From Podarcis vaucheri (lineage: Eukaryota): a stretch of DNA of 64,000 bases. The notes below the pieces were generated by a model. That model searched no databases, was not told the DNA's origin, and saw nothing but the letters and a program-made list of their open reading frames with translations. The DNA is taken from NCBI GenBank assembly GCA_965113315.1, contig OZ220368.1; one strand, written 5' to 3'. Shown one piece after another: positions 1 to 64,000 of the stretch. Position 1 is the first letter of the stretch, and each line of letters starts with the position of its first letter. The position numbers and the translations under genes were made by a program.

Positions 1-3000
1 ATTGCTCAGCCTTTAATATTTAAACATGCCCAACATAGCCTTAAATAAAGCAATTCTGTTGCAGTAAAGGGTTTTTTGTGGAGTCAAAGTTCCTCTCCCT
101 CTGGAGCCCTTAGAGTCAGCATCGTTAAAGGAATTGGCAGCGTCAGGGGGAGAAAAAAAGACTGTTCCCTGTGTCAGTGAATTTGTTATCAAACCAGTTA
201 GTCGTGGCACTCCTTCCCTCCTGCTTTGCTTTCCTCTTCTCCCACCCCTCACTGGCAGCTTCTGCCTCGCCACCTTCCAGCTTGAAACAGCCGACAGTAT
301 ATGGCATCACCCAGAGCAGAGAGCTGTAATGTCGTTTGAAAAGGAACAATGGACCGTTCTCTGCTCCCTTTAAAAAACCAAACCCCAACCTCTCCCAAGA
401 ATCTAAGCCACAATCAAGGAGAGACCTGCCAGGCATTCAGCAGCACTGCCAACCCAGCTTGAGTAGGGGTCTTCTGGAAACACTTTCCATGTGGGGGCGT
501 CCTTGCCCCATCTGTGCAAGCCATCGCTGGGTTGAGACTGCATGACATCAGAGTTCCTCTCCCATCTCTGTCTTTCTGTCTGGCTTTGGAAGTGATGCTT
601 TTCAAAATCCTCTTTGCTGTTTTAACCTTTTCAAGGCTGGATCAAAAAAGAGCAAGCCAAAATAGTTGGAGGTAGGTCTGCCTGGAAGGGAGCCCCAGTG
701 AGTTCAGCGGGACATACTCCCAGATGGTTACCTTACAATACTACATACTTGAAAGTCAACTCCATTGATTTCAATATGGTTTCCTTTCAAGTAACTGTGT
801 GCACAGGACTGGGACATGGGCTACAAAACATAAGGATTGTTCTGGAAGGCTGAGATTGCTTCTATACTGACCAGATTTGCTATCCTTCAGTCCCACTTTA
901 AAGAGAATCCGATGTCACTGCTATTCTGTTGCATTCCAGAGTTTTCTGTGATATCCTCCCATCTTTTTTCAGAGCCCATCTTAAATCACAGTTGCAATGC
1001 TAGGCAATCCAGGGCTAGTATACTTTTACTTAGAAGCTTCCTTCTTGTTGCATCTAATTGCTTCCTGTTCAGTGTAGCTGGGACATGACTGATAAACTAT
1101 CCTTTAATGTTCTGCTTCTGCTCTCACAAAAGGGTTTCTTTTCATTTTTTTGTTAACTTGTGAAATTATGCTATTTTCCAATAAGAAGAAAATATCCCCC
1201 CAACCATTAAAGCCCCTCCCCAACATCAGGTTCAAATAGGAATTGATCAGTTATGGGGACTTCATTAGTGATGTGCTGAACAGGAAGCAATTACAGACAG
1301 AAGTTATGTCTGGGAGAAAGATGTACTAGTGGAGAAGCAGAAACCTGGGGAAAAGTTAAGCACATCTTCCTTGTCTACTGGTTCTTCAGTTCAGATTGTG
1401 CGTTTCCCCTCTCCTTTTAAGATTTTCCACGGAGACTCAGGGTGCTATCATTCTGTCACAATCTGGGACAGGAGTCAATAATATAATGGCAAATTCAAGG
1501 CATGCAATTATAGCTGATGGGGGAGGTCTCACACAACAAACCTACTTCCTCTAAAGTTCAGCCTTTTGTGAAAAAGAAAGTGATGGGACAAAGCATTGGG
1601 AAGTGTGGGATGACACTTGTTTTGACACAGCATAATCTCCCTGCAAACAAATCAGAGTGAATGCCCAAGAAACAGACCTTCTGGAAGTGCCAACAGGTAT
1701 CAGAACCTGAGTCTACTGAAGGTCCACTGGGAGCCTTAGTCCATGCAACAAATTGTAAGGTCATTAAAATGCCAATAAAACTAGGTCAGACCTTTCTTCC
1801 TAAGCTTTTGAGGAGCAGAAAGTGTTGTTTCTTTGTGGATGAGCACTAACACTTGTAAACACCTCATCTATAGTCCAAAGCTGGGGAATTCCTGATTCTG
1901 CTGAGAATCCAAGCATTCTTAGTGAGTCCTAGATGCACTTCTTTGAGGAAAATGTGCATGCCAGTGCTTCAGATGTTGGATGTACATGTCACTGGGTGCT
2001 GGGTGCTTCCTTGTAATGCCTAAAGCCACCCTGAGAAGATATTCCGCTCCCTGCTTAGAATGACCAGATCTAACCGGATGTGAAAGATGATTGTTGCAAT
2101 CTCTAGGATGTTCACCAGCTAACAGGGCCGCAAATTCATTAGCAAGGTGAAACAAGATGTTGGGTCCTTGCTTCCTTGTAGCAAAGCGTTCTTAATTAAT
2201 TGACTTTATTCTCCATGCTGTTAAACAAAAGAGGGGATAAGAACAGCCATAGGTGCCTTGAAAGACACTGTGCCTGGACTCATTAGTGTGTAATTAACCT
2301 TTGAGCCTGTTGCTTGGCAGGCTTGTGGCTGAGAATGCTTGTCAGCCCAAAGTGTTTCTAGGTTGGAGGAAGGACTGGTGAGGCATTCAGGATTCCCAAG
2401 TTTGCCTTAGTATTTGTGGGGTGGAGATGCATTCAGGTTCAGGAGCTTAACTCTGCACAATCACAACATACAGGTCTTCACTCCACAGCAGTACTATCTG
2501 TGGACCTGTTTTCCTATGAATGCGTGGCATCAAGTGCTCCCAAAATGCTTCAGACCAGGGATTGAAGTGATCTATCAAGGGCCACATGCTAACTGTGGAC
2601 AGGGCTGAAGCTAGTGGTGGAGTCCAAAGCAGGTGGAGTCACTCCTTCTCTCTGTCTCTCTCACTTCCATTTGTCCCAAGATTTCTCGGCATGTCTCAGA
2701 GGTTTCACTTTTGTTCTACCACTTTCTCCAGGAAAACCCTCTGTTTACTGCTGAATCAGAGAAAACATCAACTGGGCAGAAGTATCAGATTGGCTCAGCT
2801 GGTGAATTTGCATCATGCCAATCTCCCTCTCTGTAGGCAACAGTGACCCACCTTCCAGGAAGCTAGTGTAGCAGCTCCGCCGCACCTGGTGAGCCACTTC
2901 TGGTAACATCTATTTGCATTGGTCCATTATATACCCACCTTGCTGAAGCAAGCTAGCTCTGGGTCTGGTTAGCACCCAGATGAGTAATCCCATGTATCCC

Positions 3001-3199
3001 TTGAACTCCTGGGAGGATATATATATATATATATATGTCTGTCTGTGTGTGTGTGTTCAGGCCCAGGCCCAGGCCTATGCCTATGCCTATGTATGTATAT
3101 GGGTTTGCTTCTCAGTGTACAACTAAAAATGTGATGTAGGAATGTTATGGACATATCTCACATGAGTACACTCATCTGGAAGCTGCGATTGACTGCATG

Positions 3200-3349
3200 A
3201 TTTATCCTTGGTATCCTTCAATCCCATGCATCTCCAGGTAGGGCTGGGATAAACCCCTGCCTGAAACCTTTGAGAGCCACTGCCAGTCACTATGGACAGT
3301 TCTGAGTTAGTTGGAGAAATTGTCTCAATCTGCATAGGGCAGCTTCCTA
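3200..3349 (+). mobile_element. Degenerate squamate SINE (3' part; same family as 16765-16932 and about 32075-32180)
   Basis: Motif 'ctccaggtagggctggga...ctgcctgaaacc...gagagccactgccagtca...gggcagcttccta' recurs in diverged form elsewhere in the window, on either strand. Confidence 0.45.
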
Positions 3350-5220
3350 AGACCCTTTTGTAGGAGATCCTGAAAATGACTGCAGATTTGGAACCTAAAG
3401 GGCACCAGATGTTACATAGGAAAGATGCTCCAACAACTTTTTTCTTTCTTTCCTAAGTCTTGTGAGGCTGCAACTTGGAGCAAGAGAAGCAGCTATTAAA
3501 AGGGTACCAAACCTTCCCTCTGTCAGCTATTCTTCTGTTCAAAACCACCACAGCTTTGCTTCCCACCCTGAGGGGTTCTAGATGTGTTTATTTAACCTTG
3601 TAAAGATGCGTCCTGAGTCAATAGAGGGCAATTGGTAACAGGGACAGAATTCCTCCATGGCTGTCTTTGGAGTTCTTGTTTGAATACAACCCCCTCCCCC
3701 CCTTCCCTCTTCTCTTGGCTAAAAAGAAACTTCTAACTCTGCCTACAAAGGGAAAAACATATTTTCTTCTGGTCTTTGAAGTCAGGGACAAACAAAGCAA
3801 TGGAAGCACCACCAGGCTATTTTATGTCTCATGACTGAAAATGCAGCATTCAAAGGAGACCTTGTCGGTATTGTTTATCTTGCCCTATAGACTTTTCAGG
3901 GTAATAGATTATCTGCATTCAGATCCTGCAACCTGCAAATCTCTCCCTCTGTTGCTGGGTGGGTTCCCTCTCTATTTTTCTTTAAACACTGCAGCTGTTT
4001 CAGGTGAGAGCCGCTGTTCAACTTCGTGCTGAACAATGTATTCCGGGGAAATTTGTAATGGGGAAAACAGATTCTGCAGGAAGATAATAACCAGATCTGA
4101 GAAGGTGAAGGGTAAACAAGAGCCCTTGGGGATGCTGAGATCTGTGACACCCACACACATAAACACAGGGGTCTAGGGCAGAGGCACATTCTGGGTGGGA
4201 GCCCCCTTGCATTTTTCTACTGCAGCTCTGAACTTTGAGGACCCCCTGATTTCCATGACACTTTTTTAAAAATCGCAAAGCTTACACATTTCTTTTAGGT
4301 AAGTCTGCAAAGAAGATATACCATGTTTTCCAAGGAGAATAACAATTCAGCTAATCCAGACATTATAACAAAAGAGACTAATACTAATTATACAGTCAAC
4401 TGAATGTTGTTACTCTATATCACCCCATCTTCATATGTCCTCATGCAGATTAATTCTAGATCAGTGTGTATTAAAATTCCAAACAACAGCATCAATAGGT
4501 TTGTTGTAACAAAGCACAGCACTGATAATATAAATATAACCATGTTCAGTACAGTTCAAGATTATAAAATACAGCCATTGACAACAATGTCATATAATCT
4601 CATGATTACTATTTGAAATGAGTTTGAATAAATTACACGATTCTCTTCTATTCCGTTCTATCATCAGAACACTTGCCTGCTGCGCAGGAGGCTCCCCCTT
4701 CAGTTTTATGGCCAAGAAAAGTGTAGATGACTGTGACAATGAACTCCACAAATTGTGGACCACATCAATGTAAAGGAAACAGCAGCCTTAGTAGCACACA
4801 GCCAGGACCTAGGGCAGGGCAGGGGAACCCATGACTGCCTGGTTCCCGTTAAATAACAACTCCCAGAATCCCTGACCATTGGCCATGCTGGCTGGGGCTG
4901 ATGGGAGCTGGAGCTGGAGGGCCAATAACAGGATTGCTTCCACCCTGACATTTCCAGTGCTCCCCGCTCCCCTCTCTGAATGGCCAGAAACTATCCAGAA
5001 GCCCCTCCAACTCTACAAGTCTATGAATCTATGATAATGATGAAATAGTCTCCAGATACTCCCTCCTTCACTTAGACTGCTATTTTCTACAAGTTGTGTG
5101 ATGCTGATCTAGCCAGCTGCCCCTCCTTTCTCTGCAGTAGCTTCCTTTGTTTGGAGTTTCCTTAATCAGACCTCTTCTGTACCAAGTTTTGCTGCATTCC
5201 CCTGACATTAAGAGAGAGAA

Positions 5221-5425
5221 CATGACAACATGAATAGCCCTACTGGATCAAACCAGATGCCTATCTAGTCCAGAACCCCTATTAGATGCCTGGGGGGGGG
5301 GCAGCCCTTAAGCAGGATATGGGCACAGCAGTCCTCTCTCACTGTTGTTCTCTGGCAACTGGCATTTGGAGGCATGCTGACTCTGATAGTGGAGGAATTA
5401 TATAGCTGACATGATTAGTAACCCA
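5221..5425 (-). mobile_element. CR1 LINE 3' end remnant
   Basis: The reverse complement resembles the CR1 3'UTR at 51545-51815 (ggactagataggcatctggtttgatccagtagggct). Confidence 0.5.
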
Positions 5426-6131
5426 CTGATCTCAAGCTGCATCACTACCTTGGCAACAAAGCAAGGTTTCAGACACCATACCTGCAGTCTTTAATCTCTC
5501 CTCGCATTCCTCTTTATCTGCCATTCTGAAAAACAAAGGGCCTTCCTGCTTCACAGCCTGCCTTGTGTCCCCAAGTTACACCACCAGCCACCTGCCAAGT
5601 GCACACCAGCATCCCCCATCCCCACCCTGACAAATGGGTAGCTGCTAGCAGTGATTTGTTTCCATAAAGCAGAGCACAAGGAGGATGCCGGTGGAAAGTC
5701 TAAGATAAATCAATTAGGCATTTGCGAAGCAGGCATAGGTCACAATTATCCTGTCCATTACCATCACGGTTTCAAATGTGTGCAGCTGACCTCAAGTGAT
5801 TCATGTTGGGCTGGAGAGGGAATCCCCCTGATAAGGATCTACACTTACTCCCTGTGATCTGATGGGCCAACAGTCACCTCTCCCACTTCCCTCTGCTGTA
5901 TTCAGCTGTGATGAATGGCTCACCAGGGGGCTATAGCCTCCCCACTGATAAACGCTCTGAATAGGTATGACTCTGCTGGGAGCCTTTAAACACTGAACTA
6001 CTTTGTTGGCATAAACAGATGCAGCCTCAGAAATCCTCCTGACCATGAAGCAAACATCTTGTGGTGCACAACTGGCCCTGATATTAAGGAGGCAAAGCAT
6101 TAGATGTTGCTACTGAAGGGAAGCCAATTGG

Positions 6132-6345
6132 AATCACAGAACTAGAAGATCATCTAGCCCAACTCCTTACTGCAATTCAGGACCTGCAGTTCAGGATTCT
6201 GGTACAGTATGCCTGGGAGATGGCCAGTCATCCTTCTGCTCCACTGAAGGGCAGTGCACCCATTGCTGAACATCTCTTACCATTTGAAAGTTTCTCCTAA
6301 TGTTTAGCTGAAATCCGCTTCCCTGCAGTTTCCACCCATTGCCCA
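6132..6345 (-). mobile_element. CR1 LINE 3' fragment (ORF2 C-terminus plus 3'UTR)
   Basis: Minus-strand translation NGWKLQGSGFQLNIRRNFQMVRDVQQW matches the CR1 ORF2 terminal motif (NGxKLxxGRFRLNIRKNFLTVRAVxQWN). The 3' end is 'tagttctgtgatt'-like. Confidence 0.8.
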
Positions 6346-6411
6346 CTAAACGGTCAATTTTAAAATTTGTTGTCAATTTTTTATAGCCAGGTGTGTGTGC
6401 GTTTCATGATA

Positions 6412-6605
6412 CAGTGGAGCCTCGGGTTGCGTTGCCTCTGGCTTATGTCACCCTCAGCTTGTGACCAGAACGGGTTATTTCGTGCATGCACAGAAGCACT
6501 AAATCACGCCCTGTGTGTGTGCAGACATGTCGCTTTGGGTTGTGTCGTTTCCGGGTTGCGGCGGGGCCTCTGGAATGGACCCCACTGTAACCCGAGGTTC
6601 CGCTG
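6412..6605. mobile_element. Tc1/mariner (Tigger-like) MITE
   Basis: TIRs cagtggagcctcgggttgc / gtaacccgaggttccgctg, flanked by TA on both sides (6410-11, 6606-07). Confidence 0.85.
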
Positions 6606-6608
6606 TAT

Positions 6609-7294
6609 TGTTATGAAAGTTGTGCACCACTCTATCTCTGCTGAGCTGCAGCAAGATTCCAGGGGGTTTCAAGCATGTACCCACGGTCGCGGTTCTGTTG
6701 GGAATCAAGACACAATGTAGACTGTCATGTCTTTAAGAAATATAGTTTATTTTACACATATTCACAAACTGGGTGCAGATGGAGGGAGTGCAACCTTTAC
6801 AGCATTGGCATATCAAGAGGGGCTTGTTCTCCACAGCAGTGCAGCACTGAAGTCCAAGCTATCTCTGTGCCTCTGTCTCAGTCTGCCAACATGGTTCTGG
6901 CCTTCAGTTCCCACATGAAGTTCTGCCAACGTCCTCCTCCTTCCCAGCAGTGTTTGCAGAAAAAACCTCCTCCTCTCCCACTTCCTGCATCCCCGCTATC
7001 TCTCCATCACCTCCATTCAAAAGTCCCCTGCAAAATGCACTTTTTCCTGTGGTGACATCACATCTGTAATCTTGGCAGCCTCCCCCTTTCTTGTCTGATG
7101 CTGAATGTCTCACCTTTTGTCTGAATAATGACTCTGCTATCACTTGTCTTTGTTCCTTGATGGCACCTCTCTAAGATCAGAGCCTGAGGGTGCTGGCTTG
7201 ACTTCAAGTCCACATTTACTAATTTCAGAAATTATGGGGAGAACCTGGTAGCTAGGAATTTTAGGGAATCCTTGGCCCCTACAAACCCATAACA
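6609..7294 (-). mobile_element. Solo LTR (Gypsy-like)
   Basis: TG...CA termini with a 7-bp inverted repeat tgttatg/cataaca and an AATAAA on the minus strand near 6747-6752. Its left end resembles 27640-28215 (ctctgctgagc..agcaaga, gtttatttac). Confidence 0.7.
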
Positions 7295-10200
7295 ATACAA
7301 TGCTTTAATCCGTCTTAGCATTTCCTAATGTTATCATTCAGATGAAAACATCACTTTGATTACAATGCATTTTCAGTGAAAATGGAGCTCCTCTGCTTTC
7401 TGTCCCACAGTCCCATCTGGATACAAATTATCTGAATAAGGCCCTGTGGTACTATTAGATGTGTCACGTGTAAATAATACGCTCTTTATATTAACCATTC
7501 CTGCATCACCATTTCATTGGGCATACAGCACCTGTTGAGATTTTGCCCATTGCAACCTTTTAAAGGCATCAAGTCAAGGCGATATACATCCAATTTCAGT
7601 TGTCATTCTCAGTTAAGTATACAAAGATGCCTATGATTGCCACTGATGTGATGCCTTTAGTGTCAAAGAACATTTAATATATTTTCCCCTTTTTAAAATG
7701 CTGCACTGGAGACTTGAAACCATAATTTTCTTGCACCTATCTGCAGGCTTCACACACCTCATTTTTCACAACTAGGTGCTTTTAAAGATGCTCTTTATTG
7801 ATCACACACTTATTTATATGCGAACAATGAGAGAAGACAGTTAGTTCAGTTATTAAATTTAGAGCTCTGACAAAAGCAATCAGAAGATATATGGTTTAAT
7901 AGGAGATTAAAAAGCTGGCTGCAAGAGTCCAGATACCTGACCTGTCATCACAGAGATTTCATATATGTGTGTGTGTGTGTGTTTGCTGAAGGGTTTCATT
8001 AATTGATTGTGTTGCAGACTTCCTGGTTTGTCTCTGGCTCAGAATAATTAATTTGAGAGCTTCTTGATTTGGCAGGTTGCTGAGGAGAAAGGAGAGGAGA
8101 CCCACTGCCGTTCCCTAGCAGGAGATCTGAGTTTTGAAAGCCAGGTATAGTGACTTGCATGCTCTGTGACTATATAGGATTCTGACACACACCTGGGCTA
8201 CAAATTTATCACCTCTAGTGCAGAACAGGAGAGATGAGGTTCCAAGCATGTGCATAAGTCAAATCCTGAATTGTGCCACAGTGCTCAGTTTCAAATCAAA
8301 GATGCTTCTGATATTCAGAGGATGTCCCTATAGAATTCTTGGGTGGGGCGGTAGTTCCACATTGAATGGTTGCGTGTAGCCCCACTGAAGTACATGACAA
8401 CAGGTGCTGGAAATACTTTGCAAGATTCATTAGCAGCTACATCAACAGGTGTGGTGGTTACTTCATCCTGATGATTACCTGGGAGTAAGCCCCATTAAAG
8501 TCAGTGGAGCAGGACCAAAGCTTGGCGGTAGGACACAAACTTTGCATGCAGAAAGTTCAGGCAGGAGATGATGTGAAAGAGCCCCATGAGCTCCTTACTG
8601 ATTCTTTGGGAGAACATCAACTGCTATACTTACTTTTGGCACATACATTCACACAGAAACATTAGCTCTCCTCTCCTAAACTGTCTTATCTAACACTGTC
8701 TCTTCTTCAGTGTTCATGGAGATGCAGCCATTCCAGGCAAATCACTCATGCGCAAAACAAAATGGAGCCTGTAATAAGATACCTCCCATGTGACCAAAGT
8801 TAACCAATCACACAAGAGTTACTGGGGAACATTCCAGAATTAAACAAACAGTAATGCATCTAAGCACTCACAATTTCAGTAAATTAAATCACTCTACCTA
8901 ACAAGAGACCTGCAGAGAGCACACTCTGAGACACCGTCCCTTGCAGCAGCCTGAATAGCTTATGCACATCGGTAGTCTCAATGGCATCAGTGTGTACCAA
9001 TTGGCCTTGCAGATAAGCACTGATTTGTCTGAGCAATGTGCAATCTCCCCCTTTCTTGCTACTTCTGTACTTGGCATGGATGGGTCATTGAGCCCCAGGG
9101 CAACTGCTCCTCATCTCTGCTATAACCATTACTCTCACCCACTGACACAGCATTGGTTCTTGAGCCGAATGGAATGTGAGAGCTGGGAGTCAGATCAGAG
9201 CAAGGGTGAGGTTGAGGAAGCTTGCTAGAGCTGCTGGCATGACATAAATTATGGGAGCCCTCCCCTCTGCTGTAGTCCCAAGAGGGGGATGGTTAGAGGG
9301 TGGCAGTGGCAGCAGCTTCATTTTAGCATGATGAATGGCTGTTCCACAGGGAGCCAGAGTTTTCCAATTTGCTGCCCATTTGGAGTACAGTTTACCCACA
9401 ATTCAAACTGTCAGGGTCACAAATCACTCAGGAGAGTCTGCAACAGCTAATCCACAAAGTGCCCAGGACATCACCCACGCAAATAGGAAGTGACTCAAGC
9501 CCAGGACTAACCCATACTAACATAACATGAATCAGACATTTTAGAACATGTACAAAAGATACACAACTGGGGCAGTGAAGAAAGAGCATCAACATCTGGC
9601 TATCTGAAAAGTAGCATCTGGAAAGTAAGCTCCTTTCCCAGGACTATCCATTCTGATTTTTCTACCATGAAGGTATGTATGCATGGTAAAGCGATTGTCT
9701 GCATGCTCTCTGATGTGCAAAGTCCTCTGTTTAATGTGGTGCATTGCAAACACCTGAAAGAATGTTTGCAGCAGCACCATAACTGGATTTCTGCAGGGAG
9801 AGGCGTACTCAAATGGCCACTCTGTTTTTCTGATCTTTTGTTTTCACTTTTCTACATGATGCAGCTCTCCCTAAATTAGCAAGATCTGCCCAGGATTCCA
9901 AGAAATGAGGGATTTAGGCACCATATGGGGATTGGCTGTACAATTATTTAACTAGACTGGCAAGTGAACATAACTGACAGTTCATCTTGAATGCTTTTAA
10001 GATTAATAAAGAAGCAATCATCTCCCCATGGCCCTTATTTGACTTGACACTAAATTTGATGTGACATGACACATGGCCCTTAGTTCTTTTTCCAATCAGC
10101 ACTCCTAAGTTTGAGGATAGGGAACAGATGATATACTTCTTCTAGGTTACATTTGCTACAATTTTCTCATCTCTCTAGGTCTCCAAAGGATTGAGTGAAA

Positions 10201-10587
10201 ATAGCCTCCTGAAAATCATCACTCAATGGAGGTCATCTCATTGATGAAGTCTTGCAGCTCTTTTAATTCACCATTGTCAATCTTGCTCTTTGTGTAATCA
10301 TTATATCGGGGACTTCAAATCACAGCAGGGTCCATGAGCACTTTTTATCAACCCAAAACAATGAGAAGAAGTTGACTTTGAAATGAAATCTGGTAACCCT
10401 TCACCTGAACATCTAAGAACATATAACACTAGTGTTCTGGTGAGCTTTCTTGCCTTCTGATTGTGTTCCAGCAGTAAGCCTGGATCCTGGCTTTGACCTA
10501 TGAAACTTCCTCTCCTTACGACATTTCATCACAATTTGTACAATCTGCTCACGCATCCTCCAGATGATGTCCAAGCAGCCTCTAAAT

Positions 10588-10917
10588 CAGGTGTGGGGAA
10601 ATTTTTGGGTTGTCTAGATGATTCTGAACTAAAACTGCTATCAACCATGGCTATTGGCCATGCTTGGTAGGGCTGATGGAAGTTGTAGTTCAACAACCAG
10701 GCAGAGGGCCTTCACAGTAGTGGTTGCCCGCCCAGTGGAACACCCTCCCATCAGATGTCAAGGAAATAAACAACTACCTGACTTTTAGAAGACATCTGAA
10801 GGCATCCCTGTTTAGAGAAGTTTTTAATGTTTGATGTTTTATCGTGTTTTTAATATTCTATTGGGAGCCGCCTAGAGTAGCTAGGGAAACCCAGTCAGAT
10901 GGGCGGGGTATGAATAA

Positions 10918-10956
<39 letters not shown>

Positions 10957-10997
10957 TATTCAACAACATCTGGAGGACCAAAGGTTTCCCACTCCTG
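10588..10997. mobile_element. hAT (Charlie-like) MITE interrupted by an L2 insertion
   Basis: Imperfect TIRs caggtgtggggaa / tttcccactcctg. The internal 'ctgatggaagttgtagttcaacaacatctggagg' motif is split by the L2. Confidence 0.65.
10698..10958 (+). mobile_element. L2 LINE 3' fragment with (TTA)n tail
   Basis: 'agggccttc...tggaacaccctcc...ttttagaagacatctgaag' ORF2 end, 'gagccgcctagag...gggcggggtat' 3' stem region and (TTA)n tail. Flanked by ttcaacaac at 10689-10697 and 10959-10967. Confidence 0.85.
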
Positions 10998-11328
10998 TGC
11001 TAGAGGATGTCCTGCAAGCATTGGGTATGAATACAAAGGATATATAGAGAGAGGTATTCTTGGCATTCCACCCTTTGAAATGCCATTTCCCTGATTTGTG
11101 ACAAAAATGTAACAAAAAGCAGGAGCAAAAAAAGGAAAAAGAATGAAAAAAGAGGAAGTGATCCTCACAAGTGCCAGTTGTTAAAGTTTTAGTGTTTGTA
11201 GTTCAGTGTGTGTATTTCAGAACTAAAGTTTCTTCTTCAGTAGCAAGACATTTCCTAACTGTGTCAGACAGGGAGGAGTGTCTGTGTTAGCTGCTCCAGA
11301 AAGGCTAAATATTATCCTCTAATATCAG

Positions 11329-11403
11329 TTCTACTCAAAGTAGACCCACTGAAATTAATGGACACGGCTAACATTAATTTCAGTGGGTCTACTTTGAGCA
11401 GAA
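11329..11403. repeat. Short palindromic (hairpin) element, probably an old MITE core
   Basis: 32-bp arms at 11329-11360 and 11372-11403 with one mismatch and an 11-nt loop. A related half-copy lies near 20815-20845. Confidence 0.75.
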
Positions 11404-14375
11404 TAAATGTTGGATACAACTCTAATATTGTTTCTGAAGGAGGAACTTCTGAAAAGTTCTGAGATACAGCAAATAACCCTCTGGAGAAGAAAGATCTCAA
11501 AATGTAACTCTGCATACTTGAGCCATAGCTTAACTCTTAAAATCTGTGTTGAATGCTACTCTTGGAATATGAGTCATAGTAAAAATAATAATAATTAAAT
11601 GACTTCAAATATATCCAGAGTGCTTTCCCTGAGTAACCTAAGCTCACCCTTACATATCTGGAGTGTGCGTCATGTTTTCCAGGTCCAGGCAGGCTCGACT
11701 GGTGGTGCCTCTCATTTTACAAATTAATCATAATTTCATCCAGTGTAAAACTATTTTTAAACTGAAGGCACCACCAAATGCTCAAGTATTAATCCGAAGC
11801 TATTTTAGTGGGATATTTTACAATATATTGGTATTATGTTTACATTTTTTTTTTACCATGCATTATAGCTACTTTTAAAATCATGAAGTTAAGAGCTCTC
11901 TGACTTAGTTTAGGAAATCAAAAAGAAGCAAATCATGCAGAACATGAACTATGATTAACCACTCAACAGCCTTTAAGCGAATTGAGACACCCACTGGGGC
12001 AGGGAGTTTAAGTCTTCATAATGTTCCTATTGACCTGCTTGCTGAGGAACTCCTGCAATATGCCTTCCACAGAATCCCTGCAGAGAGGATTTTGGGGTGC
12101 ATTTTAGGACATACAGGCAGGGGCAGATTTGGGGCTTTCAAATTTCAGCAGCGTCCTGTGCAACGCCAAAATTTGGTCCCCCCTGCCTCTCACCTTCCAT
12201 TCTAAGTCATTGTGGTGGCACCCTTGTGGCACCCTCTTGTCAAAGCACCCCCTAAATCCACCTCTGACACTGACCAGGTTTGCTTGATTTCAGCATCCAC
12301 TCATCTTTACTGCAAAGCACACCAGAACAAATTCAATTCTTTGCCGCAGTTATTAATTGCAGGGGAAGTTCATTAGCAATGAGCAGGCTGCCTCTCAGGG
12401 CATCTTCTCTGTCGGCTGATTTTATCACTGAGAAACCTCAGGGTTTCCCAGAACCATTTGAAAACCACTGCCCTAGGTGAATATCGGAGAATGGTTCTGA
12501 CCGTTAATGCCTTCTCATTAACGTCTCCACAGGCAGAGCTGAACTGAAATCCGATGCATAGAGCAGGATGCTGAAGATTATTCTGCTGTTTACTTCCCCT
12601 GCTTTTCTCTGACCATTTGTTCAGCACCTGAGAGTGGCTCTTCTTACTTCTCCTGCCTGCCTCCCTCTCTTCTCACCTCCTTGCCCCCCTTCACCCTCCT
12701 CTTTACTAGTACTTGCGTGTAGAGGTGCCTGTCTCAGCGCCAGCAGCACCCCCCTCTGTCCCTGGCCAGATGATGGATAATTCTGGATTGGGATGTTATT
12801 TTCTCAAATTGCCCACAAAGTCCCAGTATTTATCTTGTTTGAAGGAAGAAGAGGTATCATCTTTGCAACGCTGGAAGGTTAGCAATGTGTCTGGCACAGT
12901 CCTATTTATCTTTCCCTGCCTGGTAATTCACCCCTCAGAAGGCCAATCTGGCAGCACCTTCAAGGCAGCGAGAAGACAATGATGAAATTCTCCTGGGATG
13001 ACAGTTTGTATATCAACAGCTGGCAGCTGCAGGGAATCCAATGTACTCATTGGACCTCAGACAACCTCCTACCTATCACACAAGACAGATGGAGAGGAGT
13101 CAGTCTTCCTCCCCACCATGCACCTTGCTTCATCCTACCCAGTGCTACGATCTTTTTTAATTGATACCCCAAGGGAAGAGGGTGCCTTGTTTGGTCCAAC
13201 CAAGGGGAAAAGTGAATATTTGATATTAGATTCAACAATTGCTGCAGTGAATCCTCCTGAGTACATATGATATTTTCCTTCCTATGCTGAGATAACTCAG
13301 GATTCTTTTCCACTGAAATCAACGATACAGTGGCAACTAAAGTGAGAAAACAACTTGGTTTAGGTGTTTGTTCCACAGACTTAGTAAATGCCTCCGCTGC
13401 AAATGCCATCTCGTTTTAATCCAGTTTGACTAGCATGAATGTCAACTCTGGAAATGGTTGTTTTGGGATGGGAATCCCTGTTCTCAGGACTTCAAGGGAA
13501 GCCATGAAGATGAAGAAGGTTTAAAACTGGTTTAACACATATGGTGCCCATAGAGTCATAGAAGGAACGCAATAGATGATTTTACTATTATGTCCAACAT
13601 ATGTATATCTCCTGAACATTTTCTTGAAAAACCCTGGCAGACTATCTCATAGCCTCCCCAAGAGCAGCTTGCCGTTATAGTTAGGATGCTTTTCCTAAGG
13701 CAAAAATGGACTGGTCCCAGACCAAAGAAAGAAGAAACAGGTCTTGCTTGCCAAGGTGACCTCTCTTCTTCCCTTGTGAGCAAAGTGTGGTGCAGGACAC
13801 ACAAACAGGAGTGGGAACGGTAGGAGAATACAGTTTGTAGCTTCCCTGTCCTGTAGCCTTGGCTCTTAGAAATTGCACAGGAGGTCTGACATGCATCAGA
13901 TGAAATCCAACTGTAAACCTCGTTCTATGAGGCTCATAATAATAAAAATCAACAGAAACGAGGACATGGATTATTGGATTTGGAATATATACGGAGAGTC
14001 CTCTGAATGAACATGGAGCACACAAATAGATCAAGCCAGCAGTGACAGAACTGGTCACAAGGAGCCATCTATCCATCCATCACTATATCGCATGGTCTGA
14101 GCAATTACACAATAATCATAACACAGCAAATCAGGCTGAGTTGGGCCATTTTGAAAAGACACATCACCAGCACAGGATATGTTCTTTCCACCTGAACCCC
14201 CCCATCCCTTTTTAAGAAAAAATTCCATTTGGCATGCTTCATTTCTTCTTATTGCCTATCAAAATAAAGAGTTACTGTAAATGCTTTTGTCTGTGCTGAT
14301 TAGGGATAGCAGCAGGTTGTAATTGATTGGGGGGAAACAAGGAACCAAAAGGGATGCACACCATTCCCTCCCAGT

Positions 14376-14511
14376 TCTTATTTTATCTCACAACAGCAGC
14401 TGTCAGGCAGTGACTGGTTCAAGGTCACACACTGAGCTTCCTGGCTGAGTGGGATCTGAACCCTGGTTTCCCAGGTTCTGGTCAGACACTCTAGCCACTA
14501 TACCACACTGA
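14376..14511 (-). mobile_element. CORE (MIR-like) tRNA-derived SINE
   Basis: The minus strand reads cagtgtggtatagtggctagagtg (A box)...gggttcagatccc (B box)...gtgaccttgaaccagtcact (CORE). Confidence 0.75.
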
Positions 14512-15571
14512 TATAGCACACCCATATGTGCTTATATGACAGGCATAGCTGAATAAACATTGTTCTGTCCTCCCCCCCCAGTGGAAAAAAACCCACTTTG
14601 AGCCTAAGGAAAAGGAAGTTCTGTGAAACCCACCACACCTGGATTGGTTGTAAGTAAGAAGGCAAACAGGTGTAGGTTGACTGAAGACAGACTGAGACTG
14701 GAGGGGCGGTGCCCCAGTTGTCCAAATGGACAAGTTTACAGTGTTGGACTCGGCATAAGGCAGTTTATTAGTCCCCGTTTCCTTTTTCTCCCTCGTTTCT
14801 CCCCTCATTATTATTGCTTTGTTTTCTGTGACCTAATCCTTTTGGCGGAACCTCTCTTTATCCTCTCTTTTAAGTCCGTATCTTTGTACTGCCTTCAACT
14901 CAAGGGATCCTGGTTTTGATTGGATTAATCAAACTAGTCTCCCAAGGCCTCTAATGGCAAAGGGTCTCCGACTTTGGCCTTGTAACCACATTAAACATCA
15001 GAGTGTATACGATGCGCAGATATTCTCAGCCATCGTCAGATATGTCTGTCTTTGTTCTTCATGTTACATCTATGCCAACAGCAAGATTAAAGAGGCAATT
15101 CTGCACTTTTATTAGCTAAACACCCCAAATAAATGATCTGAGCAATGCCTGATTCCCAGAAGCAGCGTGTCAGCAAACTCCCCCCTCTTTCATCTGCGTA
15201 GATAAGTGCAAATAAAAGCAAAGGATGATTGGTGCTTAATACTCTCCCACTGTCTGTATTGCATTGTGGGGGGTCCTTCTAAGATCCATTAATGAAGCTG
15301 GGTGCAGCTCTGTTTTTGCCCTTGATGACTGGAGGGAGGCAGGGGGGTGTTTGTGGTTCAAGCACTCAGCTGGTTGCTTGTTGATTTGTCACTTGGTCTG
15401 TAACTAGCAGGGAACTAAACAGGAATGTATTGCAATGGCTTTGGTGAACAGCGCTGGGGCAGCCCCTGTAAGTTAAATTGCTTACTTTTAGGGGAGGGGA
15501 ACACACATTAATGGGGTCAATGGAAGAAAGGAGCCATTGGCTCATGCAACTTCTTACTCTTGCCATTCTCT

Positions 15572-15574
<3 letters not shown>

Positions 15575-15643
<69 letters not shown>
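15575..15643. repeat. (TC)n(AC)n compound microsatellite
   Basis: Read directly from the sequence. Confidence 0.95.
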
Positions 15644-15644
<1 letters not shown>

Positions 15645-16764
15645 TTGTACAAACAGCAGCATTGGGAATCAGTTATGTTCTGATTCTGGAACTAGATTTT
15701 ACAAGAGACACAACTAAGGCAAGAGTAGGAAACCTTTTTTTCAGCCCAAAGACCACATTCCCTTCTGGGGGCCACATGAGAGTGGTAGGTGGGGCCAGAG
15801 GCAAAAATGGGCAGAGCAATGACTAGAAAATCCACCTTTGTACAGTAGGCTAGTTTCTGCACAGATTTCCACACCCTTCTCCATCTGGGGAAGCAGGAGG
15901 CATTATCAGCACTCAATGAGATGTTCCAGCCAACATAGGGTTGCCATAGGTCTGGGGAAACCCGGACGTGTCCTCTTTTGGGAGAAGGCAACCTGTCCAT
16001 CTGGGCAGATTTTTATATTTTAAAGGTTCAGGTTTTTTGGCTGGCAGCAGCTTGGACTCAGGTGACTTGGGTTCAGTTTGCTCTGCATGCTGCGGCCACT
16101 GCCAGCCTGAGCTGGGGAAAGAGGCGTGCAGGTGTGGTGGTTGCGGCTCAGTCTGTCCTCTTTTTTGCTCTTCAAAGATATGGCAACCCTAAGCCAACAA
16201 CATCTGGATAGCCCCAGGAAGGGGAAGGCTGCCCAGTACTGTCTTCAGATGTTTCACAGATGTTTTACAAATCTGTGAAAAGTTCACTAAGTTAGGATTC
16301 CAATCTTACAGTAAGAGCCCTACTGTAAGACCTTTATCCTTCGGACAACTATTCTGTTTGTGTTGGTCATTTTTGTTACATGAGCACAACCCCAATGTTC
16401 TTGTATCAACTTTATCCTGCTGCCTGGTCATTTCACAATACCAAAAGATATTTAGCTTTTAACATTTTTATCCTTGCTGAGCCTTTGCATGGACTTACTA
16501 GGGAACTAGCCACGGCCACAGGACAATGCTTTGGTTCAATGATTTCCCTGCCCCTTCCCATTCTAATTATCTTTGTTTCCTCATCCTACACTCTACTTTT
16601 CTTCACCAAGTTTCAAAACAGACCACAGAAAAACTATTCCCCTTCAATAGGTTCCTCCCTTGTGAGACCTTCAAGAGACCCATGTAGACTGGGGATCTTG
16701 ACACGGAAAGTTTGCAGCAGACCATTCAGTTCCCAGGAAGCTCCAGTGTACTGACCACTGGCCT

Positions 16765-16932
16765 ACCAAGCAGACCACCAGAATCCCTTTCCCCACCCCT
16801 AGTCTACACTGACTGACAGTGGCTTTCCAGGGTTTCAGGTGGGAGTCTTTCTCAATCTTACCTGGAGCTGTCAGAGACTAGATCTGGGGTTTTCTGCATG
16901 CAACATGAATTGACTGCTGCTGAACTATGGCC
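16765..16932 (-). mobile_element. Degenerate tRNA-derived squamate SINE
   Basis: Reverse complement is similar to 3200-3349, with a 'gggccatagttcag' tRNA-like head. Confidence 0.5.
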
Positions 16933-18293
16933 CTATACATCCCAGAATAGCACTTCAGCAGGTGGGTTCCAAGCATTCCTTTAATTCCTTTTGCCTTCAC
17001 CACATTATTCTCCCCTCTTGCCCTTGTTGTTTTAGATCGTTTCTCTTTGTTTTTCTCCTGTCTATTCCACCCCCTGCTAGCTTTTCCTCCTCTTTAATTC
17101 CCTTTTCTCTTCCTGCTGCCAATTCCCTGCTTACCCATCAGGTGTATTGATCCTGGTATATAAAAACTTGCTTTTTATATGTGCTTTCAAGAACAACCTG
17201 TTTCTTCTTCCTTGTTTTATTCATCAAAGTCAAGTGGCTGCAGAGAGCAGTCTAAGTGAACTCTCCCACCCAGCCTTCTGCCCCATACCAAAGAGTTCTT
17301 GCTTTATTCTCTAAACTATCAGTTTATTGCACAGTGTGCCAGCCACTAGGAGCACTTGATTCTGTTATGCTTTCAAGGCTTGGAGAAGAGAGAGACTGAA
17401 ATCTCCCATTTCTGCCCCTGAATGAATGTGTTGCACTGTGGCGTGTTTTGGGTTGAAGGTGCTGCCCAAAAAATATTTCCTACCCAGCCAACCATTTAAC
17501 ATTCCCGTCAAATGCCAAGGGTTCATATATTGCAGATCTATAACTCTGAAAGCTGACACTATTGACTATGATGTAGTTGAATAGTTATCTGTATTCTTGT
17601 GGCAACTTGAGACAGACCATGATTGTACCAAAATAATATACTTCCCTTAAATATACTTCATTATCCATGTCCAGAGATAACTGTTGTTGTTTTTTGGCCT
17701 CCATTCTGAGGTGGGCTCAACACATGGCAACTGGGAGTGTGGAAAATCCCTTCTGTTAAGCATAGTCCAGCTGAAAAAAAGCACTAATGAGTCTCGTTTA
17801 TTGAAGTGGGAAGTTTAAGGAAGTACTTCAGTCTCTCCCATCGGAGACAGTGAGACTTAAGAATGCTTAGCTTTAGATGGATTGCAGCCTTGTGTGGTGA
17901 TGTCTCAATGAAGTAAAAACCAGAAGTATGGCAAGTGTGTGCGTGTGCGCGCACACACATGTGCGTATGATGTACTACAAATAATGCTGATCATTACTCA
18001 CCTTTTAGTGCATATATTTGATCTGCTTATTTCAGGAAGGTGGGCAGCAATTTGTGTGAGTTTTGAAACAGCCTTGGAACTATGTCAGTAGCATCAACAT
18101 TTTACCATGCACCAGGAAATGCACCTTCTGACTTTGCAGGAGTCTAGATATCAGCGTGCTGTTATTCCACGAGATCAACAGCTTTAACTTTAACCTTAGC
18201 ATTTCCTCTTAATCTGTCTTCATCTGTAGCTCTTATTTCCAGCGAGTTACTTGTTAGTAGGCAGTAGTAGTAGGCATTTACCTTATGTAAAAG

Positions 18294-18312
18294 TGCCACG
18301 AGAGGGCAGCAA
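18294..18312 (+). promoter_or_regulatory. Candidate CTCF site
   Basis: tgCCACGAGAGGGCAGCaa is close to the CCASYAGRKGGCRS consensus and lies in unique-looking sequence. Confidence 0.5.
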
Positions 18313-20961
18313 AGATTCACCCTCTCCAAGTGACGAAAGTTCTCTCAGTATAACTTTTATTAGAGACTGGGCCAGGTTAGCTCCCTCCTCACTTGACGCT
18401 GAGCTACACGTTTATGAAAGCCCTTGATAAAGAGTAACACAGAGTGACTAATTGATTGGCCCTGGACAGTCACTCCACGTGTTTTAAGATTATCCTCCCA
18501 GGGCCAAGGCAATAGATGCTCCACACTTGCTTAGCGTGGCCTTGAATCTGTGTGTTTAGCAAGAAGCTAGTTCACCTGGGCTGATAATATGTCAACTGAA
18601 ATTACCCTTGAGCGGCATTGTCATTATCAGAGGTATAGATCCAACATGGCCTTCAGCTGAGCACTCCACCAATGAAAAACATCTTAGGTCTGCCATGATG
18701 AGACCACATTAGCTAAACAAGATCTGTTCTCTTCTGTCATTTTGCAAACCTCAGTGAAATTGCTAAATCGACTAAACACATATTTATATCAAGATGTGAA
18801 TCAACTACCAGCTTATATTAAATCCCTGTACTGTCCAGCATAAGGTCAGCCTGAACAACTACAATTTCCAGGCCCATTGGTCAACGGAGTTAATTAAACC
18901 ATAACTCTTTTGGGTCATTAAGTATCCATATGTTTCTTGACTGCCAGGGGGAAACTAAAATATTGTACGCGGCTGATCATTCACAAAACCTTCCCCAAAC
19001 CAACTAGATCTGTATATGGAGAAACTGAGGAATGCAGTTCAGTCACAGGAGATGTTCAGTCACACCTGCTGCCTGGGGCTGATGGGAGTTGTCATCAGAA
19101 ACATCTGGAGAGCAGCAGGTTGGAGAGGGGTGGAGCTGACACTGCTGGCACTGTCATGAGACAGAGGAGGGGACAATCAGCTACCAAGGGGACCTGACTT
19201 CCTTGCAGTGGTGGCAACGACTTCTCCTCAGTAGTGAAGGGATGGTGTTGAAGGGTCTTCATTATGAACAGGGTCCTGGACAGATACCTGATGAGGCTGA
19301 TTCCTGAAGCAAGTCCTGGTTCCAGGAATAAGGAATCCCAAAAGAGAGCGAGCAAGAAGGGAACAAGCCTATGAGACAGCTTGACAATAATAGTCCGGAT
19401 GGACCACTGGATTGACTCAGGATATCCTTAATCCCAGACACAAAATTTTTTCCAAAGGTTTGGGCCTGCTTATGACATTCACACCTCTACCGAGACAAAC
19501 ACACAACTCTTCCAATTCCTTTATTCTTGAAATAATAGATTCCATCCCTCACCCCCTGCATAATTTCACCTACGACTGGCAAATAACCAGCAAACAAACT
19601 CCTTGCTATTATCGGTGTGAGCCACCCCCACGTTCTGCAGCAGCTGAAGCAGCAGGAGCAGCTTATAAATTTCCCCTCTCCCGTAATAAATACCTCTATT
19701 ACCAGCAACGCTTCTTACTCTCCCTGCCTGGCTGGGACCATCCCTCGCTCTTGCCTTGGCAGCTCTTTGCCTGGCAGGCAGACTTGATAAACTGCAGTCT
19801 TCATTTCCAGGAGGAAACAAACAGCTCGCATTGCCATACCATGCTACCCACCTTGACTTAGTATCATAGGATTGTAGAGTTGGAAGAGACTCCGAGGGTC
19901 ATCTAGTCCAACCCCCCAGCAAAGCACTGGACAAAGGTAGGATACCAACCAAGTTCATTTGCAGCAGCAGAGCCTGAAGATCCACCAGTGTGGAGGAACC
20001 ACAATGGTTGAGAAGCTGAACTGAGGGTCGGAGCTGGTCAGATCTCAGCCCTGTCACCCCTTCCCTGTTCCCTGGTGACAGCGTTCATTCCAGAAAATGA
20101 GTGAAACTTATACATTGCCACAGAAGTCAGTGGAGAGCCTCAAGTGACTGCTGCTCCCACTTCACTTCCAGTCAGCAGTACCGCCAGAAAAATAAATAAA
20201 TGGTAGGGGCCACAGAAAGGGCACAGAAAGGTGTGCATGCTGTATCCCCTATTTTAAGATTACTGAAAGAAATAAGAACTGTATGTGTTAAAGACAGGAA
20301 TCCAGTAGTGGCAGGACAAGTGGGGGTGAGCCCTTTATTTGGGGGGCACTTGCCCCCCCGATTCTCTCCCTGGGCACTGCCCATGTCTCCAGTGCCAGAG
20401 GGATAACAACTCTGCAGCTAATCACAACACGCCACCAGCAGCATATTGGAAAATCCAATCCAGGAGCATGCATCTCAAATAACATTACTGCTGCCTCATA
20501 CCTTGAGGGCTTGTAACATATGTGGGAACTTGTATATTCAACAATCCAGTTTTCTGTCTGATACTGGCCTGTAGCTCTTGTTTCATCTCTTAAGTGCTGC
20601 CTTGACGAAGTAACTTCCCAAGCCACAGTGCACCTTTTACCCTTCTGATTACATAATGTGGTATCACTAATTATTTACTCTAATCCTTAGTCAACTACCT
20701 TACACACAAACATCCTATTGCACTCCTTGATAAATGCCAGAAGGCTGCATCAAATGTTGGGCCTTCTCAGAATAGACTTAATGAATTAATGCGCATGACT
20801 AACTCAGGTTCATTCATTTCAGTGGGTCTACTCTGAGTAGGACTTGGTTAAACATAACCCCTCAGCCAGCTGAAGATCACTACAAATATTGTACAGAATT
20901 TTGTCCTTTGATGCTTTCTTTTTTATTCATAAAATGTATCAATATACATTGATACATATGC

Positions 20962-20962
<1 letters not shown>

Positions 20963-21015
<53 letters not shown>

Positions 21016-21032
21016 CATTATTATTATTATTA
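20963..21032. repeat. (TTA)n microsatellite
   Basis: Read directly from the sequence. Confidence 0.95.
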
Positions 21033-21035
21033 CCT

Positions 21036-21205
21036 CTGGTTCTTTTGGTGTTTCTGTTGTTTACCGCTTTAAAACATGTGTTGGGAAAAGGTCCAGTAAC
21101 AAGAAGCCGAAAGCACCAGCCTGAAGATGACGAGTGAGACCTCGTCGAAACGTCGCACAGACACCCCGACTCTTACACGGGAAGACACCCGAAGACACCA
21201 AAACC

Positions 21206-21208
<3 letters not shown>
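21036..21208 (+). mobile_element. Penelope-like element (PLE) pseudo-LTR fragment, Poseidon-like
   Basis: Contains ctgaagatgacgag...ctcgtcgaaacgtc followed by the 'acacgggaagacacccgaagacaccaaaacctgc' terminus and a (TA)n tail. The 5' 'ttttggtgt' is an inverted copy of the 3' 'acaccaaaa'. Confidence 0.75.
21119..21156 (+). ncRNA. Minimal type-I hammerhead ribozyme motif (PLE-borne)
   Basis: GC-CUGAAGA-U-GACGAG-(UGAGAC)-CUCGUC-GAAA-C-GUC/GC. The core is intact, helix II is a perfect 6 bp, helix III is the palindromic ACGU and helix I is only 2 bp. Predicted cut after 21154. Confidence 0.75.

Positions 21209-21255
<47 letters not shown>
21209..21255. repeat. (TA)n microsatellite (PLE tail)
   Basis: Read directly from the sequence. 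Confidence 0.95.
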
Positions 21256-21257
<2 letters not shown>

Positions 21258-21499
21258 AAAGCAAACCACCACCACACTCATTTACCGAAAAAAGCTTTTG
21301 GCACCCCTCCTCTCTGTTCAGAATAGATGGGAGGGTGGGCATCTCATCCTGATATCTGAGGAAATGGATGTATATTTAAGGTCGTGTGGTGAATGTAACA
21401 GAGGCTGAGTGAGCATAGCTTATCTTTTGTAAATCACTTTGAAGTTGTTGAGTTTTTTTTACAATCAACTGGTGAATAAATTTTATGAAAGAAACAGGA

Positions 21500-21536
21500 A
21501 AACAAACAAACAAACAAACAAACAAACAAACAAACA
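21500..21536. repeat. (AAAC)n microsatellite
   Basis: Read directly from the sequence. Confidence 0.9.
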
Positions 21537-23254
21537 GGAACTGAATGTGAAGAACAGTCTCTTCTGTATTGTGAATCTTTGAGAGAATATTTGCTGAGAC
21601 CCTTCATGGGCACCATAGGAAGTATTGGCAGCCACACTGGTGCTCAAAGGTGTCATGCTGGTGACCCCTCTCAGAAGGGATGGAGAACCTGTGGTTGGAG
21701 CAGCGATGCTGGTCTGAGAAAGATTCCTGCCTTGTAGAGGCTAGGCACGCCTATTTGGGCATGTAGTGAAATCCCTTTTGCTGCTGTTGCTCTTGTATGT
21801 TCTCTTCTTACCTCAACTTCAAGGAAGTTGTTCTCATTAGTAATAATGAGTTTTGTGCTCTCCTGCTGAAGGGGGATTTAACATAAAACTTCCCCATCAA
21901 AGGCTTGCCTATCAAACTGTGGCAGAGTTACAAGGAGGCCACCCACCGGGACAAGGCTATCAAGGTGTAGGTAGAAGGAAATGGATGTGCCTCCTGCTGT
22001 AATCCAAGTCCCCCTGAAGCTGAATTATTAATTCCATTTTCTTTGGGCAATAGTGCAGCTGTGGAGGGATGATACTTGCTAACGTCGGCTCATAAGGACA
22101 AGATGATGGCAAAAGCAGAAAGCCTCATTTACGGCTAAGCAGAATATTCTCAGTGACCTGCAAATTCCATGAATGTCATGAATACACAAGGGGTCCATTC
22201 AAATGCAGAGCATTCTTCTAATGTACAAACTCTCCCAGAGGTGTTCACTGCTAGGCCACTCGGAGGTCCACAGGTCATCCATCAGTATTTGTGCTTTCAG
22301 GGTTACATAACTTGTGATTGGCTAGACGGCTTGTCACATGTGCTACCCTTGCAGATTGAAGCGGATGGAGAGCAAGCTTCCATTTTTAGTAGGAATTGGC
22401 AAAGTGAATTGAAAGATGACAACATTGCTGAGGCAATTTATTCAAGGGTGCAGAGTAGGACAGGTTCGAGTATTTGTTGAAGGAAATTGCTACTCACATT
22501 TGATTCGCACAGCCAAAAAAACATTTGTTCCAGGTCCATTCTGCCCCCACATCTCATATTCATTTTGCCCTCACAGTATTTGAAACTGCTACACTGGAGG
22601 CCAGATACAAGAAATAGTGTCATTCCAAGAAGCCAGACGCCCAGGCCACTGATCTAGGGAAATAACTTTAATAGGAGCATCAAGTGATAATGGACCTCAA
22701 ACAATAATCCATTTTAGTTTGGGAAAGAGAAGTACCCTCAACTATTCTGCCTCTTTCTTAACATACCATCCGACCACTTGGTTGGATGGCCCTGCCTCAG
22801 TCCCTGCCCACTCTATACTTCCTGTTCATCTCTATTGCCTTTGTCTTTTCACTAGTCAAGTACACCTACACACTACTACCACCTTTACCAGGGAGACATC
22901 TGTATCCCAGTCTTCATGTTTATAGATTGTCTTTCTTCTGTTGATCCTGGTTTCAGCAAAGCAGAACCATTTCTGCTGGACCAGTAAATATTTAGAATGG
23001 CTAGCCAATGTTCTCCAGATGTTGGACTCCACCTCCCAACAGCCTTGATCAATATTGCCAATAATGAGAGTTAAAGGAGTCATAGTCCAACAGCACTGGG
23101 AGGGCACCACGTTGACTTAGAAGATACAACGCACAGAGCTACACACCAACCTTTGACATACATTCCCCTCCTCCCCAATTCTGACTTGAGCGAACCTCCC
23201 CTGAAAGTTAGTTTTTTGGATTGTGGAGGAAGAGATTTTGTCAGGAGAAAGATG

Positions 23255-23566
23255 CAGGGGTGTAGGAAGGGGTGTGTGTGGGGGGTGCGGTCCACCCTGG
23301 GTGTTATCCCTGAGGGGGTGACAAAATGGCCCTTACCACGGGGCCTGGCCTGCAGCACGCCTGAGCCACTCATCTCTCCTGGGAGTGGTGCGGTGGCTCG
23401 GGGCCCCACGCTGCCGTAAACGGCAGCATGGGTCTTGCGTCTGCCAGGCGGACTCCGTGGGCAGCTTGCTGTGCTGCCCCCCGGGGTGGATCATCATGCC
23501 ACCCCCCGTGTGCAGATCACCCCACCCCCGCTGCTCCGGGTGTCGGAGCAGCTAGCTACGCCCCTG
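23255..23566. mobile_element. GC-rich hAT MITE
   Basis: TIRs caggggtgtag / ctacgcccctg and a perfect 8-bp TSD gaaagatg (23247-23254, 23567-23574). Confidence 0.9.
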
Positions 23567-24028
23567 GAAAGATGAATGCATTTTAAGTTGTGAACATTTT
23601 GTTTTGCACTTTAACGTGAGCTGTATTATCAACACATGATTCCCCTTCCCTTTAAAGAAAAAAGAAGGCAAAATTGTGGGACCTGAAAGACTACCACCCT
23701 CTGAATGTACCACTTACTTATACCTAGGGATCTTCTTAGTAGTGCTCTTCCCAAGTGAGGCATTGTGGGTGGCTGTGTGGGGAGAGGTGGTCTTTTCAGT
23801 GCTGGCATCCAGTTATGGAACGATTTCCCAAGAAAGGGTCTCCAGGCACCTAAACTCCCTTGTCATTCCAGCACCAGGCAAATACATTTTTAATTCCCCA
23901 GACTGTTTAATTTATCCCCCCCCCCAACTTGTTCTTACTCTGTGGTATTTAATCTTTTATGCTGCACTGCATTATTGGGTTAAGTAGTCATTAAATTTTA
24001 ATTTCTTTTTACTCCTCTTTTGTCATAG

Positions 24029-24098
24029 GGTGGTGTCAGATAGCCATCTCTAACAGGACTGGAAGTCGTCAGAGCGTCTTTATTTCAGAGCAGCCATG
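24029..24098 (+). other. Candidate 70-nt exon ending in ATG
   Basis: Acceptor atttctttttactcctcttttgtcatAG and donor ATG|GTGAGT, with a Kozak-like gcagccATG at the exon end. No partner exons were identified. Confidence 0.35.
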
Positions 24099-25606
24099 GT
24101 GAGTCTCCTCTTCCTGAACAGATCATCACAGGTTTCCCTCTAGCGCACTGGTCATGGCCTGAGCCAAGGTGGTCACAACATGAGCACTACCATCATGCAA
24201 ATATATGGAACAAGGTTAAGAAATGGGTTCCCAGATGCATGTTTGGGTTAAAAGTTAGTCATGGGTCTGAAAAGGTTGAATATACTTGCTCTAGTAGATC
24301 ATGATTTCATAGCTCTCCCCCCCCCACCTGGAAGTCTCCTTTTCTTCTCATAATTCCCTCAATAAATTCATTTCCCCCTTTTGCCATTCGGTAACTAGGA
24401 CCATGTAACTCACAGTCTAGTTTGCTGTTAACTGGGCTCTTTCCTTCCTTGTTTTGTTCCTTGTCAGGGGAGAGTCTCTCAAGTTTCAGTCTTTCTGCTG
24501 GTCTTTGCCTCCCACCTTCTCTTTATGCAGTCATGGTGGGGGGCTGCTGGAAGACACCAGACATCCAGTTGTTGCTGTGTCACTTGTGTTTCAGCAGGTC
24601 CCCCTCCCCCCCCAGTTTTGGCCAGTTGGTCATGGGATCATGTGGCAGCAAGCAGGCATGGGGGAGAAACTCAGTTTGGCTCACATTGGTAATTCATAAA
24701 CAACAAGAAGAAATGCACTCTTTTCTCTTCTGGCTCTTGAGAAAAGCCCCTGGACCTGATTGACAAGGAAGGAAAGTGGCAAAGTGTCCTTCTATCCCAT
24801 GATAGGGAGAACCAGGACTTCTCTGCTCCTCAATCTTAGCAGTGGTTTTGCTCTCATTGGAGAATGGAGCAAACTTATTTATGGAAACTACATGTGCACT
24901 GGCTAATGCTTTGTTGGTTCCTTCCTGATTAAACATTTCCCTGAGAGCAGCAGCACGAGGTAGGAAGCTACCTACTGTGAAGATGCTATGCTTGCTTGAA
25001 CGGAGGGCTTAACCTTAGACGCCAAGAGGGACACAGAAGAAATTGCTAGTCTGGATGGGGAAAATTGGTTGCTTTAATAAAACCTGGCAGGGGACCACAG
25101 GGGGAGCAGGCCAACCCACCGCTCTGGCAAGAGCGAATCCACAGCTGGGAGAAGAGCAGCACCCTCGATATGGGGAGTCTGACTGTCTAGAAATGGCTCA
25201 CAAATGCTCACAGCAGGAAATCGAAGAGCATCACAAACCACACACTTTTGTTGCGCGAGTGTGACCCCCCTGCTGCCCTTCAAGTCTTTTGTTTCTTCAG
25301 AGTAACAGAGTTGCAACTGGGAGCTTGTGGGGAATGATGTGCCCTTGCCCACTGAAACCACGGCATTGATACATGGGGCAGCAATCACTCTTAATTCCCT
25401 CATGGGAGGAATCCAGCATAGCCAAGCAGAGACAAAGCCACACATTCACACACAACTCAGGGAAGAGTTAGGCATACCATTTCAGCCACACCGAGACTGC
25501 AGCCAGAAATACTAAAGAGATTGTGTGGTGCTGCTGCTGAGCCCAACTAACCTCCACATGAGCCACCTTAAACTCATTGGAGAAATAGGTGGGCTATAAA
25601 TGTCAC

Positions 25607-26276
25607 TGGAGAAGGAACTGGCAAGCCACTCCAGTCCCTGCCAAGAAAACTCCATGGACAATAACAGGCAGGACAATAACAGGAAGATGAGCCCCCTCAG
25701 GTCAGAAGGCTTCCAACATGCTACTGAGGAAGAGTGGAGGACAAGTACAAGTAGATTCAGAGCTGATGAAGCGGCTGGGCTAAAGCCGAAAGGACGCTCA
25801 GTTGCCGATGTGCCTGGAAGTGAAAGGAAAGTCTAATGCTGTAAAGAAAAATATTGCATAGGAACCTAGGTCCTAGAGTGTAAGATGGTAAGCAGGATGT
25901 TGTCAAACATGAGATGGCAAGAAAAAATATGTGGTGCTGGAGAGTCCCATGGACTGCAAGAAGATCAAACCTATCCATTCTGAAGGAAATCAGCCCTGAG
26001 TGCTCACTGGAAGGATCCTGAAGCTGAGGCTTCAATGCTTTGGCCACCTTATAAGATGAGAAAACTCCCTGGAAAAGACCCCGATGCTGGGAAAGATGGA
26101 GGGCACAAGGAGAAGGGGACAACAGAGGATGAGATGGTTGGACAGTGTTCTCGAAGCTACGAACATGAGTCTGACCAAACTGCGGGAGGCAGTGGAAGAC
26201 AGGAGTGCCTGGTGTGCTCTGGTCTATGGGGTCAAGAAGAGTCGGACACGTCTAAACAACAACAACAACAACAACG
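25607..26276 (+). mobile_element. Internally deleted (bipartite) Bov-B / RTE LINE
   Basis: 5' region (ggagaaggaactggcaagccactccagt... tgcataggaacct... gttgtcaaacatgagatggcaaga) is joined to the RT C-terminus (tggtgctggaga..ccatggactgcaagaagatcaaac; MLGKMEGTRRRGQQRMRWLD) and a (CAA)n tail. 10-bp TSD taaatgtcac at 25597-25606 and 26277-26286. Confidence 0.9.
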
Positions 26277-26394
26277 TAAATGTCACAAAATAAATAAATG
26301 ACTCTTTCAATGTGGGCTTGACACTTTTCATAAGGGAAAAATCCCTATATTGGTTTTATATGGATTGCTCCAGTGCTTCTTTCTTCCAGAGTGC

Positions 26395-26536
26395 TCAGAA
26401 CTGTAGAGCTGGAAGGGAGCACGAGTGCCATCTGGTCCAACCCCCTACAATGCAGGAATCTTTTACCCAACATGGGGCTCAAACCTACAACTCTGAGATT
26501 GAGAGACTCACGCTCTAGTGACTGAGCTATTCCAGC
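26395..26536 (-). mobile_element. tRNA(Lys)-like-head SINE with CR1-type tail
   Basis: Minus strand reads gctggaatagctcagtcactagagcgtgagtctctcaatctcagagttgtaggtttgagcccc, followed by gggggttggaccagatg...cccttccagctctacagttctga. Confidence 0.75.
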
Positions 26537-26789
26537 AGGATGCTCTTCTTATCTTGATACCTTTCTTATTACATTTTATTCACTTTGGTTGTACCCTTAA
26601 AAGACATGCCATTTCATTAATGTGGATATGGTACAGTATTTCGAAGAGAAACCAGAGTATGACACAGTATAGTATCCCATGCTGTGGTTAGTTCAAGCTT
26701 CGTCACTACCTTGAAGCTGGATAGCTTAGCAGTGGACCTAAGTCCAGTTTGGCCGTTCACTGCCATAGACAGATGGAGTCTGTGCAACC

Positions 26790-26992
26790 GAAGCTATCAT
26801 GGAACCAATGCTACTATTCCATGTTCAGCTCTGACATTACCTTGAAGCAGACTCAAGGAATACCTCCTGGGTGAGGCTCATCTTATATCTTTGACTGATT
26901 TTTCACTTTTTGTATTGTATCCTTGTAAAGTGCTTAGAGACAATTGTAGTTAAGTGCTATATAAATTGTTTAAATAAATACACATAAATAAA
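26790..26992 (+). mobile_element. L2 3' remnant
   Basis: 'ctcaaggaatacctc...tgtaaagtgcttagag...gtgctatataaat...aaataaata' resembles an L2 terminus. Confidence 0.5.
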
Positions 26993-27639
26993 AATCCTTA
27001 AAGGATCAGAGAGTTTAATCCAAAGGATGGGATCTTAGGGGTCTGTTTTGCTACTGCTTCTTAAATGTCATTGGGCAGCTCATTTAATCCATGCACTTCT
27101 TGCCTTTCATAATTAGAATGAAAAGGTCCTGGAATACGTACTTGTCCCTTGCTACATGCTTGTCTTACCAAGACCATCATGTTTTGGCCTTGCTGCTTCA
27201 AGAGGCCCCTTGGCACCTCTTGCAATAGTGCACTTTTAGCATTAGGTGCCACATGCCTGGATGCTGTTCCTATTTTTCTTTGCCTATGGCTCCATGCAGG
27301 GGGATAGTAGGACAAATGACTCCAGAGCTGCACAGAATCTCATCAAACCAAAGCAGGTGGAAACACTCAACTGTGGTGCAAAATCCGTCATAGAAACAGC
27401 ATTTGCATTAGTTGGCAGTGGAAGCAGTCTCTGGAGGCAGCAAGGGACGAACGAACGATACAGATGGCTCTGCTGGAAAACTGGGGATGGCAGGGGAAAT
27501 AATGATCTATTGGTAAAGAGAGATACTAGTTAAGCCAGCAAGAAGGGGGAATGGAAAGACACTTGGAAACGGGCTGTACCACCTGCAGAAGGAAGGGGGA
27601 TATTGTGAGAAAGGATGGAGATAGAAAAGATCAAAATAT

Positions 27640-28215
27640 TGCTACAAAAGATGGGTGCCTCCCCTCTCTCTGCTGAGCGGTAGCAAGAGCCCCTGGGGTC
27701 CCAGGCCCTCAACCTGTGTCTGTGTTCCTTTGAAGGATGGAGACATGACGGAGACTGTTGTAGCTTTACGAAACGTGGTTTATTTACCTATTTACACCTT
27801 CAGCCTGCATGGAGAGGGTCCAGCATGGCCATTTCAAGGGGGGCTTGTCTCCCATAGTAGTGCAGCCCTGGAGTTCAAAGCATCTCTCCCAGTCAGCCTC
27901 CCCAAGATGGACCCCAGTCTTTCTTCCTCCTCCTTCTTCCCAGCACCCCTTGCTCAAAAACTGTCATTTCCTGTCACGTCAAACAACCCCCCATCATCTT
28001 CCTCTTGGATGGCTCTTGGATTCCTCTTGGATGGCTCATATTAACAGATTTTCTGCTCTTCACTAGGCCAACCAGACTGTTTTGCATAAGCCAGAATAGG
28101 GATTCCTTGTCTGGTACTGTTCTGCAGCTTGTACTTTCATCCATATCCCAATTAATCAAAATCCTACCATTTATCAATTTCTAGGGTTTAGCGGGGTCCC
28201 TCCCAATCTATAACA
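27640..28215 (-). mobile_element. Solo LTR, same family as 6609-7294
   Basis: TG(ctaca)...(tataa)CA termini, shared internal motifs, minus-strand AATAAA near 27780 and flanks atat / gtat. Confidence 0.65.
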
Positions 28216-29707
28216 GTATGATGCTCAGAAATGTCACAGTGGGAGGAAAACAGGGGCACAATAACTATTGATTCAGGACAGGGAGGAGTGGCTCTTGAGG
28301 CAGAGTTTAAGCAGAACTAAGTTGGGCTGTTAATTGCCGGCCATTTCTTGGTGTTCAAGGGTGTGGTTTATCCACAGCATATTATGAGGTCTTCATAGGT
28401 GCCAAGCGGGAGAGGGCATGCTTGAGGCAATTCATGTGGGTAGAGGTAAATAAGCACAGCCTTATCTTCCGATACCAGATGCAGGGAAGATGCTTCTTGC
28501 CCTTGCAAGCCCAGCAGACCATGATTTTACAGCGGGCCGTCTACTTCAGTCTTCCTCCATTAACTGCCTTCGAAGTCAGGTACCTCATTTCACACTGTGG
28601 AATAAAGCCAGTTGGATTTTAGCAATTTAAATCGTTCCCCCAAAAAAGTGTAATAAAAATCATCAGTCACATTAAGGAATCATCTACAGAATACAGGATG
28701 CCAAGCAATCAGTGTGAATTTAAGCAAGACGCAAACGTCTTTGGCTGGCAGAAGCTCCAGGGCTCATTTATCATTTAATGCGGAGAAGACTGCAGTGAAT
28801 CTTGTCTGAAGGCCCTTACCTAACGAATTGGCTCCCGCGCAGTTCCCCCTAATTCATGATTTTGTTCCGCTTCATAAAGTCTGGGATTCATGTCCCTGAG
28901 GCATCTGGTCATGTGTCAGAGGGAAGATCAACTTGTGATCTTAACCTCGTGCCTTCCATTTTGTGAAATCTTGTATTTCTGTTTGAATGTTTGTGATGTG
29001 TCAGCCTTGTACGTTTGCTCAGGTAGACAGTGCTGCACACTCACCTATCGACTTGCAGCTGCTGCTCAGCATTTGACAGAATATAAAATGCTGACAGGAA
29101 CTTTTGACATTTTTTATCTTGTTCATTCTTATTCCCCTGGTCCCCGCCCTCCAGGCGGTAAGGCTGAGCTCTCATAGACCCTGGCTACCCTCTCTCGATT
29201 TTGAGTTGGGGCAAGTGCATTCCTTTGTATTCCCCCAAGTGCCTTACCAATCGAGATTATATATATGATCTCCATATATATGCAACTTTTCTGAAGATTA
29301 TTCATCTCTATAAAATAAATCCTATAAAATCAACTTTCTACAACCAGAATTCCCACAACACACACACATGGGTGAACTTCTTATTTATTTATTTTTTACA
29401 AAAGCTAAATAAATAAATAAATATCTCTTCAAATAACCTGAAAACCAATAAACTAGTTTGTTACACCAAGACTGGTTGGATTATTACAAATTCATGTTAT
29501 CTTCAAAAGGTGTTGAAATAAAACCTCCTGGCTTGCCCTCAACAAATGGCTGGGGAAAGGGATCAAAATGTTGTTAGTCTTCTCCTGACACCCCCCCCCC
29601 CACAAATGAGCAAATGTTAGGCCAAGAAATGTTAAACACACACACACACACACACACACTGCGCCAGGCCTCCCAGTGGAGTAGCTAGTGGAGGAGAAAT
29701 CAAGATA

Positions 29708-29942
29708 CAGTCATACCTTGTGTTGCATTTGCTTCATGATACGTTTTTTCAGGTTGTGTCCCACAGTGACCTGGAAGTACTGGAAAGGGTTACTTCCAGG
29801 TTTTGCCACTTGTGCATGTGCAGATGTGCAAAATGACGTCACGTGCATGTGCAGACGTGGCAAATCGCGACCTGCTCATGTTCTGCTCATGTTGCGAATG
29901 GGACTCCGGAACGGATCCCATTCACAACCAGAGGTACCACTG
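29708..29942. mobile_element. Tigger-like MITE (related to 6412-6605)
   Basis: TA-cagtcatacct ... agaggtaccactg-TA, with an internal quasi-palindrome. Confidence 0.75.
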
Positions 29943-30554
29943 TATATAGTTATTCTATTCCCTATCCACCTATTTCTTTCAGGTATTGACAAACAACCAT
30001 TGGCTACCTCGTGTCTTTTTCTTTCTCCACACTCCAGCACAACCACCCATCAGTTGTCCTTTATGGAAGCCCCCAAGAGGGTGTGGATGTGAAAAGTAAG
30101 CATGTACCCGTCCCAGAGCAGGGAAACCATAAAACATTTAAAATAAAAAGAAATAATCTTCTAAGCCATGTGTGCATGTTTGTTTGTAGACAAGGGGATA
30201 AAAAGGGCATGCGTGGAAAGTTGGCAGCATCAGGAAGTGGGACTCCAAGAAACCATGGATTAATCAAGCCTCTCTTTGTCCCCAGACAAACAGGGCTTTG
30301 AGGAAGCATGAGCTGAAGATCAATGGAACGCTTGAGTAAATATGAACAAGATCTGGTTGAAAGAAGCGACTGAGAGTAGATTACAAGGAAGGCCAAAAGA
30401 ACAAGCACCTTGAGAAGAACATTTTGGTCCTCTGCAGCTGTGTAGCCAAGAGCTTCTGAGCCTCCATTGTTTCTCTGCCTTGTTAGTCATTACTGACATT
30501 TCCCATTGTTTAGTGTAAAGTTAGTTCCCATTGGTTTTGCCTGATACACACATC

Positions 30555-30946
30555 CTGCGGATCCTCCAAGGGCCCCTGTTTTCCAGGGACATCCCTGATT
30601 TAGAAAAGCCTTCCTGGTTTCTGATTTGATCCCAGAATGTCCTGCTTTTTCATAGCCCCTATTTTCATCAGAAAAATGTTAGAGGGTATGGTAGGATGTC
30701 CCTATTTTCATTGGATAAATGTTGGGGGGGGGGTATGGAGTTTGACTCCCGAGCTGTCTGAAGGCAATCCTGTATAGGGAAGATTTTTTTTAAAAAATGT
30801 TTAATGTTTTATTGTGTTTTTATATATGTTGGAAGCTGCCCAGAGTGGCTGGGGCAACCCAGTAAGATGTGTGGGGTATAAATAGTAAAATTATCATTAT
30901 GGAATAGGATGTCCCTATTTTTATCCGAGAAATGTTGGAAGGTATG
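30555..30946 (+). mobile_element. Composite repeat: three copies of a ~36-bp unit surrounding an L2 3' end
   Basis: Unit (gt)ccctattttcatc.gagaaatgttggagggtatg at about 30655, 30697 and 30910. An L2 tail (ggaagctgcccagagtggctggggcaacccag...ggggtataaat) lies at about 30755-30900. Confidence 0.6.
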
Positions 30947-31287
30947 ATTCTGCAAAGCAATTTCCTCTAATATAATGCATTATTGTGTGCTAACTGCAAT
31001 AACTAATATATGCATTTATGCAACACTCTATGCTAGTATATTCATTTTTGGCAGGAGAACTGCATCACAAAATTTGAAGACATGCAAATTTCAGAAGATG
31101 GCTAAGTTCTGGTTCACATCTTGTTTCAGACAGTGCCAACTGGGCAACTTCACCTTTAAATGCACACTTCCTTGAGTTTCTCCCCCATCCCTAGTTGATG
31201 GCAATCATTCTTTATTGGTAAGGTAGGTTTATTACTGTCATCCGATGAGGGAATAGCATTTCCCCAAGGCTTTCAGCTAACAGTTGG

Positions 31288-31599
31288 GGGTTATCCTATT
31301 TACCTTTCTCCTGCACTTTCCAGGCACAGCTGATGTATTTAAAGGTCTGAATCCCCCCCTCTTATTTTTTTTCCTCCAGAGCTTTCTCTGTGAAGACCTT
31401 CTCTTTAAAGCTCAATCACAGCAAACAGCAGTCCATGGAAAATCCGAATGGCTGTTTGCTCCGATTCAGCTTTAAAGAGTGGGGTTTCATGGGGAAAGCT
31501 CTGAAGGAAAAAACGGGGTGTCTGTGCTTGGACACAGACCTTTAAAGCACAGACTTGTGCCTGGAAAGACCAGGGCAAAAGGTTTGTGTGGATAAGCCC
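31288..31599. mobile_element. Long imperfect palindromic MITE (Harbinger-like ends)
   Basis: Nested arm pairs: gggttatcc/ggataagccc, ctttccaggcaca/tgtgcctggaaag, tttaaaggtctg/cagacctttaaa, ctctttaaagct/agctttaaagag, gcaaacagc/gctgtttgc. Confidence 0.75.
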
Positions 31600-33867
31600 T
31601 TTATAGATGCTTTCCTAATGGGCAACTAACAGTTTGGTTGTGGTTAGCAGAGACAGAATCTTAAAGTGCACCCTGTTTGGTTTGGGGTCTAGCTGCTGCT
31701 GCTTGGAAACTGTCAGTCTGTGGTTCTGCCTGTTCCCTCATGCTCACCTTATAAATAAACAGATATCACAAAAAACACAATAAGCCACCAGTACACCCTA
31801 CTCACAAAGGAGCTGACACAGTAGTCACACCTCATAATTACAGTTTTGCTCAGATGAAAATTTCCTGCTGAGAAATCACCCTCATCAATCTTCTTCATCA
31901 TTTCTCCAAAACGAAAGCTTGAATCTGCCTCACCTCCCCCCCCATTTACTGAATTATTCGGGAGTGAGTTTCTTGATTTAATATTCAAACAGAAAAGAAG
32001 CAAGTTTTCTTTTCTTCTTTGGAAGAGCTAGAGCTCATTTGCACACAATAGGTCCAAGATTCTAAATTCTTGGCAACTCCTGGTAGGGTTGGGAAAGTCT
32101 CTTGCTTGAGACTCTGCCAGAGAGTCACTGCCAGTTTGAGTTGGGTGGACCAATGGTCTGTCTATCAGACAGCTTTCTAAGTTCATTCCTAATAAATTCT
32201 GGAGTGGCTGAAAATATTGATTTTTTTAAAAAAAGATATTCAATTTGTTTGCTTCACCATTTTGGCCTGTAGCAAGTTCTAGAAGTGACCTAGAATATTT
32301 CACTATAAAACTAGGTGCTAAAAGCAATATGCTAAAAGAAATGAAACCAATACCAAACCAAAATCCAGCATTTATCAGCAATACAAAAAGGTTAAAGTTC
32401 AGGGTTGTTTGTGGGTACTAGCGCTATATAGTTATTATATTTTTCAAGGAAGAAACGCTTGAGAAGTCTTGTTGAGGAAGAAGAGACCTCCCAAATGGAA
32501 CACTTGACAGGTTTTCGGATGATAAGAAAAGAATTCAAAAAGGATGTTGAATCCTGGCCCCGCTCAAGTGTGACGGCGTCACTTTGAATCAGCGCAGCTC
32601 CAGGAACAGCCCAACTAGTTTGCATTTCTGTTTATTGAAAGCTATTTGTCCAATATATGGCAGCACAGCTCGACAGCTTGTTTACACAGCAGCTTTGCCC
32701 CGAGGCAAACACATTACGTCCCACGTGGCAGCGCAGAAAGGCATGCAAGGAGTCAAACATGGCTTCGCACGGACTGCATTCAACAGCTTCCGAAGGCACG
32801 GCTGACTGCAATTGAAGCCCAGGTGAACTCATAGCTCAGTCTTTGGGAAATATTCCGCAGAGTAGCAATTTTGTTTATCCAACACCAGCACTACGTTTCC
32901 TTGAATTTCACTCAAAGCTGTTGGCATTGAAAACAAGCTTGCAGCAACATGGAATATTTCAGTCTTGATGGGTACAAGCATACAGTCAGCCTTCTAGAAC
33001 AGAGCAGAAATTTTGCAAAAGTTTCCCCCCTGATAATTTCTGAAATCATTATTTTTCTCACCACCCTCAGAAAAGGACAGATTTCTGAATACTCTCCATT
33101 ATTGTGTATGTGGTGTCTGCCATTTTCCATGCACAATTCCCTGGAATGATGATTGGTCTGGGGCTTTTTGGAGAATGTTAAAAGGTAGACAGCACAGTTT
33201 TGTTTCTCTTTTGTAGGAAATGTATACTTTTTATGAATTCAGCAATTTCCATTCACTACTTGCAGCAGCAGCAAACCAAACATCTAAGGAAAAAAGAAAG
33301 AAGTTGTGCCACTGCCAGTGTTAATTGTAACACTTGTTTAGGGCAACAAACTTGCATATCTCCAGCAGACATCTAACTTTTTCAGGAACTACCTGCCAAT
33401 ATAAAACAAGAAGAATATGAGGTAGAGAACCTAAGCTTAGGCACTAAGGATGTGGAACAGCGTCACTTACTGATTGGAGGAGTTCCTCTGGTGATCTGTT
33501 GAAGGGTGGAGCATAAGTCTCTTAAATAAAATGATAATTACAAAATACATTTTAAAGGGAAAAGCCATAGCTGACAAGTATGTTCACCCATAACAATTTC
33601 ATGCATGTGCATTTTGTCCTTGGTTATGTGTTTCCATAGGTGCTGACCCCTAAGGACGGAGGCGGTTTTGACCCCCCAATGTATTTTTTGAGGGGGCTAC
33701 CTCCTAATATATCTCATAATAAGTGTACCCTTGCAGCCATCAGTGGTTTTCTTACCATTTCATCTTGCACTTCTCTGTGCTGAGCCAAAATCATGGTATC
33801 AATAGGCTCAAAATGCAACACCTTCTCATCTTGCTAATCCATTTTTCACAAGCAATAAGCACATCCT

Positions 33868-34001
33868 CAGTGCTATTTTTCTAGGGAAAAAGGTGTCAGA
33901 ACTCACCATGAACGCCTCCCTTGTTCTATTATAATGGCAATGGCTCCCACTTGGGATCTTGAAGAACTGAGTTCCAGTGTTTCCGGTTGAAAAAAGCCCC
34001 G
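33868..34001. mobile_element. Small hAT-like MITE
   Basis: Imperfect TIRs cagtgctattttt / aaaaaagccccg. Flanks cacatcct / caaatccc match at 6 of 8 positions. Confidence 0.5.
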
Positions 34002-37000
34002 CAAATCCCTCTCATTTTTCAGAAAGTCACAAACATACCCATTTTGTTTCAAGGCAGAAGGGGATCACAACGACATCAACGGGGCTGTGATGTTCACCCA
34101 CTGTGATGGAGAGAAAAGTATACATTATGCAAGAGACTTGTCATTTGTACTCCCAGCAACTCACATAAAAATAGATGCAGGAGGTTAACAAAATGGGGGT
34201 GATTAGATCAGGCCAAAGGTAAAGGGTAACATTCTCTTCCCCAACACTGCTGCTCTGATCTGCCCTCCTCCCCTTTACATGCTTGCAAATACATGTAAGG
34301 GGAAAACCAGTCACACATCTGTTAGGCAGTATGCAGTCTTGCTTTGAAATGGGTTTTCCCCATTTCCCATTATAGCTATACAGAAACAAGAGAAATTCAT
34401 TTGCAGATGTGTCCCAAATGCCATTGATTTTTCTTTCAAATCTACAAGATGGAGGCATCATCTGCATTGTACTTTACAGAGCTGAGCTGAAATTTCTCAG
34501 AAGACTCACCCCTCCACCCCAAGAAAACTTATGAGATGTTTCTTTTTCTAACCTCCTTAGAAGGAGAAGGTCACCTTACATAATTTTCTCCAAGTATTCT
34601 CCACCTTTTTTTGGGTGGTGCCTCTCAATGCCCTGAGGTGATGTTAGGTCTAAGGCATTCTGGATGGTCCAGAATATTGGCCAGGCTGCCAAAGAAAACC
34701 TTAAGAAAACAATGTAAGAAGTGCTGGAAAATTTCTCCCACTCAGAAATTTGGTGAAATTGTCCTCCCAATGTCTCTCCCCATAAGCTGAGTGGATAATT
34801 TTGAGCTGCCATTTGAGCACAGGTTAAGCTAAACAAGATTAACAACAACAGCAACACATAAAATCAGATAACATGTTGATGAAGTACAAGTGAATACAAC
34901 AGGCACCGACATTTAAATTTTGCCTTTTCATGCTTGAGGAGTGCCTGGAAATTGCTGGGTTCCTCAGGGGCTTAGGATGATAGCAATAAGGTTTTATTGT
35001 AAAGTCGTTTGGGGCAGATTGGGAGCAAAGCTAACAGCATCCAGGCCCCGTAAGCTCTTGGAGATCAATATGTTTTTGCCTTGCTGCTAAGCTTCTGTGT
35101 GTCACTGCCAGAAAACACCTAAACTAGCTGAACAGCACTAAGAGGTAACACCAATTCTATCTCCCGCAGAAACCTGTTAGTTGCTCTTAACCTGGCCTGC
35201 TCAGTCAAGGAGAAACCTTGCTACCCTTCTCTGAGGAGAGTGATGCTTCAAAGAAATAGCCTCTCCTCTTTCTTTTTTTTTTTTGCTTCTCTCCATCAAT
35301 TTATCTGCTGTATTTTCCTTTTTTGATGAAGCTTGCCAACCTCAACATTACAGTCACATTGTGATTGTTGTGCAAAATGAGTCAGTGCTGACAACACAGG
35401 AAAACTGTTAGGCATTTGTATCACAAGGCTAAGACACATCCGCATAGGGTCTGCTGTGGGGTGCAGGTGCAAGGCTGTTAGGCACCCCCTGGTTTCCATG
35501 CTTCCCAAATACCAGCACTGAGAATCTCGTGAGATGGCCAGTTCCCTGACTAGCATGGCACAGGATGGTGATATGTGTTGTGGGGAGGGAAGAGAAATCT
35601 TACTTGTGAGTGTCACAACTGAAGCAGTGCATCTGCCTGTCTGATGAGGGCATCAGACCCCTGTAAAACCATTAAGTCCAGAAACTATAATTACCTAGGT
35701 GCACCACTGGGTGGGGTCACCCCCACCCTGGTTTGAAACCACATGCAATTTATTCTTCCAGAACCCTTATATATCTGGTCACTCACTCACCGATTCCTAC
35801 ACACGGTGACTTTACACATTTCACAGGCTCAGCCATCGCCACTGTGAGCGGCGGGAAATTTCTCAAATGTCTCTTTGATTTATAGCTCTAGTTAATTCTC
35901 CAGGAGACCAGCAAGTTGCCCTTAGCACATGAAGCCTCAGAGGGATAAATAATTTAACAGGTGGCTAAATATTCTTTAAGGTCTAGAGAACACCAGAAGG
36001 AGAGCAGATTTTGGGGTGAACGTGAAATGACAAATTGAGCACAAGAATGAGGGGGCGGGTGGGGAAAATGATGCAAAGCATCACCACCGTTTTCTGATGA
36101 TCCTGATGATTAGATGCTCAGGAAATTCCAGCACCAAATCTCTTCACCTCACCTGTAGCAAACATGGCCCTGTGTTTGCACAGTGAGGGCAATTGTAGTA
36201 AGTGAGTTAAAGCAGAAGGGAGTCTAGGCAAGATGACCTACTGGCTAGCAGCTGGAATACCACTAGCATGTCTTGATAGGTTAGGAAGGAGTATGTATAT
36301 GTGTGAATGCGTATGTGCGTAAAACTTTCTGACATCATGTGAGGGAAGAAGTAGGCAGGAAAGAGGGTTGTGTAGGTGTGGGCAATAAAAGATACAGTGA
36401 CATCATAACAGGCCAGCAACTAAATGACCAAGAAGTGGGTGATTCCTAATTCCAGGGCATTTGTATAGAGGCTCTAGTTGATTGGAAGGCTAGGCTAAGA
36501 CAAGAGCCAATCAAAGCCTAAGGAAAAATATAGAAAGGAATTGTAGACCATGAGGGAGCTTTTCAGTTCTCTAAGCTTCTTAGGGTGGTTTCTGGTCCTT
36601 CTTGTCTGTGGGTGCTAGCAACCGACACTGAACTCTTAACACATTAAATATATCTTCCACAATATATCAACTGGGATGGAGGGGCTATAGAGGAGGGCAT
36701 GGATGCAGTATTATGAATCATTGTGAGACATACATGCATCAATGTTTTCCTCTCACTATAGCTGCTTCTTGTTAGTTTTTGTAGTTTCAAAATTTATTTA
36801 GTGCCTTAGGGAAACACCCACACAAAATCTCTGGAGTTATTTTGGATCTGTTTAAAACATGTTTTTACCATAGGGATGTGAACATAAGCATGCTTTCCTG
36901 GGAGTTAGCTTTATTGAACTTGAAGGGACACACTTTCAAGTAGATTACAACTCCTATCAGCTGAGGACTTGGAGCTGGGGCTCATGAAGGTTGCAATCCA

Positions 37001-37716
37001 AAACATCTGGGGGGGGCACCATGTTGGTGAAGGCTGTCTTGATTGATTCACTGAAAGAAAAGAGATTGGACGTCAGAAATGTGGCCATGTGTGGCAGCTA
37101 TGACCAGTAATGCATCGCATCTGCCATGCAATCAAGTTCTTCCATTTCACTTTTGTTTGAGCACCAGCCCTTTGATCAGATACAAGGCTGCCCCTTGACT
37201 GCATTTCACTGCCTCTTGCAGTATTCCACCTCCCAGCAAGCTGCCAGCCACATTTGAAGGAGCTGACATTTCCAAGCCTGCCTGCTGGGGAGACAGGAAG
37301 ATTTTTCTCATGGTGTCCTCTTGACACGCAGAGACTGCCAAGACACACATGCCTGAGTCCCAGGATTGGAAGGGAAGTGACTAACCTTTTCAAAAGGAGA
37401 TAAAATAGCACAGTGATACAGCTGTGGGTGCTAGAACTTGCAAGATTTTAATGAAGAGACTCAGGGGAGGGGATGAGGGAAGGGGACAGGTGGTTCTGAA
37501 AAATTGGGAGGACCACAAGTATCTTTTCAGACTGAGAAAAGAAGAAAAGACAAGACTGGTAAATATGCAGGTTAGGGTCAGGGGGGAAAAGGATGCACAA
37601 ATCTGTCAATTTTTCGCTCCCCCCCCCATTAATAAATTCCATTCCTCACATTTCCACAGTTTACATTTAAAAAAACATTATGATATACAGTTTTCTACAA
37701 ATCATTTCCACTGATA

Positions 37717-37955
37717 CAGTGGTACCTCCGTTTACGAACTTAATTCGTTCTGGAGGTCCATTCTTAACCCGAAACCGTTCTTGACCTAAGACATGCTTTT
37801 ACTTATGGGGCCTCCCACTGCTGCTGTGCCACCAGCGCACTTCTGCTCACATCCCAGGGCAAAGTTCCCTACCTGGAACACCTACTTCTGGGTTAACGGA
37901 GCTTGTAACCCAAAGCGTTCGTAAGGAGGACGGTACGTAACCAGAGATTCCACTG
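37717..37955. mobile_element. Tigger-like MITE nested in an AT-rich DNA-transposon remnant
   Basis: TA-cagtggtacctc...gagattccactg-TA. A closely related copy lies at 57997-58217. Confidence 0.85.
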
Positions 37956-38104
37956 TATATGCACTTTTATGCACACTTTAGTGTATATGGTTTTTTGTAC
38001 ATATTACTTGACTGGAGAACTGCAGAGTCACATTTCTTCCTTATCCCTAGTTTGAGGCAATGAGGCGTGCTTAAGTTTGTGCTTTGCTCTCCCAAGCTTC
38101 TCAG

Positions 38105-38282
38105 CAGGGCCGTCTTTACCATATACCACCAGGGTGCAAAGATCCGCCCAGCGACCCCAAATTTAGTTTACTCCCCAAATTAACTTTTATTATGCTTATG
38201 TCATGCACCACTCCTGGCACCCCCCAGAATTCAGTGCCCAGGTGCCCCACACCCCTTGCACCCCCGGGTAAAGACGGCCCTG
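38105..38282. mobile_element. hAT MITE
   Basis: Perfect 16-bp TIR cagggccgtctttacc/ggtaaagacggccctg and perfect 8-bp TSD cttctcag (38097-38104, 38283-38290). Confidence 0.92.
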
Positions 38283-38647
38283 CTTCTCAGTTTAGTTAGA
38301 TAAGAAGATTAAAATCTGGCACCAGCAAGTCTCCCATTTGAAAGTAGAACATTTTTCTCTACAGCTCGATTGGAGAGGGGTCAGGTCCAACACATGTGAC
38401 AGTTATGTGGAAAGGATCTTCCCCTTTAAAACACTGTTTCTCTCACCACTGAGAGATCATGGCTGCCCCCACACTTGTGGAACTAGGGAGTGGTGGGGAC
38501 AATGTTCAGGGAGATGATATCTCCATTTCCTAATGGCACTGAAACAAGTTCTAATGATCTTTGCTTCAGCTACCCAGAATGAGTGAAAAAGCTGCCTCAT
38601 TGCCTCTTTTATGCAAAAATACTTCTGAAGAAACTGTTGCTGTTTGC

Positions 38648-38650
<3 letters not shown>

Positions 38651-38691
<41 letters not shown>
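38651..38691. repeat. (TC)n microsatellite
   Basis: Read directly from the sequence. Confidence 0.95.
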
Positions 38692-38693
<2 letters not shown>

Positions 38694-39782
38694 AAGAGTT
38701 TGTGTCACATAATTCTCTTCCCTCATTCCCTCTTTTGCCTTGTATCCAGGAATATATACACGGTATTTTAGGAGGCTATTTCCCCCACTCCAACCACCTG
38801 TGACAAACACCCCATGACAAACAGTGGGGGTGGTTTTGTCCATTTAAGATGCTGTAAACTAGTTTGGAAAACTACCAGAACAAATGAAGCTCATTCTATT
38901 ATGTAGGGAAACAGGAATATAAGAGTGGAGAAGCTCCATGTCACCCTAGGTTGTTAAACATTTGAGAGAATGCATTTGTTTATGTGTGAGGGGAGGGGGA
39001 GCAGCAGTTAACAGGCTATGATCTCTATGTGTCTGTGATTCAGTGATCTCATACTGATTTTCCTAGAGTTCCATGATTTGAGAGAGCACTGGCTTTATCC
39101 CTTGGGCACTAGAGACCTACAGTTATCTAGGTGGTAGGGGGTGAGGCAATTCCTCCCAGGGACCACATGTTGGTTGGGGCTTGATTCCAAAAGTGGGCCA
39201 AGCTGAAGGTGGGAGGAGGCACACTTTTCTCTCTTTCCCCCTTTCTAACAGTACCTTCTCTTTCTCTGACTGGCTTTCTCCTTCTTGGCATCTGCATGAA
39301 ATTTGACCTACGGATGCATGAAATTAGGTCTCGAGCTCCAGAGTAACAACTTGCTGATCAAGTTCATAGAAGGTTTGATCTCAGGAAGTTGGTATCCTTG
39401 GGTTTCCATACATTACAAATGTGGGAATAATCAGACCCCATAAAAGGCTGGTTGCTTAAACCTAAATTCCTACAGTGTCAGCCAGTGACAGTGATGAGCA
39501 GTGTTCCTTCCTAATTCACACATATTTTAAATTTATTTACCACATTTTTATTCTATCCTTCCTCCATGGAGCTCGAGGCAGCATTCATGAACTTTCTTCT
39601 CTTTTGCCCACACAGTCACTCTGCAAGGTAGCTTCAATAGACAGTGACTGGCCCATGGCTTAATAGCTGGGCAAGGGTTTGAACTCAGCTTTCACTGTCT
39701 CTGCTACATCAGGTGGAACCCCTAGTTGGTAGTCTCTGCTTTGATGGAAGCAGCAGTTCTAAGCAATAACAGTACTCTGTCT

Positions 39783-40054
39783 TTGTTGTTGTTGTTTAGT
39801 CATTTAGTCGTGTCAGACTCTTCGTGACCCCATGGACCAGAGCACGCCAGGCCCTCCTGTCTTCCAATGACTCCCGCAGTTTGGTCAAACTCATGCTGGT
39901 AGCTTCAAGAACACTGTCCAACCATCTCGTCCTCTGTCGTCCCCTTCTCCTTGTGCCCTCCATCTTTCCCAACATCAGGGTCTTTTCCAGGGAGTCTTCT
40001 CTTCTTATGAAGTGGCCAAAGTATTGGAGCCTCAGCTTCAGGATCTGTCCTTTC
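39783..40054 (-). mobile_element. 5'-truncated Bov-B LINE
   Basis: ORF 39796-40056 gives LKLRLQYFGHFIRREDSLEKTLMLGKMEGTRRRGRQRTRWLD (Bov-B RT C-terminus), followed by a (CAA)n tail. Confidence 0.92.
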
Positions 40055-43000
40055 ATACATACACGGCCAGGTCTTTTTAATGTTGTGTATGTCTTTGCAG
40101 ACAGAAAGGAAGGCTCTTAGCAATCATGGGCCCAAAGAGCTCTGAAGTTTGGTTTATTTATATATGAACATCACCATAGGTGAGATTCAGAAACCTTCCA
40201 CCTGCAGTTCTTTCTTCCCTCTCCCAACTGTACTGGGACAGAGAGAGAAGGATGATGGGATTTAGTCCGGCACAGCCTGTAAGATTGCAGGAGTGTGATG
40301 GGCTCAGATGCACCAGCTGTTCAGGTGACCTTCCTCTGCATTCCCGTGCTTAAGTCACTTCAGGCAAATGCTTAGTTTCCCATAAAGTCAAGCACTGGAT
40401 TTATATGCATCCAAGTGCTAAATGACCCATCTGGCCTGTAATGGCCTGGTTGCATAGATTTAAAGTGGGCCAACCACAAAAGTTCATATTAGAAAAAGAA
40501 ACCCCTTACCTAGGAGAACCTTACCTTGGAACAGCAATTTTAGGCTAGGGAGGTGAGAAAGTAGGTCATCTAATCAGGGCAGCATACTCACCCAACAAGC
40601 TGTAGCCCAGGAGATTACTAATGTCAACATTTTAGCCCTCTATATGCGAAGGTTAAAAACCTTGGCTTCCTATTGGGAACGGTCTGCTTGTAGTAGGAAA
40701 ATACAGGCTGCTTGAGGTCAGTGCTGCCTTTGTTGCACATATGACACTTTTGATGGTATTTTTTGTTTGAATGTATGTTTATATTTAGTTTTATTAATTA
40801 TATGCTGCCCAGCAACCTTTACTTTGTGGGAAAGCATACAAATGCTATAAAATCAACCAATGAATCTGTTGGGGTCGTTGGGAGTGGAATCTAGTCAGAG
40901 ATGTAAGAATCTGGGAGAAATTCAATTTTGCTTGCATTTTAATGAAAAACCAATTTGCAAACTAAAACACAACTAACCTTTGAAATTAACACCGTCCTGA
41001 ATTTTGCGATACAGTTATCCAAGCAAACAATGTATGCAAAACTGCATCTCCAACCTGCCACCCTCACCCCATGATAGCACTGACCACCCCACTGCCTTTT
41101 TTTCTAGGAATCTAGGGATTGAACCCTCTATGGCCTGTGTCTTGGCCAAACATTGTCAATCATTGCACCTATTTCTTCTACATGGGACTGCATTTCAGCT
41201 GAAAAGGAGGAGTGTTCAACTCTTAATATATATTACCCCAATCTTCCATGTAGATAATATCTATCCTCCCTAAACCTTTTATATGACAAGCTCTGTATGT
41301 GTTAGCTCATATGTGCTATTCCCAACTATTAGTGTGAGACGAGCTCATAAGTGTAAAAGACAAGGTAACCCTAGTGTATAGAGGATCTAGTGTATAGAGA
41401 ATAATGTATCTGGCAATTTTTGCCCAGCCTGGGGAAGATAACTGCACCATCAACAATCCGTTTGCTGGATTTTTTTTCTTTATTACTGTTGCCCCTGATG
41501 GATGAATAATGAATAATTTACTTTTGGCTTTTGCATTATGAAGTATTCATCGAGTTCACGCTTCCTGGGGTAATTAAGTACAGCATCAGCTGCCCGTAAT
41601 CTGACCAAGAGGCAATTCATCTTCAGCACTTCATTAGCAGGGCTTCTTGTCGCTTTGATAAATTAATGACAAACACAGGAACATAAACACAACTCCCCGT
41701 CAGGACCTTAGCAGCTCACCCTTGGAAAAGACAGCGGAGCAATCTAGTAGAGAATCCTGGGTGCGTGAACCAGCTCTTAGGAGCTGAACACCTCCAGCTG
41801 TTCAAGCATGGGGAAAGAATGTCTTGGTCAGGTGTACTGCCTTTCGCAAAGCCCTGGTGATTCCATTTCTCCTAATTGAGACTCTGAATCCAGCAGTGTT
41901 CAGAAGAATCGCTGGAAAATGGGGCAATGTGAATGCTTTCCTCTTAACTAGGAGGGGATGCCTGTTCTGATATGATGGCTGCTAAGACAAGCTTGCATTT
42001 GACACATGGGAATTATTTCAAAATACAGAAGGCATGCTTCTTGCTTCAGAAATATGGTGCAGAAACAACTGAAAACGTATGCTGTTATGATCATCTCAAA
42101 GCCATACATTTAATCAACTAAGATCCTTTTATAAGCAGGTGACAGCTCAATTTCCTACCCCTGAACAATATCAGCAGGAGAAAGAGGGCAGGTGATAAGA
42201 GTCTTTGTGCTGGAAGGAATTAAGTTGCCATTTAGACAGGGTCACTGCTAATCTGACCTAAGTGAAATTACTTCACAGCCCCAAATATGAGCAAGAGCAA
42301 GAGAGAACCCAGCCAAGTCTCCCCAAGGGACATTTAACTGAGCGTGCCCATCAGGGCCAGCCCTGCCAATAGGCAGAGTGACACAGTGCTTCAGTTGGCA
42401 GATGCTGAATTTTGGGCTGTGGTAATGGGATGCTGAAGGGGTAGAGTTGTGTGCATCATATTGCCTGCCCTCTACCACCTAAGCTAGCATGCTGCCCTCA
42501 GATGTGGTGGAGGGTGCTGTCCTGTCACCAGTGCTGAGGCAATATCCAATTCTCAATTGAGTCAGCTTCTGTATGTGGAAGGGGGGGGGGGAGAGCACGC
42601 TTTTTTCCTTTGCCTTGAGCAGAAAGATTTCTGGGCCCAGCCCATGACAACCAGATTCTTATTCCTGGTTGTGGTAGTTTCCAATGTTGCAAAGAAACAA
42701 TATATATCTCCACCCTGCCCCCGCCTTGGAAAGCAACAACCCTTATGTGTGGGGTGCATCCCCTTAGTGACCTCAGCGGAGCGCTATTCAGAATAGTACT
42801 TGCACAATAAGCACTATACATCATTTTGACTTTGTTTCCAACCCTGTGAAGTTATTTGTTCCCACAATTATTTTAGGGAGGCTATACCAGGATTTTTCTA
42901 GCTTTAACCCCCCCCTTTAAAACATTCTGATTTCCAGCGTAATTTGTAGCTGCAATTTGTAGCTGTTGCTTCTCACACCCACAATTCTACTATTACTTAC

Positions 43001-43213
43001 CATGTTTATTGCTTTTAATTTGCAATGTGCTCTGAAACTATTTTATGCATTTGGCCTGATAGCAGCCTTGTGAGCAAGAGTCTTCTTGAAGTTATACAGA
43101 GGGCAGTCTGCATAAAGAGAAAGAAAACTAAAAGTGCTGCACTTTCCTTTTATGGTAAGCACTTGCTATATGTACAGAGATGAACTTGGTCAGACCCTGC
43201 TGTGCTACCATCT

Positions 43214-43215
43214 TT

Positions 43216-43272
<57 letters not shown>
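43214..43272. repeat. (TTTC)n microsatellite
   Basis: Read directly from the sequence. Confidence 0.95.
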
Positions 43273-43275
<3 letters not shown>

Positions 43276-44794
43276 TTTTTAGTTTACATGAGGAAGATCA
43301 AAGGTAGGCTCTTGATTTATTTATGTTGCAGCAAAGCTTCGCCACTGTACAGCTTCTCTCTCCTTACAATACAGACAGTTTATCTGTGCACTCCATCAAA
43401 ATGATTGTGTTGACGGTCCTTTCAGAGAGGCATAGAGCTGGAAGGGTAGCTTTCATTCCTCTGCTGTTATCTTGCAAGCATGAACTGTGAATCCACTCTT
43501 CCTCCAGATTCTAAATGTGTTTGTATGACATGCATCCTGGAAGTCAGTGACATGGATTTGCACATCTGGAGCCTACCGGATGACTGAAAGGGATTAGCTG
43601 AGGTGGTCTGCTTTGATGTTTCAGGTGCCTGCCCCAGAATAATGTGAACAATCAGACTGAGATCTAAGTACATTTCCTTCAAGCTAATAGGATCTGGGTA
43701 TTGTGGGCATCCATCATAGATCCTTTGCCAGCAGCAGATATGTAGGTCTAATTCTTACAGACTGTGGATAGACTGTACAGGTTCAGGCTGCATGTGTGGC
43801 CCTGCATTTTGTAAACGTGTCTTTATAAATAAGAAAAAGTTGATCACTGCACACTGTCAGTATAGCAATCCATGTTTGTTTATTGGCTTTCATATGTATA
43901 CCTGTGTGTTTATTCCCAACACAAGTAGGGCAATAGGCCCTTCTGGCCCTGTCCTGTTTTTTTCCCATCTGAACCATACTCCCCTAGGCCCAGCATGCTT
44001 ATGATTCTTGGATTTATGGCACATGGGTGCATTTGGGTCAATGCTAGGAGGCTACAAAGTCCAATAATGCATGGACTTTAATTTAGACATTTTGCTGTGG
44101 GTGCATTTGCGCATGGGGTCAATGGGTTGGTGACCCCAGGAGATGGTGCAGGTGGAGCTGAACCCAGTTTAGCAAACAGAGTGGGTGGGGGTGAACCATG
44201 TCTGGGACAAGAGATGGGAAGATCTATGCTGCTCCATAGCACACTGAATATGTACACATTCGGGAATATGTGAAAAGGAATCTTAGCATTCTCCTAAAAA
44301 CTGTGGCTTAGTTGAAACCCAACAAAACTGGTTTCTAAGACAGGTTTAAGGAGATGCATTGAGAAATAAGTGTGTGTTGCAGGGAGCTGTTTGATCATGT
44401 TGGATCCATGAGTGATCTCTTTGGAAGCACTGGAGGGGATTAAAAGCTTTGTGTTCTGTGGAATAACATCATTATTGACTCCATGTAAAATCAACTTGGA
44501 GCTGGGTTGGAGGGGAGAGAGAGAGAGAGCATAGTGAAGTTTTTAGGTGGACACAAGGAGAAATATGAAAGAATCTAGCACAGTTCAACGATAGCATCAG
44601 TGACCTCTCTTCCTAATTTCCCACAGGAACTTCTGAGATAACCAAATGGGCTAGGAAAACACCACCAACAACGCAAAGTCTTTTATCGTGCTTTTGTGGC
44701 AAAGCCTCTATCCAATCCATATAGCACATCACTTCAAATTCCTATTTTATAAGATTTGTTTTAGTGTAGAGAGGGAAAGGTCAAAGGGGATGGG

Positions 44795-45195
44795 TGTCAT
44801 GGGACTGCTGGGGAGTGGGAGGAATGTTCAGAGGGAGGTGGACAGGAAGTGACGGATGAGGAAGGGGGAGAGAGCCAAGAGGTGGAAAGGCTCTCCGATG
44901 CAGAAGCTGAGCCCCAGCACCGCACAGGAAGTTCTGGCACTGGTGGAGAGGCGGTGTCTGTTCCATCTGCCCAGGAGAGGAGAGAATGAAAGAGGAGGGG
45001 GGAGAGGCGTCACATGAAACTTCCACGCCTTTTCTGTTGGAGGAGAAGCCAGTGAAAGCCACTCCCAGAATCTGAACTGGAGAATTCAGATGCATGATTG
45101 TAACATGCTGCCTGTACATATGTAAAATAAAGAACTGTAAATATCTCTGAGTGAGCAGAGGTGCTTATTGCGAAGAGCATACACAAGACATTACA
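44795..45195 (+). mobile_element. Solo LTR (401 bp)
   Basis: TGtcatg...cattaCA termini, perfect 5-bp TSD atggg (44790-44794, 45196-45200) and AATAAA at 45126-45131. Confidence 0.85.
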
Positions 45196-46308
45196 ATGGG
45201 TCACAGAGGGAAGGGGTGGGGTTAGAAGTCAAAGATGCAGTGCCAAAGGGGCTCCGCTGCTTCTCTGCTGAATGAGGGTCGGGAAAATCCCAGAGCCAGC
45301 CCTGCTGGAAAAGCCCAAGATAACATGTGATGAGAGTCTGGTGGCACTTGAGTCAGGTTTTGAACATGGTTAGTACACACAGTTGAACAAGCCATTCTCA
45401 CCTACCAAATGAACTTTTTTTTTTACTTTGTTTTAGAATTTCTACACTTGCCTCAGGCAATATCAGACATAAGCGAGATAGTGAAAAGCAGGCCAAGGAT
45501 GAAATCGCTGTCTGCAAAATGCCAAAAAGAGGTGACACAGCAAAGCAGAGATAGAAATGTGGGAATTCATTGGTCTGATAGATATAAATTTCCTCCCCAT
45601 CCTCCATCTGTTGTGTCAGCATCTCTGACATTAATAATTTACAGTAATAAACTGTGAGATAACAGCAAGTCACTGCGTGGGACGCAAGGCAAACCTGGGT
45701 GCAAAGTGAGTGATGGTTCTAGCTGAGAGGCTGGCTTATTGCTAATAGGATTGTGGAAGTCAAATAATTATAGAGCGCTATTCAAGCCAAGATATATTTT
45801 TCAAGAGGATGTTTAACCTTGTCACATCCCACATGGTAGATATGACTCAGGATGCTACAATGAGGTGGTTGTTTGGCTTCGTGTCCTTCAGACACGATAT
45901 AAATCATTCAGCCATCCAAAAAAGACTAAAAGAAGGCCCCTTTTAACAATGATTCAACCAAGCTTCATTGTCTTTTTTATTATTATTTTACAAAGTCCAT
46001 CCCAAGTGGAAGAATAACTTGAGCAATCTTTGCCCACAAGACTGGAAGCACATAATTGAATTACTCCCTAATATCAGTTTATTAGTCTCCAGCCTCTCTC
46101 CCTATGGGCCTTCTGGGCTGTGCATATATTCAGTACTTATGTGTAACATGAAGACTGCCAAGTCAGCTGTGTTTGACCTCAACCTTATGAGGGCAATAAT
46201 GACAGTCTCTGCAGGCTACAGTAAGCAACATCTTCATGATTCCCCCCGCCCAAGCTCTTCTATGTGCACAGTCTTTCCTAACGACTTAGCAAAGATTGTG
46301 GTGAAGAT

Positions 46309-46353
46309 TCTTCTTCTTCTTCTTTGGCGATCACTCATAGCCGAGTAAGATAC
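46309..46353 (-). mobile_element. Extremely 5'-truncated non-LTR (RTE-like) insertion with (GAA)n tail
   Basis: About 30 nt of body plus a (TTC)n tail, flanked by gtggtgaagat (46298-46308) and gtgatgaagat (46354-46364). Confidence 0.6.
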
Positions 46354-47239
46354 GTGATGAAGATCAAGGGAGGAAGGCCTTCATAAACATTTTGTATGCT
46401 CTAAGTCACAAAAAAGAGCAAAAGTAGTCATGTTGGCCCATAAAAGAAATCCAAAATCCACATAAGGGCAATAAAATTTCTAAGTACAAGATGATTCCCC
46501 CCCCCAGGCAGTTTCTCAGAAAGTCAGATGCCATCTAATAAAGCCAGATGTTTTGGACTACAACTTCCAGCATGGCTGATGAGTGTCACTCTTAGACAAG
46601 GGAAACGCTTGAGTCAAATCATGACCCAACTCTGGCTTTCCAGGGCTCTAAAAATCATGAAGAGTTTTTACAAGTACAGAGGTCTTCCCACTGCAAAATC
46701 ACTCCCCATGAGGTAGCAGGGGAAGAGGGAGAATGGCGCTACTGCACTCATCACCACTGCCCTCCTCATGTGTCCACATCTTTCAGATATGAAGCAAACC
46801 AAAACCAGGACACCATCTTCCAGCTGCATACTCCTGCGTGAGTCTGTACCTACGCAAAGACCAGAGAAGTGATCTTGCACAGTGGCCCATAATGTGTGTT
46901 TTCAGCCACCATGCCTGAAAAATGTGCAGCCCAAAACTGTGATGGCCATTTTGGCCGCTGTCCTCTTGTGAGAAAAAACAGGATGTCCCATTTTTTTTCC
47001 ATGGCAGTTGACAGGGATGTGCGTTTACTTCACCCCCAGATGTAATGCCTGCAAAGGGCTATAGACCTAAGCATGTTTGTGAATCTGGTAGCTTTATATG
47101 GGAATGCAAGACAAGCTGCTCACTGCACTGGAGAGTCTCCCCACCCACTTTCCATAGCTGGCCGTAGATCAAATAACACCCATGAAGAAGTATCTGTGGT
47201 ACTCCCTCCATTTGGTTGACTTTAGAATATGTTTTCTGA

Positions 47240-47490
47240 CTTTGCTGCTTGGTTTCTTTTTGTGGAATGCTCTCCTCGGGGAGGTTCAGCTGGCGCCTTC
47301 ATTATACACCTTTGGCTGATTAACATCCTATACCCTTTTAAATGAGGTTGTGGGAGGAGATGGGGAGTTGGGAAGATTTTGTTTTGTTTTTTGTTTTCAT
47401 TATGTGTTTTTTTAATCTTGTATTTTTAAGTTGTCAACCACCCTGGGATCTATAGATGAAGGGCAGTATACAAATCTAATGAAATTAATT
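47240..47490 (+). mobile_element. L2 3' remnant
   Basis: 'tgtggaatgctctccct..gaggttcagctggcgccttc' and the terminal 'accaccctgggatc...gaagggcagtatacaaat'. Confidence 0.6.
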
Positions 47491-47881
47491 AATATTATTT
47501 GAAATGGATGATTTATCCCAGTCGTACATGCTTGTATGCATGGATAGGATCACAAATACTCTCTCGCACGTCGTTTGTTGCGTCAGCACTCATACTGCCA
47601 ATTTTCCTGTGAATTTTACAAAAGAAAGAACATGATGGCCATAAAGGTGTTGTCGGCTTTTCTTTTCTTTTCTTTTCCTTTTTATGGCATATGTATGTTA
47701 TTGATTTTCAATAAACAATGAAGAAAAAGAAAATGATATAAAACATGGAGTACAGATGGTCAGAAAAGGAAAGTGCAAAAACATACAGGGTTACAGCTTA
47801 TCCATGGATCAGAATTCTCGATAACAATACATGTGTCACAGGTAGTTTGATTAGGAAGGCAGATTTATTAATAGAAACATA

Positions 47882-48049
47882 GTTCTAGTTATAGGTTGGT
47901 AGCCGTGTTGGTCTGCCGTAGTCGAAACAAAATAAAAAAATTCCTTCCAGTAGCACTTTAGAGAACAACTAAGTCTGTTATTGGTATGAGCTTCCGTGTG
48001 CATGCACTTAGTTGGTCTCTAAGGTGCTCCTGGAAGGAATTTTTTTATT
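47882..48049 (-). mobile_element. Penelope-like (Neptune-like) pLTR fragment with inverted segment; ribozyme truncated
   Basis: Same family as 63201-63395, with a 14-bp TSD ttaatagaaacata (47868-47881, 48050-48063). The hammerhead lacks CUGAAGA and has GAAA changed to GGAA. Confidence 0.85.
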
Positions 48050-51000
48050 TTAATAGAAACATAAAGCAAGTACTTTAAAACTTATTTTTTTTTAACCTGA
48101 CCTCTAAACCTCCATCTAACCTCTCCAATAAAGTTATCTTCCAGACTCTGGCAAGCCAGTCCTGCAATGTAAATCCCAGTTCAGTCTTCCATTTGGCTGC
48201 TGTTGCCAGTGTTGCCAATTTTCCTGGGGAAGGTTAACTATTTGTACTATATATTTCAGCTTGCTGAGTAGCTACTATAATCCGGGCTTCCCCAACCTAG
48301 GGCCCTCTAGATGTTGTGCCTGACAACTTCTACAAGAAAATAAAAAGAGCTTGCTGGGTCGAGCCAATGGCTAATTAAGTCCAGCATTCTGCTCTCACAG
48401 TTGCCAACCAGATGCCCATGGGCACAAGAGCACTCTCTCCTCCTGTGGCTTCCAGCAACTGGTATTCGGAAGCATTACTGCACCCAACTGTGGCCAAGTT
48501 GGTTGGAGCTGGTGGGAGTTGCAATGGAACCCATCTGGAGGGCCCCAGATTGGGGAAAGCTGTTAGGGATTATAACAGGCACCTCAAGCCTGGCACCCCA
48601 GGCAGCCACCATCCCTTAAATCCAAACCTGTGCCCATCAAAGCTAGATATGAGCACAGGTCGTGCAGCATACAGAAGTTTCTGGTTTCCGAAGTGCTTTG
48701 GGTGAGGGACTCTCACTAGACATGTTCTGCTCCTTTCACATTAGCACTGCCATTCTAAACTGATCTCATATTGAAATCTTTGATGTGGATGCACCTTAAA
48801 CATCCCTGAGCCTTTGTTGGAGGAAGCTTTGAGGAGAAATGCATTTCTAAAATGCTCTGATGGCGAGATACTAGGCCAGCTGAAAGAAATTCTGCACACC
48901 AAGGCTAGATAACACAGTCCATAAGTTAATTCGTTTTCATACTGCCGCCATACAGATGTACCCTGCAGCGCTGTTGCCGAGCCGTACAGGACTTTGCTGT
49001 GGCATAATCTCCATTAGGAAATGCCGCACAGATAGGAGAGTTGAGTTATGCTAATGTAAGATGGCTACTGGGATTTAAGGTGATAGGCAAGACATTAATA
49101 TTGCTGAGATGACAATCTCCTTGTGTATCCCAAATAACAGACCGGGGCTTTATCAATGAGCAACTTAGCATCCCTATGCAGTAGATCCACCATGTTACAT
49201 GACAGTTAATATTATATGGCTCCACTCCATAGATCTATGAGATTAATGCTCCCCAAGGAGAAACATCCAACATTCAGTCAAGTAAATATAGCTCCAATAG
49301 GGAAAGCGCATGAGATAAATCTGCTGTGATATCTGGTGCTTCATATTCTTGGCTCCGGGCTATTATAGAATGTACCTTTCCCCTCTGTAGTGCATTTCTT
49401 GTGTTAAATATCATGTAATCATGAAGAAATGTAATGAAACAATTAAACTATAAAGGAGAGATCGTGACACTATTGAAGACACTATTCAAAGAAGATGAGG
49501 AGACAAGCAGTATTTTCTTCAAAGAAGGATGAGTCCATAGATTAAAGAATCTGGGGGAGGTGGAGATGCAAGAAATCAAAGAGATTTGAATGTGTCATCC
49601 TTAAATGGTATGGGAGAAAGGACTGATGGGCCACATGTTATTATAAATAAGCTCCTTCTTGCAAAAGAGCTCTTTCTTTTTCGGCTTTCATAAGAAAATG
49701 GCACCGTTAACTGGTAGGAGGAGTAAAATGCACAGAATTGTGCACTGATACCAGATACTATTAATGGATGCAACTCATGGCCACAAAATGTTACCAAGAT
49801 AAACAGAATAATTGTAAAGAGTATGTATGTGTTCAGAATAGGTGCAGCTTTTCTGTAGCAGAAAGAAGAAGTGTTCTGTTCACCAACAGGAGAAGAAAAC
49901 TGTAAGGAGCCTTCTCTCCTTCAAAGACATATGTTAAATATGTTGAGTGGCTCTCAGTGGGGCTACACATCCTAGTAGTTCCATCCCACAGATGTATCCA
50001 TGAGATTCTGTGAAGGTCTGAATTAACATAAAAGGGTGGAATTCAATGTTGTGCTATGGTGAACATCCCAACAGTTCCAGCATGGCAGCTTGCCTGATCC
50101 CCTCATTCTTCTGATCCTCCTGAGACTCCTTAGGTGAACCCTGTCATGGGTCCACAACCATCACATGGATTGGGGATCTTTTTTTTTGCTGGAACAGGGT
50201 GATTGTATAAAGACTGTATATACAAATTGTAGGAGAGGAAATTAGAAACAGGTGGGACAGAACAGATCTTGGGTTATAGGAATGTGACCTTTTATGAAAC
50301 AAAATTAAGTCCATGTCCATTTGCTATGAGCATCACCTTTCCTTTTATGATGCTTTGTGTTTCTACTCTCCCTCCAGACATTCCCTTTCTTGGGAATCAG
50401 ACAGGCCCTTCCTGTCTCTGTCATAAATGGTTTGATTGGTTGCAGTACCTAATTAATAGGCCATGCAGGGCATGCTATGCAGATGTTGGTATTTGTTTTA
50501 GTGCTTTGCCGCAGCACAGAAAATCCAAAGCATGTAATTTTCATTATATGATATCAACATTTAATTCCAGCATTGGATGTGTCAAGCCTAATTATGTTCA
50601 AGGAGTCTTGACGGCTCTGGGGATAAATCAATATAAATAATGTGTTCATAAACTCTGAATCATGTTCTTAATAGTGTTATGCCCATAATTTTAATAGAAA
50701 AACCTAAGATTCTCTCTCTGTTTTCAGTTATTGTCATTTATATATCCTCTGTGCACTAAATAACATGTCCCTGGAGCACAGGGAACCCTACTATGGATTG
50801 CTGGAGGGGGGCGGGTGAGCAAATGCATCTGATATACATCTTACAATATTACTGACCAATAAACCAAACTGCATACTGCTGTACTAAGGAAAGAACATGA
50901 GGGGAGCAACGACAGAAAGGATGGGGCATGAGATGGAGAACCTGGGCAGTGCAGTCAATTTGAGTAGTTGTAAGAGGCAGTCGTGGAGGAAGGGGCTTCA

Positions 51001-51544
51001 GTACCTGGGGCAGTGGGGGCGTGGCACGCTGCATGTGTGAGCGTCCCAAGGGGGAGGTGCCCACCCGTGGCGATGTCACCCCCCCAGGCTGGCACCTGGG
51101 GTGGCCCGCTCTCTCCTCCTCCACCACTGGTAAGAGGGGTGTGTTTATGCGGGAGAAGAGAAGGAAGGGGGTAAAAGCTGTAGCCCTCGGTAAGTCATTC
51201 TACTCAACACCCCAATTACCATTGCTTGCATGTAGAGGAGCACAAATAAGCCCATCCCCTCCCTGTCATTAGCTTCATAGCCTTCTGTATATTGGGAACA
51301 GAACTTGTGAATCACCTTCTATGTGTTGCGGAAAGGAACTTATTCCAGGCTTCTAATTCACATGGGCAGCCTACACAAGTAGGCTGCAGAAGTTCCCTTT
51401 CTAGCTTGTGAAAAGCATTGAAGCTGGAAATGTAGATGCGATGGAAGGGGCTCAGTCAATGGGCTCATCCTCACTTTCCTCCCACCACCATGTGAGGCTT
51501 TAACACAGATGTCAGGCCGTGTGTAGGTAAGTTACGGAATTTAC

Positions 51545-51815
51545 TCCTACAAGGCATAGGGGTGGCCAGCAACATGGATGGCATTCAAAGAGAGTCGGAC
51601 AAATTCACAAAGGATGGAGCTATCAATGACTATATGAGGTCTATGCCCTCCTCCCACTGCTGAAGGCCAAATGCTTCTGAATATGAGGTGCTGGGAATCA
51701 CAGCTGGGTAGAGTGCTGTTGCTGTCATGTTCAGATGCCCCATTAGGCATCTGGTTGGTCACTATGAGAACAGGAGGCAGGCCTAGACAGGTCTTTGGCT
51801 CAGTGCTGAAGGGGG
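51545..51815 (+). mobile_element. CR1 LINE 3' fragment
   Basis: 'gtggccagcaacatggatggcattcaaagagagtcggacaaattc..gagctatcaatgacta' (ORF2 end) plus 3'UTR. Confidence 0.7.
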
Positions 51816-51963
51816 CTTGTGAGAGAACAATGGAGAACTGATAGAAAAGGCTGAGTAAGATGCAATTCTGGGGCAAAAAAGGGATAAGTGACGGGTGCAC
51901 AAATTGGTGGCATGTGTGTGTGCATGCCTATAAAGCAGAAAGATGAATCTTGCTCTAAGTATA

Positions 51964-52300
51964 AGAAGGGTAAAGGGACCCCTGACCATTAGGTCCAGTC
52001 GTGGCCGACTCTGGGGTTGCGGCGCTCATCTCGCTTTATTGGCCGAGGGAGCCAGCGTACAGCTTCCGGGTCATGTGGCCAGCATGACTCTGGCGAACCA
52101 GAGCAGCGCACGGAAACGCAGTTTACCTTCCCGCCAGAGCGGTACCTATTTAACTACTTGCACTTTGACGTGCTTTCAAACTGCTAGGTTGGCAGGACCA
52201 AGCAACGGGAGCTCACTCTGTCACGGAGATTCGAACCACCGGCCTTCTGATCAGCAAGCCCTAGGCTCTGTGGTTTAACCCACAGCGCCACCCACGTCCC
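51964..52300 (-). mobile_element. Sauria SINE, full length
   Basis: Head gggacgtgggtggcgctgtggg with B box ggttcgaatc and a 3' ccctttacc tail. 14-bp TSD ttgctctaagtata (51950-51963, 52301-52314). Confidence 0.95.
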
Positions 52301-52819
52301 TTGCTCTAAGTATAGCTGGCCACTATTCCTGGCAAGACAGGCAATGGCAAAGGGGAGAGAGCGGAAGCTAAAGGTAATTAATTTACATGCAGGTGGTGGG
52401 ATGCTTGCTTCTGCTGGCCTCCGGGAGGCTGTTGCTGGAGAACTGTGTGGAGTGTCAAAAGCAAGAAAAGGAAGGAGGTGTGAAGTGATTTATTAATTGC
52501 TGTGCTCATTTCTGAAGGAGGACTGAACTGGGAGCAGGCAGTACACAAATGGAAATCCCTTTGAAAGCTCTGAGCAGTTCTGCATTGCTAGGCTGCGAAC
52601 CTAGCGTGTATTTTCCGTTACTGGTGTGGGAAGTAAGAGGCAGCGTTTTCCTGCTGTCACTGCTAAGCAGCAATCAAGGAAAATGGGGGTGCATGTCTTT
52701 ACCTGAGGGAAAACAGAGGTCATAGTGGTTCTGCTAGCACTGCACAGTTATGCTGCTGTTAACTGAGTGACATGGGACACTGGCGCTAGCAGAGCAGTCT
52801 ATGGGACATTATATGAAGC

Positions 52820-53005
52820 TGGCAGAGATCTGAATCCAGAAAAACAATAACAAGAAACTCTCTGCATAGCCTTGGGCAAGTCTCTCTCTCTCATTCTCCT
52901 ATTTATAAGGTGAGAATATCAACAATCACACCATAGTGCTGCTGCGAGGATACACGAGATAATCACCATAAAGCATCTTGCAAAATTTAGACGTGCTAGA
53001 GAATT
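52820..53005 (+). mobile_element. Old MIR/CORE-SINE remnant
   Basis: 'ccttgggcaagtc..tctc..cctatttataaggtgagaata..gaggata..gagataat..taaagca' resembles the CORE domain. Confidence 0.55.
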
Positions 53006-53206
53006 TATTTGTCATAAAAGCATTTGCCATATGCAAAAAGGAATGTGTGAAGAGAGGCAGTAGCTGTGATTATCTTCCTCATCAGTTGCTGACTTTCATC
53101 TTACCAGAATGAAAGAGGAAGAGGGAGGGGATCGAGAGAACAAGGTCCATGCATTTGTTGGTCTGGAAGGGAAAATGATGGAGATAGACACTCTCTATCT
53201 CTACAA

Positions 53207-53568
53207 GGGTGGCGCTGTGGGTAAAACCTCAGCGCCTAGGGCTTGCTGATCACATGGTTGGCGGTTCGAATCCCTGCAGCGGGGTGAGCTCCCGTCTTTC
53301 GGTCCCAGCTCCTGCCCACCTAGCAGTTCGAAAGCACCCCTAAAGTGCAAGTAGATAAATAGGTACCGCTTTCTAGTGGGAAGATAAACGGCGTTTCCGT
53401 GTGCTGCGCTGGTGCCGGCTCACCAGAGCAGCTTCGTCACGCTGGCCACGTGACCCGGAAGTGTCTCCGGACAGCGCTGGCCCCCGGCCTCTTAAGTGAG
53501 ATGGGTGCACAACCCTAGAGTCGGACACGACTGGCCCGTATGGGCAGGGGTACCTTTACCTTTACCTT
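53207..53568 (+). mobile_element. Sauria SINE (second subfamily)
   Basis: A box tggcgctgtggg, B box ggttcgaatcc and (ACCTTT)n tail. 11-bp TSD tatctctacaa (53196-53206, 53569-53579). Confidence 0.95.
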
Positions 53569-56500
53569 TATCTCTACAACGTCTCTTTATGTTTTGCTTC
53601 TTTTGGGGACATTATACATTTAGGAAATGTGTCCAAGGAACCAATGAAAGCCGTGCCACTCAATAAGTATGTGTAAACTGACTCATGCCTGTTTGCTCAC
53701 AGCATTTTATTCATGAATCAATGGAAACTGAGTACTTGTTTTTCTACATACATAGTCTACACACAAACTATAGCTGTTTCTGTCACATGAGATGGAGCCT
53801 GCCCTAAACCACACTACTTTCCTTCAAAAAGTGTTTATTGCTTTTCAGGATAAGTACAAGATTTGTGTATGTAGGGATGTTTAGATGGGGACAAAAGGGG
53901 AAAAATGTTTATTTTAATCCATATGTTCAGTTCGGTCACCTCAAATGCTAATCTTTTGCATATCCTTCCAACCTAAAAGTTCATTTTGCCAAGTCTATTG
54001 TTGTACTGCTTTGCACCAGAATGAAGGGGGGGGGGGAATCAATCCCAAACTACTGGTGCGAAGCTAAATTCCCTGCTCATGCTGGTTACTCCAACAGTTT
54101 ACCACCACCTATAGCGGCTATGCTGGCCAATGTACTTTATGCACCACTTGCCAATACAGTATTTGCAGCTATGTTCTCACCTGCTTGATAAACTTCAGGA
54201 ATGTGCCTGTGCAAAGCCCGTTGTTGCACCCCAACACTGTCATATGTTCCTGCTCCCATCAGCAACCAGCAGAAATTGGGAAGCTCACACTGCCAGGGAT
54301 GCTGAAGGCCCTATGTCCAGGTTAACAGTGTTGGATGGAGCCTGAGGGTGTAAGGGTGTTACGAAAACAGCTTCCAAGTTCATGAAGCACAGTCCAAAAG
54401 ATGATGATGTGAACATTTTCATCAAAAAGTGGCACTCCTTCAGGTGTAGAGCATGTTTCAAGTTTACAACTGTTACTAAACTGCAGCCCACAGCAAAACA
54501 TTGTGGAACTATTTACCCGAATTATACAATTGAGAAGCATTTGAAACAATCCTACCACCGTGAAACCATTCTGACTGTCAACCTTGATTTTGACATCTGT
54601 GAAAACTGCAGTCTTCAGGAAAAGCAATATCCATGGCCAATGAAAAAATAGCAGACAAAGCTGGCATCCTTTTCCTGTACACAGATGCAGATGCAATGAA
54701 ACTGACTCTGACATGCATACTCATTTCCCACAAGAATAGTTGTGAGTAAAGGAGCACCTGCTTTTTTCCTTTTCCACTGAAGAATCAGTATGTAGGACCA
54801 AGATGAACTGGGCCACAGGTTCCCTATCCCTGGCATAGAATCAAAGAGACAGTAAAAGCAAGACAGCAGATGTGGTTTAATGGGATTTCCTCACAGGTTT
54901 GTATGCAAAACTGCTCACACCACACAGTCCAAGACCATCTCAAAACAAATTAAATGCTGATATGCTCAGAATAATTTGAAGGGCAGGGCACAATTCTGTC
55001 TTTCCTTTGTTTTGTACTGCTACGTAATGTATGTACTGTTTAAGTCGAATCCAACGTGAGTCAACAAATGCCTTTGAATAGTCATGTCAGGCGGCAGTGG
55101 CTCCAACCCCCACGGCAGGTAGCCAGGAATGGCTAAGACAAGGAAAAGTTCTTACCAACAGCTTTTTATCCAATATTCACAGAGAGAGGCTTGGAAATGT
55201 CGCCTCTTGGAATAAGGGCATTGCTTCGAGTGGGTCTCCACCCCCTCCCTCTCTCCCTTCGTGCATCATCACTACAGGTGCTGAGAAGTGCCCTCAGCCT
55301 TTGAGCTCTTTGCTTGCCGGGTTCTGGGAGGGGGTCTGGAATGCCTTCTAAAGACACTGTGTCCATCCTCTGTTGCCCCTCTGGTGCTTCTTCTTCTTCC
55401 TCCTCCTCTCCCATGATAATTCTGAACTGTCTTCTTCTCTGGAAGAGTCAGGCTGGGGAGGCAGTCTTCACCATTCCTTTTCTGCACAGTCCCTAACAAG
55501 TCAGTGGTGCTCCAACATTCCTCAGATGAAAATAAGGACATTCTGTTCTACATCACTATCACTGCTGGGGTGGGCTCTTTTTCTTTGCACGTTAAGATTT
55601 TTATTAAAGTCTTTCATGATACAGATACCCCCCCAAAGCCCAGCTAGCTCCAGTGCCAATCCTTGACCCCCATAACCTCCTTGCCCCCCTCAAACTCTAG
55701 CCTCCCTCAGGCCTGCCTGCACTCTGCCAGCTACACACTCCCCACCCCACACACCCTGGGGCCTGCTCCTGCTCAGGGTTTCCTCCAGCCGCCACCTTCT
55801 CTTATAAGCCTGACCTGGCTCACTTCCTCCTTCTCGTTTTTATTCAGCATGGCTGAAGGAGGAGAAGGAGAAGGCAACCTCAGTCAACAACTTCCTCTTC
55901 CCCCCACTTCCCCCATGTGAAGCCATTTCCTGTCAGCGTACATCAGCAAAGATGAGAATTTGGGACTCTGCATGACAAAGTGAGAAGCCTTAAGGTTTTT
56001 TTGTGTGTGACAGTCCTGGCAGTTGGAGACTATGCACCAGCAGCAGTGCTGGACTGGCTCAGCTGCTGTGTCCCCCACAGCTTTGGTCTCACTGCTGTCC
56101 TTTTCTACTTTGTCCAGGTAAGCAGCTGTGAAGCTGCTGTCAGGAGGGCAGCTCTACCACATTGCTCCTCCATGCTGGCTGCGGAAGCTGGTGAAAAGGC
56201 ACTTGTTGCCACCCACCATCATCTGAATATCTAAGGAAAGCATCAGGTCAAGGAATTCTGCCAAACTGTATGCCTGCTTCTGCGTGCGATGGCTGGGTGT
56301 GGAGTGCAGTCTAAGCTAGAACAGGTGGTATAATGGACTCCCACACCATTGCAATTCCTAACTAGCACTTCCCTATCTTATCTGCATTAAGATTTCGCTT
56401 GTTGCACACATTCCTGAACTGAGGCCAGATTACAACATGCTTTTTTTGTCACCTTGATTACATTTACTGACCTAAGAGCTAGAAACATAGTTTCTAAACA

Positions 56501-57996
56501 GAAACTAAGAGTTCAGACAGACTGCCCAACTGAGCAGTGAGCCTGCTATGGAGGTGCACTCAAAACTTTAGGGGTCTGTGTACCATCTTCTCTCCAGAAT
56601 CAAACTCAGAAGAAACTTCCTGAATCAAGCCCCCTCCCCTGCTTTGAAGAAAATGGATTTACTTTTTCAAAAATTCTGCAGTAAGTTGGAAAACTATGAA
56701 AATGGCAATTTTAGCACAACCCCTGCTCACTAGGAACAGGCCAAAATGCCAATTTCAGTTATTATTTTTCCCAATCTTCAGTCTCCACATCAGTTTTTTT
56801 TTTTTTAAAGTTCTTATGAAAATAAATCAGCATTTAAGTGTAAATTTCTCCTAATATATACATTTTTGCAAGCAGTTTTTCCTAATATAATGCAATTTTC
56901 AATTACTTACACATTTTCCTCTAGTAGTAGAGGCATTTTGTACATGTTACTCAGCTTACAGAATAGCATTGCAAAATTTGGAGAGGTGTTTTGGTTTGCA
57001 TATTGTTTTGCAGAGTGTGGATTATATAGCTTCCAATTTCTCCCCATCCGTGCTCTTCACTAAGGCACACCACGTACTCCTATAGCAAATTCATTTTTCC
57101 CCCATCTGCCTCTGGAGCCAAGGAAGGCTCTCGTGCACTAGAAATGATGACGGCTATTGGGAGATTAGAATGAAGCTGCTATTTGGAGTCTTGAGAAGGA
57201 AAGAGAAGCACCTGATTGAGTCAATAAGCATAAAGCAAATAAGTCTGATAAGCCAAGAGCACAAAAATGTCAGCAGCAAAAAAAGCAAACACTATCACAT
57301 TAGTTTTTTATTAGTTGCTGTGTCACGAGTGCAAGGCATTGGCAGAGTAATGAGAATGACTGTGAATTCCTCAGTAGCCTGACAAAAAGAGGGTGGGATG
57401 CTGCTAAAAGTGGGACTGATCCTCCAAAGTTAGCAGATGAAAGTAGAAAACGGGTCTCTCTTGGAACAGATGACAGGTCACATTCTCTTCTCCAATGCAG
57501 TGCTGAACTTTATTTTCCTTATTTCTATAGAACCAAGGGTGAACTACATGGAAGTTAATCCCTTTTTACTTTCAGAGCTCCACCTGTGAAATAAGACTGG
57601 AATGAAGGAGCATGGCAGTGTCGCCCTAGGGAACTGCATGGCTGAGCAGGAATCCTAGGCCTAACTTGACAGGCCTATTATGTTGCATTGGCTATGAATG
57701 TAACATTCATGCACTATCGTACTTCGCACCACCAACAGTGAGCAGTGTTTTTCTTCTGCAAGTAAGCACTAGCAGGAATAGGCTGAATAGGCAAGTGAAG
57801 CGGTGATGTGGACCTGCACTCAGAAGACCTGCCACTTTCAGAAATCTCATGCCTTTGACTGAATTCCTAAAAGCTGCGCATCGAATCCCTCAACATCTCC
57901 ATTAAATCCACAGCTATATCTGGCAGATTAGGATGTGGAAGAAATGTCCAGTTCTCATTTAAAGGAAAGGCTGTCAGATTCACATGCTCTGAAATT

Positions 57997-58217
57997 CAGT
58001 GGTACCTCTGTTTATGAATTTAATTCATTCCAGAGGTCCGTTCTTAACCTGAAACTGTTCTTAACCTTTTGTTAATGGGGCCTCTTGCTGCCGCCGCGCG
58101 ACTTCCGCTTGCATCCTGGGGCAAAGTTTGCTACCCAGAACACCTACTTCCGGGTTAGCGGAGCTCGTAACCCAAAGCGTTCGTAAGGAGGACGGTACAT
58201 AACCCAAGGTTCCATTG
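57997..58217. mobile_element. Tigger-like MITE nested in an AT-rich DNA-transposon remnant (about 57929-58600)
   Basis: cagtggtacctc...aggttccattg-TA; paralog of 37717-37955. Confidence 0.85.
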
Positions 58218-59697
58218 TACATGAATTGAAACACAGCTGTCTTTTGAAATTTGCTGTTGTCTGAATTTTGCAATTGGTTCTCCAAACGGTGTTTAGAAAA
58301 ATGCATACATTTAGAGAAAGTGTGCATAAGAATGAATATTTTAGTGGGGAAAATGCACACAAAAATGCATTATATTAAGGACAATTACTTGCAAATGTGT
58401 ACATTACTCGCAACTGCATACAAGTGTGTTTATTAGGAGAAATGTAACTAAAATTCTGGTGAATTTTCATCAACATTGGTTTTAAAAATAAATAATTCAC
58501 AAATTGTGAAATTGTGAATTGTGAAACGTGGAGAAATAAATTTAAGATGGGAAAAATAAGAAACCAAGAGAACCTAAATGAACAGATCCTTCCATCTCTT
58601 CTGGAAGGTCAGGATTAGCCTCCTACTGGCCTACTTTTCAGCTTCTCAGGGTAATTCCCAGTACTAATCACATCTCTCTCTCTCTTTTTACTTCCTTTTA
58701 CTTGTGTTTCACTTGTGCTTAGCCCTGAAAAGCAGCCCATTCTACTGTTGGACAGTCCCTCAACTGCCAGCCACTTCTGACCTTCCTGATTAGGTAGCAG
58801 AAAACCTTTCATATTTCCCCATGAATATTAGACTGTTCAGTAGAGATTGAAGTAGACCAGGAAACAGATTTATTTTCTTTTACTGCAGAGACTGTTGCCC
58901 CCATTTCCCCCATTTATTCTTCTGTAATAGAACTCAATTAATTTAATGCTTGGGCTTGACTGGATTTCTGTACTGCCCAGGGAGATACACTTCTTCACAA
59001 AGCTACCTAGACCACTTGAATTACGCTCCAGGATTTATGTTAATAGGAGATAAGGAAAGGGAGATGGATTGATGCTTGTCTGGCAGGAGACTGGCAATGC
59101 AGCTGATAGACCCCTTAATTCTGGTTAAATAAATTGCGAACCATGTGAAGCTCACTTGTCCTGGCTTAGGCCTCCTGGGCATGAGTGGTGGCAGATGTAA
59201 CAAAGTGGGGGATATGTTGCCAGTGGTCTGCCTGTAGTGGTTAGCACTGGGAAGTTGATTGCCTGCCATGGCTGGAAAAGCAATATGATGTTTTGGGAAA
59301 AGATTGTGCCCAGCATCCCATAACAATTCATGTGGTGCTATTTCTGTTGACAGTCCAGATTCAGCAATGCACAGGATCTGACAAATAGTAGCACACCTGC
59401 CTATTACTGTATTGACCTGACATTGCTGACAAGGGAAGGATTTCTGGAAAGCAGGCTAAATGGATAGGTATTTATCTAGCAATCTTTATATATCACACAA
59501 TCACAAAATAATCACAAAAACAGACTTTTATTTATAAACAGGATGGAATGATCTAAATGTGAATAACATCAATTTTTCAAATGCTGGCAAAAGCCAGGTA
59601 CAACTTATGCCCGTCCCCCAAAATGGGGCGTTCTGGGGACGTAGTGCCATGTGGTGAGATAGGACAAGGTAAGATTTACACCTATTCCAAATCCCTT

Positions 59698-59743
<46 letters not shown>

Positions 59744-60032
59744 TTTATTAAAAGTTTAAAAATTAAAGAGAGAAATAAGAAAGAAAGAGAAAAAATAAAC
59801 AATACAGATCAATACATTACAGTACATATAAAAAAAGCAAAAGACACATCTAAATAAAAACAAAACAATTAAAAACACATCCAATATTTCCATATTTTTA
59901 TCTTTCATTAACTTGTTTCATCGACCTCCTCACACCTCCCTTTTTGTGTTCTAGTTATTAATTATTTCAGCAAATCCTTTCCATCTTTCACTGTTTTCTG
60001 TCATTTAATTATCTTAATTTATTTTAACCTTA

Positions 60033-60397
60033 AAGGTAAAGGTAAAGGTACCCCTGCCCGAACGGGCCAGTCTTGCCAGACTCTGGGGTTTGTGCGCCCA
60101 TCTCACATCTATTGGCCGGGGGCCAGCGCTGTCCGCAGACACTTCCGGGTCACGTGGCCAGCGTGACAACGCTGCTCTGGCGAGCCAGAGCCGCACACGG
60201 AACGCCGTTTACCTTCCCGCTGGTAAGCGGTACCTATTTATCTACTTGCCCCCGGGGGTGCTTTCGAACTGCTAGGTTGGCAGGCGCTGGGACCGAGCAG
60301 CGGGAGCGCACCCCGCCGCGGGGATTCGAACCGCCGACCTTTCGATCGGCAAGCCCTAGGCGCTGAGGCTTTAGCCCACAGCGCCACCTGCGTCCCC
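60033..60397 (-). mobile_element. Young Sauria SINE nested in the L1-like 3'UTR
   Basis: CpGs are intact, with A and B boxes and an (ACCTTT)3 tail. 13-bp TSD tattttaacctta (60020-60032, 60398-60410). Confidence 0.95.
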
Positions 60398-60415
60398 TAT
60401 TTTAACCTTATCTTA

Positions 60416-60534
60416 AGAAATGTTATAAGGAGTTAAGTATAAATAAGTTTCAGGGTTTTAATGGTAAGATTTTAACCTTATCTTACCATTAAAACCCTGA
60501 AACTTATTTATACTTAACTCCTTATAACATTTCT
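60416..60534. repeat. Perfect 55-bp inverted repeat with 9-nt loop
   Basis: 60416-60470 is the exact reverse complement of 60480-60534. Confidence 0.97.
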
Positions 60535-60567
60535 ACTAAAGCCGTATAATTTCATTCCAACATTTTT

Positions 60568-60687
60568 CTAACACTCATTAGTTTTACAATATTTCTCTAA
60601 ATAAACTTTTTTCCAATCTTCCTCCACCGTCTCTTCTCCCTGGTCTCGGATTCTGTCAGTCCTTTCTATCAATTCCATATAGTCCAT
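60568..60687 (-). pseudogene. 39-aa remnant of the L1 ORF2 C-terminus (MDYMELIERTDRIRDQGEETVEEDWKKVYLEKYCKTNEC*)
   Basis: Manual translation. It resembles squamate L1 ORF2 ends (MDYxELAxMTxRIRxQxxExxEEDWKKF). Its ATG overlaps the upstream TGA. Confidence 0.65.
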
Positions 60688-61364
60688 CAACCTGGTGACC
60701 TTCTGTCCGAGGCTCTTAACTCTTTTCCATGTCCCTTCTGCAGATCTTCTTCATATTTATACATGCACTTTACTTTGTCTTCTGCTGATCCTGTTCTTAA
60801 TTTCCTTCCTTTGGCACTGAGGAGTAGATCTCGGGGAAACTCCAACCTAACAATGTCTTTATTCCTTCTCGACAGGTCAGCCCATTCTCCATAGTCAGAA
60901 CTAAAGTCCAAAAAATATTTCAGAGCTCCAATCTCCCCCTGACCCAAATCCAAATCCCAAAGGCCAGAACATCCCTGCATAAGAGGATCTATCCAACTTT
61001 CCTTCTCCAATCCAAGCAGGGCTCCATCCCACCAAATCTGGCTTTCTCCAGATTCGATCATAAAAGGTAGCAGCTTATGTTCATCAAATTGCCTCTGTGA
61101 GGCCGGGGCTCTCTCCACTTGAATTACTTGAGGTTCAACAACATCTTTCTCCTTCGTCTTCTCCACAGCTTGCCATGTCAAAACAAATTCCTGAACCAAA
61201 TCCTGAGTAGTTTCTGCATAGGTATTCACTTTTTGTCCCAAATCAGTCATTTTTTGTCCCAAATTGTCAATTTTAATAATCCTCACATCCGTCTTCTCAT
61301 GAAGCTGTTCCAATAAGGCACTTGTCTTGCAAAATGCAATCACCAAGGCTTCTTCTGTCAACAT
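60687..61364 (-). CDS. L1 ORF1p-like protein (225 aa), transposon-encoded
   Basis: Longest ORF in the window. It has an N-terminal heptad/coiled-coil pattern (LLEQLHEKTDVRIIKIDNLGQKMTDLGQKV) and a C-terminal IVRLEFPRDLLLSAKGRKLR resembling the ORF1p C-terminal domain. It lies downstream of an L1-like 5'UTR. Confidence 0.65.
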   Translation of the reverse strand: MLTEEALVIAFCKTSALLEQLHEKTDVRIIKIDNLGQKMTDLGQKVNTYAETTQDLVQEFVLTWQAVEKTKEKDVVEPQVIQVERAPASQRQFDEHKLLPFMIESGESQIWWDGALLGLEKESWIDPLMQGCSGLWDLDLGQGEIGALKYFLDFSSDYGEWADLSRRNKDIVRLEFPRDLLLSAKGRKLRTGSAEDKVKCMYKYEEDLQKGHGKELRASDRRSPG

Positions 61365-61949
61365 TCTTGTCCAAGGTCAATCTCTGATTCTCACGGTCTT
61401 TAATCTCTACAGCTGGAAAATTCCCCAGCTCCACTCCTGCAACAGTTTCAAAAGCTCCCTCTAGAGGAAACAATTTCTATTTGTATCAATCCTTTTAAGC
61501 ACAGATCCAGCAACAAAGTTAGTTTCGATTTTCAGTTATTTTTTTACTCCCTTTTAAGTGCAAAAGGAAACAATGGAAACAATATATTTCTCTTATTTAA
61601 CAATCTGTCAACATACATTTTATTCAGAGTCAATGAACTTTCCCAAAACGTCAATCTCGCTGGCAGCCCGTTCCCAGGTTCGAAACGGGGGTAATTTATC
61701 TTTCTTCACTCTCTCTCCTGCAGGCTTGAACGATCTAAAATTTTCCCCCTCTTCTCCTTCTTCCAAGGGGGGTTTAGTAATTTTAGCCGATGGGGATTTA
61801 ATCCTTTACAAAGAGACTTTCCAGGCTTTAGCTTGCAACGTCTTTGCTTCAATCTATTTACAAAAAAGGAAGGCGGACTTCCTGTTTGGAACCTTCCCGT
61901 TTCAATGCCAAATTAAGATATTTAGAGATCCAATTTTCTGTTCTACTCA

Positions 61950-62277
61950 CGGGTAGTTGTTTAGAGTCCAATTGTCCACAGGAAAAAGTCAGCGCTCTCC
62001 GGCAGCAGCAATGCGGCTTCACTCCGTGAAAGAAGCAGTCGATTCGAAGCACTGCGCCACTCACCCCACGTCGCTCCGGATCCCTGAAACCGGGTTTCCC
62101 CGCGAGTAGGGGAGGCGCAAAAGGTGCCAGCCGAATCCCACGTCCACAGGCTTCTCCCGCCTGTGGTTTTTAATGGGTCTCCACCTCGCCGTGGCAGTCC
62201 AGACCCTAATTTCCATGGAGCAGATTCCTCCCGATCAGAGGAAATCCGCCATTGCCGGAGGCGCTAACCTGGAAGTC
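61950..62277 (-). promoter_or_regulatory. Internal Pol II promoter / CpG-rich 5'UTR of the L1-like element
   Basis: Local CpG enrichment, an ETS-like ggaagt at 62271-62276 and a YY1-like ccgccattg at 62246-62254, close to the element 5' end as in vertebrate L1s. Confidence 0.6.
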
Positions 62278-62552
62278 CCTATTCCAAATCCCTTTCAGTT
62301 CAGTCACATGATCTAGCAGCCCAGTCAGACTTAGCTGGTGAAAAGGGTAGTGTAATCAAATCCCTACTGAATGAAGTTTGGAACAGGGGTGACTTATGCT
62401 GGCATAACTTTTGCTGGCTTACTTAGGATTGCTCTGTTAAAGATGGATGCCTTGTGAGCGCAGAATGAACATTATGTGACACTTGTAAAAGTGCCAGTGC
62501 CACAGATCAAAGCAGTCATATATGAGTGAGTTAAAAGTCTCCAACGTTTAAC

Positions 62553-62571
62553 TCACACCAGGGGGCACTAA
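62553..62571 (+). promoter_or_regulatory. Candidate CTCF site
   Basis: acACCAGGGGGCACTa core match with one mismatch at the first C. Confidence 0.4.
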
Positions 62572-62615
62572 TGGGTGCCTAGGCATGGATTTGTTTATAT
62601 TTATATATTCTATTG

Positions 62616-62879
62616 CATGGGTAGGCAACCTAAGGCCCAGGGGCCAGATCCAGCACAATCACCTTCTAAATCTGGCCCATGGATTGTCCGGGAATCAGCG
62701 TGTATTTACATGAGTAGAATGTGTGCTTTTATTTAAAATGCATCTCTGGGTTATTTATGGGGCATAGGAATTCATTCTTCTTCTCCCTCCCCCCCCCCAA
62801 AAAAAAATATAGACCGGCCCCCCACAAGGTCTGAGGGACAGTGGACCAGCTCCTTGCTGAAAAAGTTTGCTGACCCCTG
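62616..62879. mobile_element. hAT-Charlie MITE, OC1/OposCharlie-like
   Basis: Imperfect TIRs catgggtaggcaa / ttgctgacccctg and a perfect 8-bp TSD ttctattg (62608-62615, 62880-62887). The 3' subterminal sequence is 'ccggccc..ggtctgagggacagtg..aaaaagtttg'. Confidence 0.88.
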
Positions 62880-63200
62880 TTCTATTGATTGTTTTAAATA
62901 AAGGTAGCTTAAAAATGCATTTTAGGCTGCCTTTTAGGGCATAGCCCTTTCAAGGCAACTTCTGTAAAATCATTAAACTTCAAGAACAATATTATTATAA
63001 TAATTCAAGAAAAATTACTGTGGTATCCAACCAATACTGTACAGATATTTCACTGTCTAATATCCAGATCCAGATCCAGATCCAGAAGCTTTTGCATAAA
63101 ACTTCAGAATAGATTACTTGGGTGGGGTGATCCTGCAGTGATGTGGGTGAGGGCCTTCTTTGTGGTGGCTCCCCACATGTGGAATGCCCTTCTCTCTGAA

Positions 63201-63395
63201 TAAAAAAATTCCTTCCAGTAGCACCTTAAAGACCAACTAAGTTAGTTCTTGGTATGAGCTTTCGTGTGCATTCACACTTCTTCAGATACACACGAAAGCT
63301 CATACCAAGAACTAACTTAGTTGGTCTTTAAGGTGCTACTGGAAGGAATTTTTTTATTTTGACTATGGCAGACCAACACGGCTACCTATCTGTAA
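63201..63395 (+). mobile_element. Penelope-like (Neptune-like) inverted pLTR insertion
   Basis: Perfect 70-bp inverted arms (63199-63268 / 63289-63358), a 37-nt unpaired 3' tail and a 12-bp TSD cttctctctgaa (63189-63200, 63396-63407). Confidence 0.9.
63252..63289 (-). ncRNA. Minimal type-I hammerhead ribozyme motif (PLE-borne)
   Basis: Minus strand GUAU-CUGAAGA-A-GUGUG-(AAUG)-CACAC-GAAA-G-CUC/AUAC: 4-bp helix I, 5-bp helix II and palindromic AGCU helix III. Confidence 0.8.
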
Positions 63396-63743
63396 CTTCT
63401 CTCTGAAGTATGGCTAGCACTGATGTTGTTGACTTTTTAGTGCCAACTGAAAACATACCTTTTTGTCCAGTCCTTTGCAGGATTTTGATGGACTGTTAAA
63501 TTGTTCAGTGATAGGATCATCATGAGTAATTTAAAGAAATTTTGAGATATACATGTAGATTTAAATTTTTATACTTTATTAGCCTTTTGGTGTTTATTCA
63601 TCTGTGATTGTATGGTTTTATCTTTCTATTTGGTAACCCACCCTGGTATTGTTAACTGATGAAGAGCAGGCTAGAAATATAATAATAAACAAACAAATAA
63701 CAAAAATTATGGATTCAATGGTGCAGAAAGTGGAGGGAAGGAA

Positions 63744-63793
63744 GGGAGAGGGAGAGGGAAAGGGAAAGGGAAAGGGAAAGGGAAAGGGAAAGG
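63744..63793. repeat. (GGGAAA/GGGAGA)n purine microsatellite
   Basis: Read directly from the sequence. Confidence 0.9.
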
Positions 63794-64000
63794 TGGTGAT
63801 GGGAACTGGGAATAATATTATTAGAACTCACCACCTTCTCTCCCAGTGCCCAAACCAAGCTTTCTATTTCTGGGGGGGTGAATGTCGATTTTGATTTTTC
63901 AGATTCCCATTTTTTCCCCCAGCACAAAGTTCAGTTCTCCATATTTCCATAGCAGTTTGCAATTTTTACCTTTTGATTACCACAGTATATGCATGTTGGA

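Follow-up and report, generated by a model that had tools for sequence, protein, structure and literature searches.

A dwarf L1 family of the lizard Podarcis vaucheri with an open ORF1-derived frame and an almost neutrally drifting protein

A 64,000-nt stretch of Podarcis vaucheri DNA (contig OZ220368.1, assembly GCA_965113315.1; the window) contains a dwarf L1, an internally deleted element that has become an abundant mobile family, and the reading frame of this family stays open while its protein drifts almost neutrally. We consider it somewhat probable that the dwarf is an ORF2-less L1 family that likely borrows its reverse transcriptase (RT), in which selection likely keeps a translatable frame and not an RNA-binding protein. 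The features of the locus are given in Table 1.

Table 1. Features of the dwarf L1 locus (positions in the window)
Feature	Position	Strand	Remarks
Dwarf L1, family A	59699..62277	-	2,579 nt including private insertions; ~2.1 kb without them
Target-site duplication, element 3' side	59681..59698	.	exact 18-nt direct repeat
Target-site duplication, element 5' side	62278..62295	.	exact 18-nt direct repeat
5' UTR, presumed internal promoter	61365..62277	-	76-78% identity to parent L1 5' UTR; composition
Upstream ORF in 5' UTR	62252-62235	-	5 codons
Shrunken ORF1, 225 aa + stop	60687..61364	-	codons 61364-60690; start is parent internal Met, residue 52
Coiled-coil part, ~aa 1-108	61041..61364	-	aligned with parent helix 56-162; shorter than parent's
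RRM remnant, first strand + helix	60921..61040	-	parent alignment
C-terminal domain (CTD) remnant, ~aa 149-210	60735..60920	-	64% identity to parent 259-334, tail included
15-residue tail ending R-S-P-G	60690..60734	-	
ORF2 remnant, last 41 parent codons	60568..60688	-	mostly non-coding among copies
3' UTR	59744..60567	-	ends in AATAAA 59749-59744; split by fold-back and SINE
55-nt perfect inverted repeat (fold-back)	60416..60534	.	private; adjoins SINE 5' end
Nested Sauria-type SINE, (ACCTTT)n tail	60033..60397	-	own 13-nt duplication at 60020-60032 and 60398-60410
(ATT)15 tail	59699-59743	-	expansion private to window copy

The initial annotation had described a 2.58-kb unit bounded by identical 18-mers, CpG-rich at its 5' end and with an open 225-aa ORF. 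The exact repeat was found at both ends and occurs only twice in the window, and the ORF is present. The first 300 nt of the dwarf hold 22 CpG at a GC content of 58-61%, and the CpG observed/expected ratio is 0.86 over the first 400 nt versus 0.23 for the window; the 5' UTR is presumed from such sequence features to be an internal promoter, and would be active as such. The AATAAA signal and (ATT)n tail noted earlier are both there, but the latter is peculiar to the window copy and not a family trait; among 45 copies with a target duplication, 44 have a short terminal T/A tract. The nearest sampled copy is 96.6% identical to the window dwarf.

A parent family (L189-L196) was found in the same genome. 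Its members are approximately 6 kb long, with an ORF1 of approximately 390-400 aa plus ORF2, and are colinear with the dwarf except for three gaps. Other candidate parents, namely the L144/L146/L151 family and two L1 families whose ORF2 is intact, were rejected since, at 65-74%, they are more distant than L189-L196. The ORF2 end and 3' UTR of the dwarf are 78-85% identical to parent copies, and its ORF matches parent ORF1 in two blocks of 46% and 64% identity. The first deletion removed the first 51 ORF1 codons, including the basic N-terminus. The second removed 126 nt (42 codons, residues ~211-253 of the parent, within the predicted RRM) and with them half of that domain (strand 3, helix 2 and strand 4); it has a 3-nt microhomology at its ends. 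The third took out everything between the tail of ORF1 and the final 41 ORF2 codons, which it thereby joined. An additional loss of 39 nt (RRM strand 2) is shared by the window copy and three other sampled copies. A spliced L1 of the SpIRE type was rejected because no GT...AG was seen at the deletion ends when the three junction alignments were inspected by eye. In the alignment to parent L1 copies the dwarf matches the 5' UTR and ORF1, and then solely the ORF2 end and 3' UTR, so that ORF2 with its endonuclease (EN) and RT is absent, as the initial annotation had stated, and an autonomous L1 was rejected.

The similarity of the 225-aa ORF to ORF1p, which had been left for checking, was confirmed by its identity to the parent and by the fold match of the parent. 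Lizard ORF1 was linked to human ORF1p by profile search and fold search, the latter showing that a full-length L1 ORF1 of this genome folds like human ORF1p (PDB 2YKP/2YKO, E 5e-11). Pfam assigned neither the dwarf ORF nor the ORF2 remnant to a family and gave no Transposase_22 for full lizard ORF1s, and an ESM Atlas search gave only matches below 0.9. The middle of the ORF, which had not been recognised as RRM, was resolved as the first RRM strand and helix, the remainder of the domain being partly deleted. The suggestion that an ORF1p was kept does not hold for a complete one, as the protein has lost its basic N-terminus together with half the RRM and is under little amino-acid constraint. 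A complete RNA-binding ORF1p with coil, RRM and CTD, as the usual model of HAL1 (half-L1) assumes, does not appear to be encoded, and the dwarf protein is unlikely to be a working ORF1p.

Of the supposed ORF2-like C-terminal peptide, the ORF2 end is present, but as 41 parent codons with no kept reading frame. A stop follows after two codons in 34 of 68 copies and after 28 in a further 17 of 68, and the remnant reads as 39 open codons in the window copy because it is 8-10 nt shorter there. The dwarf ORF takes its stop codon from this remnant, out of frame. Because most copies have the remnant frame closed, and it shows no constraint, re-initiation at the stop-start overlap was rejected.

The junction between ORF1 and the ORF2 remnant had 3,296 candidate loci, of which 39 were scored besides the window copy; all 39 span it, at 94-96% identity, which excludes a single post-insertion deletion. 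Among complete copies with both ends, 45 of 62 have their own target duplication of 9-21 nt, starting with AA or GA in 26 of 45. The proposed comparison thus gave many loci with a shared junction and differing duplications, and the lizard non-autonomous L1 derivative that had been postulated is supported by family status, loss of ORF2 and an ORF1-derived frame. Hundreds to thousands of these elements exist, annotated as hypothetical host proteins; in lizard assemblies they would inflate the counts of both genes and L1s. The A-rich tail, the duplications of 9-21 nt and the absence of EN/RT make it likely that the dwarf is mobilised in trans by L1 ORF2p. Elsewhere in the genome, further L1 families carry ORF2 frames that are intact (1,274 and 1,248 aa); none of eight sampled parent-family loci has an intact ORF2, which counts against our preferred reading. 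Four sequencing runs of uncertain type, only guessed to be RNA, gave contigs over 28-29 of 30 bins, which speaks neither for nor against expression.

Sister families of family A, to which the window copy belongs, carry the R-x-P-G end as well, on shorter ORFs, and families B and G also lack part of the CTD. The youngest sister, family D (99.7-99.9% identity among six copies), yielded no long ORF, indicating that not all lineages need an open frame; it appears to have reached this state via a HAL1-like stage. Families E and F are two independent deletion derivatives of the same parent, each with a single open frame of 270-286 aa (ω 0.76-0.84) formed by in-frame fusion of ORF1 and ORF2, and lack most of the RRM and the whole CTD. 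In all three independent deletion lineages (A-B-C-G, E and F) the coil was kept and all or half of the RRM was lost. Heptad periodicity persists in five of seven tested N-termini (p < 0.05; the sequences are related).

The dwarf ORF is intact in 34 of 68 aligned family A copies. Protein search, which favours open frames, supplied 19 of these 68 and every copy of B, C and G; among copies picked via the 5' UTR the ORF is intact in 7 of 24. Pairwise, shared-versus-private and whole-tree estimates of dN/dS across copies, a calculation proposed earlier, indicated that the ORF is near-neutral. Maximum-likelihood ω was 0.77-0.80 in family A (22 intact copies) and 0.57-0.59 in B (19), compared with 0.31-0.35 in the ORF1 of the parent (6) and 0.15-0.17 in that of another L1 (6). 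Dwarf versus parent gave 0.75-1.22 (10 pairs), and the N:S ratio was alike for shared (0.56) and private (0.62) variants (p 0.56). Some protein-level constraint exists, since ω is below 1 in B (0.70) and C (0.55), with intervals below 1, and falls over the first 40 codons to 0.09 within C and 0.33 within G. The CTD is the slower-evolving part of the family A ORF.

All seven ORF indels shared by at least three copies are in frame; the corresponding figures are 6 of 37 for UTR indels (p 4.5e-5) and 6 of 28 for private indels of the ORF (p 2.6e-4). One ORF stop is shared while 12 are private (p 0.04). Shared indels in frame together with near-neutral amino-acid change argue that translation, more than the protein, is kept, and the open frames of E and F point to selection for openness. 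If the ORF were a roleless vestige, its openness would come from a few master copies and from our choice of copies by protein search. Values of ω near 1, the high activity of family D after ORF loss and the low share of intact ORFs among copies picked by 5' UTR fit such a vestige, but the in-frame shared indels do not, nor do frames that stay open despite protein divergence to ~31% identity, nor do the in-frame fusions of both E and F; we regard it as decidedly improbable.

For ORF1-only elements the usual answer to why ORF1 is kept is that ORF1p binds its own RNA, and the ORF1p of HAL1 evolves faster than that of L1. A dwarf product that is a functional ORF1p, binding and chaperoning its own RNA in cis, would agree with the conservation of the CTD remnant, both in its identity to the parent and in its slower evolution, and has precedents in passages on rat HAL1, for which a cis ORF1p model is given (PMC2241872), and on a HAL1-like reporter that requires functional ORF1p (PMC11260458). 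This is highly improbable given the deleted basic N-terminus and half RRM, the partial loss of the CTD in B and G, and the absence of the CTD, and of most of the RRM, from E and F. Structure prediction also speaks against it, with a mean pLDDT of 39.6 and a disordered middle for the dwarf model versus 69.2 for the parent, as weak evidence from 15-row alignments.

It is also conceivable, if unlikely, that the dwarf coiled coil joins helper ORF1p trimers while still ribosome-bound, drawing dwarf RNA into helper particles, as has been proposed for the proteins of HeT-A and HAL1. The retention of the coil in three independent lineages, the heptad periodicity and the low N-terminal ω in C and G would all suit this recruitment, and multimerisation with helper proteins is the guess offered in a passage on ORF1-present non-autonomous LINEs (PMC5786205). 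However, ω over the first 40 codons is approximately 1 in family A and between families (1.02, 0.87 and 1.32) and is 0.66-1.10 over codons 1-60 of dwarf versus parent, a lone internal deletion with the start codon left in place would also retain the coil, and family D spreads without one. Truncated human ORF1p fragments bearing the coil, moreover, are reported to suppress L1 in trans (in part of PMC5605252).

Our preferred reading, that translation itself is what is kept, suggests a sequence of steps. Dwarf RNA would be transcribed from the inherited 5' UTR and translation would begin at the internal Met, after which a helper L1 enzyme would copy the dwarf in trans by target-primed reverse transcription. 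Passage of the ribosome may benefit the dwarf through RNA stability, or by placing it at the ribosome where helper ORF1p and ORF2p arise. More speculatively, the R-x-P-G end might flag a useless product for destruction as a C-degron, leaving helper ORF1p trimers unpoisoned by a coil-bearing fragment. The tail consists of 14 residues inherited from parent ORF1, with the last Gly and the stop created by the deletion junction. Across 13 lineages (78 pairs), obtained with a profile that includes the tail, the last 11 residues are 73% identical versus 31% for the body; 12 of the 13 end in R-x-P-G, and the stop after P-G takes three different sequence forms. In unfiltered family A copies tail constraint is not special, 38 of 210 and 176 of 210 other windows being equally conserved, and tail ω from copies filtered for the P-G end is biased low. 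A predicted 7-pair hairpin at 60690-60713 uses tail bases and is broken in none of 20 sequences, with no compensatory change. According to a passage of PMC7458402, -PG (KLHDC10) and RxxG (APPBP2) are C-degrons, and the ends of the dwarf families match a Gly/C-degron motif at the extreme C-terminus that may act as one; the optimum stated there for APPBP2 is Gly at -2 or -3, whereas the dwarf Gly lies at -1. A wider proposal, that lizard L1s repeatedly yield parasites whose open frame is a ribosome runway for degron-capped junk, with the genome preserving a series from LINE through half-L1 to SINE-like elements that lack an ORF and still spread, seems to us unlikely. If true, it would offer a natural experiment on the reasons why retrotransposition of polymerase II RNAs depends on translation or ORF1p.

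The closest known elements are mammalian HAL1s, as described in parts of PMC5753468, PMC5786205, PMC2241872 and PMC13756887. Like them, the dwarf is an L1 derivative formed by loss of ORF2 that kept the 5' UTR, an ORF1-derived frame and the 3' end, with high copy number and multiple origins from one L1 lineage; internal ORF2 loss, amplification after deletion and one ORF1-homologous frame, which mark the HAL1 class, were all found. The dwarf differs in its lizard host (the HAL1s of the cited passages are mammalian), in an ORF1 that is gutted (basic N-terminus, half the RRM, tail cut) and near-neutral, and in sisters graded down to no ORF, two of them being ORF1-ORF2 fusions. HeT-A (Jockey clade) and Ag-Sponge (CR1 clade) are treated in PMC5786205, in the part consulted, as ORF1-present bipartite non-autonomous LINEs and share with the dwarf one ORF1-type frame, lack of RT and a proposed multimerisation with helper proteins, but belong to other clades and hosts, and the dwarf frame is kept with little amino-acid constraint. 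Family D, with 5' and 3' parts and no long ORF, resembles RIME, NARTc, Bov-A and Vingi derivatives; the 2018 list in the same passage (PMC5786205) gives only RTE, Ingi, Vingi and R2 as clades yielding ORF-absent bipartite elements, whereas family D is L1-derived. The literature searched on HAL1 and lizard L1 derivatives gave no description of a lizard HAL1, and the dwarf families may already be catalogued in Repbase or Dfam. A successful dwarf family that keeps its frame after loss of an RNA-binding domain bears on how L1 chooses RNAs in trans, and alongside independent repeats of the event the genome also contains a very young end point without an ORF. These are natural variants with which translation, recruitment through the coil and RNA binding can be told apart.

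None of the other 29 junction-selected copies contains the nested SINE or the 55-nt fold-back. An (ACCTTT)n tail and a T-first duplication have been described for such SINEs (in part of PMC13295347), and the fold-back was likely made during the SINE insertion.

A dwarf L1 had been described in the window by the initial annotation, and its anatomy was recovered in full: exact 18-nt direct repeats, with just two occurrences in the window, enclose on the minus strand a CpG-rich 5' end, an open 225-aa ORF, a stretch resembling the end of ORF2, a 3' UTR bearing AATAAA and an (ATT)15 tail. Two insertions break up the 3' UTR: a SINE that ends in (ACCTTT)n and is flanked by a 13-nt duplication of its own, and a 55-nt fold-back adjoining the SINE; both were absent from all 29 other junction-selected copies. 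The tail type matches that of Sauria SINEs as characterised in PMC13295347. Two further Sauria-type SINE copies, read by eye, lie upstream of the dwarf in window coordinates.

The idea that this element belongs to a mobilised non-autonomous family was borne out using a 361-nt query across the junction of the ORF1 tail with the last 41 codons of ORF2, run against the window's own genome. This gave 3,296 candidates, and of 40 loci scored one was the window itself, while the other 39 all covered at least 353 nt of the query at 94-96% identity. The dwarf protein query gave 6,879 candidates, 150 of which were scored (77-100%); neither total equals a copy number. Both ends were present in 62 of the 79 fetched loci of this family (family A), and 45 of the 62 carried a 9-21 nt duplication. 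A T/A tract terminates 44 of these 45 copies, with (ATT)n in the window copy only. Sixty-eight loci were aligned (7 without an end and 4 incomplete or internally deleted were left out), showing 85-99% identity and a nearest-neighbour median of 96.9%. Since six DNA data sets from four organisms held 41-52% of the dwarf's sequence words, and two relatives are annotated as Podarcis lilfordi hypothetical proteins, the host is likely a lacertid lizard and the lineage extends across species.

Searching 1.84 billion proteins with a profile yielded 22 matches, all of which we read as dwarf-type proteins or proteins with lizard-type L1 ORF1 sequence, and one of them led to the parent L1 family (L189-L196) in the genome. 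In the matched protein P0009, a predicted protein, the RNA-binding domain (RRM) and C-terminal domain (CTD) of a lizard L1 ORF1p appear, by eye, to be linked to a RING, B-box and coil of TRIM type; it is a chimera produced by gene prediction or else a domesticated fusion. Dwarf and parent agree at 76-78% in the 5' UTR and 78-85% at the 3' end; between these, two blocks of the ORF match at 66-68% and 77-78%. A profile built on the parent ORF1 finds human ORF1p (E 2e-5). In the predicted model of the parent protein (mean pLDDT 69) the coil spans 56-162, the RRM 165-255 and the CTD 259-320, with human ORF1p supplying all ten best fold matches (E 5e-11).

Three deletions, listed in the table, separate the dwarf from its parent. 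Because the first removes the native start, the dwarf frame begins at an internal Met; human ORF1p reportedly depends on its basic N-terminus. The final Gly and stop are made by the junction itself. The window copy has lost a further 39 nt (RRM strand 2), as have 4 of 68 copies in all. The middle of the ORF, which had not been recognised as RRM, could be placed by alignment to the parent ORF1, and is part of that domain (strand 1 and helix 1). The ORF2 remnant is shut in most family A copies and is without sign of constraint.

Sister families B (201-209 aa, 2,792 candidates, 62-100% among themselves), C (approximately 205 aa, 3,928 candidates) and G (193-202 aa) share their 5' start and tail with A, and target duplications are present in B and C where ends were found. 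In the ORF tree, which has long branches, a 100/100 branch separates A, B, C and G from all L1 ORF1s. The tree of 5' UTRs places A as sister of the parent group, with B, D and G apart; this disagreement would reflect either exchanged 5' UTRs or differing rates. Family D (approximately 1,727 nt, 520 candidates, 99.7-99.9% identical) had no ATG-started frame of at least 35 aa, bar one 68-aa upstream frame, and is probably spreading at present; three of its 15 fetched copies (L168, L169, L178) lie in telomere-type hexamer repeats. Families E (2.2 kb) and F (approximately 2.3 kb) are separate deletions from the same parent, in which the ORF1 coil is fused in frame to ORF2 pieces as a single open frame.

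Features of the dwarf L1, related families and side observations (L, fetched loci; G000 C, contigs of the window's genome)
Feature	Location	Size	Description
Deletion 1		~165 nt	native start and first 51 ORF1 codons
Deletion 2		126 nt	codes RRM strand 3, helix 2, strand 4
Deletion 3			from ORF1 tail up to last 41 ORF2 codons
Family B	L071:7616-8218, L082-L101		shorter, strongly diverged ORF, same C-terminal motif
Family C	L152-L163		shorter, strongly diverged ORF, same C-terminal motif
Family G	L209-L218		shorter, strongly diverged ORF, same C-terminal motif
Family D	L065:4453-6182; L164-L178	1.73 kb	ORF-less L1-derived element
Family E	L197-L200, L204-L206	281-286 aa
Family F	L201-L203, L208	270-271 aa
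Deleted L1	L072:438-2288		internally deleted; 5' UTR joined to last ORF2 part, target duplication present
Sauria-type SINEs	window 52000-52300, ~53209-53570
Candidate helpers	L051-L058, L074-L081		autonomous L1 families
Recurring ORF1 piece	G000 C10:134.93-135.03 Mb, C25:107.80-107.91 Mb, C1:0.15-0.19 Mb
Recurring ORF1 piece	G000 C17:0.12-0.18 Mb, C19:0.28-0.30 Mb, C26:0.57-0.60 Mb

Maximum-likelihood omega (a dN/dS-type ratio) was 0.77-0.80 in family A, 0.57-0.59 in B, 0.76-0.81 in E, 0.82-0.84 in F, 0.31-0.35 in the parent ORF1 and 0.15-0.17 in another L1 ORF1; every set takes in post-insertion neutral change, and internal branches make up 25% of the parent set, fewer than the 37% of A. The ORF1p of HAL1 has previously been reported to evolve faster than that of L1. 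Between dwarf and parent omega was 0.75-1.22, and the N:S ratio was the same for variants common to at least three copies and for private ones. The frame, by comparison, is retained: all seven shared ORF indels in family A were multiples of three, against 6 of 37 in the UTRs, and among private ORF indels this held for 6 of 28. One shared stop was found in the ORF versus 12 private. Single copies decay, the ORF being intact in 11/24 copies picked by junction DNA and 7/24 picked by 5' UTR; among protein-picked copies, a choice that pushes counts towards open frames, it was intact in 15/19. Protein constraint is weak while the reading frame stays kept. We lean towards translation as the selected trait of the dwarf ORF, and it is unlikely that the ORF is a vestige.

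Identity over 13 lineages, which came from a profile that contains the tail, was 73% in the last 11 residues and 31% in the body, and 12 of them end in R-x-P-G; near-duplicates P0002 and P0003 (the latter ending I-D-P-G) and the tail-less P0007 and P0012 were omitted. The stop following P-G takes three forms. In an unfiltered test the tail was the most conserved window in family B (0/173 lower) and was not the most conserved in family A. C-degrons include -PG and RxxG (PMC7458402), and the P-G tail may act as one, marking the product for destruction. As coil-bearing ORF1p fragments suppress human L1, according to PMC5605252, the dwarf would gain from destroying its product. Two results count against the degron reading: the unfiltered test in family A, and the fit of the tail bases to a 7-pair hairpin, intact in 20/20 sequences, among which there was no compensatory change. 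On sequence grounds, tail conservation would fit a peptide (degron) as well as an RNA (hairpin) reading.

From established L1 biology, the dwarf would be transcribed from its 5' UTR, whose first bases we take to resemble ETS and YY1 cores, and copied by ORF2p in trans. Intact ORF2 was found in none of eight sampled parent loci; intact frames were found in two other L1 families of the genome. These candidate helpers have many such frames, which measure 1,274 and 1,248 aa between stops. Polymerase II RNAs require both ORF1p and ORF2p, as stated in PMC2666806, and since the dwarf RRM is broken, its ORF1p would likely also come from a helper. That the dwarf product is itself a working ORF1p is very improbable; recruitment of the dwarf through its coil is a less likely alternative to selection for translation.

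The dwarf would work as HAL1 does and satisfies its structural definition, as set out in PMC5753468, PMC5786205 and PMC13756887. It departs from the HAL1 model, which in PMC2241872 and PMC11260458 assumes an RNA-binding ORF1p, in that its RRM appears broken. Among the papers listed by literature searches on HAL1 and lizard L1 derivatives, none described a lizard case; the families may already be catalogued in Repbase or Dfam. The dwarf family is real and abundant, and its decay series is unusually complete.

A broken piece of parent-L1 ORF1 (L207) recurs at intervals of 9-20 kb towards the termini of several long contigs, where it apparently sits within a subtelomeric repeat unit. On contig C41 (41 Mb) L1 and dwarf matches are strongly over-represented and insertions are nested; this contig might be a non-recombining sex chromosome.
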